In this document: one piece after another, positions 1 to 64,000 of the stretch | Layout: the number at the start of each line of letters is the position of its first letter | Numbering within the stretch: the stretch's first letter is position 1 | From: Promethearchaeota archaeon | GTDB taxonomy: Archaea > Asgardarchaeota > Lokiarchaeia > Sigyniarchaeales > SOKP01 | Assembly: GCA_048938855.1 (NCBI GenBank) | Contig: JBHLLT010000002.1 | Coordinates: 32,001 to 96,000 of the forward strand | Reading direction: 5' to 3' | DNA: 64,000 nucleotides | Position numbers and translations under genes: made by a program | Notes under the pieces: model-generated | The model's database searches: none | Seen by the model: the letters and a program-made list of their open reading frames with translations, nothing else | Told to the model about the DNA's origin: nothing

Positions 1-90
1 TATTTGCAATGTCCATTTTTTACCTAAATAATTCAATGCTATTTCAATCGGACAATTTTTCATATTACTCAAATCTTCCCAAACTTCCAA
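1..90 (-). CDS. HxlR-family winged-helix transcriptional regulator (5' part; runs off the window)
   Basis: Manual translation of the minus strand gives (L)EVWEDLSNMKNCPIEIALNYLGKKWTLQI. CP..aL..lG.KW...I is the HxlR N-terminal motif. Start is TTG at 90 or ATG at 63. Confidence 0.8.
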   Translation of the reverse strand, partial: MEVWEDLSNMKNCPIEIALNYLGKKWTLQI

Positions 91-211
91 TTTCCTCACA
101 ATATTACAAATTAGTTACTATTTAGTTTAAATATTATAATTCTTTGTTACTATTTAACACTTTATAACATAATGTTATAAACTTTAATAATTGCTTTATT
201 GATCCTTTAAA

Positions 212-673
212 ATGGAAAACATAATTTTAATTAAAGAAGAATTAGATTGCGACATTAATTTCGCCTATAAAATGTTTACGGTTAATAATGCCTTAGAAAA
301 ATGGTTAACTGAAGAAGCAAATGTGGATCCTAAGCTTGGGGGTAAATTTGAACTTTTTTGGGATCCAAAGAATAAACAAATAAACAGTACAATCGGTTGT
401 AAAATTACTGGGATTGAAAGAAATAGATTTATTTCATTTGATTGGAAGGGTCCAATGGAATTTCAAAAGTTTATGAATACAGCTGATCCTCTTACTCATA
501 TCATCGTATTTTTTTCTGAAAATAGTAATAATCCATCTAAAACGATAATATATCTATTCCATACAGGTTGGAGAAATAATGATGAATGGCAAGAAGCACG
601 TAACTATTTTGAAAAAGCTTGGTCTAAAGCTTTACAAGGATTAAAAGAAAGAGTTAGAAGTAAAACCATATAA
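212..673 (+). CDS. SRPBCC/AHSA1 (START-like) domain protein
   Basis: L.KW...A.VD...GG.F, F.W and W...L..LK pattern; 153 aa. Confidence 0.8.
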   Translation: MENIILIKEELDCDINFAYKMFTVNNALEKWLTEEANVDPKLGGKFELFWDPKNKQINSTIGCKITGIERNRFISFDWKGPMEFQKFMNTADPLTHIIVFFSENSNNPSKTIIYLFHTGWRNNDEWQEARNYFEKAWSKALQGLKERVRSKTI

Positions 674-927
674 CTATAAGGTCCTATTTTTCAACCTCTT
701 ATTTTTTGTTATTAGTGGAATTATCAAATATTTTTAATTTTAACTTATGAATATAACCATCACTTCTAGATACATTATTTTATGAATAGAGGGTTAAAAT
801 TCCGTAGGATAAATTACCATATCTTTAAATAAGGTGTTTCTTTCACAAATTTATATTTAGGAGAAATGGTAAGCTATCCTAACATAATTTAAATATTAAA
901 AACAATACTCTGAATGACTTTAAAAGT

Positions 928-2727
928 ATGAAGAATTTAAAAAAAATTATATATTTCATCGCCACATTAGTTCTAATCCAATTAATCTTTTCATCATCAG
1001 TCCCAATTGTTAAAGCTGATAACACAATCGCAGATTCATATTATCAAAATCTTGATTTTAATCGTACGTATGTATATGAAGTATCTAAATTCGGAGATTC
1101 AGTAGGATGGTACAACTTCACCCCTTGGCCTGGTAATTCTTATGAAGGAGACTGGAAATCTAATACTGGTGGTCAAATATGGATTAATTTAACTGGATTT
1201 TATAAAAAGGATTCAAACGATTGGGGAAATGTATTTGAAGATCCTATACCTTGGTATGATCTTAATATAATAGAAAACAATCTAGGTCTTCTTAATATAA
1301 ACTTCACTTTGAATAATAGATCCAATAGTGAAGTCGCAAGAGCATTGACTCTTGGTTTTAATAATTTTCAATCAGGTTTTCTAATTCCAAATGCTAATCT
1401 TACACAAATTAAAGAACTTGCGACACAGCAAGCCGATCCGGGGGGATTATATGATATTGTTGGTAAGATTGAATTAGAAGAAACTTATAATTTCCTTTAT
1501 ATTGGTTTTAGCCAAATAGGTGGTAACCAACAGACTGATTTAATCTATGACAAAAAGTCTGGGCTGTTAGTTTGGGCAAAAACTAGTATTTTTGGATACT
1601 TACTCGAAATTCAATCTTTAAACTTTACTCTTGATTATGCTTCAAGTTTTATTTATAATGTAGACAATTTTGGTGGAGCAGTTGGTTGGTATAATTTTAC
1701 GCCATGGCCAGGAAATTCATATGAAGGTGATTGGAAAACTAATTCTGGTGGACAAATAATTGTGAATTTTACAGGTTATTACGATAAAGACCCAAACGAT
1801 TGGGGTAATATTCTTTATGGGCCCATTCCCTGGTTTGATATTGAAGTGGTTGAAAACATATCCAGTATCTTTTTAACAAATTTTACCCTTAGTAATAGAT
1901 CGAATAGTGAACTAAGTTGGGCTCTTACTCTTGGATATAACAACTTTCAACCAGGTTTTCTTCTTCATATCGTGAATAACTTGACCAGTGTAAAGAAATT
2001 AGCTCTGCAAGAAGCATCAGGATTTGTTAATGGATTAGTAACTATTGAAGAAACAGAACTAGCAATTAAGATTACATTTGATCAAATTGGTGGAGGTCAA
2101 GGGACTTATCTAATTTATGAAAAACGAACAGGTCTTTTACTCTGGGTAAAAACATTTGTAGGTAGCTATCTACTCGAGATGGCTATTAATGAATATACCC
2201 CTTGGGAGTTTGATGGGGAAAATAATATAATTCCAAATGATCTCCTGCAAAAGGCTTTACCCTACATAATTATTTCTTCAATTAGCATCATCTTAATGTC
2301 TACATCAATGATCATTTCAAGAGTAAATAGGAAATTCAAGAAATTTAATAAATTTGTCTTGATTGCAATATTAGCAAGTGCTAGCTTTACTTCATTTTTT
2401 GTGTTCACATCTAGTATAAAGATAGGAGAAGTAAATGAACCTTTGAGAAATGTTCAAGATATTTCATTAGTTGTTGATTATGGAAATGGCACAATAAAAA
2501 TGTGGGAAAACTTTGAATTATCAAATTATAATACTACAGCATTTGATGCTTTAAAGAAGTGGTGTAAAATAGAATATACTGATTATGGAGATATGGGAAT
2601 TCTAGTAGAATCTATTAATCACCTAAAAGGAAATTGGCGTTTTTCAATAAATGATGAATTTCCAGGAGTTTCAGCAAATAAATATAATTTACAGAATGGA
2701 GATTTAGTAAAGTGGATTTTTGGATAA
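928..2727 (+). CDS. Membrane-anchored surface protein: signal peptide, two tandem ~190-aa repeats, 2 TM helices, C-terminal DUF4430/transcobalamin-like domain
   Basis: Duplicated GWYNFTPWPGNSYEGDWK motif; many NxS/T sequons; C-terminal VDYGNG..TAFDAL..G.LVESIN..W.FSIN..GVSA..Y.L.NGD.V.W. Confidence 0.65.
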   Translation: MKNLKKIIYFIATLVLIQLIFSSSVPIVKADNTIADSYYQNLDFNRTYVYEVSKFGDSVGWYNFTPWPGNSYEGDWKSNTGGQIWINLTGFYKKDSNDWGNVFEDPIPWYDLNIIENNLGLLNINFTLNNRSNSEVARALTLGFNNFQSGFLIPNANLTQIKELATQQADPGGLYDIVGKIELEETYNFLYIGFSQIGGNQQTDLIYDKKSGLLVWAKTSIFGYLLEIQSLNFTLDYASSFIYNVDNFGGAVGWYNFTPWPGNSYEGDWKTNSGGQIIVNFTGYYDKDPNDWGNILYGPIPWFDIEVVENISSIFLTNFTLSNRSNSELSWALTLGYNNFQPGFLLHIVNNLTSVKKLALQEASGFVNGLVTIEETELAIKITFDQIGGGQGTYLIYEKRTGLLLWVKTFVGSYLLEMAINEYTPWEFDGENNIIPNDLLQKALPYIIISSISIILMSTSMIISRVNRKFKKFNKFVLIAILASASFTSFFVFTSSIKIGEVNEPLRNVQDISLVVDYGNGTIKMWENFELSNYNTTAFDALKKWCKIEYTDYGDMGILVESINHLKGNWRFSINDEFPGVSANKYNLQNGDLVKWIFG

Positions 2728-2787
2728 GCATCTTTTTTTTTAACTTCTATAGAATTAAATAGAAACTTGAAGAATAAGTGTAAATAA

Positions 2788-3231
2788 TTAATATTTCATA
2801 TCTTTTGTATCAATTTTTTTCAAAACAGGTTCCATTTCTCTGAATGCTTTTCTAATTTTATGAAAATAGTAACCTAATTTATACCCCTTCTTACAATTTG
2901 TAAATAACATGAAATTATTATCAGCAGAACCAACTAGAATAATTGTATACCCTTTAGTTCCTCTTATTACAATATCTCTTAATTCACCTTGTTCTAATCC
3001 TTGACTAATCTTTTCTCCTAAAGAGATTAATGTAGCTGGACTTGCACTATAAATATCCCAAACAACATCAGCCGTCTCAGAACTTGCAATTCTTAACCCA
3101 GTTTTTGAGACTACTGCAGTTCCCTCTAAATCTGTTGACGCTTCAAGATTTTCTAGATTCCGCATTAGCTCATCTAGTATTTCTTGGCTAATATCAATTT
3201 CAGATTCTTTTGCTTTTTCCAATTTAAACAC
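2788..3231 (-). CDS. Roadblock/LC7 domain protein
   Basis: L..L....DLEG.AVVS..GL.IAS, LGE.I...L..G.L..I.I.G..G pattern; GTG start. Confidence 0.8.
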   Translation of the reverse strand: MFKLEKAKESEIDISQEILDELMRNLENLEASTDLEGTAVVSKTGLRIASSETADVVWDIYSASPATLISLGEKISQGLEQGELRDIVIRGTKGYTIILVGSADNNFMLFTNCKKGYKLGYYFHKIRKAFREMEPVLKKIDTKDMKY

Positions 3232-3262
3232 CTTACTTATGATAATATTAATTTTTAAGAAT

Positions 3263-4681
3263 TTAAATGTTTTTTAGTTGAAAGCTTCTTAATTCTTTGA
3301 GGAATACTGGATCTCCTTTCTTTACATTTTTATTTTCTTCCTTTATACCAACAATAACCGCACCTTTAGTACCAAATGTGTTTAAAATCTTAGTAAAAGG
3401 TGGTTCCAATACTTTACCAATAAGTTTTTTTGCACCAATAGTGCTTTGAGCTAAACCAGTACAAATAATTCCTTCAGAATGTTCGGGATTTTTAATATTT
3501 CCTCTTTTAATTTTATATCGGTAAAACGTAGGCGGTTTATTATAAATTTTCAATAATTCTGCTGATCCTAATATTCTTAAAGTAGTTGGAGGTAAATCTA
3601 ACCGACTTAATAACATGAATGTGCTCTCTTTTCTTATTAAAACCTTTTCTTTAAATAAAACAATCGCTTTAAATCCTCGATCTTCTTTTGATCCAGTTGT
3701 TTGGATCCTTTTTCCATCCAATTCATAATATGGATAGATATATCCTGTCGTAGTAAACATTCCAATAGTAATATGCATTTGAATCCCAAAACTTGTTTTA
3801 GGTTTGAATAAGGGATTATTATTAACCTTAACTTCGATTATCCTGCAATTTTCAAAAGCATTAGGATTTGATGTTGCATAACAGCCTCTATAAACTTTCT
3901 TCCAATCAATTCCTTTAATATTAATTCCAACTCTATCACCTGCCTTTGCTGTTCGAACATTTTGGTGGAATATCTGGATATTTTTAACTCTGCCAGATAT
4001 TTTTAAGGGTACAATTTCTAGATCTTGATTTAGATTTAATTTACCATTTAAAATTGTACCAGTTAAAATAGCACCCAACCCTTTTATTGGAAAATGATGA
4101 TCAATAGGAATAATAGTATCTCCTTCGATATGTCTTTTAATCTTTAAAGATTCCACAATCTTTAAGATTCCTTCTTTTAATTCCTCAAATCCTATTTTAT
4201 TTTTAGCAGAAACCGCAAAAATAGGTATATTATAACCAAAAGAAGTTGTTTCAAAAAATTCTCTAGTTTTTTTTATTTCTGCATCAACATTACCGCTGAA
4301 CAAATCAATTTTATTGAGAACAACTATGATTTTATCGATTTTAAGAGATTCTATCATAATAAGATGCTCTCCAGTTTGGATTTGAGGACCTTTGTTAATA
4401 TCAATAACGATTATAGCACAATCTATAATTTCTACAGAAGATGCACTAATTTTTATCAAGTCAGCATGACCAGGACCATCTACTAACGTAACTATGTACT
4501 TATCAAGCAAGAAGCTTGTAAAACCCAAATCAATAGTGATCCCACGTTCTCTACTTTGAGGATGTGCATCAATTCCTGCTGTAGAGATTATTTGACTAAG
4601 TACTGAAGCAATTTTAGTTTTTCCCGAGTCAATATGACCAAATAATCCAATGTGTATCGGAATTTTATCCTCTATTGACAT
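3263..4681 (-). CDS. selB: Selenocysteine-specific elongation factor (archaeal/eukaryotic SelB/EFSec type)
   Basis: GHIDSGKT, ERGITIDLGF, DGPGHADL, NKID, IDHHFPIKG.G motifs; C-terminal domain 4 (KI.NTFGTKG); near tRNA-Sec and SepSecS. Confidence 0.93.
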   Translation of the reverse strand: MSIEDKIPIHIGLFGHIDSGKTKIASVLSQIISTAGIDAHPQSRERGITIDLGFTSFLLDKYIVTLVDGPGHADLIKISASSVEIIDCAIIVIDINKGPQIQTGEHLIMIESLKIDKIIVVLNKIDLFSGNVDAEIKKTREFFETTSFGYNIPIFAVSAKNKIGFEELKEGILKIVESLKIKRHIEGDTIIPIDHHFPIKGLGAILTGTILNGKLNLNQDLEIVPLKISGRVKNIQIFHQNVRTAKAGDRVGINIKGIDWKKVYRGCYATSNPNAFENCRIIEVKVNNNPLFKPKTSFGIQMHITIGMFTTTGYIYPYYELDGKRIQTTGSKEDRGFKAIVLFKEKVLIRKESTFMLLSRLDLPPTTLRILGSAELLKIYNKPPTFYRYKIKRGNIKNPEHSEGIICTGLAQSTIGAKKLIGKVLEPPFTKILNTFGTKGAVIVGIKEENKNVKKGDPVFLKELRSFQLKNI

Positions 4682-5102
4682 CCTATTTTAATTTCTTTTT
4701 TAAATATAATTAAAAATGATTTTCTTATAAAATGAATTTTTTCATTTTAAACCTATAATTCCAAACAAATATTTATTAATCCGTTTACTCTATATTAGAA
4801 ATAATATCTTGTTATAAACAAAATTTGGTTGGATTATGATTCAATATCAATTGAATTAGATTTTACCCCTAAATTCATAATCCCAGTATTTTATAGGCTT
4901 TATGTCTAGTATACTCAACCTTGGAAGATAGTAGAATATCTTACGAGTGCTTAACTCATCCATTCCCTGTTTTAAAGATTAACATCATCACAAATTTGAA
5001 TCTGATTCCTTATAGCATTATATACTGATGTAAAGCTCCATTAAAGTTAAATAATGATAAATAAATATTATCAAAATTATAATAAAAAGGAGGTGAAAAA
5101 GT

Positions 5103-5291
5103 ATGGACATAAAAAGAGCAAAGGAATTAACTACTGAATTAGCAAGTTTAATAGATCATATTGATAAAGAAGTTATAAGCGAATTTAATAAAATGAGTGA
5201 AAAACTGCAAAATGAGATAAGGGTTAAAGTTTTAGCAATTCTGAATGAATTAGACATTAGATCTGGAGAAGTAATAGACTTCGGAAGCTAA
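5103..5291 (+). CDS. Small helical hypothetical protein
   Basis: 62 aa with a strong GGAGGTGA SD upstream. Confidence 0.6.
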   Translation: MDIKRAKELTTELASLIDHIDKEVISEFNKMSEKLQNEIRVKVLAILNELDIRSGEVIDFGS

Positions 5292-5490
5292 TTTTTAATT
5301 AATAGAAACTGATTACAAAAAACTAATAAATTTTTTTTATTATATCTATAAAAAATTAAATGAGATTTTAGAGAGAAATATGAAAAATAACATAATAATT
5401 CTTTTAAATATTGGACTCTAATAGACTTATAATTAAAGTTTTATTTTTCTTAAATAAAGGATATTAAAATAACTTCAAATTGATGGATTT

Positions 5491-6357
5491 ATGAGTAAAT
5501 TTTGTCCATATTGTGGCAATCCCGTAAAAGAAAGTGATAAATTTTGTATTATTTGTGGTAAACCTCTGCTTACTGATATTCCTAAGCGAGAAAAGAAGCC
5601 AGAAATACAGGAAGCTAAGAAAGATGAAAAAGTCAAGCCAGTTGAAAAGAAGGTAGAAATCACAAAAGAAGAAGTAGAAGAAGTGGCTGATGAAGAACCA
5701 ATACTTGTTAAGAAAAGTGTATTTAAAAAAACTAAAGAAACAGGAGATGTTAAACCTCTTCCAGAAGAAGTAAAAGAACAAATGGTTTATTACATAGAGT
5801 ATAATGATCTCCAACTAAATAAAAAGGTTTTAGTTGAAAAATTAACTGAACTTTCTAAATCCACTAAAGATCCTAAATATGAGTATGATCAGAATTTTAA
5901 GAAAGAAATAACATTAAAATTGGAAGCACTAAAAACTCTAATAGACGAATTGAAACAGAAAGAGAGTGTAATCAAACAAAATTTAGAAGAACCTTTCATA
6001 GTTCAAAGGATCACAACTGATATTGATACTAAAGTATTCCAGCTTGAGAATTTATCAAAAGAACATAAATTACATAAAGTTGATGAAGAGACTTTTGAAA
6101 AATTAAAAGAAAAATATAAACAAGAAAAATCTGACCTAGAAAAACAGAAGGAAGATTTAATAGCAGGGATGAAATTATGGATTAAAGATTTGAAATTAGA
6201 AAAAGCAGAATTAAACAGTGAACGAAAACTTAATAAAGGTAGATTTCATGCAAAAGAGATAACAGAGGAAGAGTTTCAGAAGAATGATAAAGATTTTGAT
6301 TTGAAAATAAAGAAAGCAGACACAAAAATAAAAACCCTAGAAGATTTAACAAATTAG
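5491..6357 (+). CDS. Double zinc-ribbon plus coiled-coil protein (CdvA-like helical repeats)
   Basis: N-terminal CPYC..CIIC, charged linker, coiled coil with VDEETFEKL and ITEEEFQK motifs. Confidence 0.6.
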   Translation: MSKFCPYCGNPVKESDKFCIICGKPLLTDIPKREKKPEIQEAKKDEKVKPVEKKVEITKEEVEEVADEEPILVKKSVFKKTKETGDVKPLPEEVKEQMVYYIEYNDLQLNKKVLVEKLTELSKSTKDPKYEYDQNFKKEITLKLEALKTLIDELKQKESVIKQNLEEPFIVQRITTDIDTKVFQLENLSKEHKLHKVDEETFEKLKEKYKQEKSDLEKQKEDLIAGMKLWIKDLKLEKAELNSERKLNKGRFHAKEITEEEFQKNDKDFDLKIKKADTKIKTLEDLTN

Positions 6358-6407
6358 GTTTTTTCGTAAAAATATTTTATTAATAATTATTATTATTCTT
6401 GATAAAC

Positions 6408-6533
6408 ATGAGAAATAAATTACTTGCGATTATAATCCTACTAATAGCACTGTCACTCATCGTGATTGGTATAGTTCAAGGGCAAAACTTAATAATAAAT
6501 TCTATTTATGAAGAAATGGCCTTAGTAGCTTAA
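6408..6533 (+). CDS. Small single-TM protein (41 aa, below the ORF-track cutoff)
   Basis: MRNKLLAIIILLIALSLIVIGIVQGQNLIINSIYEEMALVA*; fills the gap and its stop overlaps the stop of the convergent gene. Confidence 0.5.
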   Translation: MRNKLLAIIILLIALSLIVIGIVQGQNLIINSIYEEMALVA

Positions 6534-6829
6534 TATTCCCACTTTCCCTTTTTTGCAAGCGCTGAATTATCTAAAAAACCTTTCTTCTGAAATATCTTTT
6601 CTTGTGATTTTCTATATTTATTTGCAAGATTATAATGAGCTTTACACAAATAAATCTTATGAAAAGCATTAGTTTTAAATTTCAGACCTGCTTTCTCAAT
6701 AAATTTTTTCCAAGAGTTTTCAGAAAGTGATCGAACAACATTTTCACGACAACCTTGAATCGAGCAAATTCTATTTTTGGCTGATCTGGTCAAATCTGTT
6801 TTATCTTTAATCTCTTTCGGAAGTTTCAT
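6530..6829 (-). CDS. Hypothetical basic Zn-finger protein (CxxxxC...CxxH)
   Basis: CSIQGC and LCKAHY motifs; 99 aa. Confidence 0.6.
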   Translation of the reverse strand: MKLPKEIKDKTDLTRSAKNRICSIQGCRENVVRSLSENSWKKFIEKAGLKFKTNAFHKIYLCKAHYNLANKYRKSQEKIFQKKGFLDNSALAKKGKWEY

Positions 6830-6899
6830 AGTTAAACACTTGTAAAAACTTTATTAGAATAAAATATTATGTTTTTTAATATAATATATCTTAAAATTT

Positions 6900-7622
6900 T
6901 TGCTAAAACAGATGGATTCAGCCAACTTAATTTTTAATAGAGAAATAATTCAAAAAGCTTTATATCCTTGTGAATCTCCATTACGCGTCTCTATTAAAGA
7001 TAGTTTTTTCACTAGTTCTGCTGTTCTTTTTACTATAATTCCATATAAGAATAAACCTTATGAACTAGTTCTAATTCATCGCTCAGATAAAGGAACAAGA
7101 CATCGGGGTGAAATGTCATTTCCTGGAGGTAAGTTTGAGCCTCAATATGATAAAAGTTTAAGAGACACCGCATTAAGAGAAACAGAAGAAGAAATAGGAG
7201 TATCTCGTGACAAAATTAATATTTTAGGTTGTTTGGATGATTTTCCAACAATGACGCGTTTTATTATCACTCCATTTTTAGGTACAATTGACAAAAATCA
7301 AGTTTTGATAAGAGACGAGAGAGAGGTTCAAAAAATTCTTAAAATCCCGATTGATTTTTTTACAAGCAAGATACATTTTCAAGAACAAGCCGTTGATATT
7401 GAAGATAAAAAGTTCCCAATCTTTTATTTTAACTATTTTGATAAGGATAATTCTCAAAAATATACTGTATGGGGCGCAACTGCCTACTTAATTGTATTAT
7501 TTATTGAAAAAATTTATGAAGTCACAATGTCAAAATTAGGATTAGAACGTTTTAAACTTGAAAAAATTAAACATCTGAAAGAATATATTAAATATAGAAA
7601 TCAAATAAAAAATAAATTCTAG
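6900..7622 (+). CDS. Nudix CoA pyrophosphatase (NudL/PCD1 family)
   Basis: SAVL, H.GEMSFPGG, ALRETEEEIG, VWGATA. Confidence 0.88.
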   Translation: MLKQMDSANLIFNREIIQKALYPCESPLRVSIKDSFFTSSAVLFTIIPYKNKPYELVLIHRSDKGTRHRGEMSFPGGKFEPQYDKSLRDTALRETEEEIGVSRDKINILGCLDDFPTMTRFIITPFLGTIDKNQVLIRDEREVQKILKIPIDFFTSKIHFQEQAVDIEDKKFPIFYFNYFDKDNSQKYTVWGATAYLIVLFIEKIYEVTMSKLGLERFKLEKIKHLKEYIKYRNQIKNKF

Positions 7623-7626
7623 ATTT

Positions 7627-7782
7627 TTAATATCTAATTTTCTGTAATTTGGATATATACTCTGGACAATTTTTACATTCTGGAATTTTACATAAAAATT
7701 GAATTTTCGGAAGTGTACATGACAGAAAAAAAGGACATTCTTCTAAATTTAAATCAATATTTATTTCTATATTACTAATCAT
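7627..7782 (-). CDS. Small Cys-rich protein (51 aa, below the ORF-track cutoff)
   Basis: MISNIEINIDLNLEECPFFLSCTLPKIQFLCKIPECKNCPEYISKLQKIRY*; five Cys in a metal-binding-like spacing. Confidence 0.55.
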   Translation of the reverse strand: MISNIEINIDLNLEECPFFLSCTLPKIQFLCKIPECKNCPEYISKLQKIRY

Positions 7783-8038
7783 AGATATTCACTCATTCAT
7801 TCTTATTTTACTAGATTATAATTCAGTATTTATAAAAGAAAAAACGGTGAATATTTAGTAATTCAATATTTTAAATAGTCTAATTTTGAAATTGTTATAA
7901 AATTAAAACTAACAATATCTAGACTATATTATTGCCTCAATAAGTATGAACCCATAATTTTTTGATAAAAAGTAATAAGAAATATCAATAATCTTTCTTA
8001 ATTTATTATACTAATCAAAAAATAAAATTGATTAAATT

Positions 8039-9256
8039 ATGAAGTATAGAAAAATGGGATCTCTTAACTGGGATGTATCAGTACTTGGATTTGGTGCTAT
8101 GAGACTTCCCTTGATTGACCAAAATACTGTTGATGAGAAAGAGGCAATTAGAATGATCCGTTATGCTATAGATAACGGAGTGAATTATATAGATTCAGCT
8201 TACCCTTATCATCATGGGACAAGTGAAATAATTGTAGGAAAAGCGCTTCAAGATGGATATCGAGAAAAAGTTCACCTGACAACAAAATTACCAATATGGG
8301 CAGTGAGAAAAAGTGAAGATTTTGATAAGTATCTTCAGGAACAAATCGATCGACTACAAACTAATCCTGACATATATCTATTCCATGGATTAACAAAGAA
8401 CCGTCTGGAGAAAATTAAAAAGTTAAATTTAATTGACAAAATGGAAAAGGCAAGGGAGGAAGGATTTTTCAAATATATAGGGTTTTCATTTCATGATAAT
8501 TTTGAAGTCTTTAAAGAAATAATTGACTATTATAAATGGGATTGTTGCCAAATACAGTTTAATTATCTTGATATAAAATACCAGGCAGGTATTAAAGGAG
8601 TAGAATATGTGGGTAGTAAAAATATTGCTTTAATCATTATGGAACCAATTCGAGGAGGAAAATTAGCTATTTCGGAGAACGAATTAGATTCACGACCAGA
8701 TATCAAGAAAATATTAGAAAAATCAACCATTAAAAGAACAATGGCAGATTGGGCTCTACAATTTGTGTGGGATCATCCTGAAGTCTCTGTAGTATTAAGT
8801 GGAATGAGCTCTATGCAACAAGTCAAAGAAAATATCGATTCCGCGAATAGATCGGAAGCAAACAGTTTATCAGCAGAAGAATTGAATACAATTTCGGAAT
8901 TAAGGAAAATTTATGATAAATATGATCTTGTGCCATGCACTAGTTGTAGGTATTGCCTCCCCTGTCCTAATGGAGTGGCAATTCCGTGGATTTTTAGACT
9001 CTTGAATGAATTAGGATATTGGGGTGAACGACGGAGAGATTTGTTAATCTCTTTTTATAATAGATGTGCAAAAACACAAGAAGAATTTGAAAAAAGACTC
9101 TCTGAAGAAGAAGAAGTTGAGGGTGCGGCAAGTCTATGTACGAAATGTGGTGAATGTCTTGAAAAATGCCCTCAACAAATTGATATTCCGGATGTTATGG
9201 AGAAGTTAAATGGAATTTTTGAAGAAGGAAAAGAAATCTCAGAGTTTTTCTATTAG
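8039..9256 (+). CDS. Aldo/keto reductase with C-terminal 4Fe-4S domain
   Basis: LGFGAMRLP, YIDSAYPYH, MEPIRGG, CTSCRYCLPCP and CTKCGECLEKCPQ. Confidence 0.9.
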   Translation: MKYRKMGSLNWDVSVLGFGAMRLPLIDQNTVDEKEAIRMIRYAIDNGVNYIDSAYPYHHGTSEIIVGKALQDGYREKVHLTTKLPIWAVRKSEDFDKYLQEQIDRLQTNPDIYLFHGLTKNRLEKIKKLNLIDKMEKAREEGFFKYIGFSFHDNFEVFKEIIDYYKWDCCQIQFNYLDIKYQAGIKGVEYVGSKNIALIIMEPIRGGKLAISENELDSRPDIKKILEKSTIKRTMADWALQFVWDHPEVSVVLSGMSSMQQVKENIDSANRSEANSLSAEELNTISELRKIYDKYDLVPCTSCRYCLPCPNGVAIPWIFRLLNELGYWGERRRDLLISFYNRCAKTQEEFEKRLSEEEEVEGAASLCTKCGECLEKCPQQIDIPDVMEKLNGIFEEGKEISEFFY

Positions 9257-9347
9257 TTATCTTGAGGTATTTATCGTTGTATTATTTATAACCAAAAACT
9301 TATTTTAAAAAGATAAATACTTTGAATTAGAAACAAGCAATTTTTAT

Positions 9348-9440
9348 GGCCCTTGACGGTTGGAGTGGTCTCTGACGCTGGGCTTCAAACCCAGTTATCC
9401 TGCGGAGGGATAGGGGTTCGATTCCCCTCGAGGGCCGCCA
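9348..9440 (+). tRNA. selC: tRNA-Sec (anticodon TCA at 9385-9387)
   Basis: 9-bp acceptor GGCCCTTGA/TCGAGGGCC, 4-bp T stem GGGG/CCCC (9/4 fold), long D stem with 4-nt loop, loop CTTCAAA, long variable arm, G73 and encoded CCA. Confidence 0.96.
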
Positions 9441-9452
9441 ATAATAATTAAA

Positions 9453-10829
9453 GTGTTTTTTATGGTTGATTTTAGCAAAATTATTGATTTTTTTAATAAA
9501 AAGAATATACCTGAAAATATGTTAAATAGAGGTCAGCTTGTTTTAAATGAGTTTTTAAGACCAATAAAAATATTTTTTGAACAAAAAGCTGCACCCAAGG
9601 ATCCTTGGACTGATGAACAAATAGAGTTCCTTCTTCAAGTTTTATCAAATATGGACACAGATAAAGACATTAATGCTGCTAGAGTAGGTGAAAGAGAAGC
9701 AAGGATTGCCTCAAAACTACATTTGAAGACTTCAGCAGGATTTTGTCATGGTGTTGGAAGAAGTGGCTTTTTAACAGCTGCTCAACCAAAAGCACCAGGA
9801 GGCTCAATAATGTATGAATTATCAAACTATTTAGCTCGAAATATATTGAGAGAAAATGGGTTACCAAACATAAAAGATGCTATAATAACACCTGTATGTA
9901 CAGGAATGTCATTAGCATTAGCATTAGGAGCTTTAAATCCTTGGCAGTGTGATAGTAATTCGGTTTATAAACGAACTGTTTTAGTTCCCCAGATAGATCA
10001 TAAATCACTTTTAAAATCAATTAACCTTATGGGTTTTAAGGCAAAAATAGTTCCAGGGAAGATTTTTGGAGATGCTGTAAGAATACCAATTGGAGATATT
10101 AAAAAAAATTTAGACGAAGATTGTTTTGCAATTATCTCAGTAACTAGCTTTTTTCCACCTCGAGAACATGATGATATAAAGGAAATTTCTAAATTTGCAA
10201 AAGAAAACAATCTTGTGCATATTGTCATTAACGCATATGGGGTTCAAAGTCCAGAATGGATGAAATTGATTCGTTCAGCAATAGATGCAGGAAGAGTAGA
10301 CGCTATTATTCAGTCTACAGACAAAAATTTTCTAACACCCGTAGGAGGAGCAATAATAGCATCACCTATAAAAGAAAATATAGTAAAGATTAGCCAAGCA
10401 TATGCTGGTCGTGCTTCTGCTACTCCAGTTGTGAATTTTCTAATTTCAATCTTATCATTGGGGATCTCTGGTTATCAAAAGTTAATTGAACAACAACAAA
10501 ATAACCGTAAAATTCTTGAAATAAAACTCAGAGCAGTTGCAAATAAAATAAATGAGAGAATACTTGATATTTATAATCCAGTTGCAGTCGCATTATCATT
10601 GGAAAACATGAAAGATGAGCATCTATATGCTCTTGGTGGAGCATTGTATAATTTAAGAGTAACAGGACCAAGAGTATATAATCCAAAAGATAATATATTT
10701 GGTACCTGTTGTAGTGATTATCTAACTCCATATATCGTAATGAATGCCGCAATTGGAGCAACTGAGAAAGATATAATTTCTGCTGTAGAGAGATTTGAAA
10801 AAGCATATAATCAAGTAGTTCAATCATAA
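9453..10829 (+). CDS. spcS: O-phosphoseryl-tRNA(Sec) selenium transferase (SepSecS)
   Basis: VGEREARI, HGVGRSG...QPKA.G, QSTDKNF.TPVGG, YAGRAS; likely ATG at 9462; directly follows tRNA-Sec. Confidence 0.95.
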   Translation: MFFMVDFSKIIDFFNKKNIPENMLNRGQLVLNEFLRPIKIFFEQKAAPKDPWTDEQIEFLLQVLSNMDTDKDINAARVGEREARIASKLHLKTSAGFCHGVGRSGFLTAAQPKAPGGSIMYELSNYLARNILRENGLPNIKDAIITPVCTGMSLALALGALNPWQCDSNSVYKRTVLVPQIDHKSLLKSINLMGFKAKIVPGKIFGDAVRIPIGDIKKNLDEDCFAIISVTSFFPPREHDDIKEISKFAKENNLVHIVINAYGVQSPEWMKLIRSAIDAGRVDAIIQSTDKNFLTPVGGAIIASPIKENIVKISQAYAGRASATPVVNFLISILSLGISGYQKLIEQQQNNRKILEIKLRAVANKINERILDIYNPVAVALSLENMKDEHLYALGGALYNLRVTGPRVYNPKDNIFGTCCSDYLTPYIVMNAAIGATEKDIISAVERFEKAYNQVVQS

Positions 10830-10948
10830 AAATATATCAAATTTTCTAATATTCTATTTAAACAGAAATGAAAATAAATAAAAACTATAAGTTCTATATT
10901 TTACTATAAATTATTTGAACATTTTAAAATCATAAGTTAGGGTTCGTA

Positions 10949-11629
10949 ATGGAAAATCGACTTTTAACTCAATTTAATAACGTCATTACTTCTCAATGGC
11001 TTTTTAAACAATTAGAAGAAGAATATGGGTCCTTGAGCCCTCGAGAGTTATTTGAATTAGCTTACCATACATGCAATTCAGTAACAATGAGAAACATTTA
11101 TATTAAACAATCAACAAGCGAAGATGTAGGGGGTTCTAAAGCTGTTTTTTATTCAAATAGCAAGAAATTTATTGCCATAGAAGGATTAGATAAATCACTA
11201 AAAATAACTAAATACTTTAGTGAAGGAACAACAGGCGATAAAGTAATCACAGAAATTCACCCTTTGCTAAAAAAGAGAAAAGAATTATTCGCTAAAAAAG
11301 ATGCTGAACTTAAAACCCAAATATTAAAGAGCATTTTAGTTGAAAGAAAACTTGATGAATGCGCAAATTTAGTTATGTTGAAAGGAATAAATCGAAAAAT
11401 ATATTTTGCTATAGGTGATGCTAGAGAATCAGCTGCTGTTGTTCCAATATTTATGGAGGCTGAAGGGGCCAGTTTAGTTCAATTAGCTTTAAATAAATGG
11501 ATGGAAACTTCTCAAAGATTAGAGCAAGAACACAATTTTCCCGACAACCTTGTTCCCGGAATTCTCAAAAACCTTACACAAATAAAAAAGTGGCTTCTTG
11601 ATCTTATTAATTCAAATTTAGATAAATAG
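10949..11629 (+). CDS. Hypothetical protein
   Basis: 226-aa ORF with no motif I recognise. Confidence 0.6.
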   Translation: MENRLLTQFNNVITSQWLFKQLEEEYGSLSPRELFELAYHTCNSVTMRNIYIKQSTSEDVGGSKAVFYSNSKKFIAIEGLDKSLKITKYFSEGTTGDKVITEIHPLLKKRKELFAKKDAELKTQILKSILVERKLDECANLVMLKGINRKIYFAIGDARESAAVVPIFMEAEGASLVQLALNKWMETSQRLEQEHNFPDNLVPGILKNLTQIKKWLLDLINSNLDK

Positions 11630-11787
11630 GACTTTATTTACTCCTTTTATTCTTTCATTATCTCTATGATATAATTCTAAGGTAAGTAAAGATAACACAG
11701 AGGCATATATAAAAAAACGTAAAATAGATGTTTCACGATCAAATTTCTTAAAAATTAACATAATCTGCTTTAAGTTAATATTTGAAA

Positions 11788-11962
11788 TGGGCCATCGGGG
11801 ATTTTCATGCTTTTTTTAATCAATCAAGCTTTTTGAACCCCGGATCTCAGGTTTTTACTTTCTCAGACAATTTTACTTAATGTATGTCCGATGGTCATTT
11901 ATAAGACCTGCGCTTGTTGACCAAGCACCTAAACCTTGTTAACCAAGCTAAGCAAATGGCCC
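11788..11962 (-). tRNA. tRNA-Ile(TAT) with three BHB introns (21/22: 11916-11939; 37/38 or 38/39: 11853-11898; 59/60: 11802-11831)
   Basis: Spliced 75-nt cloverleaf: GGGCCAT TT GCTT AGCTTGGTTA AAGC G CAGGT CTTATAA ACCTG AGATC CGGGG TTCAAAT CCCCG ATGGCCC A. It has A73, C4-G69 and a short variable loop. Confidence 0.85.
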
Positions 11963-12114
11963 AAATCAATTGAAATATAAAATTATTATAAACTAATTAA
12001 ATCAGAAAAAAGATAAAAATTTTTTTATTGGAGTACTCTGTTATATTTATAATTGAAGTGATAAAAAGAGAGATCTTTATATCAAAAAATAAAAATTGAA
12101 AATGTTGAATTAAT

Positions 12115-12528
12115 ATGGCTGAAATGTTAACAGATTTGCTTCAAAATATCTATAAAAGGATTGCGCAATTAGGACAATCTATTCAACAGCTTAACGAGTC
12201 TATTAATAATCTAAATCAGAATATTGAAGACAAGATTGCAAAATTAACCTCAAAATTAGAAGAATTCTCTAATGAGATAAATCTTACTCAAACTAAACAT
12301 ATTGATGCTGTAAAGGAGATTGGAGCAGGAACAACTGATGAATTAAAAGTAATCCAAGAAGGATTAGGTTTAGCTGCTTTAAAAAACTTAATTAAAAAAC
12401 TAGAGGATTTTTCCAAGCTTTCTGAAGGTGTTCTTAACCAAGATACTGTAAATTTACTATTATCAGAAGCAATTGATTCTGTTAAAAGCCTTAAAAAATC
12501 TATTAAAGAAGAAGAGGTAATGGAATAA
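12115..12528 (+). CDS. Coiled-coil hypothetical protein
   Basis: Heptad-rich, 137 aa; abuts the next gene. Confidence 0.65.
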   Translation: MAEMLTDLLQNIYKRIAQLGQSIQQLNESINNLNQNIEDKIAKLTSKLEEFSNEINLTQTKHIDAVKEIGAGTTDELKVIQEGLGLAALKNLIKKLEDFSKLSEGVLNQDTVNLLLSEAIDSVKSLKKSIKEEEVME

Positions 12529-12948
12529 ATGGCTGAAGCTTTATTAGATCAAATGATCCAAAAAATAAATCAGATTATGGCTTCATTAGATGGGACAATA
12601 GCTCAGATTAACCAAATGAGAGGTTCAATTAATCAGATGAGTCAGAATTTCTCTGAACAAACAGTAGCTATGACAGAAAATATTAGATTAATAGTAGAAG
12701 TCTTAAAACAATTTCGTGTGCAATCCACAAAAAGTCTTACTGACCTATCCGATGATTTTAATCAAAAAGTAAAAGAACTCTGGGAAAAAAAATCTATAGA
12801 AACAATAACGGAAGAAGAAAAGAAAGCTATTGACATTATAAAACAAGCATCTAAAGCAGTAACAGACAATCTTTATTTTGCTCAATTATTGAATATAATT
12901 CAGAGTATAAGAGAAGAAACCAATAGGATAATTAGTGCTAGTCAATAA
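12529..12948 (+). CDS. Coiled-coil hypothetical protein (probable paralog of the upstream gene)
   Basis: Similar size and N-terminus (MAE.L.D....I...I..L...I.Q.N.SI). Confidence 0.65.
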   Translation: MAEALLDQMIQKINQIMASLDGTIAQINQMRGSINQMSQNFSEQTVAMTENIRLIVEVLKQFRVQSTKSLTDLSDDFNQKVKELWEKKSIETITEEEKKAIDIIKQASKAVTDNLYFAQLLNIIQSIREETNRIISASQ

Positions 12949-13021
12949 CAAATTTTTAATTTTTTTAAACTTAGTTTTAATTTAGTTCAGTATTATATAT
13001 ATAAAAGGTGTATAAGTTTAA

Positions 13022-13927
13022 ATGCCAACAGGTTCTTTCGTTATCTTACTTCCCACTGAATCAGATTACAAAATTTTAGGCTATTATTTTAAGGAAGGAA
13101 CATCTGGTTTTGAAATAACAAACGATTTATTTTTAAGATTAAACCTTGATCATTCAAAGAACGAATTTAATCTGCTAAAAATAAAGGATCTTCAAATTTT
13201 TTCATATATTCATAAATTTAAAGGAAAACTATCTCGAAACGCTTCAGGAATTATAATTGGGCTATTATTAAACGAAGATGATAAACCAAATAAGTTTCGA
13301 TCCTCTCTTAAAGAAGCAGCAGAAGCTTTCGAGATTCCTAGTCTCAATATTCTTAAGAAATCAAAAGAACAATTTGAAGCGATATTAAAAGATGTATATT
13401 TGGAGCATTTAGAACCATTAATAGATATTCTTCAACCTGACACATTGAAAAATAGTATTATTAACATTACAAAATTAATGCTTAGTGGTGGGAAAAAGGA
13501 AAGAAAAATTGCTCAGGAACTTTTGGAAAAGGTTGAAAATGGTGAACATAACAAAATCTCGGAACATTACAATACTGCTGAGAGTGCTATGAAATCTTTA
13601 GAATATGAAAAAGCTGCAAAATTTTATAATAAAGCGGCAGAAATTGCAGAAGGTCTCTATATAATGGATATCGCAACTTCTCTTAAAGAAAAAGGTAATT
13701 TTTCCCAACAGATTCCTGATTTATCTAAAGAGAGAGAAAGAATTGTGCAAGAAGCGAGAAATGCTCTAAGAAATGAGGATTTTCATACAGCTTACACTTA
13801 TTATAAAAGAGCGAGTGAAATTTCAAAAAAATTGATCCAATTCGATAAAGAAGAAGAATATCGATTAAAAGCAAAAGCTTTAGAAGATTTTTATAAGATC
13901 GATGAAAAATATAGAAAAAATAAATAA
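13022..13927 (+). CDS. Putative longin/uDENN-like N-terminal domain plus TPR-like helical repeats
   Basis: Beta-beta-alpha-beta-beta-beta-alpha pattern ending in IIGLLL.EDD.P; C-terminal YEKAAKFYNKAAE and FHTAYTYYKRASE repeats. Confidence 0.5.
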   Translation: MPTGSFVILLPTESDYKILGYYFKEGTSGFEITNDLFLRLNLDHSKNEFNLLKIKDLQIFSYIHKFKGKLSRNASGIIIGLLLNEDDKPNKFRSSLKEAAEAFEIPSLNILKKSKEQFEAILKDVYLEHLEPLIDILQPDTLKNSIINITKLMLSGGKKERKIAQELLEKVENGEHNKISEHYNTAESAMKSLEYEKAAKFYNKAAEIAEGLYIMDIATSLKEKGNFSQQIPDLSKERERIVQEARNALRNEDFHTAYTYYKRASEISKKLIQFDKEEEYRLKAKALEDFYKIDEKYRKNK

Positions 13928-13987
13928 ACTTCTCTTGTATTATTTTTTATAAATATTATCTATTACATTGGTTGTCTTTTTTCTGAA

Positions 13988-14818
13988 ATGGCGGAATTTA
14001 ATCAAAAAATTATATGCTTACTCACTGATTTTGGCTTAAAAGGTCAACATTATGTTGCGAGTATGAAAGGGGTCATGTTAAAAATCAATCCTAATATAAG
14101 AATAGTCAATATCACCCATAATATTACTCCGTTTTCAATAATCGAAGCATCATATATTTTAAAATTAACTTATATGCTTTTTCCTGAAGGATCAATATTT
14201 ATAATTGTAGTTGATCCAGGAGTTGGAAGTTCACGAGAAATTTTAGCAATTAAAACAAAGTCAAATCATTATTTTATTGGACCTAATAATGGAATATTTT
14301 CTGGTACAATTGCTAACAATATAGAAGAATGTATTGAAATACAAAACGATTATTTTTTTAATAAACCAATTTCGAATACGTTTCATGGAAGAGATATTAT
14401 GGCACCAGTTGCAGCACATTTGATATCTGGTGTTCCATTAAATAAATTTGGACCTCAGTTTGACCAAAATCTTATAAAAAAATTCCCATTTAAATATAAT
14501 ATTGATTTCAAGAATAAGATTGTTCAATGTGTAATTCAATACATAGATACTTTTGGAAATATAACAACAAATATACCAATAGCCAATAATAAGATTCAAA
14601 ATAGTGAAATCACCTTAAATGAAGGAAAAGGAATAATTGTTGAAATTGGGGAAAAAATATATGAAGGGCATTTTACAATAAATTTTTCAAGTGTTCCAGT
14701 TGGATCAATCTTATTTCTTATTGGTTCGACTGGATTTCTTGAAATTTCAATGAATCAAGGAAACGCCTCTAAAGAATTGGGATTAAATACAGGAGATATA
14801 ATAAAAATTAAATTATAG
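13988..14818 (+). CDS. SAM hydroxide adenosyltransferase (DUF62, chlorinase/fluorinase family)
   Basis: LLTDFG, VVDPGVGS.R, SNTFHGRDIMAP, YIDTFGN, LEIS.NQGNA. Confidence 0.92.
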   Translation: MAEFNQKIICLLTDFGLKGQHYVASMKGVMLKINPNIRIVNITHNITPFSIIEASYILKLTYMLFPEGSIFIIVVDPGVGSSREILAIKTKSNHYFIGPNNGIFSGTIANNIEECIEIQNDYFFNKPISNTFHGRDIMAPVAAHLISGVPLNKFGPQFDQNLIKKFPFKYNIDFKNKIVQCVIQYIDTFGNITTNIPIANNKIQNSEITLNEGKGIIVEIGEKIYEGHFTINFSSVPVGSILFLIGSTGFLEISMNQGNASKELGLNTGDIIKIKL

Positions 14819-14833
14819 AGCGAATTTTTAGGT

Positions 14834-15967
14834 ATGGAAAAAGAATTATTAGCTTGTATTGATAAAAAAAATAAAAAATTTTTACAATCTGGCCAAGTTT
14901 CAAAATATATTTTTCCCGTGGAAAGAAAAATAGCCCATAAAAAAAAAATTAGTCATTTAATTACTAGATTCTTTATATTGTCCGTAAAACCAAATGGTTC
15001 TCAATATTATTTGGTGCAAAAACGTGGAAAAACAAAAGAAACTTTTTCAGGTTTTTTCACCGATTCATCTTCAGGACATGTAAATTGGGATAAAAATTTA
15101 AACCTAAATAAAATTAGGCAAAACGCATTAAGAGAACTTAAAGAAGAATTTGGAATCCCTATATCTGAAGTTAAGAGAATGAAGTTTTACGATTTAAATA
15201 CAGAAGGAGATGAAATCGCATATATATTTATAGGATGTGTTGATATAAATACTCCATTAAATCCAGATGAGAATGAGTTGGATGTTAAGTTTAGTAAATT
15301 CTATAATAAGTCCGAACTTGAAGAACTCTTGGAAAAAGAACAATGTATCGATTATTCAAAAGAAATTTGGAAAAAACTTTTAAATATAAACATTTTCACA
15401 CTCTTCAATAACAAACCTGAGTACTCCTTTAGAAATAAAAATTCAATTGCTTTATTCATAGGAAGATTTCAACCTTTACATCATGGACATCTTTATGTTA
15501 TAAAGCAGATTTTAAAATCTAGGAATTTTCTTAAAATTGGAATTGGTAGTTCTCAATTATCCCATACTCTCAATGATCCATTCACATCTGAAGAAAGGAA
15601 AATGTTTCTTATTAAAGCCCTAGAAAAAAGAGGTATTTCTTCAAGTTCATATGAAATATATGATATACCTGATATTTTTAATGCAACTAAATGGGTAGAT
15701 CATGTAATTTCGATAGTTGGGGAATTTAATTCAATTTACTCTAATAGTGACTGGGTAAGAGAATTATTTTCTAATAAAGGAATTAAAGTTGAGAAGAAAT
15801 TATCAATTTTTAATAAAAAATTCAGTGCGTATAATATTCGTAGATTAATTTCTAAGAATGATAAAAAGTGGAAAACTCTAGTACCAAAAGAAGTAGTTGA
15901 GCTTATTGAAGAATTCAATGGAATTAATCGAATACAATCTCTATATGAGAAAACAGGTAATTTATAA
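14834..15967 (+). CDS. nadM: Nudix domain fused to nicotinamide-nucleotide adenylyltransferase (NadM)
   Basis: N-terminal Nudix box (GHV...ALRELKEEFGI); C-terminal GRFQPLHHGH, GIGSSQ, PFT.EER, W..LVP. Confidence 0.85.
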   Translation: MEKELLACIDKKNKKFLQSGQVSKYIFPVERKIAHKKKISHLITRFFILSVKPNGSQYYLVQKRGKTKETFSGFFTDSSSGHVNWDKNLNLNKIRQNALRELKEEFGIPISEVKRMKFYDLNTEGDEIAYIFIGCVDINTPLNPDENELDVKFSKFYNKSELEELLEKEQCIDYSKEIWKKLLNINIFTLFNNKPEYSFRNKNSIALFIGRFQPLHHGHLYVIKQILKSRNFLKIGIGSSQLSHTLNDPFTSEERKMFLIKALEKRGISSSSYEIYDIPDIFNATKWVDHVISIVGEFNSIYSNSDWVRELFSNKGIKVEKKLSIFNKKFSAYNIRRLISKNDKKWKTLVPKEVVELIEEFNGINRIQSLYEKTGNL

Positions 15968-17025
15968 TGTCACATGAAATCTTAGAAATTGATGGATCCT
16001 TAGGAGAAGGTGGTGGTGCAATACTTCGAATAGGAGCAGGATACTCAGTTTTGTTTGAAAATCCAATTCGAATTAAAAACATAAGAGCTAATAGATCTAA
16101 ACCGGGATTAAGATTACAGCATTTAATTGGCTTAAAAACCTTATCTGAATTAACAAACAGTGACTTGTCTGAATGTCAGATTGGAACCACGCAAATAACA
16201 TTAAAACCTAAAAGATCAATTAAAAGTAATATTGATGTCGAAATTGCTACTGCTGGTAATCTTGGTTTATTACTTCAACCTATTCAAATTGCATGTTTAG
16301 GTTTTAATAAACCAGAGAAAATAGAAATAAATATGAAGGGAGGGGGGACATTTGGAAAGTGGGCTCCAAGTCTTAATTATCTTCAGCGTGTGACATACAG
16401 TATTTTTAAAAATCACGGATTTAACATTAATATTGATATTCAGAAACATGGTTTTTATCCTAAAGGAGGTGCTGCCGTAAAATGTACTATAAATCCTCCA
16501 AAAAATAGTCTTAAATCGCTTAATTTGGTGGAATTAGGCGCTATTGATTTAATTCAGGGAGAGATTATTTGTACTGAGCATTTAATTAATAAGAAAGTAT
16601 GTGAGAGAATAAAGAAATCTGCAGAACAACGAATTGCAAAACAATTACATCTTGATGGTAAGATCGACTATAAATATGTACAGTCCCTAAGCCCTGGAGT
16701 AGGTCTTTCTCTATGGGCAAATTCAGATACAGGAGCCATAATTTCTACTGGAACCATATTAGGAGAACGAAATATTAGTTCAGAAAACCTCGGGATTATA
16801 GCAGCTGATAAACTTATTAAATATATTAAAAACAAAATTCCTGTTGATAATTATCTTAGCGATCAATTAATTCCTCTCATGGGATTTATTAAAAAACCTT
16901 CAAGGATAAAAGTCCTAGAGGTAACAAATCACACTAAAACAAACCTAGAATTGATAAAATTATTTTTGAATAGAAATTATCAGATTAAAAATGAAAAATC
17001 TCATTCCATAATTGAATTTCTCTAA
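15967..17025 (+). CDS. rtcA: RNA 3'-terminal phosphate cyclase
   Basis: IDGS.GEGGG.ILR, IRANR.KPGL..QHL, GFYPKGG, D.YLSDQL, catalytic T.HT.TN. Confidence 0.93.
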   Translation: MSHEILEIDGSLGEGGGAILRIGAGYSVLFENPIRIKNIRANRSKPGLRLQHLIGLKTLSELTNSDLSECQIGTTQITLKPKRSIKSNIDVEIATAGNLGLLLQPIQIACLGFNKPEKIEINMKGGGTFGKWAPSLNYLQRVTYSIFKNHGFNINIDIQKHGFYPKGGAAVKCTINPPKNSLKSLNLVELGAIDLIQGEIICTEHLINKKVCERIKKSAEQRIAKQLHLDGKIDYKYVQSLSPGVGLSLWANSDTGAIISTGTILGERNISSENLGIIAADKLIKYIKNKIPVDNYLSDQLIPLMGFIKKPSRIKVLEVTNHTKTNLELIKLFLNRNYQIKNEKSHSIIEFL

Positions 17026-17149
17026 TTGACAAATAATATTTATAAATAGAAAGTTTTAATCAATTATTTATCAAAAGATTAGAAGAAATTTATATAAGAA
17101 TATTTTATTATATGTTTATTATAAAAATTATTAATATATTCACATAAGA

Positions 17150-18052
17150 ATGTCTCAGACAGTTGCCGCATTTCAGCGATGCCCAAGATGTGGAAATGAG
17201 AATACAGCTGATAGTTATGCCTGCAATTTCTGTGGATTTAGGTTGAAAATAGAAAGAATTGAAAAAATTAGGTTTTTTAGGAGATATGAGGCAGAATGGA
17301 CAGGACCTTACCATTGGTATATGAAGATTTTTTATCTTTTTGTGAATGCACCAAAAGCCTTTCACGATATCAACCATAAAAGAAGTAAAGCCCCTGGATG
17401 GTTAATTCTTCTATTTTGTTCTTTGTTATATGGATTAATGGGTTTAGCAATTTTCTCACATGTTAGTATTACAGGAATTCCACCTTATACTTTTGGTCAT
17501 TTTCTTTATGGAATTGTTTTTTTCGCATCATTTTTTGTATTTGGTTTTTGTTTTCAATTAGTATTTTTTTGGTTTTTAATATGGGCATTTAGTAAAAGTG
17601 CTAATTATGCAGTTGGATTCACAGATAAATTAGAAAAACGCTTTGGTGGATTAAAAGAAGAAAAAGAAAAATATAAAGAAACAGAAATAAGTCCATTTAG
17701 TATATATAAAGGTGGAACGATGCTACAATTAGAAGGAGCATATAAATTCAGAATGATGTTATGTGCTTTTACACCATTTTTAGCAATAAATGCAATTAAG
17801 ATTTTAATAGTTGTTCTTGGATTCCCTACTGTCAATGATGTTAATCTTGATCAATTATTTAATGCGCCAACTTGGGCAGTTTTGGATGTAATCGATGCAT
17901 TAACTCTAGCTACATGGGTCCCAATTCTAATGACACTCGCTATAAGAGAATTAAGTAATTCTTCTACTACGCGTGTATTAATACCTAATATAATTATAGG
18001 TGTAATAGTAGCTATTATATTCTATTTCCTACGTCCAACATTATTTGGTTAA
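17150..18052 (+). CDS. Zinc-ribbon plus Yip1-like multi-pass membrane protein
   Basis: CPRC..CNFC, then P..AF..I followed by about 5 TM helices. Confidence 0.6.
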   Translation: MSQTVAAFQRCPRCGNENTADSYACNFCGFRLKIERIEKIRFFRRYEAEWTGPYHWYMKIFYLFVNAPKAFHDINHKRSKAPGWLILLFCSLLYGLMGLAIFSHVSITGIPPYTFGHFLYGIVFFASFFVFGFCFQLVFFWFLIWAFSKSANYAVGFTDKLEKRFGGLKEEKEKYKETEISPFSIYKGGTMLQLEGAYKFRMMLCAFTPFLAINAIKILIVVLGFPTVNDVNLDQLFNAPTWAVLDVIDALTLATWVPILMTLAIRELSNSSTTRVLIPNIIIGVIVAIIFYFLRPTLFG

Positions 18053-18116
18053 ATTTATTAGCTTTCAATCAAAACGAAATATTAAAATCCTCATTTTTTA
18101 CATATTTAGTTGTAGT

Positions 18117-18737
18117 ATGACAGAAGAATCTAATACTCCCGATATTGAATCAAAAATAGAATCTGAACTATTTGCTTTAGTTAAATCAATTACTAATTTA
18201 AATATAAAATATCAAAAAGGGGTTGTTAATCAAAATTTCTTTAAAAAAGCTTTAAAGACGACTATGAATAACTTCATAAAATTAAATTTCACTTTAGAAG
18301 AAAATAAAATTCAGTTGGCAGATCTCCTCAATAGAATGGATTTTACTGAAGAATATAACTCCGCTATAGAGATCATTAATCGAGTTTCATCACTCAATAT
18401 ATCAGAAGAAAGTATTTCTCCAAAAAATCATACATTTTTAGAATTACCAGGAATTACTTCTGAAATAACAACGTCTTTCATAACTCTGATGGATGCGTTA
18501 ACGCTAGAAGGTTTATCAAACAACAATTTAATAATAAATTTATTTGAGGAATTAACTGATAATTTAAGTAAATTCCCGGGATTAGATGATATTCTAATTA
18601 GGGTTGAATCAGTTCAAACCAAAACGCTAAATCACACCAACCAATTATATTCAGATTTACAATTGAAAGAAAAATTAATAGAAGATTTATATCAAATTTT
18701 CAAAGATTTTCAAAACAAGCTACGGGTAAATTCTTAG
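18117..18737 (+). CDS. vps28: Vps28-like ESCRT-I subunit
   Basis: SELFALVKSI..L...Y.KG.V matches the Vps28 N-terminal core and EITTSFITLMDAL.L the C-terminal signature; likely ATG at 18117. Confidence 0.75.
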   Translation: MTEESNTPDIESKIESELFALVKSITNLNIKYQKGVVNQNFFKKALKTTMNNFIKLNFTLEENKIQLADLLNRMDFTEEYNSAIEIINRVSSLNISEESISPKNHTFLELPGITSEITTSFITLMDALTLEGLSNNNLIINLFEELTDNLSKFPGLDDILIRVESVQTKTLNHTNQLYSDLQLKEKLIEDLYQIFKDFQNKLRVNS

Positions 18738-18827
18738 GCAAAATAAAAAAATTAATATTTTTTAAGAAATTTCATTTTATATAATTTAATTATTGAATTT
18801 CTAAAGAAGAGCATAAGGTAATTTATT

Positions 18828-19106
18828 ATTCCACGTCCAGCATTACGATCTAAATCTCAAGCACGAAAAATTGTCAATACACCCGGGAACAGAAATGTAA
18901 CCCATTATTGGAGAAAAAAACCAACAAAAGCAAAGTGTGCAATATGCAAAAGACCGCTTCAATCTGTTCCAAGATTGAGACCTTCTAAAATGATTAAAAC
19001 TCAAAATACAGCCAGAAGGGCAAATCGAACAGAAAGTGGAAGATATTGTGCAAAATGTCTTCAAACATTAATAAAAGAGACGGTTTGGAGTCAAAAAACA
19101 TCTTAG
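18828..19106 (+). CDS. rpl34e: 50S ribosomal protein L34e (eL34), ATT start, missed by the ORF track
   Basis: (I)PRPALRSKSQARKIVNTPGNRNVTHYWRKKPTKAKCAICKRPLQSVPR...ANRTESGRYCAKCL; precedes cmk-rpl14e as expected. Confidence 0.93.
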   Translation: MPRPALRSKSQARKIVNTPGNRNVTHYWRKKPTKAKCAICKRPLQSVPRLRPSKMIKTQNTARRANRTESGRYCAKCLQTLIKETVWSQKTS

Positions 19107-19198
19107 AATTTTTAAATATTTAATTCTTTTTGTGGAAAAAATCTTAAGTAGGTTATTTCTTAATTCAATTAGATATTACGTTAATATATTTTCATAAA

Positions 19199-19732
19199 AT
19201 GATCATAACAATCTCAGGACTCCACGGAACTGGCAAATCTACTATTGCTAAATTAATTGCTGAGAAATTAGGAATCCAATATTATAGTACTGGCCAAATT
19301 TTTCGAGATCTTGCCAAAGAAATGAATATGACTCTAGAGGAATTTACTAAATATGTCGAAGAAAATCCCGATATCGATGAAAAACTAGATAATAAAATAA
19401 TTGATATTGCTCGCAAAGGAAATATAATTATTGATAGCCAATTAAGTGGTTATATCCTCAAAACCATAGCAGATTTTAAGATATTATTGAATTGCTCACT
19501 AGAAACAAGAATTAAGCGTATGGCAGATAGAGATGATAATGACTATGAAGAAAAGGTCAAGGAGACAATGATTAGAGAAAAATCAGAATTGGAACGATTT
19601 AAACGTCTCTATGATATAGATTTAAACAATCAAGAAGAATTAGACCAATTATATGACCTTATTATAGATACAGAAAATCTTACAATTGAAGAAATTTTGG
19701 ACAAAATTCTGTTGTTCATAGAAAAAAAATAA
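19199..19732 (+). CDS. cmk: Archaeal cytidylate kinase
   Basis: ITISG..GTGKST, G.IFR..A, E..RFK..Y.ID; conserved context. Confidence 0.92.
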   Translation: MIITISGLHGTGKSTIAKLIAEKLGIQYYSTGQIFRDLAKEMNMTLEEFTKYVEENPDIDEKLDNKIIDIARKGNIIIDSQLSGYILKTIADFKILLNCSLETRIKRMADRDDNDYEEKVKETMIREKSELERFKRLYDIDLNNQEELDQLYDLIIDTENLTIEEILDKILLFIEKK

Positions 19733-19871
19733 TGTTTCTGTTTTTCAAAAAATCGAAAAAATTTTATGGTTATTTTGATTTTTAAAATTACTAAAAATGT
19801 TATATGTTTACTGGATATAGTAAACTCCCAGTAACGTAGAAATAATTAAAAATAATTTGGTGACAAATTAT

Positions 19872-20144
19872 ATGAGCGTTTATGATATTGGAAGATTATG
19901 TGTAAAAACAATGGGAAGAGACGCAGGACATTATTGTGTTATTGTTGATGTAATCGATAAAAATTACTTGCTTATTGATGGTTTAAAGATTCGAAGAAGA
20001 AGGGTAAATTATAAACATATTGAACCAATTGCAGAAACAATTAATATTAAAAAAGGAGCTAAACATGAAGAAGTCGAAGCTGCAATAAAAACTGCTAAAT
20101 TAGAAAAAAAAATGAAAGAAATAATGTCTATACCAATAAAGTAG
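19872..20144 (+). CDS. rpl14e: 50S ribosomal protein L14e (eL14)
   Basis: IGRLCVKT.GRDAG..CVIVDVID, RRRVN.KHIEP; GGTGA SD favours ATG at 19872. Confidence 0.95.
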   Translation: MSVYDIGRLCVKTMGRDAGHYCVIVDVIDKNYLLIDGLKIRRRRVNYKHIEPIAETINIKKGAKHEEVEAAIKTAKLEKKMKEIMSIPIK

Positions 20145-20191
20145 CTTCCAGGTTAAAATTCCAAACAAAATTTTTTATTTATTTTTAATTT

Positions 20192-20355
20192 GCAACGGTT
20201 GCCTAGCCCGGTATATGCATGGTGCATAAACGCACCAAGTTCGGAACGGCGCCGGCTTGGAGTGGAAGTTATCCCAGAAAGCCGGTGTGTGAATGCACTC
20301 GGGGGTTCAAGATATAAGAAAATACTTCTTATAAGAATAAATCCCTCCCGTTGCG
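20192..20355 (+). tRNA. tRNA-Ser(GGA) with three BHB introns (21/22: 20214-20246; 37/38: 20263-20279; 58/59: 20311-20340)
   Basis: Acceptor GCAACGG/CCGTTGC plus G73, anticodon arm CCGGC-TTGGAGA-GCCGG, long variable arm, T loop TTCAAAT after splicing; 84 nt mature. Confidence 0.9.
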
Positions 20356-20382
20356 CTTTTTTCTTCATATTAACTATTTGAG

Positions 20383-20976
20383 CTAAACATCTGGAAATTC
20401 CAAAGATTTTGCTTTTTGACCAGCAAACATTCCTCCCATACTACCAGAAGCTTGACTTTGAAGTTTGAGAAGCCTTTGAACAATAGTGTTAAGTCCTAAA
20501 GAACAAAGGAAATACCATGCGGTGAAATTTATAAAACGAGGACCTGCTGCGATAAACGCGCCAATTAAGGGAACATCATTTGCATTCATAGGAGACAATG
20601 CAACAGCTTTACCAGTAAATAATGTATTTACAAAAAAAAAGATAATGATCATTGGAAGAAATGTTACACAAGCTGGCTTCATTCTTTGCAGAGACATCCT
20701 TTGTTGAGTTTGTTTAAACATAGCATCTTTGCGTTCCCATCTTTTTCGAGCCTTTCTATAGCGTTCAGGGTCGATCTCTGCTAATTCAATTATTTTTTGC
20801 TTCTCTTCTTGATGAGCTTTAATTTGTATCTGTTTGCGGTTTAATTCATTGGTGTCTACCAATAACTTCGTTAAAGCTGCAGTAATTAAAGCTGTAGTGA
20901 CAGCTAATAGTAGAACAGCTAACATTGAACCTGGGGGAGTAGTAATAAAGTCCAAAAAGGCATTTTGTAACAACAT
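20383..20976 (-). CDS. EMC3/TMCO1 (DUF106, Oxa1-superfamily) membrane protein
   Basis: TM, coiled coil, KP..VTFLP, WYFLCS; adjacent to secY. Confidence 0.88.
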   Translation of the reverse strand: MLLQNAFLDFITTPPGSMLAVLLLAVTTALITAALTKLLVDTNELNRKQIQIKAHQEEKQKIIELAEIDPERYRKARKRWERKDAMFKQTQQRMSLQRMKPACVTFLPMIIIFFFVNTLFTGKAVALSPMNANDVPLIGAFIAAGPRFINFTAWYFLCSLGLNTIVQRLLKLQSQASGSMGGMFAGQKAKSLEFPDV

Positions 20977-21181
20977 CTTTATATTTTAATATCTCGAAAT
21001 TATTTTAAAGTTTTCATTTAGTATTTTTTTTGATAATTTTCATCTAAAGCATTTTATATTGTCTGCTAGCAGAAATTATTTTACTGAACACAATAATCCT
21101 AAATTATAAGTTTACTTTTTTTTTTTTTATCTCTAGAGATATTTTCTACGCTCAATTAGAAGAAAACAACTGAACCGTGAT

Positions 21182-22696
21182 CTAATCCATTCCTAACATT
21201 GCCCGCAAACCGGGATACTGTGAGGCAGCTAACTCCTTTGATATTTGTTCAGCATATTGGTGAATTATCCCTATAGCTATAAGAAGGCCCGTACCAGAGC
21301 TCAACGCACCTAGAGTATCTGCGCCAAAACTGAGACTAGCGATAATAAAGCCGTTCAAAATGACGAGAGTAGGTATATATCTTTTCAGGATTCTTTCGAT
21401 TACCTTAGAGGAGCTTCTAAATCCGGGAATCTGCATTTTTGAATCTATAATTTGTTGAGCGATATCACGTGGCGCCAGGCCTGAAACTTCGACCCAGACA
21501 CGGCCGAGCATTACACATAAAACTATAAATATCGCTAAATAAATAAATCCTCTAGCTGGATTTAAAATAAAGTCATCTATTCCCCTTGGTGGAGTAAGTA
21601 AATATACTAGTCCTCCCGTTGGAACAAGTTGGGTGCCTTGAGTTGATCCACCTTGTACTTCGTTAAATGTGCCTATCAAGTTAACCCAGAAATCGGGGAT
21701 AAGCCCCCCATTCTCAGCACGTATTCCAGAATGTGGACCAGCAAGTAATTGTGCAAAAAATAATATATTTGCATACAATGCATTGACTAAAATAACAGGA
21801 ATGTTTGAAACATAAAGTAATTTCATTGGATATTTACTTTTAAAGCCTCGACTACCACGATATGCCAACGGTATCTCTACACGCGTTGATTCGAACCAAA
21901 TTACAATAACAAAGATCACAATGGTAGTAATTACACCTAATAGAGACGGATATCTATTACCCGCACCAAAAACTCGGATAAATAGTGTGTTTAATTGCCC
22001 TGCATTGTCAGGATTACCATCAAACAATGCTTGAAAGAATGCTATTACAACCCCTCTAGCTAACCCATCAGCAGGATTATCTGTTGCCGTAGGTAGGGGT
22101 GTAGGAATAAGACTAAAACAGTTCCAAAAGATTTGTCCAGCAATACCTGCAGCTATGAACAAAGAAACACCACTTCCAAGCCCCCAACCTTTTTGGAGGA
22201 CTTCATCAAGTAAGATGATAACAATTCCTGCAAAAAGTAATTGAAAAAACACAAAAAATGCTCTATCTATAGCTAATGGTCCAAAAGCTCCACCCATAAT
22301 ATATGCTGTAGCATTGAAGATTGTTAAAAATATGGAAAGTACTTTTTGTGCTCCACTAAACATTGCTCTATCATATGGATCAGACATATTTACTTTGATT
22401 ATTCGAGAACCAAGAAGTAATTGCATAATTAGTCCAGCTGTGACTATAGGACCAATACCTAATTCTGTTAACATTCCCCTCTGACTAGCAAGGATAACCC
22501 TTAGCCAATAAAAATAATCTGTTGATTGTTGAATATTTACACCATAGAGGGGAACATTGCTCATAAGTAAGTAAATTATCAAAACAATAGCAGTCCAGAT
22601 AAATTTCTCTTTAAATGTAACTTCACGTTGTGGCTGTTTTATTTCTGGCATTATTTTTACAAACGGAGTGAAGAATTTAAGGAACTTACCAGGCAT
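21182..22696 (-). CDS. secY: Preprotein translocase SecY/Sec61alpha
   Basis: LTELGIGPIVTAGLIMQLL, KGWGLGSGVSLFIA, LLYVSNIPVIL, SGTGLLIA. Confidence 0.97.
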   Translation of the reverse strand: MPGKFLKFFTPFVKIMPEIKQPQREVTFKEKFIWTAIVLIIYLLMSNVPLYGVNIQQSTDYFYWLRVILASQRGMLTELGIGPIVTAGLIMQLLLGSRIIKVNMSDPYDRAMFSGAQKVLSIFLTIFNATAYIMGGAFGPLAIDRAFFVFFQLLFAGIVIILLDEVLQKGWGLGSGVSLFIAAGIAGQIFWNCFSLIPTPLPTATDNPADGLARGVVIAFFQALFDGNPDNAGQLNTLFIRVFGAGNRYPSLLGVITTIVIFVIVIWFESTRVEIPLAYRGSRGFKSKYPMKLLYVSNIPVILVNALYANILFFAQLLAGPHSGIRAENGGLIPDFWVNLIGTFNEVQGGSTQGTQLVPTGGLVYLLTPPRGIDDFILNPARGFIYLAIFIVLCVMLGRVWVEVSGLAPRDIAQQIIDSKMQIPGFRSSSKVIERILKRYIPTLVILNGFIIASLSFGADTLGALSSGTGLLIAIGIIHQYAEQISKELAASQYPGLRAMLGMD

Positions 22697-22937
22697 TTTT
22701 AATCAGGAATATTAATTTTTTCGATTGTATTATTTTGAGTTCACTTGAGCAAATAACAAATTCTAAAAAATGAAATGTAATAAAAAAAAAAATAGATTTT
22801 TAAAAAAAGTTTACTATTTGAAAACGGAATTTTTATGATAACCAAATAGTCAATTGTTATATTTAAAAAAAAATAAATAAAAAATATTAACTTCTTTGAG
22901 ATTGAAAATATAAATATCTTCAATAAATGGGAGTTTC

Positions 22938-23228
22938 TTAGAAGAGACTTCCAATACCGGTAGGTTCTTCTTCTTCTGGTTCTTCTTTCTTCTTCTTTTC
23001 TTCCTTTTTCTCTTCTTTTTGAGCTCCTTTTGGAGCAGCAGCAACAGGTGCAACACTTGCAGATTTTATAATATCTTCAATCTTTGTTCCTTTTAAACCC
23101 GCAATTAGTTTAGATATTTCAGTTTTATCAATTTTAGCACCCGCGGCAGTTAATACTTTTTCTACGTTTGATTCGGTAATTTTACCTCCAACTTTATGAA
23201 GTAATAAAGCTGCATAAATGCTTTCCAT
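22938..23228 (-). CDS. rpl12: Stalk ribosomal protein P1/L12
   Basis: YAALLLH..G..ITE, Ala hinge, C-terminal GIGSLF. Confidence 0.95.
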   Translation of the reverse strand: MESIYAALLLHKVGGKITESNVEKVLTAAGAKIDKTEISKLIAGLKGTKIEDIIKSASVAPVAAAPKGAQKEEKKEEKKKKEEPEEEEPTGIGSLF

Positions 23229-23302
23229 TTTATTTAACCTCTTTTTTATTTTTTTATCATTATTTTTGTATTTTTTAATTTACTTTTCAAAAAAATTATA
23301 AT

Positions 23303-24199
23303 TTATCCAAAGAGTCCTCCAATTCCAACGTCTTCTTCTTCAGATTCCTCTTCTTTTGGTTTTTCTTCATTGTCTTTAATCTCTTCTTCCTCAGTAAGAA
23401 CTTGAATCCCCTCCCCGAAGATAATAGCATTTAGGCTATTTGCTTCAGAAACAGCTTTTCGAATATAATCTTCGGACATATCTTCTATAAAGTAGGGCAT
23501 CTCAAATAGAATGGCTAATGCTTCTCTATAAGCCTTTGCAAAATCTTGTCTAAAATGTTCTATATCCATATACAAGATATCTTCGGGTACAATTTCACCA
23601 TCACTCCAAGCAAAGTGAATTTTAATCAAGGATTCTATCGGAGTAATTCCTAATTTTTTCAAAACTGCTGCCTGTTTTACGTCTACAATATCACCCGCTT
23701 TATGTGTTCTTGTATCCTCTCGAACGTGAATAGTATCATTCATAATTCTGGTTGGTAATCGTAATGTCATATTCAACTCACTAATAACTTGCCCTGTTGG
23801 CAATCCAGTATCCCCCGCAGGAACCCAAATATCCACGGGGGTGACTTCATTAGGTTTTGCTGGAACCATCCACTCGTTTTCAAGGAATATATTCTTTAAT
23901 TCAAAGATATCAAGATTAGTAAAAACTAAACTCGATTGACCTGGGATATGATTAACAAATTCATCTAAATTTTTCTTTTTAGATTCGTTTTTGAATTGTT
24001 CTATTGCACGGAGTTGAAGAGATTTTTTAGACATTCTAAATACTGCTTTTCCTCTTAGAATTTTCCGCATTGTTTGTATTTGCATATCGTTAATATGAGC
24101 AACTTCGATCACAATAACATTTTTATAATTTTTAAATAAATCAACCAATTGATTAATTTCATTTATTTTCCATTGTGGAATATGCTTATTTTTAATCAT
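23303..24199 (-). CDS. rpl10: Ribosomal protein uL10 (P0)
   Basis: IPQWK, Q..RK.LRG, PAGDTGLP.G, L.KLGI.P, C-terminal GIGGLFG. Confidence 0.95.
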   Translation of the reverse strand: MIKNKHIPQWKINEINQLVDLFKNYKNVIVIEVAHINDMQIQTMRKILRGKAVFRMSKKSLQLRAIEQFKNESKKKNLDEFVNHIPGQSSLVFTNLDIFELKNIFLENEWMVPAKPNEVTPVDIWVPAGDTGLPTGQVISELNMTLRLPTRIMNDTIHVREDTRTHKAGDIVDVKQAAVLKKLGITPIESLIKIHFAWSDGEIVPEDILYMDIEHFRQDFAKAYREALAILFEMPYFIEDMSEDYIRKAVSEANSLNAIIFGEGIQVLTEEEEIKDNEEKPKEEESEEEDVGIGGLFG

Positions 24200-24203
24200 A
24201 AGT

Positions 24204-24932
24204 TTACACCCCTATTGTTTTTAAGAATTCTTCTGTTACTTTAACAGGTGTCCCCATTGTAGACTTTAAATACATTGATTTAAAATTATTGAATCTATGA
24301 GGCATTTGATCTGCTATAAAATTCACGACAGTTTTCATATTTTCAAATAAATGTTCAGAGTTCATAGATTTTTTTCCTATCTTGGCAAATATAATAGGTT
24401 GCTTTTTCATCTGAATTCTAATAATTTTTTTATATCGTTCATAAGCTACTCTTAATTCATCTGGACTGGAAATAATTCCATATCCTGTAGGGAAAGGTTT
24501 GGGTATTTTACCGACGGGACCAAGGAATCTTGCTAGGTATCGAGCAACATCTCTCATCATTTTATCTTCTACGATAAAAAATTCATACTTTTTGGCAAAC
24601 TTTTTCTTAATCTTTTTTTCTTCGTTATTTAAATTAACTAAACCATCTGAATCAATGGTATCAATACCTAATTTTTTTGCTTCAAGCAATATCTCATCAG
24701 AAGCAATCACACAAATATTAGGTTTATCATTTACAGTGATATCATTAGATAAGATAATTTCCTTATCAATTCGGTTTTTAGGATCATTTAAATTAACATC
24801 TTTAATATTAATAATTAGGTCAATAGATTCATCAAATTTTCTAACTTTATCTTTAAAACCATCTTTTTTTATAACTGAAAAGTCTATAGCAGCATTTAAT
24901 GACTTTCTTAATAATTTATCATCTACTTTCAA
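24204..24932 (-). CDS. rpl1: Ribosomal protein uL1
   Basis: RKFDESIDL.IN.KD, LGP.GKIP.P, YLKSTMG.P; operon context. Confidence 0.95.
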   Translation of the reverse strand: MKVDDKLLRKSLNAAIDFSVIKKDGFKDKVRKFDESIDLIINIKDVNLNDPKNRIDKEIILSNDITVNDKPNICVIASDEILLEAKKLGIDTIDSDGLVNLNNEEKKIKKKFAKKYEFFIVEDKMMRDVARYLARFLGPVGKIPKPFPTGYGIISSPDELRVAYERYKKIIRIQMKKQPIIFAKIGKKSMNSEHLFENMKTVVNFIADQMPHRFNNFKSMYLKSTMGTPVKVTEEFLKTIGV

Positions 24933-24938
24933 TTTTAA

Positions 24939-25506
24939 TCATTCACCTCTTATTTTATCATCATACTCTCCATTGTCAATTCGTTTTTGAATAATCCTAG
25001 GATCCTCTCCTTCTACTGTTATACCTACTGACAATGCAGTTCCCAGCACTGTTTTTACTGCCGCTTTATAGGTCTTATCCAAAAATTTCTCTCTTTTACC
25101 TTCGACTACATTTTGAATTTGCTCAAGTGTCAAATTGCCAATTTTTTTCTCAGCTGTAGCAGATGTACCTTTTTCAGCACCAACTTCTTTAAGCAACAAT
25201 GATGCTGTAGAGGGTGTTTCAATGAAAATTTCAAACTGTTTTGTTTCTGGATCGCATTCTATTCTTACGGGTACAGTTAATCCTTTAAAAACCATCGTTT
25301 GCTTGTTTATCTCGTCCACTACGTCTTTAATATTTATACCTGTGGGGCCTACGGAGGGGCCTTTACCATTGCTTGACAAAAGCGATATGCTTTATGTAAT
25401 AGGCGGCCCTCCTGATGCATTTGGGGTCTAATCGAAACGATTATTAAAGATATACACTCCCACCAGTCACAAGAGCCTTAACAATAATTTTACCTTTATC
25501 ACTCAC
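24939..25506 (-). CDS. rpl11: Ribosomal protein uL11, spliced: exons 25506-25457, 25419-25399, 25362-24939 (164 aa)
   Basis: GGTGAG SD, then GTG. The spliced product reads [43 protein letters not shown]..., the canonical uL11 N-terminus; the rest of the gene is intact. Confidence 0.9.
25363..25398 (-). other. Putative BHB-type mRNA intron 2 of rpl11 (36 nt)
   Basis: Outer helix GGGCC/GGCCC, imperfect central helix GCCT/TGGT, bulges AT^T and AA^A; contains an in-frame TAA; removal gives CCT-ATA-GGC (P-I-G). Confidence 0.75.
25420..25456 (-). other. Putative BHB-type mRNA intron 1 of rpl11 (37 nt)
   Basis: Central helix TGGG/CCCA, bulges AG^T and AA^T, internal hairpin AATCG-TTT-CGATT; contains in-frame TAATAA; removal gives AGT-GCA (S-A). 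Confidence 0.78.
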
Positions 25507-25511
25507 ATATA

Positions 25512-25517
25512 CTCACC
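25512..25517 (-). promoter_or_regulatory. Shine-Dalgarno site for the true rpl11 start
   Basis: GGTGAG 5 nt upstream of GTG at 25506. Confidence 0.7.
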
Positions 25518-25757
25518 GTTTATAATTGAAAATCTTTGTTAAAAAAATATCTAAAAAAATATGAACGCTAAATTAATACAAATTTCTTTCCAATATCTTT
25601 AAATATATTGAAACCGCTTTAATTTGCGTCCTAAGTTTCTTAGAATAATTTTTTTAAACTTAGTGAGTTTTAGAATTAAGCAATATTAAAAAATTTTATC
25701 TTTCAAAAGGAGACTTTCAAAAATAAAGCAAAAAAAATCATTAAGGAGTTTGAAAAG

Positions 25758-25943
25758 TTAACCTCTACAACAAAGTCTTCTTCCAAATTCGAGATTACAC
25801 TTATAATATTCTTCAGACAAAATTTCTTTTACAGTATCATAATCTAAATTTACTATTTTAGCTATATCTTCAATAGCGTTTCCTGGAGTGGATATTAATT
25901 GACAAATTTTTTTTTTAATTTCTTCAGTAATTTCTACGGTCAT
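25758..25943 (-). CDS. Small HTH-like protein
   Basis: IEDIAKIVNLDYDTVKEIL helix-turn-helix pattern; C-terminal RRLCCRG. Confidence 0.55.
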   Translation of the reverse strand: MTVEITEEIKKKICQLISTPGNAIEDIAKIVNLDYDTVKEILSEEYYKCNLEFGRRLCCRG

Positions 25944-25974
25944 TATGGTAGATTATTGCTTTTAACTAATAAAT

Positions 25975-27120
25975 TTAAGTAGTAAATTTTATAATTTCAT
26001 CAACAATCTTGTAATTTGGTAAAATTAAATCTGCTGCTCCACTTTCGGCGGCGGCTTTGGGCATCCCATATAATATACTTGTTTCTTCAGATTCAGCAAT
26101 TGTTTTACCTCCTTCTTGCTTGATTGCCTTCAATCCAGAAGCCCCATCAGTTCCCATTCCTGTCAGTAAAATACCAAGCGTTTTTTCCTTATATACTCGA
26201 GCTGTTGAAAAAAACAATACATCGACAGAAGGTCTACAAAAATTCACAGGCTCCCCTTCATAAGTTCTTATACAAGGTTTATTATCTTTAACAATAACTT
26301 GCATATACATATCTCCGGGTGAAAGATAAATTATGCCTGATTTTATCTCTTCATTGTTCATACCTATTTTTACATTGGCTTTACATATATTTTTTAAAGA
26401 TGTGGCAAATTGTCGCATAAACAGATGGTTTAGATGCTGTACGACTAGAATTGGTACTGGAAAGTTTTTAGGGATCTCACTAAGAATCGTTCTTAAAGTT
26501 CTTGGACCACCTACACTCGCCCCTATTACTATTATTTTTGTCGGTACAGTTTTTATGGTAATCGGAGAGAGATCTAAAAAGTAATCCTCTGATCTTTGTT
26601 CTAATGACCTTTCTAATTCTATATAGGGGCCTCCCTTTGTTTTAATTTTTACTTCTTGGCTTTTCTGAATAAAAATATCTTTACTTAATAACCTTATTTT
26701 GTTATCAATTTTATTTACTTTTGCGATGTCTGCCATAATGATTTTTGAAATTAATTTGTCTTTAATAGTTGGAATTACCTCCTTCCATATTCCTTCAGGT
26801 TTAACGATATAATCATAAAATTTTAGAATAAGGGGAATATCAAGAGAATCTATATTGCTAGGATCTTTATCAGATAACACTATAGTAGTAATGTCAAACT
26901 GCTTAATTATAAGATAAAAAGGTGAGTACCAGGTTTTATTTTCAAACTCAATGTCGAGTATTAATAAATCAGGATTCTTGCTTTTAATTATTTTAATAGC
27001 TTCTTGTTCATTCCGAACAAGATCAACTACTTCTGTCTCTTTATGAGAAGAAAGCATATCAGATAGTAGAGTTCTGCGGTATGCTGACTCAGAAGCTATT
27101 AGTACTCTTTTAGGCATCAT
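25975..27120 (-). CDS. cheB: CheB-type protein-glutamate methylesterase with degenerate REC domain
   Basis: GASVGGP, VQH, RPSVDVLF, LTGMG.DG, YGMP catalytic motifs. Confidence 0.9.
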   Translation of the reverse strand: MMPKRVLIASESAYRRTLLSDMLSSHKETEVVDLVRNEQEAIKIIKSKNPDLLILDIEFENKTWYSPFYLIIKQFDITTIVLSDKDPSNIDSLDIPLILKFYDYIVKPEGIWKEVIPTIKDKLISKIIMADIAKVNKIDNKIRLLSKDIFIQKSQEVKIKTKGGPYIELERSLEQRSEDYFLDLSPITIKTVPTKIIVIGASVGGPRTLRTILSEIPKNFPVPILVVQHLNHLFMRQFATSLKNICKANVKIGMNNEEIKSGIIYLSPGDMYMQVIVKDNKPCIRTYEGEPVNFCRPSVDVLFFSTARVYKEKTLGILLTGMGTDGASGLKAIKQEGGKTIAESEETSILYGMPKAAAESGAADLILPNYKIVDEIIKFTT

Positions 27121-27227
27121 AATATACGTTATGTTCTACAAAAACTAATGAAATTTTTTCTTAATATATATTCTGATAATCAAAATAAATTAGGATAAGA
27201 CCAAATCTGGAATGTTATTGTTCAAAA

Positions 27228-36623: not shown

Positions 36624-37010
36624 CTATTCTTGTATAGTGGTTCCACAGACGGGACAAATGGCTTCTTGGTTACTTATTTCTTCTTGACAATAAGGACATT
36701 TTATTTTATTATCTTTTTCAGATTGTTCTTGTTCAATTGTTCGAAGGATTCGATTAATTTGCGTCTTGGGATCTGGAAAGTCTTCTTTCGAATTATAAAA
36801 TTCTATTCTATTTTTACATGTTGGACAAATTCTTTTTTTGAGGATAAAAAAACGATAAATTAGAAATGGAATCAATGCCAAACCTAATGAAGAAATAATA
36901 GTAAGTATCCAAACATTAAAATACATATCATTCAAAGCCCTTCTTCTTGGCTTTAAAACTTCTTTCTCACAGATAGGACAGAAGGCAAATTTCTTTCTCA
37001 CAACTATCAC
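36624..37010 (-). CDS. LITAF-like Zn/TM-hairpin protein with C-terminal zinc ribbon (divergent paralog)
   Basis: CPIC-TM-CPTC, then CPYC..CPVC. Confidence 0.6.
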   Translation of the reverse strand: MIVVRKKFAFCPICEKEVLKPRRRALNDMYFNVWILTIISSLGLALIPFLIYRFFILKKRICPTCKNRIEFYNSKEDFPDPKTQINRILRTIEQEQSEKDNKIKCPYCQEEISNQEAICPVCGTTIQE

Positions 37011-37232
37011 AAGAATTTAAAAGTATAAAAAGGTAATTGACCCCATTTCTCTCATTTTAAATAAGAGTAATCAACCAAATTAAATTTTTTGTTAGGTTTA
37101 CATAAGCATTAATTTGTTAAAATTTTAATAAGATAAGGTAATTAAAAATAAAAAAAATAAGTGTTTATTGTTAATTATTTAATCAATCTATAATGGAATT
37201 TCTTATAAAAATATAAATACCGATTTGATCTG

Positions 37233-37829
37233 ATGCAAAAACCAATATTTATTGTTCTGGAAGGAGGAGATGCAGCAGGAACAACGACACATAGCCGTCT
37301 TCTTAAAGGTTTTTTAGAAAGCCAAGGTTTTAAGGTTCACTTAACACAAGAGCCTTCTCAAAGTAAAATTGGAAAACTTTTAAGAGAATTTTTGAAAAAT
37401 AAAGATATTCCTCCTAGTACAGATGCTTTATTATTTGCTGCTGATAGAGATCTTCATTTTAACAATGAAATAAAAAAGAAACTAGAAGAAGGTTTTATAG
37501 TCATCTCTGATCGATATATAGAATCTTCAATTGTATATCAATCTGCACAATCTCATGAAATTTCAATTGGATGGGTTAAAAAAATAAATAAGTTTGTAGG
37601 TTGGCCTGATATAACTATAATTCTAGATATTGAGCCAAAAATTGCCTTAGCTCGAAAAGAAAATCAAGATCTGGAAAAATTTGAAGAGATATTATTTTTA
37701 GATAAGGTAAGAAACCTATATCTTCAGCGTGCTAAACAAGAAAACTATTATGTTATCAGTTCGGATGACATCATTGAAATTGTCCAAGAGAAAATTCAAA
37801 AGCTTATTATTGGAAAATTAAATACATGA
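37233..37829 (+). CDS. tmk: Thymidylate kinase
   Basis: LEG.D.AG.TT, T.EP, LLFAADR, SDRY..SS.VYQ. Confidence 0.93.
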   Translation: MQKPIFIVLEGGDAAGTTTHSRLLKGFLESQGFKVHLTQEPSQSKIGKLLREFLKNKDIPPSTDALLFAADRDLHFNNEIKKKLEEGFIVISDRYIESSIVYQSAQSHEISIGWVKKINKFVGWPDITIILDIEPKIALARKENQDLEKFEEILFLDKVRNLYLQRAKQENYYVISSDDIIEIVQEKIQKLIIGKLNT

Positions 37830-37927
37830 CCTAAATTATAGAATTAAATAATAAAACATATATTTTTCAAGAACATACGAGATATAGAATAACTGTTATC
37901 GACAATCAAATTTCTGGTCTACTAATT

Positions 37928-39217
37928 TTGAAAACTAGAACTTCTTCACTAGACAACATTTTTAACATTAAAAGCTTATATGAATATGTCAAGAAGTTCA
38001 GTTTTCCTCGATTAGCTGGAACGAGTGGTGAAAAAAAGGCAGTTTCTTTAACGATATCAACATTTAAAGATATTGGATTTAAAGAGGATCAAATCCAAGA
38101 AGAGCATTTTAAATTCTCTGATTTTTATTCTACTACACTAATAAAGCTTATAATGATTATTAATTTAACGTTTTCCTTATTTATTTTGATGTTTATATAC
38201 ATAAACCTGTTTATTACTATTTTTTTCGGTGGGATAATGCTACTCTTCGTTCTTTTAATTTTAAAAGGTTTAAAGCATCCCGAAATTACTGGTTTTTGGG
38301 GAGAATATTATGGAAAGACCATGTTAGCTACAAATGTTTTCGTCAACATACCAGCAAAGACTTTACCTAAAAAAGATGCTGGAAATATTATAATCTCTGC
38401 TCATCTAGATTCTAAATCACAGACTTTTAAGACTTATTGGAGAGTTATTTTCTACAAACTCTGGTTATATAGTGGAGTTTTTCTTGGTGGATTTCTTATT
38501 GCTTTATTTATTCATAACTACACGATTGTAGAAATAAATCTGTTACTTTTAGAACTTGGGATATGGATATTTACAATTTTAATCTCAATTTCAAATATAT
38601 TTTTAATTTTTTTAAATACTCATAATTATTCTCCTGGCGCGTTAGATAATGCTTCTGGAATGTCTGTTGTATTTGAATTAAGTAACTTTTTCAACAAACA
38701 TCCACTTCATAATTTCAATTTATGGATTTGCCAATTTTCTGCTGAAGAACTAGGAACAATGGGCTCTAGAATTTTTGTAAACAACCATGAACAAGAATTT
38801 ATAAAAGGTAGAGTGTTCCAAATTAATCTAGATATGATTTCATGTTTAAAACAACGCAGAAATCAAGTAGAATATCTTAAATCATATGGAATTTTACCAA
38901 GAAAAAAAATTGCATCCCTCCTCAGCAAATACCTAGAAAAAGCAGCTATTGAAGAGAAAGTAAGGATCAAAGGATTCCATTTATCTACAGGAGCGCATAC
39001 AGATTCTGTTCCATTTCATCAAAGGAAATATGACTCCGTAGACATTGCTACAAGAGCAGCAGCTAAATATGCCCATACTAAAAATGATAAGCCTTATAAA
39101 GTTGATCCACGTGTTCTTCTTGATGCTTGTTTAATCATTCGTAGAGTTATTTTTTCAATTGATGAAGATTATGAAATTTTATGTAAAAATCAAGAATTGA
39201 AATGTGAAGAAGGTTAA
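37928..39217 (+). CDS. Membrane-embedded M28 family metallopeptidase
   Basis: SAHLDS, GALDNASG, AEELG, NLDM, HT..D; TM pairs inserted. Confidence 0.85.
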   Translation: MKTRTSSLDNIFNIKSLYEYVKKFSFPRLAGTSGEKKAVSLTISTFKDIGFKEDQIQEEHFKFSDFYSTTLIKLIMIINLTFSLFILMFIYINLFITIFFGGIMLLFVLLILKGLKHPEITGFWGEYYGKTMLATNVFVNIPAKTLPKKDAGNIIISAHLDSKSQTFKTYWRVIFYKLWLYSGVFLGGFLIALFIHNYTIVEINLLLLELGIWIFTILISISNIFLIFLNTHNYSPGALDNASGMSVVFELSNFFNKHPLHNFNLWICQFSAEELGTMGSRIFVNNHEQEFIKGRVFQINLDMISCLKQRRNQVEYLKSYGILPRKKIASLLSKYLEKAAIEEKVRIKGFHLSTGAHTDSVPFHQRKYDSVDIATRAAAKYAHTKNDKPYKVDPRVLLDACLIIRRVIFSIDEDYEILCKNQELKCEEG

Positions 39218-39249
39218 TTTATTAAAGAAGTAAACATTTGATCGAGTTT

Positions 39250-39786
39250 TTACATTAAGTCTTCAATTTCTTTCTGAATTTTTTCAATATTTCTCTTTGA
39301 TTTTAGAAGTAATTGTGTTTTTCCATACTTCCGAAACCATCTATTAAATCTTTCTCGAATAGACACTTCTCTTGTACCTGCCATATGTTTATCAGCTAAA
39401 CATATGATTTTTTCTTCTAAAGTTAAAGGTAAGTAATTCTTTTCAGGTAAACCTACTTTTTTGGCATCTTCTTTATCTAAACCTCCTAAAATATGCGTTT
39501 CACAGATTCTAGCGAGCTTATTTGAAAATCCTCTTTGCTTGAGGATTTTACCTCCTATCAAAGCATGTTTAAAGCCATGAGTTTTTGTTCGACCTATATC
39601 ATGAAGTAAGGCACCTATTTCTATTAAATTTATATCAACTTGAACTTTTTTTATTTTGCGAGCAATTTCAATAGCTTTATCAGCAACTTTTTCTGAATGG
39701 CGTCTAACAGAAAGCGGAATTTTCAATTTCTTTAATAGTTCCAATGCAAATTCTCGATCGGGTAAAATTTCTTCTTTATTAGCCAT
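39250..39786 (-). CDS. HD/HDIG domain protein (TIGR00295-like)
   Basis: HS..V, LLHDIGR, H..IG, ETH..GG, EEKII..ADK. Confidence 0.88.
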   Translation of the reverse strand: MANKEEILPDREFALELLKKLKIPLSVRRHSEKVADKAIEIARKIKKVQVDINLIEIGALLHDIGRTKTHGFKHALIGGKILKQRGFSNKLARICETHILGGLDKEDAKKVGLPEKNYLPLTLEEKIICLADKHMAGTREVSIRERFNRWFRKYGKTQLLLKSKRNIEKIQKEIEDLM

Positions 39787-39918
39787 TAGTTTTTATAATT
39801 ATTCAATTCACTTTAAGTTTTAGATATTAGTAAATTTAATTTATAGAAGTTCTGACTAAGATCCTTAAAATTATTAATATTTAATTTTTAATCTATGTTA
39901 TAAAAATAGAGTATTTCA

Positions 39919-40404
39919 CTAGAATTCCTCGTAAGGACCACTAATTAAACCTCCAATAGATCCTCCTATTAATACACCAATAAAGGCACTAATAATCCCT
40001 CCCAAAGTCTCGATTAATTGGTTTCCTGTGAATAATGACATCAAATCTACTTGAGAAAAAATACTTAAGATTATCCAAATTGCTACAACTATAACAACGA
40101 TTATTGAACCAGTTATTACTCCTCTTCTAAATCCCTTTGCGATTGTACCTGAAATATATCCAATGAAAATCCATGCTAAAATTTCGGGTGCAAAAAAACC
40201 AAGGATGGTGGGAGTTCCAGTAATAAAAGAAATCATATCAAAATCAAAATTTGCTCCAACTAATAATGAGATTGATCTCAATATATCACTTCCTGCATAT
40301 AAGGCGATTTGATTAAGAATAACCGTCATATTAAAGAAAAAGGCAGAAAAGAAACTTAAAATAACCCCTAAGATAATACCAATAACTAATCGCTGAGAAG
40401 CCAT
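39919..40404 (-). CDS. Hypothetical membrane protein
   Basis: 4 Gly-rich TM segments. Confidence 0.6.
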   Translation of the reverse strand: MASQRLVIGIILGVILSFFSAFFFNMTVILNQIALYAGSDILRSISLLVGANFDFDMISFITGTPTILGFFAPEILAWIFIGYISGTIAKGFRRGVITGSIIVVIVVAIWIILSIFSQVDLMSLFTGNQLIETLGGIISAFIGVLIGGSIGGLISGPYEEF

Positions 40405-40635
40405 TATTTATACCACCTTTGAAACTAAAATATTCTTAAATATTATATTCCAAGAATTATAATAATAATTAAAATCATTTTGCACTATTAATACTTTAGT
40501 TCTTAAGGTTTTACAAAAATCTACTCAATAAAATATTAAAGTTATTATGTATTCAATATTATATTCTTGAATTCGTTGAATGGTAAAAACATATAATTAA
40601 AATTGCGTTAAAAAAAATTATATAAGGCTACAAAC

Positions 40636-41445
40636 TTGGCTCGAAAGAAAAAGAAAACAGAAGAAACGGAAGATAAGAAAAAGGATGAATTGATAGAGGA
40701 TTTTAGTGAAGATTTTGACATTGACTTTGAAGAAGATCTTGATCTGGAAGAAGAACTTGATCTATTAGATACTGAAGATATTGAAGCCGGAATTGAGGCA
40801 AAGGAACAATTAATTGATAAAGATGAAGAAAGAAAACAACTATACCTTAGTTGTGGTATTCACATTGGTACAAAATTATTAACAGGAGATGCTAGACGAT
40901 TCATTTATAGACAGACAAATTATGGATTATATGTTATTGATTTAACACAAACAGATGAACGACTACAAATTGCAGCAAAATTCTTAAGTAAATACGTAGA
41001 AGAAGGAAGTGATAGAGTTATTGTCACTTCAGTTCGACGTTATGGGAAAGAACCAGTTAAAAAATTTTGTGAAGTTTTAGGTTGTAGAGCAGTTACTTCC
41101 AGATTTATTCCAGGATCTCTTACAAATCCTATAATAGATACTTATATCAAGGATGCTAGTGTAGTCGTAATTGTTGATCCTCACGCAGATAAAGTTATTT
41201 TACGCGAGGCAAAATTAGCTCGAATCCCTGTAGTAGCTTTATTTGATACTGATGATACTCTTGATGGGATAGATCTTGCCATACCGGCGAATAATCGAGG
41301 TAAAAAAGCATTAGGTTTAACATTTTGGCTTTTAGCAAGGCAAATAATGCTAGATCTTGGTAAAATATCAAGTGAAGAAGAATTTCCATACACTTTAGAA
41401 GAATTTACTTCTAAAATTGTTCCTGTATACCGCCAAGACCAATAA
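40636..41445 (+). CDS. rps2: 30S ribosomal protein uS2 with acidic N-terminal extension
   Basis: YL..G.HIGTK, RFIPGSLTNP, DP..D, IPANN.G..AL...FWLLAR. Confidence 0.96.
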   Translation: MARKKKKTEETEDKKKDELIEDFSEDFDIDFEEDLDLEEELDLLDTEDIEAGIEAKEQLIDKDEERKQLYLSCGIHIGTKLLTGDARRFIYRQTNYGLYVIDLTQTDERLQIAAKFLSKYVEEGSDRVIVTSVRRYGKEPVKKFCEVLGCRAVTSRFIPGSLTNPIIDTYIKDASVVVIVDPHADKVILREAKLARIPVVALFDTDDTLDGIDLAIPANNRGKKALGLTFWLLARQIMLDLGKISSEEEFPYTLEEFTSKIVPVYRQDQ

Positions 41446-41594
41446 TAGTTAAAATTTAAAGATTTATTTATTATTAATTTCGCTCTCAAGTAAGTTTCTG
41501 AATTTTAAAAGAATAATCTTTTTATTTTTGAATTATTGATAAAAAATTTTTAACCATTATTGGTTTTTCATTAATTAAGTATATTGTTTATTTT

Positions 41595-42386
41595 TTGTTG
41601 ATTAGAATGAAAAAAATAATCTCATTTTCTGGAAAGGGTGGAGTTGGTAAATCCACACTACTCGTTTTAATGCTTAAATATCTTCTTGAGAAATCTAAAA
41701 ATCTCGATATTCTCGTAATTGATGCCGATCCCGATGCAAATATAGGTGATATTATTGGTAAAGAAATTCACTTTAAAGAAACCATTGGGGGTAAAATGAC
41801 TGCTCTTAAAAAAAAAATCCAAAAAAGACAAATCCCCCTTGAAGTATCCAAAGATCAAATTATTGAATCCGAAGTTTTTGAGGCATTAATTGAAATGGAT
41901 GAGTTTGATATCTTAGAAATGGGACGCGGAGAGGGTAGCGGGTGTTATTGTAGTGTGAATAATACGCTGAAACGAGTAATTGACGTATTATCCAAAAATT
42001 ATGATTATGTACTTATTGATGCTCCTGCAGGATTGGAATTTTTTGCTCGGAAAACGGGACAAAACGTTACAGATTTGGTTATAGTAAGCGATCCCTCCAA
42101 AATGGGTATCCATACAATGAAACGGATACTTGAAGTAACAAGTGAAGTCGATTTAAAATTTGAAAACATTTGGGTACTTGGAAATCGCTTTCCCGAAAAC
42201 TCTATAAGAGACATTTTAGAAAAAGAGGTAGCGGATATCGGAAAGGAACATGTAAAGCTTCTAGGTTTCATTTCAAATGACGATGAGATCAGTAAAATGA
42301 ATATAATCGGTGAAAATTTATTACACTTACCAGTTGAAAGTCTAGCTTATAAAACTGGAAAAGAATTATTTGCCAAAATTTTATGA
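41595..42386 (+). CDS. CooC/AcsF-type nickel-insertion ATPase
   Basis: GKGGVGKS, IDADPD.N, MGR.EG.GCYC, D..AGLE. Confidence 0.88.
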   Translation: MLIRMKKIISFSGKGGVGKSTLLVLMLKYLLEKSKNLDILVIDADPDANIGDIIGKEIHFKETIGGKMTALKKKIQKRQIPLEVSKDQIIESEVFEALIEMDEFDILEMGRGEGSGCYCSVNNTLKRVIDVLSKNYDYVLIDAPAGLEFFARKTGQNVTDLVIVSDPSKMGIHTMKRILEVTSEVDLKFENIWVLGNRFPENSIRDILEKEVADIGKEHVKLLGFISNDDEISKMNIIGENLLHLPVESLAYKTGKELFAKIL

Positions 42387-42388
42387 TA

Positions 42389-43048
42389 TTATAAAAATTC
42401 GTTAATTTGTTTATTTCGAAAACGTTTTTCTACTCCTCCTCTCATACCAGGAAGTTCAAAGCACTTATCAGGTATCATTTTTTTGAAAAAACTTTGATTT
42501 TCTCTTTCAGATATAAATTGCGAATTATATAATGTTTCGAAAATTTCTTTACCTGAAAATTGGATATCATTGAAATATGGAATGATTAGTCTATTTTTAC
42601 TAACATTATCCACTACCTTTTTTAGAGGTAGTTCAACTTCTTGAATTTTTCCTCTTTCATCGATAAAGCTAGTCTTTTTATCATATTCATTATATAAACA
42701 AATGATGCATTGGGGCCATCTTTGATGAAAGTAGTATAAAACTCTATCCATGACTCTGTGTCTTAATAAAACCACCCCATACAATACTCCACGATTAGTT
42801 ATTTGAGTTCTAGTGAATTGCTTTGCACGATACGCTTCAGTTCCTATTTCTCGCATCATTCGATTTATTTTTTTAGCAAATGAAGACCCAGAATTGCGAA
42901 AAATTACTTCCGGTACCTTTTTTATCTGATTAATATGATATGGATAATAATTATTATGACGTGACAAATTTTGAATTATTTCTTTATGGGAAAATCCTTT
43001 AGCTCTCCCTATAACCTCCATCGGATCTTTTTGACAGCCATTTCTCAT
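42389..43048 (-). CDS. DUF4130 (TIGR03915-like) partner of the DNA-modification radical SAM enzyme
   Basis: E..R..QF.R, YF..R.P, Y..QFI.EREN...F..MIP; directly downstream of the radical SAM gene. Confidence 0.7.
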   Translation of the reverse strand: MRNGCQKDPMEVIGRAKGFSHKEIIQNLSRHNNYYPYHINQIKKVPEVIFRNSGSSFAKKINRMMREIGTEAYRAKQFTRTQITNRGVLYGVVLLRHRVMDRVLYYFHQRWPQCIICLYNEYDKKTSFIDERGKIQEVELPLKKVVDNVSKNRLIIPYFNDIQFSGKEIFETLYNSQFISERENQSFFKKMIPDKCFELPGMRGGVEKRFRNKQINEFL

Positions 43049-43075
43049 GAGTTTTAACCTAATTATTTTTAATAA

Positions 43076-44380
43076 TTACGAAAAATTTTGAAGTGTGGTT
43101 TGCGTATTCCCATTAATGATAAGAAAGGGATCAGCACGCTTCAATACTACACCTACGGATTGAAGATCTTTTCTTTTTTTAAATACGAATTTTTTAGCTC
43201 TTAAGTTTATTATTCTTTTCGCAGAAATTGGTCCTATCCCAGGAATTCTTAATAACTCTTGATAAGACGCTTCATTAGGATTTATAGGATTATGATCTTC
43301 AAAGTATTTACGTGCTAAATGTATTTTTGGATCACCTTGAGGTAGATTTCCTTCTTCATTTAATATCTCCTCAAGATCATTTAATTTGTAATGATAGATT
43401 CGCAATAACCAATCACTTTGATATAATCGATGCTCTCTAGATAGCGGTGCTGCTTGTTTACTTCCTAAAGGTGTTCCTTCAATAGGTATAAATGAAGAAA
43501 AATAAGCTCTTCTTAGATCAATCTGTTTATAACCCCAATCTATCCTTCTAAGTAATTCACAATCAGTTTCATTTTCAGCAGCTCCTATTACAAACTGAGT
43601 TGTTTGGCCACTATTCAGTATTGGGGCTCCGTCCCACCGAAATTTTTTGTACCCATTATCTCTACGATCTTTAATCATTTTCTCTTGGAATTTCAGCTGT
43701 TTATCTTGCTTTAAGTCCTTCATGACCTTTAGTGTTTCTTCATTATGATTTGTACGAATCTGCTTTAACCAACGCTGACGTGTAATTATATCCTTATTAT
43801 AATCTTTTTGTTCAGCAATTTCTGCAAGATGAGATTTAGAAGAAGCTTCCATATTTATTGAAATACGATCAGAAAGAGTAACGGCCTCTTTAAGAAGAGA
43901 TTGGCTCACTCCCGGTAAGCATTTGAAATGTACATATCCTTGAAAATTATATTTAAATCGAAGAAGTCGAATGGCTTCAAGCATTTCTTCTGTTGTTGCA
44001 TCAGCGCTACCACACACTCCTGAAGAAATAAATACCCCCTCAGCGACATTCATCGAATAAAGTTTCATAAATGTACGCGCATATTCTTCTGGTGTAAAAC
44101 TCAACTTTTTTTTACAATTATGAGAGAAACAATATTTACAATTATAGATACATTTATTGGTATAAAGGGTTTTAAATAGACTCATACATCGCCCATCAGG
44201 AGTATAACTATGACAAATACCACCACTTTCAGTAGCACCAATCCAGCTTTTTGATTCTCCAAAAAGTTTTGGGTATTTATCGGTGCGACTAGAAGCTGTG
44301 CTAGCACAGATATCATATTTTGAATTCTGTCCCAAGATACGAATTTTTTCCAAAACAGAAGGCACTTTACCCATCAACAA
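43076..44380 (-). CDS. Putative DNA modification/repair radical SAM protein (TIGR03916-like) with HhH
   Basis: GICHSYTPDGRC.SL.K, CIYNCKYC, REHRLYQ.DWL.R.Y, LLRIPGIG..SA.RI. Confidence 0.9.
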   Translation of the reverse strand: MLMGKVPSVLEKIRILGQNSKYDICASTASSRTDKYPKLFGESKSWIGATESGGICHSYTPDGRCMSLFKTLYTNKCIYNCKYCFSHNCKKKLSFTPEEYARTFMKLYSMNVAEGVFISSGVCGSADATTEEMLEAIRLLRFKYNFQGYVHFKCLPGVSQSLLKEAVTLSDRISINMEASSKSHLAEIAEQKDYNKDIITRQRWLKQIRTNHNEETLKVMKDLKQDKQLKFQEKMIKDRRDNGYKKFRWDGAPILNSGQTTQFVIGAAENETDCELLRRIDWGYKQIDLRRAYFSSFIPIEGTPLGSKQAAPLSREHRLYQSDWLLRIYHYKLNDLEEILNEEGNLPQGDPKIHLARKYFEDHNPINPNEASYQELLRIPGIGPISAKRIINLRAKKFVFKKRKDLQSVGVVLKRADPFLIINGNTQTTLQNFS

Positions 44381-44550
44381 AGTATTATTGACATACCAAA
44401 ATTCGGTATATAAGTTTAAATCTTAAAATTTTACTTATAAAAAGAGAGGGATAAAGAATTTTCAAAAAATTATCAATATCAAAATTTAAAATTGTTTTTA
44501 TTTTATCAGATTATATTTAATACATTTTAACAAATATAGAAGAATTTAAT

Positions 44551-46368
44551 ATGCCTAAATACACTGGTGGAGAGATAATCTCCAAATACTTAATAAAAGA
44601 AGGGGTTAAATATGTAATTGGAATTCCTGGTCATGGAAATCTTCCTCTTGTAGATGCATTCTTCGAAGATAGGGACAAAATTCAATTGATTCAGCCTAAA
44701 CAAGAAATGTCTGGAGTCCATCTTGCTGTTGGTTATTATAGAATTACTGGACAACCACTTTGTGTTTTTACATCAATTGGACCTGGTGCGATTAATACAG
44801 CCATCGGAGTTGCCGATGCATATGTTGATTCTTTCCCGTGTCTAGTTATAACTGGAGATACACACGTTCATATGAGAGGAAAAGGAGTGCTTCAAGAAAT
44901 TGAGAGAAAAAAAGATTCTAGTATGCCTAAAATTTTAGAACCAATTGTAAAACGCTCTTTCGAGGTTGATATGGTAGAACAACTAGCAACAATTATGCAG
45001 AGAGCCTTTAATATTATGTTAACAGGAAGGAAAGGACCAGTTCATATCGATCTTCCCATGGATGTACAAGCGAATTCTATCGAAACTGAGATTCCGAACC
45101 CTCTTGAGAGAAGATCACTTGGACGAATAAGGGGAGATCCTATGCTAATAAAGAAAGCAGCACAACTAATTAAAGAATCAGAAAGACCCGTTTTATTCAT
45201 AGGTGGAGGTGCGATCGATTCAAATGCTAGTAAAGAAATTAAAGAATTAGCTGAAAAAATCGGTGCTGCAGTAGTAGTTACCATGATGGGAAAAGATATT
45301 ATTGATAATTCTCATCCACTTTATTGTTGGTCCGCAGGTTCAAAAGGTACCACAATAGGATTGAAAATGACTTCAAACGCTGATGTTATTCTCGCAGTGG
45401 GTTGTAGATTTGCAGATGAAACTACGAGTTCATATAAAGAGGGAGTAAGTTTTTCCATTCCACCAACAAAATTGATTCATATTGATATAGATCCTTATGA
45501 GATTGGAAAGAATTACCCAGTAAATGTAGGAATCGTAGGTGATGCAAAAGCGTGTCTTACTCAAATTTTAGAAGAATTATCAGATTATTCAAGGAATTAT
45601 ACGAATTCAGATTACTTTAAAGAAATTCAAGAAGAAAAAAATAAGTGGTTTAAATTTCTTGAAGAAAATCGATATGATTCAAAAACTCCCGTTATGATCT
45701 CTACTGTGTTAAGAGAAGTAAGAAGCTTTTTTGATAAAGATGCTATTATAGTAACAAGTTCTGGAAATGTACAAGCTCAAATGCTTCAAGAATTAGAATT
45801 TTATGAACCCAAGACGTGTCTTACTGCTGGAGGCTTCTCAACAATGGGGTATAGTGTTCCAGCAGCAATTGGGGCTAAACTTGGAACAATTGATATTGGA
45901 AAACCTAATCGCCAAGTTGCTACCTTAGTTGGAGATGGAGATTTTATGATGACTATTTCTGAATTATCAATGGCAGTTCAATTAGGATTGAATAATATTT
46001 TTTTCATTATCCTCAATAACCATGGTTGGATTGCAATAAAGGATTTACAACAAGCTGCATTTGGTGTAGATAGGGGTTATGGAACTGCTTTTGAGGATAA
46101 ACTAGGAAATTCATACTCTCCTAATTTTGCTAAAATTGCTGAAGCTTTTGGGTGTTACTCTGAACAAATTTCCAAAAAGGAAGAGATAATCCCCGCTCTA
46201 GAAAGAGCCAGTAAATCAAAAAAACCAGTTGTAATAGAGATTCTGGTAAATCGGGAATACCCCTTTACTGGGTCTCCAGCTGTTGGTTGGTGGGATGTTC
46301 CAATACCAACTTATTTGAAGGATCGAAGGAAGAAATATGAAGAAGAAATCAAGGGAGAAAAGATTTAA
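44551..46368 (+). CDS. ThDP-dependent enzyme (acetolactate synthase-like superfamily)
   Basis: GIPGHGN, GPGA.N, GPVHIDLP, MGY..PAAIG, GDGDF...NN. Confidence 0.88.
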   Translation: MPKYTGGEIISKYLIKEGVKYVIGIPGHGNLPLVDAFFEDRDKIQLIQPKQEMSGVHLAVGYYRITGQPLCVFTSIGPGAINTAIGVADAYVDSFPCLVITGDTHVHMRGKGVLQEIERKKDSSMPKILEPIVKRSFEVDMVEQLATIMQRAFNIMLTGRKGPVHIDLPMDVQANSIETEIPNPLERRSLGRIRGDPMLIKKAAQLIKESERPVLFIGGGAIDSNASKEIKELAEKIGAAVVVTMMGKDIIDNSHPLYCWSAGSKGTTIGLKMTSNADVILAVGCRFADETTSSYKEGVSFSIPPTKLIHIDIDPYEIGKNYPVNVGIVGDAKACLTQILEELSDYSRNYTNSDYFKEIQEEKNKWFKFLEENRYDSKTPVMISTVLREVRSFFDKDAIIVTSSGNVQAQMLQELEFYEPKTCLTAGGFSTMGYSVPAAIGAKLGTIDIGKPNRQVATLVGDGDFMMTISELSMAVQLGLNNIFFIILNNHGWIAIKDLQQAAFGVDRGYGTAFEDKLGNSYSPNFAKIAEAFGCYSEQISKKEEIIPALERASKSKKPVVIEILVNREYPFTGSPAVGWWDVPIPTYLKDRRKKYEEEIKGEKI

Positions 46369-47903
46369 TCTTGATAAATTGAATATTCTTTATCTAATTT
46401 CTTTTTTAACGAGCTTGGGAAATTAAATTTTTCAGCATAAAAGTTGAATATTATTTCATCTATAAATTTTTGCTCTTTAGAATAATCATAATTTAAATTT
46501 CTCTTTTTCTCATTGATAATTGAAGTTACAAGGAGTTCAATTTTTTCTTTTATCTCTTTTTCAGGGACAATAAATGGTAAAGCATGGATTCCGCTAATTT
46601 GAATACTATTGGTATTATTAATAATACCTTTTGCTAAATAATTATATAAAGAACTATTTAACAATCCTAGTACATATAGAATTGAAATTGATTGATCTTT
46701 AATAATAAAACCAATAGCTTTATTTGAATCCCAATAACATCCAGTTGGCATATAGCGTGCTGCCAATCTTGAACTAACTCCACTTATAATTAATCCTTCC
46801 TTCTCAAAGGGCACATTTTTTGGAATATCATATTTTTGTATTGACTCTTTTCTCCAGTCTAAAGCCTCCATTATTGGTCTGTAATATTGATCTCCCCCAC
46901 CTCTTTTCAAATAAGGTTTCCACGGATCTGATTCTAAATTTTGTTTATTAATAATTTTAAATTTTTTTTCATGATTCAGAATTTTATTATTTCTCTCTCT
47001 AAAAATATCAGCTAATTCTAAACCATCTATAGCAGCTATAAACTTTTTATTATTATGTGTGTGCATACCAATATATCCACGTAAAAAATCCTCTAATTTA
47101 GGTGCGTTTTCAAATAATTTTAGAATTTCTTCTTCGACATTAGTAAAAAAAATGTTAAAAGGTAGAGAGTTATATTTTATTTGTTTTAAATTTTTAACAA
47201 TCGGCGGATTATAATAGTTTTCCTCACTAATAATCCGAGGAATTATTCTCATAAGATTATTTTCTCTCATAACCTTATTTTTATGACCAGTGCATTTCTG
47301 TAAAATAATAATAGCTGGACTTGTATTTACGTTTTGATTAGAAAATAAATTCTTTGGCGCTAAAAGAATTTCAATAATTTTACAACTATTAAGGATGAAT
47401 TTTCTTAATTTTTTATGAGTACTTAGGGTAAGAAACGAATCACTTGTTATAAATCCTAATTTTCCTCCTTCTTTTAATCTCCAAATACTATTTATGATAA
47501 ACATAGCATATGTCTCATGAGCATTTATTCTTCCATAAATTTTCTTTAACTTAATCTTATTTTTTCGAACATATGCACTAGCTTTATTTAGATATGGGGG
47601 ATTTCCTACAATAAAATCAAATTTATTATAAGAATCAGGGTATAGGGTAAGAAGAGTATCCTGTATTTTAGAAGAGACGCCTAACTTTTTAATTCCATCT
47701 AAAAAACTCGAATTTATATCAAATGCAAATATATGCCTATTATCTATCCCCATCTCTATTAGTTTTTTAATAAAAATGCCGGGTCCAACACAGGGATCTA
47801 ATATTATATGTTCATCTTTAATCTCCCCTAATCTTGATATTATATATTCAACAGTTTGAGGAGGTGTTAGAACTACTCCTAAATCCTTACTCTTGAATTC
47901 AAT
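46365..47903 (-). CDS. N6-adenine DNA methyltransferase (TaqI/Eco57I-like), ATT/ATA start
   Basis: TPP and motif I (LDPCVGPG.F) are encoded upstream of the called Met at 47753; NPPY; C-terminal LLNS target-recognition-like region. Confidence 0.85.
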   Translation of the reverse strand: MEFKSKDLGVVLTPPQTVEYIISRLGEIKDEHIILDPCVGPGIFIKKLIEMGIDNRHIFAFDINSSFLDGIKKLGVSSKIQDTLLTLYPDSYNKFDFIVGNPPYLNKASAYVRKNKIKLKKIYGRINAHETYAMFIINSIWRLKEGGKLGFITSDSFLTLSTHKKLRKFILNSCKIIEILLAPKNLFSNQNVNTSPAIIILQKCTGHKNKVMRENNLMRIIPRIISEENYYNPPIVKNLKQIKYNSLPFNIFFTNVEEEILKLFENAPKLEDFLRGYIGMHTHNNKKFIAAIDGLELADIFRERNNKILNHEKKFKIINKQNLESDPWKPYLKRGGGDQYYRPIMEALDWRKESIQKYDIPKNVPFEKEGLIISGVSSRLAARYMPTGCYWDSNKAIGFIIKDQSISILYVLGLLNSSLYNYLAKGIINNTNSIQISGIHALPFIVPEKEIKEKIELLVTSIINEKKRNLNYDYSKEQKFIDEIIFNFYAEKFNFPSSLKKKLDKEYSIYQD

Positions 47904-47905
47904 TA

Positions 47906-49078
47906 TTAATTTGCACTCTCAGTATTTTTAATATCATCATCAATATCTTTTAATAAAATTGTATAGAACTCACACAGACTTTTTAATATTTTAATATCTA
48001 TTTTATCTACATCATCATGTATAGAATGTACATAACTATGAACGCTTCTATCACCAGCACCTAATCCTTGGAAGTCTTTATTATAAAGAAATAATCCATC
48101 ACTATACAATCCGATATAAAACTTTCGAGTCTTTTTCTCTAAAATCATAATCTCATTATTTTCTCTTATATAATTAAAAACTTTATAATTTTTATTATTA
48201 AGAAGACCATGATCCCATATATTTATTTGATTAGCAAATGAGTCAAAATTAGCAATAAAAGTTTTCTCTCTCTCAAAATCCTTTATATATCGATAGAAGT
48301 TTCTTACTCCCATTGTACCAGATTCTTCAGCACCAGTAAATACAAACCATAAATTATAATTCTTTAACATGTTTTTTTGATTAGAAAAATAGTGTAGTAT
48401 TTCTAAAACACATGACATCCCAGAAGCATTATCTATCGCTCCATTTGATTTATTATTTGTTCTATTCAACCAAAGGAAAAATGTAGCCATGATATTAAGA
48501 CCTATAACTAAAATTCCCAAAGTTTGTAATACTATGATAGTAAGGGGTAATATAATAAAATGTATTATAGTAATAATAAGACCGAGTGGATATGTAATTA
48601 CCCAAAGGTAATATAAATTGATACGGAGTTTAATTGAGAATGTTTGTCCTTTTGAATCTATATGAGAGAAAAGTAAAATATTATAATCTGATCCTTCAAC
48701 CTTATTTTTTGAGGAAATTTTTACATATAAATTCTGAGAATGATATTTATGTCCTATCTTAATTGTCTCAGGAGCTCTTGTAAATATGATCAAAAAGATT
48801 ATAAAAATTAATGTTAACATTAAATTTGCTAGACTAAAAATAATATGCAAATCTAAAAATAGTACTAAAAGTAGCCAACTTAATAATGTTAAAGCTATTT
48901 TGGGATAAAGTCTTGAAAAAAAAATACTAAAAGAGAATTCTTGAAAGCTTGGAGAAATACCTTGATTTTCTATTTTCTTCTTTACAAGATTAAACGCTTT
49001 TTTCTCAAATTCAGTTCCAGATAACCTTGGAAATGAAAGTTCATTTAAATTTTCTAATATTCGATTCTGATCAATCAA
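47906..49078 (-). CDS. Membrane-embedded M28 family metallopeptidase (paralog of 37928-39217)
   Basis: SFPRL.GT, SHIDSK.Q, GAIDNASG, AEE.G.MG, HS..D. Confidence 0.85.
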   Translation of the reverse strand: MIDQNRILENLNELSFPRLSGTEFEKKAFNLVKKKIENQGISPSFQEFSFSIFFSRLYPKIALTLLSWLLLVLFLDLHIIFSLANLMLTLIFIIFLIIFTRAPETIKIGHKYHSQNLYVKISSKNKVEGSDYNILLFSHIDSKGQTFSIKLRINLYYLWVITYPLGLIITIIHFIILPLTIIVLQTLGILVIGLNIMATFFLWLNRTNNKSNGAIDNASGMSCVLEILHYFSNQKNMLKNYNLWFVFTGAEESGTMGVRNFYRYIKDFEREKTFIANFDSFANQINIWDHGLLNNKNYKVFNYIRENNEIMILEKKTRKFYIGLYSDGLFLYNKDFQGLGAGDRSVHSYVHSIHDDVDKIDIKILKSLCEFYTILLKDIDDDIKNTESAN

Positions 49079-49089
49079 AATTTTAACCT

Positions 49090-50757
49090 TTATTGTAAAT
49101 ATGCTCCATATTTCGCAGAGCTTACGATTTTTTTATATATATTTAAAAATCCTGATGTAATCTTATCTTCAGGTTTTTTCCACTCATTTAATCTTTTCTC
49201 TATCTCATTCTTAGATATTAATAGATTTAATTTTCGATTATTAATATCAATTTCAATCTCATCTCCATCTTCAACGATTGCAATTGGCCCTCCTTCAATT
49301 GCTTCAGGACAAACATGTCCAATACAAGGACCCCTTGTAGCTCCGGAATATCTCCCATCAGTTATCATTGCAACTGAATCTCCTAAGCCCATGCCAACTA
49401 AAATTGCCGCAGCAATTGATAATTCTCTCATTCCAGGAGCTCCTTTTGGCCCTTCATATCGTATAACTAAAATATCTCCCTTTTCTACTTTCTTGGATAT
49501 TAGAGCTTCATTGGCCTCCTTTTCAGAATCAAACACTTTTGCGACACCTTTATGATATCTCATTTTTGAGTTAACAGCACTTTGTTTGATAATAGCTCCC
49601 TCAGGTGCTAGATTACCTTTTAAAACCGCAATACCACCCTCACTTGAGATTGGATCTTCTATGTTTCTTATAATCTGATAATCATTGTATTCTATACCAT
49701 CTAAATATTCCTTAAGAGTCTTATTAAATACGGTCTTTGTTGTTAAATTAAGTAATTTTGATAGTTTTTTCATCAAAACTTTGATACTACCAGCTTCATG
49801 AAACTCTGAGAGAGTATATTCCGAACTTGGTTTAAACTTAGCTAATAAGGGAACAGATTTACTAATTCTATCAAAATCAAAATGGTTTAAATCTATATTT
49901 ATCTCATGGGACAATGCACATAAATGCAAGATTATGTTGGTTGATCCACCAAATGATAATGCAACCTTTATTGCATTTTCTATTGAATCATAAGTGATTA
50001 AATCTCGAGCCCTTATATTATTTTCAATTAATTTTATTATCCTTTTTCCAGTATCTATGCATAATCTTTCTCTTTCTTTGCTAACTGCACTCATTGTCGC
50101 ACAATCTGGCAAAGAAAGTCCCATTGCTTCAACAATACATGCCATAGTATTTGCGGTACCCATCATATTACAAGCTCCAGGAGAGCAACATGTTTCTGAT
50201 TCTATAAGAAGGAAATCGTCCTTTTTTAATAAACCTGCATTGAATTTCCCAATTGCCTCTTTAATATCAGATGTAACAAATGTCATACCTTTAAGTGGTC
50301 CCTCCTGGAAAGTTTTTGGAATCATTATTCCTCCAGTTAAGAAGATAGTAGGCAAATTACATCTAGCAGCAGCTAAGAGCATCCCTGGGATAATTTTGTC
50401 ACATGAACATAACATTATCATTCCATCAAAATCGTAAGCTTTAATTGTAGATTCAACAGACGCAGCTATTATTTCTCTTGTGGGCAAAATATAATTAGAG
50501 AAATTACCCGAATTAGCAATGCCATCACAACATGCTATTGTATTAAATTCCATAGGAGTAGCACCTGCTTCTTTTACTCCTTCTTTAACAAATCTAGCTA
50601 ATCTATTTAAATGTATATGACCAGGATTGATTTCATTCCAAGAATTTACAATTGCTACCCTTGGTTTCTGTAAATCTTCATAAGAATAACCACAACCATA
50701 AAAAAGAGCTCTTTCATATGATTTTTTTAAATCTATTTCAATTCTGTTAGATGACAT
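49090..50757 (-). CDS. ilvD: IlvD/Edd family dehydratase
   Basis: NPGH.HL, CDG, CDK..PG, G.C..MGTANTM, GGSTN, EGPKG.PGM.E, TDGR.SG. Confidence 0.85.
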
Positions 50758-50877
50758 CGAGATCTATAAATATATTTAATTAATGAAATTTCCTATAATA
50801 AATCAAATTCTAAGGGATTAATTAAATCTTTATATATGTCCTAATCAAATTTTTATTAAACCTACAGATGATACTTT

Positions 50878-51801
50878 TTGAGTTTGGAAATTTATCAAAT
50901 TATTATTTTATTATTAATAGGATCACTCGTGGGAATTAGTATTAGTTTTGTTGGTCAAACAGGTCAAGGTGTTGTACTTCCCATAGTATTATTATTGACT
51001 GGAGATCCTTTTCTGGCAATTGCTATAAATTTATTAAACGATTTAATTACGTCTGTTTTTGTTAGTATCGGATACATAAGAAAAGGAGAGCTAGAAATTA
51101 GGAAAGATACTTTTATAATTATTATTGTAGCAATATTCATTTCACTTTTAGGAGTTTTTATTTTGCTGATTACACCCATAGGAAATATATATGGATGGTT
51201 TATACCACTATTCATTGCAATTTTGGGTTTTGTTTTTCTTTATCGTGGATTTCCTACAACAGAAACCTTAAAGAAAACGGCTAATAAACTCAGTTTAAAA
51301 TTTCAAAAAAAAAGTATAATCAATGAGGATATCAAAAAAAAAGATATTGAATCTGATTTTATATCTTCAAATGATCGACAAAATATTCAAGGTTTTATCC
51401 CTTTTGGGTCACGTCTTTTCTATATATTAGCTTTTATTTTTGGTATTATTATAGGGATTAATTCTGGATTGTTTGGAGCAAATTCAGGTTTTATTATTGT
51501 GCTTGCTTTAGTTATTATCTATGGATATCCAATAAAAAAGGGCGTTGGAACTGCTCTAATTTTAAGTATTGTAATATGTCTAAGTACCTTCATTATTTAT
51601 CAGATTTTTGGAATCTTGATCAAGGGACAATTTTTTTTTAATTTGGAAATTTCTATTTACTTAGCAATAGGATCTATCATTATAGGAATAACAGCTTCAT
51701 TATACGTACAGAAATTGTCTGCAAAAACAATGGGAAGAGGAGTTGGAATTGTGATTTTTGCTTTAGGAATAATATCTTTGATTTTTTATTTTATCTCGTG
51801 A
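50878..51801 (+). CDS. TauE/SafE family sulfite/organosulfonate exporter
   Basis: Two 4-TM halves with G..S..VG..G and SGLFG..SG...V..L...Y.Y..K..VGT.L. Confidence 0.75.
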   Translation: MSLEIYQIIILLLIGSLVGISISFVGQTGQGVVLPIVLLLTGDPFLAIAINLLNDLITSVFVSIGYIRKGELEIRKDTFIIIIVAIFISLLGVFILLITPIGNIYGWFIPLFIAILGFVFLYRGFPTTETLKKTANKLSLKFQKKSIINEDIKKKDIESDFISSNDRQNIQGFIPFGSRLFYILAFIFGIIIGINSGLFGANSGFIIVLALVIIYGYPIKKGVGTALILSIVICLSTFIIYQIFGILIKGQFFFNLEISIYLAIGSIIIGITASLYVQKLSAKTMGRGVGIVIFALGIISLIFYFIS

Positions 51802-51853
51802 ATCTATTCTATGTATTAGACTTTAATATTTGATAATATTATAAGGATTTAAT

Positions 51854-52960
51854 ATGGATAAGTTTAAAGTAGGAATAATAGGAACAGGAGTTATCTTTGA
51901 CCTTAACATATTAGGGTATTTAGATCGAGATGATGTAGAAATCACTTGTTTATGCAATAGGACTTTAGATAAAGCTAAACAAAAACGTGAAAAATTTGGT
52001 TTAAAAAAGAATATTTCATTTTATTCTGATTATAAGGACATGATAGATAAGGAGGATTTGGATATAGTTGAAATCCTTTTACCCCACCATCTCCATGCTG
52101 GAGCTACTATTTATGCAGCTCAAAAAGGAATAAAAGGGATTTCAGTTCAAAAACCAATGGCATTAACTTTAGAAGAAGCCGACGAGATGATTAGTGCTTG
52201 CAATAAATCTGGCTCAATTCTTTCTATATATGAGAATTTTATATTTGCTCCTCATATCATGAAAGCAAAAGAATTGATAGATAATGATTATATTGGGGAT
52301 CCCTCATCAATTCGGATAAAGACTGCTATAGGTACTAAGGGGGGTTGGAAAATCCCCGAAAGTGCTGAATTGTGGAGAAAAGATCCAAAGAAAATCGGTG
52401 GTGCATCAGAAGGGTCTCCAATTCTATTTGACAATGGTTGGCACGCTTTTTCTTTAGCCTACTGTTTTTTCAATGAGAAGATTGAAAAAGTATTTTCATG
52501 GACAGATAAATTCCAAGGTTTAGATGCCCCTGCTTACGTGATGTTTAAATATAAGCAAACTCAAGAACATTTAGTACCTCAATATGGAAATATGGAATTT
52601 TCGCTTATGCCAGACATGGATTTCTCGGACTCTAAATATTATCCCGTTGATGAATTCATAGAAATTATTGCTAGTCGCGGTATAATGAAAATAAATCAAG
52701 GTACTTCAATAGGAAATAAGATATCAAACTCTAAAATTTTTCCTCCTATCGCAATCATAAGAGATGGTAAAGTAGAAATCTATAATGACTTTGAAAAAGA
52801 TTGGAAATATAGTTTTATAAACTCAACTAATCATTTCATTAATGCTGTAAGAAATAATGAAAGACCAATACTATCGGGTGAACAAGCAAGATATATATTA
52901 AAATTTACTTTAGCTGCAATAAAATCTGTTGAACAAGGTAAGGTGATATTTCTTGATTAG
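51854..52960 (+). CDS. Gfo/Idh/MocA family oxidoreductase
   Basis: GIIGTG, PHHLH, QKPMA, D.G.H. Confidence 0.88.
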   Translation: MDKFKVGIIGTGVIFDLNILGYLDRDDVEITCLCNRTLDKAKQKREKFGLKKNISFYSDYKDMIDKEDLDIVEILLPHHLHAGATIYAAQKGIKGISVQKPMALTLEEADEMISACNKSGSILSIYENFIFAPHIMKAKELIDNDYIGDPSSIRIKTAIGTKGGWKIPESAELWRKDPKKIGGASEGSPILFDNGWHAFSLAYCFFNEKIEKVFSWTDKFQGLDAPAYVMFKYKQTQEHLVPQYGNMEFSLMPDMDFSDSKYYPVDEFIEIIASRGIMKINQGTSIGNKISNSKIFPPIAIIRDGKVEIYNDFEKDWKYSFINSTNHFINAVRNNERPILSGEQARYILKFTLAAIKSVEQGKVIFLD

Positions 52961-52965
52961 TTACA

Positions 52966-54231
52966 TCATTCTACTAAAGTATCTTTGTTATATTTCAATT
53001 CTTTATGTTCTAATCCTTCAGTTAATCCTTTTTTAAAATCTTTTTTTATATTTTTTAAAAAATTTCTAAATGAAGCTCCCTTATCATCAATTGGATTTTG
53101 TACAATACAAGATTGATCCTTTTCGCTATCAACAGATAAATCCTCCCAAAAAATAATTCGATTTTGTTGATAAGAAAGATATGGAAGTTTAGCAATTATA
53201 CATAAATCTCTACCTTGCGTTCCGGTATAAATTGGTTGTCCTCCAGTTTTTAATACGTTAATAAAATGCTCTGTTGAGTTTATAAAAGAATATCTCCAAT
53301 CCCTTTGCAAATCTCCTCCATATGTTATACCTTCTTTTCCTGTGTAAACTACAATTGGTGCGAACTGAGGAGTTTTAGATAAATAATTACCTCCAGAAGT
53401 GCATTGATTTATCCACATTATACCTTTTGTTCCTGAAATCTCAATAAATTCATCACAATCATAATAATTACTTGGATGATATAGATTTGGAGAAAGTGTG
53501 AACTGCATAGAACCATATTTAGGTGGTTTATTTGAGTTCTTTCTTGGATATTTCCAGAAAATAATATTTGGGGAATCTTGAACTCCAGAAAAAAAATCTA
53601 TCCAACTATATACACTTTCAACCTTATCCTCACCCATTAACCACAATGCCATAGAAAATTTATGTATTCCATCATCATAGATCCATGGTCCTCCACCGCA
53701 TAAGTCAGTTTTACGACGCCAGACAAGACCTGCCTTATCTCTTGACATACTAGGGCCTCCAGTAGCTACGGTATTAATTCTAAAATTCAATAGGTCTCCC
53801 AATATACCTTTTTCTAATAATTGTTTTACTTTTAAGTATACTGGGTAGAATCTAAAGTTCTCATAAAGTTTCAACTTTACCTTTTCTTCTCTACAAACTT
53901 CAATCATTTTTTCACAATCTGTAATGGTATGCGCTAATGGTTTTTGCACTGAAATTCCAGAGACTCCTGATTTAGCACAATATTCTGTCATTGTTGCATG
54001 AAGATAATGTGGAGTTAGAATTTCTACAATATCTAAATCTTCACTATCTATCATTTTACGATAATCTTTATATACTTTTAACGTTCTCAAGCCCCAGCGT
54101 TCGAGTTTCTCTTTAGCATTATTAATATTTGTATCTGCTACTGCAACAATTTCTGTATCCTGTGAATAAAGATATCCTAAAATGTTTAAATTAGCAATAT
54201 CACCGCAACCTATTATTCCAACTCTCAGCAT
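52966..54231 (-). CDS. Gfo/Idh/MocA family oxidoreductase (convergent paralog)
   Basis: GIIGCG, TPHYLH, QKPLA, DDGIH; shares DW.YSFINST.HFIN with its neighbour. Confidence 0.88.
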   Translation of the reverse strand: MLRVGIIGCGDIANLNILGYLYSQDTEIVAVADTNINNAKEKLERWGLRTLKVYKDYRKMIDSEDLDIVEILTPHYLHATMTEYCAKSGVSGISVQKPLAHTITDCEKMIEVCREEKVKLKLYENFRFYPVYLKVKQLLEKGILGDLLNFRINTVATGGPSMSRDKAGLVWRRKTDLCGGGPWIYDDGIHKFSMALWLMGEDKVESVYSWIDFFSGVQDSPNIIFWKYPRKNSNKPPKYGSMQFTLSPNLYHPSNYYDCDEFIEISGTKGIMWINQCTSGGNYLSKTPQFAPIVVYTGKEGITYGGDLQRDWRYSFINSTEHFINVLKTGGQPIYTGTQGRDLCIIAKLPYLSYQQNRIIFWEDLSVDSEKDQSCIVQNPIDDKGASFRNFLKNIKKDFKKGLTEGLEHKELKYNKDTLVE

Positions 54232-54443
54232 ATTTCTAAAATTAACATTTAATATTTAATATTCTATTAAATTGGCTCAAAATTATAAATCTTTATGAAA
54301 TATATTGTAATTTTTCAAAAATCTTTCATTTGATTAGATTATGCATATAATTTGTTGTAAGAATAAACTTTTTAACAATTATTTAACTAAAAGAAGTGAA
54401 ATATTAGATAGAGAGGTAAAAGATTTCAAAAATAAATGTCATT

Positions 54444-55652
54444 ATGAACCCTTTTTCATTATTAATAAAACCTGTCTCTGCAGATTGTAATCTTAGATGC
54501 ACTTATTGCTTTTATATAGATCATCTAAAAAAGGTTGAGAAGAAGCCTCGGATGTCAGATAAAGTCTTAGAAGCTGTGATCTCAAGTTACATGCAGATAA
54601 ATCAAAACAATTATTTCAATTTTGGATGGCAAGGTGGAGAACCTACATTATTGGGATTAGAATTTTGGGAAAAAGTAATAATCCTACAGAAAAAGTATGC
54701 ACCTAAAGGTGCAGTTATTAGTAATGGACTTCAAACCAATGGAACTCTTATCACTGACAGTCTAGCAAAATTTTTTGGTGAATATAAGTTTCTTTTGGGC
54801 GTTAGCCTTGACGGTCCCCCTTATCCACATGATTATTACAGAAAAACAATTAGTGAAACACCAACTCATAATTTAGTTATGCGTGGTATAGACATATTGA
54901 GAAGATATAAGGTTGAGTTTAATATTCTAGTTTTAGTTAATAATGTAAATGTTAAGAAAGCAAGTGAAGTTTATAATTATTTAAAGGATAATGGATTTAA
55001 TTATCATCAATATATTCCATGTGTAGAATATGACAAATTTGGAAATCCGCAAGCTTTTTCTATAAATGGAGATGAATGGGGTGCTTTTTTATGTGATATA
55101 TTTGATCAATGGAAGAAAGAAGATATTAATCAAATCTCCATTCGTCTTTTTGATTCTATTTTAGAATATTTAGTTTATGGAAAGTATAATGTCTGTTATA
55201 TGGGATCTAATTGTTGCCAATATTTTGTTGTTGAATATAATGGAAATATCTATCCCTGTGATTTTTATGTCCGAGATGATTTATTATTAGGAAATGTACT
55301 TGAAAATAAATGGGAAGAGATCTTAAACTCACAAATTTATCTTCAATTTGGTCAGAGAAAATCCAGTTGGAATGAAAATTGTAAAAAATGTTCATATTTA
55401 AATTTATGTCATGGAGATTGCCAGAAATTTCGGCTTGTAAATCAACAAAATTCTCATTTCTTAAGTACATTATGTGAAGGGTGGAAAAAGTTTTATACAT
55501 ATGCGCTACCTCAGCTAAAAATAATTGCACAAAATATTAAAAATGGAAATAAAGTAATTTCCTCAACACAAATAAAAGCAAAAAAGATTGGGCGTAATGT
55601 ATTATGTCCTTGTGGGAGTGGAAAGAAGTATAAAGATTGTTGTTTGAGATAA
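54444..55652 (+). CDS. Anaerobic sulfatase maturase (radical SAM/SPASM) with SEC-C motif
   Basis: KP....CNLRCTYCFY, WQGGEPTL, YPCD.YV, C..C.....C.G.C, GRN..CPCGSGKKYK.CC. Confidence 0.9.
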   Translation: MNPFSLLIKPVSADCNLRCTYCFYIDHLKKVEKKPRMSDKVLEAVISSYMQINQNNYFNFGWQGGEPTLLGLEFWEKVIILQKKYAPKGAVISNGLQTNGTLITDSLAKFFGEYKFLLGVSLDGPPYPHDYYRKTISETPTHNLVMRGIDILRRYKVEFNILVLVNNVNVKKASEVYNYLKDNGFNYHQYIPCVEYDKFGNPQAFSINGDEWGAFLCDIFDQWKKEDINQISIRLFDSILEYLVYGKYNVCYMGSNCCQYFVVEYNGNIYPCDFYVRDDLLLGNVLENKWEEILNSQIYLQFGQRKSSWNENCKKCSYLNLCHGDCQKFRLVNQQNSHFLSTLCEGWKKFYTYALPQLKIIAQNIKNGNKVISSTQIKAKKIGRNVLCPCGSGKKYKDCCLR

Positions 55653-55825
55653 TCAAGGGCAATTTATAGAGCATTTATTAGGCGAAAAGTTTGAGTGGAT
55701 TTGATGGTAAATTCGCAAAATTAAGAATTTTCATATTCTTAATTGTAATAAAACCATAGGTGTTAATAAAGTCTTTAAAGTAAGAATACTTTTTTGGTTT
55801 ATTAATTAAAAGATTTGATACTAAT

Positions 55826-56575
55826 TTGAGTAATATTTTCACAGATCTCGCTATTGTCGGTATCACATTCTTCTACATACTTTTAACTATTTTTATCCCA
55901 CTTATATTGTATAAAAAAGGGAAGATCTCTAAGTTTGCGGCAAGAAAAGTAGTTCATATGTTTGCCGGTTTAGCAATTCTGAGTTCTCCTTTTTATTTTT
56001 GGCCATTCTGGCCTACAATCATTGCAGGTACTTTAACTTTGTTTGTTTATTTTAGCTCAAAAGAATCAAAAGTAAAGCAGTTAAAAGAACTATATGATGC
56101 CATCTCTGAAGAGCAAGAAGATGGACTGAAACGAGCTTTCCTTCAAGGACCATTTTTTTATTGCCTTTCAATAACTGCATTAGTTTTTATTTTTGGAATA
56201 TTTTCTTCAGAACATTTTTATTTTCCAATAGCTGGAGTTTTAATTATGATAGTTGCTGATACTTTAGCCTCAGTTGTAGGAAAACGCTGGGGAAAAATAA
56301 GTCTTTGCTTACCATGGACTAATTCAAAGAGGACACTTGAAGGTTCTTTAACATTCTTCTTTAGTGCGTATCTTTTGTGTTTTCTCTCATTTTTTCTGTT
56401 TGGTTTATTAATTCCCACTTTTCAAGACCCATTGTCATTTCCGGCTATTTTAATTGCTTCATTAATTACTAGCGCTATTGCAACAATTATAGAACTAATA
56501 TCTCCAAGTACTTATGATGATTTAACTGTTCCCTTGGGTAGTACATTAATTATTTATCTATTAACTTTATTTTAA
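55826..56575 (+). CDS. CTP-dependent polyprenol kinase family (phytol/farnesol/dolichol kinase-like)
   Basis: RK.VH, ADT.AS.VG..WG, KRTLEGS, DDLTVP. Confidence 0.82.
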   Translation: MSNIFTDLAIVGITFFYILLTIFIPLILYKKGKISKFAARKVVHMFAGLAILSSPFYFWPFWPTIIAGTLTLFVYFSSKESKVKQLKELYDAISEEQEDGLKRAFLQGPFFYCLSITALVFIFGIFSSEHFYFPIAGVLIMIVADTLASVVGKRWGKISLCLPWTNSKRTLEGSLTFFFSAYLLCFLSFFLFGLLIPTFQDPLSFPAILIASLITSAIATIIELISPSTYDDLTVPLGSTLIIYLLTLF

Positions 56576-56632
56576 TATCATAAAATTTGGTTTAAATTTC
56601 ATATAATTATCAAAATTATAATATCCCATATC

Positions 56633-58021
56633 ATGGAAAACATACAAAAAACTTTTGACGTGATAGTTGTTGGTGCTGGCACTGGAGGTACTACTGCTGC
56701 TAGATTTGCAGCTAAAAAAGGGTTAAATGTGTGTTTGATTGATGGAAAACAAAAAGAGAAAATCGGGGATAAAATATGCGGTGATGCTGTAGGAAATGAA
56801 ATTTTTGATATTTTACAAATAAATCATCCTAGAGATGAAGAATTATCATGCCATATAAAAGGAGCGAAATTATATTCACCAAATCAAAAAAAATGTATTA
56901 CATTAGTAGATCCAAAACAAGCAGGATATATTGTAAATAGATTAGAATTTGGCCAAAGATTATTGAATGAGGCTCTCGATTCTGGAGTAAATCAATTTTT
57001 GGATAAAACGATGGCATTAGAATTACTTTACAAAAATGGAACAACAAGTGGAATTAAAGTTAAATTAGCAAATGGAGAAAAAGTGAATTTATCAGCAAAA
57101 GTAGTAATTGATGCAAGTGGTTTTTATTCTCCTTTGAGAAAGAAAATTAATAGTAAAATTATAGAAAAAAATATTTTAAAAGAAGATAGTATTCTATGTT
57201 ATCGTGAAATTGTAAAAATGGAAGATCAACAAGTTCAAGATCCTGAATACATCACAATAATTCTCGATCAGGAGAAAGCTCCAGGAGGATACATCTGGTA
57301 CTTTCCAAGAAATCAATGTTCCGTAAATATTGGGATTGGTACATTTATGGAATATGGAGGAAAAGTAAAAGAATTCTATAAAAAAAATGTATTTCAAGAA
57401 TATGTGAAAACTAGTAATTTTGACATTCTTTCCTCAGGTGGAGGGGTTGTTCCAGTCAGAAGACCTCTATGGTCATGTGTGGATGATGGATTTATGCTTG
57501 TAGGAGATGCAGCATGCCAAGTTAATCCTCTTCATGGCGGTGGGATAGATCCCTCTATGAGGGCAGGATATCATGCTGCAAACTCGGCTATTATGGCAAT
57601 AGAAGTGGATAATAATTCGATCAATACATTATGGGAATATAATCATAAAGTGATGACAAGTTTTGGAGCAGAATTTGCCTCATTAGATTTATTAAGAATT
57701 GTTCTTCAATCACTCTCCAATGCCGATTTGAATTTTGGTTTAGAACGTGATTTATTAAGAGGAGAAGAAATCTTAGAAATATCCTCAACTGGAGGGTTAA
57801 ATTTATCTTTAGTTGACATGGCTGTCAAGGCATTTAAAGGAATTTCTAATCCAAATTTATTATTAGATCTTAACTATCTTAGGATAAAAATGAACGCTAT
57901 TTCTAAACTATACAAGAATTTTCCCCTAAATTTAGACGGATTTCCAGATTGGAAGGAAAAGGTCATTGAAATCTATAATAAAATTAAAAAAATGATTATA
58001 ATTAAGAAAAAAAGTAAATAA
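56633..58021 (+). CDS. Digeranylgeranylglycerophospholipid (geranylgeranyl) reductase
   Basis: VVGAG.GG, K.CGD, PGGY.WYFP, GDAA..VNPLHGGGI. Confidence 0.88.
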   Translation: MENIQKTFDVIVVGAGTGGTTAARFAAKKGLNVCLIDGKQKEKIGDKICGDAVGNEIFDILQINHPRDEELSCHIKGAKLYSPNQKKCITLVDPKQAGYIVNRLEFGQRLLNEALDSGVNQFLDKTMALELLYKNGTTSGIKVKLANGEKVNLSAKVVIDASGFYSPLRKKINSKIIEKNILKEDSILCYREIVKMEDQQVQDPEYITIILDQEKAPGGYIWYFPRNQCSVNIGIGTFMEYGGKVKEFYKKNVFQEYVKTSNFDILSSGGGVVPVRRPLWSCVDDGFMLVGDAACQVNPLHGGGIDPSMRAGYHAANSAIMAIEVDNNSINTLWEYNHKVMTSFGAEFASLDLLRIVLQSLSNADLNFGLERDLLRGEEILEISSTGGLNLSLVDMAVKAFKGISNPNLLLDLNYLRIKMNAISKLYKNFPLNLDGFPDWKEKVIEIYNKIKKMIIIKKKSK

Positions 58022-58040
58022 TCATAAAGATGTGAAATAA

Positions 58041-58859
58041 ATGGTTGATATTGTAATTGATGAATACATTGAAAAAAGTACCTACGAATATATAATTAAA
58101 AAAATTAATAATGAAGGAGCTTTACATTTTTCATTAATTGATCCTGATCCATTAAGACAAGGCCCGGCAAAAGCAGCAAAAATGGCAAAACATGCTGAGG
58201 ATGCAGGAACTGATGGGATCTTAATTGGAGGTAGCACTGTATTTGATCAAACTTTTGTGGATAAAACAATTCAAGCAATAAAAGATAAAGTAAATGTGCC
58301 TCTTATAATATTTCCGGGAGGAATAAGTAATGTCTCTCAATATGCTGATGCTATTTTATTTATGTCATTGTTGAACTCATCTGATCCTTATTTTATTATC
58401 GGTCAACAGGCACTTGCTTCATATACAATTAAATCGTATAATTTGGAATATATTTCAATGGGTTATTTAATAATCGAACCTGGAGCGACCGCAGGCTGGA
58501 TTGGAAAAGCAAATTTATTACCTAGAAATAAGCCCAAACTAACTGCTGCATACGCTTTAGCAGCTGAAATGATGGGTTTTAAACTTCTCTATTTAGAAGC
58601 AGGTTCTGGTAGCGAAAAAGTTCCAATTGAACATATTAAAACATGCACTTCAGTTATAAATATACCGATAATTGCTGGAGGAGGAGTTGAAAATGAAGAG
58701 GATGCGAAAGCTTTCGTCGAGGCAGGAGCAGATATTGTTGTTATGGGAACATACATAGAAAATCATATCTTAAAAGATAATGGAAACTCATTAAAAGCTA
58801 TTATTGATGAGATTAAAAATACAGGAAAAACCCAGAAAAAAAATTTCTCACTATTATAG
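58041..58859 (+). CDS. Geranylgeranylglyceryl phosphate synthase (group II)
   Basis: LIDPD, IGGS, IFPG, SLLNS, YLEAGSG, GGG. Confidence 0.93.
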   Translation: MVDIVIDEYIEKSTYEYIIKKINNEGALHFSLIDPDPLRQGPAKAAKMAKHAEDAGTDGILIGGSTVFDQTFVDKTIQAIKDKVNVPLIIFPGGISNVSQYADAILFMSLLNSSDPYFIIGQQALASYTIKSYNLEYISMGYLIIEPGATAGWIGKANLLPRNKPKLTAAYALAAEMMGFKLLYLEAGSGSEKVPIEHIKTCTSVINIPIIAGGGVENEEDAKAFVEAGADIVVMGTYIENHILKDNGNSLKAIIDEIKNTGKTQKKNFSLL

Positions 58860-58872
58860 AATTGAAGCAATT

Positions 58873-59745
58873 ATGAAACTAAAAGATACCATTGAAATTC
58901 TTCGTCCTATTAATGATCTAATGGGAAGCTTAACTGTAATTATTGGTATCTTAAATACCAGATCAGGTATTGAACCTATTATCTTGATTTTAAATGGTGT
59001 TTTGGGGGTTCTAACTTACTTCTTTATAGCTGGAGGAGGAATGGTAATAAATGATTACTATGATATTGAAATCGATAAAATAAATCGCCCTGAAAGACCT
59101 ATACCGAGGGGGGCAATTACATTAAAGCAAGCAAAATTTATATGGATATTAACTGTTTTAATCGGAATTATAATTGCTATAATTCATAGTATTTTGTTTA
59201 ATATTGGATACTTAAATATTATTATCGCTGTTTTTTTTGCATTTATAGGCTGGTTATATGCTGCCTGGGGTAAGAAAAGCGGATTTATGGGAAATATTAT
59301 TGTTAGTGTCTCCTTTTCGATTGGAATGGTTTATGGGGCGATTCTGAATAATTCTAATGTGCCTCCGTATATATATTTCTTCTTCTTGACGTCATTTTTC
59401 CTTTTACTTTCTCGAGAGGTTATTAAAGGATGTGAAGATATTGAAGGAGATAAAAATGAAGGTGTTAAAACCTTAGCAATTCGGATTGGAATTAAAAAAG
59501 CCACAATTTCTTCTCTAACATTTGCTGTGTTAGCAGTAGTTTTCTTCATTTTACCCTATTTTACTAACATTTTAAATCCTATGTTATTCTTGATTTCTAT
59601 GGTCTTCGGCATTGCTGTAGTTGTATATACAATTATATTAATGTTAAAAAGCAATTTAGAAAGAAAGGATTTTAAAAGAATTAGTTTACTACTAAAAATA
59701 TCCATGTTTCTTGGTTTAGTTGCTTTTATCTTTGCTAGCTTCTAA
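58873..59745 (+). CDS. DGGGP synthase (UbiA family)
   Basis: INDYYD.EID.INRP.RPIPRG, REVIK..ED..GD; likely ATG at 58873. Confidence 0.9.
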   Translation: MKLKDTIEILRPINDLMGSLTVIIGILNTRSGIEPIILILNGVLGVLTYFFIAGGGMVINDYYDIEIDKINRPERPIPRGAITLKQAKFIWILTVLIGIIIAIIHSILFNIGYLNIIIAVFFAFIGWLYAAWGKKSGFMGNIIVSVSFSIGMVYGAILNNSNVPPYIYFFFLTSFFLLLSREVIKGCEDIEGDKNEGVKTLAIRIGIKKATISSLTFAVLAVVFFILPYFTNILNPMLFLISMVFGIAVVVYTIILMLKSNLERKDFKRISLLLKISMFLGLVAFIFASF

Positions 59746-61155
59746 AAATTTCAAAAGCCTATTAAAATCTTTTTTATCAACAATATCTCTGAATTTAATT
59801 TTGGATTTTTCATCGATTACACTATATGGAAAAGTCTGAATTAACTTTCTTGCTTGAGTTAGCCCTAAATATTTTCTAGTATAATCTGCATCAGAATATT
59901 TGTATGTTGTGAGGAATTCACTATCTAATTTTGCTCTAAAAGCTTCTAATATAAAATTAAAATAATCTTTGAGTAATTTCTGATCATTTAGTATCATCTC
60001 TGGCTCAATAAATAATTGAATTGGATGAGTTCTATAGGTATTTCCCGATACATAAATTCCATCAACTTTAAAATCTTCAGCAATTATTCCTAATCCGACT
60101 CTTCCATTATAAGAACCTGTATCAACTGTCCGAACATATAAAATGTTTGACATAATTTTTTTTTTAAAATTATCATTAACATGAAGAATTAACCTTTTAT
60201 ATTCACTATTTTGATAGTTATTAGCATCTATCGCTATTATTTCATTTTTTCCCTGATTTCTCATTACTTTATCCCTTAATAAATAATAATTTACATTCAA
60301 CGGCTTTTGGGCATAGTATCTCTTAAGAAATTCCTCGAATTCAAAGCCAGCTCGGTATTTAAATTCTGGTTTAAGTATATATCTTTTTTCAATAACATCA
60401 TTTTGTTTTCTTATTTTAACTCCATTAAATTCCACCTTTTCAGACTTAGGCTCTCCTTTTCTTTTGAAGAAACCAATACAGATATTTGTTCCTGTGTATT
60501 CAAAGATTTTAATTTCGAATATTATCATTTTGGAAATTTTATAGTAATTAAGGAAATCTTTCCGGAATTTATTAGAAACAGATGCACCAAATAGGAAATT
60601 TGATGGTATTATGTAAATTATATTTTCAATCTCATTTCTCAAATCATTAATCATAGCAATTTGGTATAAATCTTGATAACCATTGTTTTTACCTTTAAAA
60701 AGCGTTAAATGTTTTTGAGTTTCTTTGTGCTTTCTAATATAACCTAAATATAAATATGGGGGATTAGTTATGTGAAATAAAGGAAATTTTGAACTTTTCA
60801 GGAATTTAGGAAAGCTTTCTAAATTATCTCGTAATTGAATATTTTCCTCGGCAATTTCTGGTGGGATACCAAAATCTATTGCATTATTAATACATTTATA
60901 AACCATTTCTGATTGAACATCAGATAAAAAAATATGTTCCTTAAAAAATTGAAGTCTCTGTTCAATTGGAATTGAATCTAAAATAGGTAATATTAAATTT
61001 CCTTGCCCTGCAAATAAGTCAATCCAGGTAAAATCCCATAATTTTGTTTCTATTTCAGGAAATATGTATTTTAAAAATATATCTTTTGAAGTTAAATGAA
61101 TCCCTAAGGATCTTCGATGTTTATTCTCTTTTATGTCCTGTATCTTCTTCTCCAT
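59716..61155 (-). CDS. Orphan amino-(N6/N4) DNA methyltransferase
   Basis: DLFAGQG (motif I), ITNPPY (motif IV), IIPSNFL. Confidence 0.8.
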   Translation of the reverse strand: MEKKIQDIKENKHRRSLGIHLTSKDIFLKYIFPEIETKLWDFTWIDLFAGQGNLILPILDSIPIEQRLQFFKEHIFLSDVQSEMVYKCINNAIDFGIPPEIAEENIQLRDNLESFPKFLKSSKFPLFHITNPPYLYLGYIRKHKETQKHLTLFKGKNNGYQDLYQIAMINDLRNEIENIIYIIPSNFLFGASVSNKFRKDFLNYYKISKMIIFEIKIFEYTGTNICIGFFKRKGEPKSEKVEFNGVKIRKQNDVIEKRYILKPEFKYRAGFEFEEFLKRYYAQKPLNVNYYLLRDKVMRNQGKNEIIAIDANNYQNSEYKRLILHVNDNFKKKIMSNILYVRTVDTGSYNGRVGLGIIAEDFKVDGIYVSGNTYRTHPIQLFIEPEMILNDQKLLKDYFNFILEAFRAKLDSEFLTTYKYSDADYTRKYLGLTQARKLIQTFPYSVIDEKSKIKFRDIVDKKDFNRLLKFLEASKDKSN

Positions 61156-61194
61156 ATGAGTTAGTTTTATTAGTAATTAAGTCTCAATAAGTTT

Positions 61195-63435
61195 ATGATT
61201 AATTGGATTATAATGATATTTTATCAACTTTATACTTTAGGGTATCTAAATCTTGAGCAAATTTTCCTGACAAACTTGCCATTATTAATAATATTTCGTG
61301 GAATATATGCCATTACTTACTATTTCAACTACAAGGATCGCAATAACGAATTAGAAGGAGAAGTAAAATTATTCACAAAATTAGAGAAAATATACTTTAG
61401 CATTAAACAAATTTCTATAATTCTCTTTGGAATGACATATTTTCCAATAACAATTTTTATATGTTTCTATTCGCTATTAGTGAGCAGTAACTTTATTAAA
61501 CAAATAGGAGAATTTCTTAGGTCAAAACCATTTAGACTATTAGCAAAACTAATTAACTTTCTTGCTCCTTTAATCGGAATTATCTGGTTTCTCTTAATTG
61601 AAGTCGACTATTATTCAATTGCGGCAGTTGGAATCAGTATATTAGTCTATTTAAATTATGGGATAAAAAATTCCACTCTTTCTCTCCCTAAGTTAATAGC
61701 AAAATATAATAAAAGATATTTTAATAAATTCCCCAAAATTACTCAAATTGTACTAATGTTTTTACTAGTCGCAACACCAACAACTATTTTCTCTTTATCT
61801 GCTGCGTATGCCCCTCCGGATAAGAAGACTTATATGATTGAAATGCGGGATGGTATAAGATTAGCTACTGATGTCTATTTTGCTCCAGGATCATTTGGAG
61901 CACCTCGACCAATTATTCTTATTAGAACGCCCTATGGCAAAAATGGAATGGATATATATAGGACTTTCTACTCTACACAAGATTATCATTTAGTTATGCA
62001 AGATTTAAGAGGAACCTATGATTCTGAAGGAGGTGCTAATTTCTTAATATTTTCTAAATCATATCAGGATGGCGTTGATACTATCGATTGGATAATGGAT
62101 CAAAGTTGGTGCAATGGTAAAATTGCAAGTGCTGGTGCTTCAGCTCTTTGTATAAATCAATATTTTTATGCAGGAATGAATCCAGAAGGACTCGTAGCCC
62201 AACAATTGTGGTTTGGAACACCGGAACTATTTGATCATGCAATTTATCAAGGATCTTATCATCAATCCCTAGTTGAAACATGGATAGAAGGTGTTGCTCC
62301 TGATAATTTCGATCATCATATGAATACTATATTTAATTTATTCCCAAAAAACGAAACTTTATACAACTCAACATCCTTATCAATACCTATTGGACCACAT
62401 TATTCGAACGTTTCTGTAGCAGGAATCCATGTTGGGGGATGGTATGACCACTTTCTTCAAGGCACTATTGATGGTTACATTGGATATGATGATTATGGTG
62501 CTTCTAGTGCTCGTGGAAAGCAAAAACTAATCATGGGCCCATGGACACATGTTAACTTGTTTGGTTCCACTAGACAGGGAGAATTAACATATCCCAAAAA
62601 TTCAGTAGGTTTTGATTTAGCATTTGGATGGGAACAAGACGTTTTCAATTATGCTCTTTTAGGTAAACCCACAGATTGGAATGAAGCTAGGGTCGCTTAT
62701 TACTTAATGGGCGATGTAAATACTACTTCAGACGATTGGAATTATTGGAGATATGCATATGATTGGCCACTAGATTATGTAGATGATAAGTGGTATTTCA
62801 CATCTACAAATGGTATAATCAATAGTACATTGCCAGTATTAAATAAAAACTTTAGTTATCTTTATGACCCTAGAGATCCAGTACCGAATAGAGGCGGACA
62901 AAATGAACCCTTCGATATTGAAGGACCATATGACCAGAGACCTGTTGAAAATAGACCTGATGTAATTATTTTTGAAACACCGGTTTTGACTGAGGCTGTT
63001 GAAATTGTAGGAAGAATTTGGGGTAATTTATTTGTGACTTCAAACTGCACAGATACAGATTTCACAGTAAAATTAACTGATGTGTACCCAAATGGGCATT
63101 CTATGTTAATAACTGATGGTTCTCTAACAACTCGCTCAAGATATAATTACACTACCGATGTGTTTATGTCTGGAAACACTTTAGATGTCTATGAATTATT
63201 AGTTGATTGTTGGTCTACAGCTTATGTATTTGCTCCAGGGCATAAAATACGAGTAGCTATATCGAGTTCAAATTATGCACGCTTTGCTGCAAACCCAAAC
63301 ACTGGAGCTCCTTTTGCCACTAACTACTTGAAATATAATTTAGCAAATAATACTCTACTAACTGGCCCAGATTATCCCTCATGTATAATATTACCAAGAT
63401 TAGTTAATATGAGTAGTACACACTTTTTATTTTAA
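61195..63435 (+). CDS. CocE/NonD (peptidase S15-like) hydrolase with N-terminal TM region
   Basis: MRDG.RLATD, RTPYGK, G.SA, GGWYD, GPWTH, DTDF.VKL.DV.P.G. Confidence 0.9.
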   Translation: MINWIIMIFYQLYTLGYLNLEQIFLTNLPLLIIFRGIYAITYYFNYKDRNNELEGEVKLFTKLEKIYFSIKQISIILFGMTYFPITIFICFYSLLVSSNFIKQIGEFLRSKPFRLLAKLINFLAPLIGIIWFLLIEVDYYSIAAVGISILVYLNYGIKNSTLSLPKLIAKYNKRYFNKFPKITQIVLMFLLVATPTTIFSLSAAYAPPDKKTYMIEMRDGIRLATDVYFAPGSFGAPRPIILIRTPYGKNGMDIYRTFYSTQDYHLVMQDLRGTYDSEGGANFLIFSKSYQDGVDTIDWIMDQSWCNGKIASAGASALCINQYFYAGMNPEGLVAQQLWFGTPELFDHAIYQGSYHQSLVETWIEGVAPDNFDHHMNTIFNLFPKNETLYNSTSLSIPIGPHYSNVSVAGIHVGGWYDHFLQGTIDGYIGYDDYGASSARGKQKLIMGPWTHVNLFGSTRQGELTYPKNSVGFDLAFGWEQDVFNYALLGKPTDWNEARVAYYLMGDVNTTSDDWNYWRYAYDWPLDYVDDKWYFTSTNGIINSTLPVLNKNFSYLYDPRDPVPNRGGQNEPFDIEGPYDQRPVENRPDVIIFETPVLTEAVEIVGRIWGNLFVTSNCTDTDFTVKLTDVYPNGHSMLITDGSLTTRSRYNYTTDVFMSGNTLDVYELLVDCWSTAYVFAPGHKIRVAISSSNYARFAANPNTGAPFATNYLKYNLANNTLLTGPDYPSCIILPRLVNMSSTHFLF

Positions 63436-63469
63436 TAAATGAAAAAGTAAAGTAAAAAAAAATAAAATT

Positions 63470-64000
63470 TTAACCTCTTTTTTTATATTTTTCAGCTTTA
63501 TAGATTTTATAGAAGTCTTCAAGAGTACTAAGTGCTACTAAAGCTATTAATAAACCTGTAATTCCTCTAAAAATTCCATAAAATTCTGGTGCAAGTCCTA
63601 TATTGATAAGAGCATCTCCAGGTTCGTTTACAACTAGTATTGGAAATATTTCTGGTCTATTCATCATCAAGATTATAACTGAAATTGAAGCGAGTTTTAC
63701 ACCAATAGTAATTCCATGAATTACCTGATGAGCGAACATTTGGCGATTTCCGATTAATCCTCGATTTAAATTTAAAATCCCTTCAAATAGCATGAACATA
63801 CCTGCGAACTGTAAGTATAAAAGAAATTCTGGGTCAATTAGGCTTGTTATAGCGGGAATGGGTTGTGCTATTAAGAAAACTCCGAAGATGATTCCAAGTA
63901 TGCCACCGATAATTTCTCCTACTGGTTTTATAAATGGTTTCGTTGGCATTTTCCTTATCTCTGAATCAGGAATTCCTTGTTCACGAGCAATTTCAAGTTG
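63470..64000 (-). CDS. Membrane protein (3' part; 5' end outside the window)
   Basis: The frame stays open to the window edge (QLEIAREQGIPDSEIRKMPT...); several TM segments. Confidence 0.6.
   Translation of the reverse strand, partial: QLEIAREQGIPDSEIRKMPTKPFIKPVGEIIGGILGIIFGVFLIAQPIPAITSLIDPEFLLYLQFAGMFMLFEGILNLNRGLIGNRQMFAHQVIHGITIGVKLASISVIILMMNRPEIFPILVVNEPGDALINIGLAPEFYGIFRGITGLLIALVALSTLEDFYKIYKAEKYKKRG

Follow-up and report, generated by a model that had tools for sequence, protein, structure and literature searches.

How an archaeon that lacks TiaS can stop a tRNA carrying U34 from reading AUG is the question raised by a tRNA-Ile(UAU) gene in the genome of a Lokiarchaeia archaeon, and a module in one of the gene's introns makes that question testable. 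The gene lies in a contiguous stretch of 64,000 nucleotides, analyzed as a whole (the window), to which the coordinates below refer unless a contig is named.

A tRNA-Ile(UAU) gene with three introns

The gene (11788..11962, on the minus strand, as are all of its parts) is 175 nt long, contains four exons, and encodes no CCA. Exon 1 (11940..11962; tRNA positions 1-21) is followed by a 24-nt BHB intron at position 21/22 (intron 1; 11916..11939). Exon 2 (11899..11915; positions 22-38) carries the anticodon TAT at 11903-11901, with positions 29-32 at 11908-11905, and precedes a 46-nt intron with a relaxed BHB at position 38/39 (intron 2; 11853..11898). The cloverleaf parse placed exon 3 (positions 39-59) at 11832..11852 and exon 4 (positions 60-73, including discriminator A73) at 11788..11801, on either side of a 30-nt BHB intron at position 59/60 (intron 3; 11802..11831). 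Neither ARAGORN nor Rfam called the unspliced gene. After removal of 24, 46, and 30 nt, the 75-nt cloverleaf was called tRNA-Ile(tat) with A73 by ARAGORN; it has a CU-UAU-AA loop and a short variable arm. The intron lengths, UAU anticodon, and A73 proposed in a sequence-only reading of the window were borne out by this call and by the orthologues. The spliced tRNA shares 56 identities with Ile(GAU) of the same genome and 52-54 with foreign Ile2(CAU).

The D-loop BHB has a central TGGT/GTCA helix that includes two G-U pairs, flanked by three outer and four inner pairs, and the T-loop BHB has a central TTCA/TGAA helix with five outer pairs and one mismatch before the inner helix. The anticodon-intron motif is relaxed, as had been proposed, with a central TTAT/GTAA helix whose 3' strand (GTAA; 11855..11858) was assigned by junction-register comparison and pairs with positions 33-36. 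The genome contains two splicing-endonuclease subunit genes, which would fit an enzyme of the two-subunit type. Over 11948-11913 (minus strand), the exon-intron start recurs as a 14-nt near copy at the end of the D-loop intron, an arrangement that looks like the duplication of a palindromic loop.

Splice register and anticodon identity

Seventy-five distinct orthologous tRNA-Ile(UAU) genes were collected. Most of these genes lie beside the same neighbor genes, and CTTATAA is present in all of the parsed orthologues (74/74), so the gene is not a chance occurrence. Two introns were parsed in 21 orthologues, three in 39, and four in 14. Having three introns is ordinary in this setting, given the 14 orthologues with four, about six further such tRNAs seen by eye in the genome, and the up to five introns per Asgard tRNA gene already published (PMC11291895; bioRxiv 10.64898/2026.10.13.758758). 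Orthologues without the D intron (L140 and L168, 2/75) or without the T intron (missing from most) display the predicted junctions uninterrupted; in L140 and L168 the junction of exon 1 is directly visible. The anticodon intron is kept in 75/75 orthologues, whereas the D, V, and T introns have been gained and lost. The junctions have the central helix and 3-nt bulges expected of archaeal BHB introns, and a complete 4/4 central helix is formed by 29/30 distinct D introns, 73/73 anticodon introns, and 22/24 T introns. The end bases of the anticodon intron vary among orthologues (A, G, or T first; A, C, or T last).

The 4/4 central helix of the anticodon intron is obtained with the junction at 38/39 in 73/73 cases and with five other registers in 0/73. 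Placement of this intron at 37/38 in the Lokiarchaeia gene was dropped, and because 38/39 alone gives a 4-bp central helix, the anticodon is UAU. The identity of the molecule as tRNA-Ile(UAU) is practically certain. It is extremely improbable that a different junction produces UAA or UAG, or that a CAU exon is hidden between nested introns: the anticodon BHB is relaxed and lies inside an A-run, the intron holds CATA, and the genome has a chance perfect CTTA/TAAG motif, but the registers for UAA or UAG give no central helix (0/73) and inconsistent loops, CATA reads CAGA or something else in many orthologues, the TAAG motif is not conserved, the short variable arm rules out Leu, and the genome scan found no second dedicated AUA-reading tRNA. 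Division of the 46-nt intron into 26 and 20 nt at the CTTA/TAAG motif, which would make four introns, was rejected with the unconserved motif falling in the variable loop.

Several features of the orthologues and of the surrounding DNA were recorded alongside this comparison. Four-intron orthologues (including L006, L008, L009, L020, L047, L056, L075, and L190) have extra sites at positions ~15-17, 45/46, and 58/59, whose presence or absence differs inside one genus. In L140 one acceptor pair has changed, and the insertion in the anticodon arm is longer and seems to be a double one. Across the orthologous genes, A9 accompanies C13 and U9 accompanies U13. At 9348-10829 (plus strand), tRNA-Sec is followed directly by the ORF that adjoins the Ile gene in most orthologous loci; we take this ORF to be SepSecS-like. 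A second multi-intron tRNA gene in the window (20192-20355, plus strand) encodes class II Ser(GGA); it is missed by ARAGORN and Rfam, and its anticodon intron has no ACA module of the kind described below.

AUA decoding in this genome

The sequence-only reading had raised the possible loss of tiaS. Consistent with that suggestion, searches of this genome (97% complete, not closed) with PF08489 and with a Heimdallarchaeum TiaS protein query found no TiaS, and there is no Ile2(CAU) among its ~42 tRNA genes, in which CAU is confined to the initiator and the elongator. The tRNA-Ile(UAU) gene is the sole dedicated AUA reader among the genes found. AUA is used at 35 per 1000 codons, and in orthologous genes 2529 exchanges of ATA sites involve ATT/ATC and 75 involve ATG. 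This exchange rules out reassignment of AUA to Met; judged by these alignments, AUA is Ile in this genome, as first claimed. An AUA codon created by the exon 2/3 junction of rpl11 had also been pointed out. By BHB register the junction is plausible (by eye), but it is uninformative because AUA is so frequent. The 5' end of rpl11 (25363-25506, minus strand) is seemingly interrupted by 37- and 36-nt BHB-like inserts, and for the second insert the most favorable register yields an AT|A junction with 3/4 central pairs (by eye). Elsewhere in the genome, the elongator tRNA-Met gene (G000:C71:17307-17423, minus strand) has an anticodon-stem intron with two CUGA (box D-like) sequences and a CAUACA stretch, and guide content in this intron is possible.

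UAU and TiaS across archaea

The distribution of TiaS was surveyed in one draw of 300 Asgard genomes, which are mostly drafts and whose families are not statistically independent. Searches recovered no TiaS from nine families, with 0/68 genomes in the family of the Lokiarchaeia gene; in the remaining families 171 genomes have it, and the TiaS-positive groups include Heimdallarchaeaceae, another Heimdallarchaeota family, and Jordarchaeales. Ile-type CAU genes track TiaS, and the three matches to such genes in TiaS-less families resemble chance or other tRNAs. UAU genes were recovered in 7/9 of the TiaS-less families with one search pattern, and additional ones came from further searches. UAU and TiaS/CAU are thus nearly mutually exclusive in the 300 genomes. 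The sole convincing exception is a complete Heimdallarchaeota genome that has an intronless tRNA-Ile(TAT) (L215, c2780-2852, G284:C1) as well as TiaS and Ile2(CAU). Among DPANN, the phylum of a Woesearchaeota genome had TiaS in 0/181 genomes, an intron-bearing UAU gene in 52/181, and Cbf5 in 176/181. Exact archaeal matches to the anticodon arm are mostly Promethearchaeota records, and one protein encoded in the window groups with a Lokiarchaeia record.

The UAU anticodon had been described as rare in archaea. For uncultured archaea, the seven TiaS-less Asgard families and 52/181 DPANN genomes contradict this description; far from being limited to a few odd species, the UAU route is taken by entire Asgard families and by many genomes of DPANN. 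The accompanying description of AUA decoding as eukaryote-like holds as an analogy and not as a eukaryote-inherited trait, because Heimdallarchaeia keep TiaS and Ile2(CAU). Heimdallarchaeia are usually placed nearest to eukaryotes. In all lineages, the anticodon stems of UAU genes are mostly R29-G30-Y31 and those of Ile2(CAU) genes mostly G30-G31. The sequences hint that the Asgard and DPANN UAU genes belong to one old family.

A conserved ACA module in the anticodon intron

Intron bases +3 to +6 (GACC; 11893..11896, minus strand) are complementary to exon G29-C32. They pair with these exon bases in 288/292 cells and with their splice-helix partners in about half. The predicted result is an alternative hairpin displaying U33-U34-A35-U36-A37, which is the computed minimum-energy form of the arm (-13.2 vs -11.6 kcal/mol for the splice fold). 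A 7-bp stem within the intron (11863..11891, minus strand; 11891-11885 with 11869-11863) adjoins an ACA box (11881..11883, minus strand) and resembles an H/ACA lower stem; it retains 6.9/7 pairs, against 4.5 in shuffled sequences, and includes two-sided changes. In 91/91 close orthologues, ANA follows the C32-facing G at a distance of exactly 13 nt (ACA in 89, ATA in 1, AAA in 1). Both adenines are invariant in 91/91, and the bases on either side vary. As far as these alignments can tell, the anticodon intron is conserved beyond the needs of splicing, and the module is very probably functional and under selection.

Cbf5 anchors on the two adenines of ANA, with a spacing rule of n+15 (PMC7075261). 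Counted by hand, U34 lies at n+15 from the box and U33 at n+14, so that both are within 15 ± 1 and the spacing favors neither. The module also resembles H/ACA RNA in having ANA just 3' of a lower stem and a 3' guide strand that pairs 5' of the target. The folds and alignments contain no upper stem, K-turn/K-loop, or 5' guide strand, so the module was not classed as a box H/ACA RNA; it may instead work like the lower half of one. No conserved C/D boxes were found in the anticodon intron. The module is not a general trait of the anticodon introns in this genome, since the others scored (by an automatic parse, with at least two rows mis-parsed) have no ACA at 13; one Ser intron has ACA at 14, overlapping its own splice helix. 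The literature covered, mainly titles and the openings of abstracts, with subscription journals mostly outside it, yielded no report of an ACA element in a tRNA-Ile intron, and nothing was found there tying Asgard TiaS to tRNA or Prometheoarchaeum tRNA to UAU. The conserved element is apparently undescribed.

The module in other lineages

In other TiaS-less Asgard lineages the intron is at 37/38, and the distance from the C32-facing G to ACA is unchanged from that of the 38/39 intron of Lokiarchaeia. ACA is at 13 in 15 of these UAU genes, at 14 in three, and absent in four (a tally made partly by eye), and 14 genomes of one further TiaS-less genus keep the same distance. The lower stem is intron-intron in Lokiarchaeia and intron-exon 21-26 in other Asgard lineages and many DPANN, where paired changes occur at 21 and 23. 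Two different lower stems would then lead to one geometry.

A set of 31 DPANN genes was chosen without ACA in the search pattern. ACA is at offset 13 in 15/31 and at any other offset in two at most, and the upper pairing reaches 3.55/4, against 1.73 in shuffled sequences. A hand count over the DPANN UAU genes gave ACA at 13 in 21/52. A metagenome scan had ACA fixed in its pattern and was therefore used for pairing only and not for ACA frequency. The formal pairing count, made on 38 genes, gave 79.5% vs 38-50% for slid partners. Two-sided changes in the exon-paired stem amount to 4 pairs, a number that was reached by 363/500 shuffles and that comes from related genes, which are not independent. 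The motif was found in 0/11 Ile2(CAU) introns; Ile2(CAU) genes are often intronless. Some UAU genes have no ACA: those of two Lokiarchaeia genomes (G030 and G034), that of Nanoarchaeum equitans, and roughly half of those in DPANN. The DPANN genomes G435, G447, G496, and G500, which have a UAU gene and in which Cbf5 was not found, are all without exact ACA at 13; these genomes are too few and too incomplete to count as evidence. In small Asgard genomes, the anticodon-arm sequence also occurs outside tRNAs in additional copies with hairpins after them (G052:C1:24974-25053 and G063:C118:7546-7622, with more in G112:C32, G099:C13, G143:C237, and G082:C23). These copies could be guide RNAs or chance.

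A proposed cis-directed pseudouridylation of U34

The ACA geometry, the presence of the Cbf5 set, and the documented need for U34 protection led us to propose that Cbf5 makes pseudouridine 34 on the precursor. In the unspliced precursor, the 5' portion of the anticodon intron would pair with exon 29-32 and stack on the lower stem, with ACA following. The precursor fold would mimic either a guide-substrate helix of the H/ACA kind or the tRNA mini-helix formed by T-arm and acceptor; in the mini-helix, C32 would act as G53, U33 as U54, and U34 as U55, and the 13 nt to ACA would equal the C61-C74 distance. Cbf5, together with Nop10 and Gar1, would bind ACA and the stem and convert U34, and perhaps then U36, to pseudouridine, after which the precursor would refold to the BHB form and be spliced. 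Pseudouridine 34 would be unable to accept the C5 side chain of Elp3-dependent pathways, and the tRNA would therefore read AUA and avoid AUG. We infer the refolding, the enzyme, the target base, and the effect on AUG.

The genome carries genes for Cbf5, Nop10, and Elp3, along with a Gar1-like gene. Cbf5 is known to modify both U's of an unpaired UAUG (PMC7075261) and has guide-independent activity on T-arm-like hairpins (PMC6138745, PMC11077068). Haloarchaeal tRNA-Ile U34 mutants acquire cnm5U and bind AUG (PMC3895270), and in yeast, intron-dependent pseudouridine 34 blocks ncm5U (PMC6582322). Counting against the need for such protection, the yeast ncm5U form barely misreads AUG in a reporter (PMC6582322). 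We lean slightly toward the mechanism as a whole. Its extension to archaea without TiaS (several classes of Asgard and a large part of DPANN), in which a self-targeting intron would form a minimal ACA-box element and recruit Cbf5 to pseudouridylate 34 (and 36), could as readily fail as hold.

The module may be real and have another target or partner, namely U33 or U36, Pus10, TruA, or TruD, or a separate trans-acting guide RNA, an explanation that we consider rather unlikely while taking it seriously. If pairing ends at C32, the first unpaired U from the 5' side is U33, which at n+14 is also inside the spacing rule, and the presence of Pus10, TruA, and TruD genes in the genome counts against Cbf5 as the enzyme. 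Binding of a trans guide across a tRNA intron has a precedent in sR115, and many DPANN have the hairpin without ACA. Against this, an internally placed ANA whose middle base is free to vary best suits Cbf5, and the module is restricted to UAU genes, in which U34 is the base that causes the difficulty. It is less likely still that U34 is unmodified, as in Mycoplasma mobile, with the intron hiding the anticodon or delaying splicing and the ribosome or tRNA body excluding AUG. M. mobile and a B. subtilis mutant do read AUA and not AUG via unmodified U34, and the alternative hairpin is stabler than the splice fold; however, this explanation does not account for an ANA that lies beyond the paired bases, never varies, and keeps a constant spacing, and the Elp3 of this genome could modify the spliced tRNA, as it does in yeast pus1 mutants. 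That the conserved sequence is a passive relic of a single old intron, serving splicing only, is very improbable: close orthologues do share ancestry, transitions give G-U-compatible changes for free, and a formal two-sided covariation test was not significant, but ACA and its spacing have outlasted the turnover of adjacent bases from one Asgard class to another and in DPANN, the partners that make up the lower stem differ between lineages, and +3 to +6 pair far better with the exon than with the splice-helix partner.

If the proposed pseudouridylation of U34 is correct, it would explain the constant retention of one intron whose neighbors are lost, extend the pseudouridylation machinery by an ACA-box type that acts in cis, offer a prokaryotic parallel, via a different enzyme, to eukaryotic intron-dependent pseudouridine 34, and give an archaeal tRNA intron a function in coding fidelity. 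If it is false, an ordinary further case of the known UAU strategy remains.

Comparison with known systems

UAU without TiaS and multi-intron Asgard tRNAs are already published traits. In the portions of PMC6000648, PMC3239211, and bioRxiv 10.1101/614032 available, UAU replaces Ile2 in Nanoarchaeum and Korarchaeum, and TiaS is lost as well in ARMAN; those portions contain no description of U34 chemistry or of an intron module. The tRNA-Ile3(UAU) of N. equitans, Ca. Korarchaeum cryptofilum, and ARMAN-2/-4/-5 likewise has UAU in place of Ile2(CAU), with TiaS and Ile2 reported lost in ARMAN, as in the Lokiarchaeia genome. An anticodon-loop intron is reported for Korarchaeum and ARMAN-2, and the N. 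equitans UAU gene has a C32-facing G and partial pairing, as does the Lokiarchaeia module. Unlike the published Ile3(UAU) genes, the Lokiarchaeia gene has its intron at 38/39 and two more, and the trait spans whole Asgard families. The published multi-intron Asgard tRNAs (PMC11291895; bioRxiv 10.64898/2026.10.13.758758) likewise have several BHB introns at non-canonical sites that are missed by standard finders; UAU and TiaS are unmentioned in those papers, whose focal families are not Lokiarchaeia. The tRNA-Ile2(CAU)/TiaS system depends on C34 and a tiaS gene, and neither is found in the Lokiarchaeia case.

Among eukaryotes, yeast tRNA-Ile(UAU) has the same anticodon, and its intron-dependent pseudouridine at 34/36 blocks Elp-dependent modification; C. 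merolae has the same three-arm intron layout and intron-dependent Pus1 activity. The enzyme of the eukaryotic UAU system is stand-alone Pus1, whereas the route proposed for Lokiarchaeia would use an ACA box and Cbf5. Archaeal H/ACA guides, including the sR115/Sso1-type guide for U35 of pre-tRNA-Tyr, resemble the module in having ANA after the lower stem, n+15 spacing, a 3' guide strand that pairs 5' of the target U, and an intron-containing precursor. The module differs from these guides in its predicted action in cis from the tRNA's own intron, in having no upper stem, K-turn, or 5' guide, and, in Lokiarchaeia, in the circular permutation of its lower stem. The intron of euryarchaeal tRNA-Trp is a box C/D guide that directs 2'-O-methylation, by fibrillarin, of its own tRNA's wobble base. 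That system uses fibrillarin 2'-O-methylation, whereas the Lokiarchaeia intron has no conserved C/D boxes; in both, as far as the proposed module goes, an intron would steer the modification of its own wobble base.

Follow-up and report, generated by a model that had tools for sequence, protein, structure and literature searches.

The window analysed here is a 64,000-nt stretch of DNA from a member of the Promethearchaeota (Asgard) belonging to a Loki-type group, and its rpl11 locus raises the question of how the organism produces a complete ribosomal protein uL11. The rpl11 ORF as called (25379-24939, minus strand, TTG start, 146 aa) matches the Pfam domain L11_N (PF03946) only at profile positions 17-58 of 58, with 49.4 bits. 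This truncated ORF is without positions 1-16 of the profile, which include the invariant GGxAxxGPPxGP loop, in agreement with the observation in an initial annotation of this DNA that the uL11 N-terminus is missing from the called gene.

Anatomy of the rpl11 gene

The initial annotation had placed the missing N-terminus upstream of the called ORF, in three pieces split by 37-nt and 36-nt inserts that contain in-frame stops, and each of these elements was found on the minus strand. Exon 1 (25457-25506) begins with a GTG start at 25506 and encodes 16 amino acids plus two bases of Ser17. It is followed by a 37-nt insert (intron A, 25420-25456), classed as an HBh'-type relaxed bulge-helix-bulge (BHB), with two in-frame TAA codons at 25446-25441 in the exon-1 frame. 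A 21-nt micro-exon (25399-25419) supplies the last base of Ser17, the residues ASGGPP, and the first two bases of Ile24. The 36-nt intron B (25363-25398), a relaxed hBH or bulge-helix-loop motif, carries an in-frame TAA at 25394-25392, and exon 3 (24939-25362) runs from the third base of Ile24, followed by GPSVGP, to the stop codon. In both inserts the stops are met after 3-4 codons. The predicted spliced order of exon 1, micro-exon, and exon 3 is GGUGGGAG / UGCAUCAGGAGGGCCGCCUAU / AGGCCCCUCC. The TTG at 25379, used as the start of the mis-called ORF, sits inside intron B.

The joined exons (50 + 21 + 424 nt) amount to 495 nt, or 164 amino acids and a stop codon. L11_N is then matched over positions 1-58 of 58 with 72.9 bits, and the L11 RNA-binding domain (PF00298) is matched over positions 2-69 of 69 within exon 3; both uL11 Pfam domains are thus complete only once the exons are joined. 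The gene is followed on the minus strand by rpl1 (24932-24204) and then rpl10/P0 (24199-23303). The window's genome (G000) is a metagenome-assembled genome (MAG) of 3.95 Mb in 93 contigs, 97% complete with approximately 7% estimated contamination, in which rpl11 is single-copy. A second, intact copy, which the initial annotation had named as a finding that would point to a pseudogene, is therefore absent from this 97%-complete genome. Judging from the sequence comparisons described below, the uL11 mRNA of this single-copy gene almost certainly requires cutting and rejoining by tRNA-splicing enzymes.

Inserts in related genomes

We compared 113 rpl11 loci from Promethearchaeota MAGs, which reduce to 74 distinct N-terminal regions. 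The loci were drawn from 53 other genomes of the genus and from named GTDB contigs; all genomes compared are MAGs with 3-9% estimated contamination. Among the 74 N-terminal regions, 46 distinct intron instances fall at four codon-exact sites: site A after GG(S) (31-38 nt), site B within the Ile of GGPPI (31-36 nt), site D within the Val of GPAV (30 nt), and site C within the Asn of TGINIK (28-29 nt). The window's genome carries A and B and no insert at C, while two relatives (G005 and G045) carry A, B, and C, giving a gene of four exons. About half of the compared genomes have no rpl11 insert, and rpl11 is uninterrupted in other families of the same order. The alignment across relatives proposed in the initial annotation thus gave exact presence and absence at four sites; the covariation that it was also expected to provide is thin.

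Several of the inserts in relatives are textbook motifs. The 28-nt site-C intron at L024:1467-1514 (G005) is a near-canonical HBh' motif, with the fold GCAU-[AAA]-7-8 bp hairpin-AUGC-[AUA] (z = -3.7), and introns at this site occur further in L008, L013, L014, L019-L022, L044, L049, L053-L055, and L058. The site-B intron of G067 is a perfect hBHBh' motif and is also the minimum free energy (MFE) structure (GGACC-ACCU-[AUA]-9 bp hairpin-GGGU-[UAA]-GGUCC; z = -4.5). An unrelated 31-nt intron at site B (L041:314-367 and L086) is likewise a perfect hBHBh', as is the 30-nt site-D intron of L110 and L118, located about 80 nt into the coding sequence (GGACC-AGCU-[GUA]-9 bp hairpin-AGUU-[AAA]-GGUCC). 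In the site-D and 31-nt site-B introns the outer helix consists of exon sequence, namely the GGACC...GGUCC codons in the Gly-Pro repeats, and the self-complementarity of these repeat codons may explain why the 5' region of rpl11 is an intron hotspot.

The distribution of the inserts is patchy even among close relatives. Genomes with 92-95% identity at the locus can differ in the presence of an insert: one pair of loci, 95% identical, is distinguished by an exact 35-nt B indel, and another pair, 93% identical, by an exact 28-nt C indel. In a quick maximum-likelihood tree of 60 rows, built from the 900 nt downstream of the intron region, the window's genome, with A and B, is sister to a genome with C only (support 100). 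The minimum numbers of intron-state changes on this tree are 9 for A, 10 for B, 12 for C, and 2 for D, counts that indicate patchiness rather than history, as the tree comes from a short linked region and recombination is possible. Searches with blastn-short found no other copies of inserts A, B, C, and B' in the window's genome, indicating that the inserts are not a repeated mobile-element family. Several alleles that lack intron B or C (e.g., L103, L078, and L129) match the spliced products, reading CCN AUA GG at B and GGC AUA AAU at C, and one metagenome contig retains UGGG-AG at site A without the intron. These spliced-looking alleles are compatible either with precise loss or with pre-adapted insertion sites. 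A metagenome scan for the spliced A junction matched only one intronless genomic contig. Taking the sites, folds, and distribution together, we tentatively propose, as a reading that falls a little short of probable, that the 5' end of rpl11 in Loki-type Asgard archaea is a hotspot at which EndA-type mini-introns arise again and again and are lost precisely, on the timescale of populations, at four sites in ~60 nt, a process that the self-complementary GGNCC codons in the GGxxxxGPPxGPxxGP motif would favour.

Folds, cut sites, and splicing enzymes

The BHB described for insert A in the initial annotation, with a TGGG/CCCA helix and bulges AG^T and AA^T, is present. On the minus strand, the exon strand UGGG (25459-25462) and the intron strand CCCA (25422-25425) form a 4-bp central helix between two 3-nt bulges on opposite strands, AGU (25458-25456) on the 5' side and AAU (25421-25419) on the 3' side. 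All cells of this helix are paired (100%) in 9 homologues, and its CCCG and CUCA variants still pair. The inner helix has five pairs (87% of cells paired) and one A.G mismatch, and an outer helix is absent.

For insert B, the helices and bulges named previously are present, but the geometry is looser than had been described. On the minus strand, the outer GGGCC (25409-25405) and the central GCCU form the exon-2 strand (25401-25409) and are followed by the 5' cut-site loop AUU (25400-25398). The inner hairpin ACA(U)AAAGC/GCUUUUGU (25376-25397) is separated by a 7-nt linker (25375-25369) from the remaining elements (25357-25368), which are the central UGGU (25368-25365), the 3' bulge AAA (25364-25362), and the exon-3 outer helix strand GGCCC (25361-25357). 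The central GCCU/UGGU helix of the window's genome consists of three pairs (G.U, C-G, C-G) and a U.U mismatch, the fourth pair forming in G047, G058, and G067, and the 5' site is part of an internal loop. The 3' site is a clean AAA bulge between the 5-bp outer and 3-bp central helices. The outer helix GGGCC/GGCCC is paired in 100% of cells, with G-C, A-U, and G.U variants, and so is the inner hairpin. Insert B would therefore be best described as a bulge-helix-loop, with a canonical 3' site and a 5' site in a loop, and not as a canonical BHB.

Neither insert of the window's genome folds with an MFE better than that of shuffled sequences (z = +1.0 for A and -1.4 for B), and for insert B the MFE fold contains a competing pairing, CUAUU/AAUGG, for which relatives show no conservation. 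Folding energy is thus not counted as evidence, and the claim that the motifs of A and B are more than chance comes from the comparative data. The structures given above are paired in 94% (A) and 96% (B) of cells, and that of site C in 92%, as against 17-58% for slid partners. Compensatory double changes are few (two pairs in the B inner hairpin and one pair in C) and the sequences are close kin, so that covariation is supporting rather than decisive. Nothing in Rfam matches the interval 24800-25800 at E <= 1, and the inserts, at 36-37 nt, are too short to be self-splicing group I or group II introns, whose ribozyme core takes up hundreds of nucleotides.

The position of the cuts was examined by placing them behind bulge nucleotide 0, 1, 2, or 3 and joining the resulting exons. 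Cutting after nucleotide 2, the rule put forward in the initial annotation, restores the uL11 motif and the 164-aa protein in the window, and it is the only rule to yield conserved uL11 residues in all 46 distinct intron instances. The residues obtained are GGSAS or GGKAS at A, the latter carrying the residue found in other families, PPIGP at B, GINIK at C, and GPAVGP or GPVVGP at D. With the cut at position 3, 5 of the 11 site-A instances would read Arg or Asn and 1 of the 19 site-C instances would read Ile; cuts at positions 0 and 1 yield Asn, Lys, Tyr, Asp, His, or a stop. In cbf5 introns, cleavage occurs between the second and third bulge residues (PMC2738675).

The exons also bear marks of selection. 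All spliced N-termini equal those of intronless orthologues, with one residue variable (A/S/T). The micro-exon of the 18 A- or B-bearing genes has 1, 1, and 7 variable sites at the first, second, and third codon positions, respectively, as in intronless genes, a third-position excess that points to purifying selection on the spliced reading frame. In each central helix, the exon strand follows its intron: UGGG is present in 10/10 A-bearing alleles versus 2/62 A-less alleles, GCCU in 12/13 B-bearing versus 4/59 B-less alleles, and GCAU in 18/18 C-bearing versus 7/54 C-less alleles. These strands are fixed only where the intron is present, showing that synonymous codon choice is coupled to pairing with the 3' end of the intron. 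In every respect that can be assessed by sequence, the inserts behave like introns of the EndA type, with BHB or relaxed BHB motifs.

The window's genome encodes two EndA paralogues (PF01974; 197 and 202 aa), located in the regions C93:17001-17225 and C34:19990-20238, and one RtcB (PF01139) at C81:57677-58984. The first EndA most closely resembles the catalytic subunits of the enzymes from Aeropyrum, Sulfolobus, and Pyrobaculum, of which heterotetramer status is confirmed for Aeropyrum only. It aligns gap-free with the Aeropyrum alpha subunit (3p1z_B) across the Crenarchaea-specific loop, which reads INKPRLEYF in the Asgard protein and VEKPRGADF in Aeropyrum, with K44 and R46 conserved. In Aeropyrum it is this loop that allows EndA to cut non-canonical BHB and bulge-helix-loop substrates (PMC3241643), and Asgard EndAs have been reported as (alpha-beta)2 enzymes with an L1 loop (PMC5829648). 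With two distinct subunits and an L1 loop bearing Lys and Arg, the EndA pair of the window's genome has the features of the broad-specificity heteromeric (alpha-beta)2 type, and this assembly is predicted for it. Aragorn predicts 35 tRNA genes in the same genome, 23 of which it gives introns, and additionally a tRNA-SeC, a set that is probably incomplete, as several of the calls look distorted by non-canonical introns. An intron-rich tRNA set of this kind fits the Asgard tRNA genes described in the literature.

On this evidence rpl11 is very probably a three-exon gene whose transcript would be spliced by EndA and RtcB to encode the 164-aa uL11. In the primary rpl11-rpl1-rpl10 transcript, the first 150 nt of coding sequence would fold into two neighbouring splicing motifs. 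The first of these would be a bulge-helix-bulge with the UGGG/CCCA helix and the 3-nt bulges AGU and AAU, and the second a relaxed bulge-helix-loop with the 5-bp exon-exon helix GGGCC/GGCCC, a 3-bp central helix, the 3' bulge AAA, and a looped 5' site. A heteromeric EndA, whose catalytic subunit carries the Crenarchaea-type loop, would cut behind the second bulge or loop nucleotide, at positions expected after 25457, 25420, 25399, and 25363, and RtcB would join the 2',3'-cyclic-phosphate and 5'-OH ends, giving the junctions GGGAG/UGCAUC and CCUAU/AGGCCC. The 37-nt and 36-nt introns would be released, probably in circular form, and the mature mRNA would encode full-length uL11, while translation of unspliced mRNA would stop after 20 codons. 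We infer that cleavage, ligation, and circularisation proceed in this manner in vivo. The suggestion in the initial annotation that this Asgard archaeon has a multi-exon rpl11 with EndA-type inserts is thus supported by the comparative data and by the presence of EndA and RtcB genes.

Several other explanations of the interrupted frame can be set against splicing by EndA and RtcB. The inserts might be removed from RNA by a different nuclease and ligase, or by EndA with an unknown cofactor, particularly at the loose 5' site of B. That this site lies outside a 3-nt bulge would agree with such an activity, as would the weak folding statistics of A and B in the window's genome. We nevertheless consider it improbable, because the second-nucleotide rule extends over all 46 instances, including canonical hBHBh' introns at the same sites, and because the alpha subunit of the window's EndA has the very loop by which the Aeropyrum enzyme cuts bulge-helix-loop substrates. 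Less probable again is translational recoding, in which ribosomes would bypass the inserts by hopping, as in phage T4 gene 60, or by frameshifting. The inserts are indeed short (28-38 nt), structured, and early in the ORF, but two successive bypasses, and up to three in relatives, would be required, with unmatched take-off and landing codons (AGU..AAU for A and AUU..AAA for B) and stops starting 3-4 codons into each insert. Recoding also does not predict the endonuclease bulge geometry at the boundaries or the covariation between exon and intron bases.

That rpl11 is a decaying pseudogene, or that a truncated 146-aa protein is expressed from the TTG at 25379, has as slight a chance as recoding: gene callers do return exactly this ORF, but rpl11 is essential and has no other copy in the genome, the protein sequence encoded by exon 1 and the micro-exon is conserved, with only synonymous variation in the 18 A- or B-bearing genomes, and the shorter product would lack the GGxAxxGPPxGP loop. 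An artefact of assembly or binning, with inserts absent from the DNA of the organism, is scarcely credible. The genome is a MAG with some estimated contamination, which would allow for such an error, but no fewer than 35 distinct sequences have homologous inserts at these sites, which differ from one another by substitutions, and the relatives' genomes come from many independent projects and include closed chromosomes such as CP070831. Splicing of rpl11 by EndA and RtcB accordingly remains the reading that we prefer.

Precedents and further candidate split genes

The searchable literature treats archaeal protein genes as essentially intron-free. Full-text searches, with most subscription journals outside their scope, found BHB introns in archaeal mRNAs only in cbf5 (coding sequence) and HVO_1309 (5'UTR), and none in rpl11 or in any Asgard mRNA. 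This bears out two statements of the initial annotation: cbf5 as the established archaeal mRNA case is the sole coding-sequence case in searchable papers, and no description of BHB introns in rpl11 was found in searchable full text. A 2020 study counted just one archaeal mRNA BHB example reported earlier, and the references on this topic in a 2025 EndA structure paper are cbf5 papers only.

The closest parallel is the intron of the cbf5 pre-mRNA in Desulfurococcales and Sulfolobales (Watanabe 2002; Yoshinari 2006; Yokobori 2009, PMC2738675). Like the rpl11 inserts, it is short, lies within the coding sequence, and is mostly a relaxed BHB; the two further share the rule of cutting between the second and third bulge residues, a heteromeric EndA, predicted in the case of rpl11, and patchy gain and loss among relatives (PMC2738675). 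The cbf5 gene has one intron and is found in Crenarchaeota, whereas rpl11, an essential ribosomal-protein gene of an Asgard archaeon, has two (three in relatives) around a 21-nt micro-exon, and its four sites lie within ~60 nt and differ between genomes 92-95% identical. Splicing of cbf5 has been confirmed by cDNA, while that of rpl11 is predicted from sequence. HVO_1309 of Haloferax volcanii (PMC7714728) is likewise an mRNA substrate of the archaeal splicing endonuclease, and its excised intron is circular; this intron, demonstrated experimentally, lies in an untranslated leader and leaves the reading frame uninterrupted, unlike the rpl11 introns in the coding sequence. The tRNA introns of Asgard archaea and Thermoproteales (PMC11291895; bioRxiv 10.64898/2026.10.13.758758; PMC5829648) resemble those of rpl11 in motif family, size (tens of nt), enzyme type, the occurrence of several introns per gene, and repeated gains, but their hosts are tRNAs rather than an mRNA. 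The mechanism proposed for rpl11 would thus be of the cbf5 type, and the sequence data support as new features the several introns per mRNA, the micro-exon, the essential ribosomal-protein host, the Asgard lineage, and a proposed rapid turnover at a hotspot. In eukaryotes, IRE1 cuts HAC1/XBP1 mRNA at two stem-loop sites, Trl1 or, in metazoa, RtcB ligates the ends, and the reading frame changes. That system resembles the splicing proposed here in applying a protein endonuclease and a tRNA ligase to an mRNA, and differs in using IRE1 rather than EndA, a different motif, and a single regulated intron in eukaryotic hosts.

If the splicing proposed here takes place, an essential ribosomal-protein gene, present in a single copy, depends on two splicing events on either side of a micro-exon, and on up to three in relatives. 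The lineage is the one nearest to eukaryotes, in which it has long been asked how split genes arose. Should the hotspot reading also be true, the closest prokaryotic relatives of eukaryotes would routinely carry multi-exon protein genes with micro-exons, and the tRNA-splicing machinery would be required to express these genes and perhaps the entire rpl11-rpl1-rpl10-rpl12 operon. The locus bears on how mRNA splicing by an endonuclease and a ligase operates under coupled transcription-translation and on intron gain and loss, and it offers a testable system, with defined junctions, a 126-nt substrate spanning 25350-25475, and identifiable enzymes. Current gene callers truncate split genes of this type, leading to gene-calling errors.

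A scan of the window's genome for strict HBh' motifs whose excision would bring two long ORFs into one returned 97,000 motif hits, with no excess over phase-shifted controls after ORF filters, so that such a scan cannot count mRNA introns. Individual candidates were nonetheless observed. A canonical 30-nt BHB (UAGC-[ACU]-hairpin-GCUA-[AAA]) lies in the AMP phosphorylase gene on contig C74 (~52211, minus strand), where it splits the HSTGG motif (MDVYDKHS/TGGVPGNK) between flanking ORFs of 186 and 336 codons; it was recovered independently by the genome-wide HBh' scan, as its one convincing case. In the RNase HII gene (L128:1524-1556; C81:88113-88742 of the window's genome), the Pfam match reads through one TAA in a stop-containing insert of roughly 30 nt at DEAGR/G, between GIDEAGR and GSVLGP, for which no clean BHB could be drawn by eye. 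Within the window itself, a 42-aa zinc-ribbon ORF (CPQCG..., 32040-32234, minus strand) has a hairpin-rich end, and a second CxxC (KCGDCGNIFKKD*) lies downstream, a layout that would fit another mRNA mini-intron.

Upstream of rpl11, ~100-130 nt from its start, the minus strand carries an element, CTTAGGACGCAAATTAAAGCGGTTTCAATAT (25603-25634), preceded by the inverted repeat CTAAGTT...AACTTAG. The element is conserved upstream of rpl11 across the genus, and a form reading TTAGGACG...CGG(C/T)TT is found in other families of the order. No Rfam family matches the element in the interval 24800-25800, and the genome has no second copy, which was looked for as a possible rRNA mimic. The element may be a leader or regulatory RNA, perhaps an L1 binding site, or a promoter-proximal element. 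Immediately before the rpl11 leader lies a 61-aa ORF (25758-25943, minus strand) with no Pfam match, in the position where secE/spt5 often adjoin rpl11 in other archaea, and the next gene beyond it is a response-regulator/CheB-like ORF (25975-27120).
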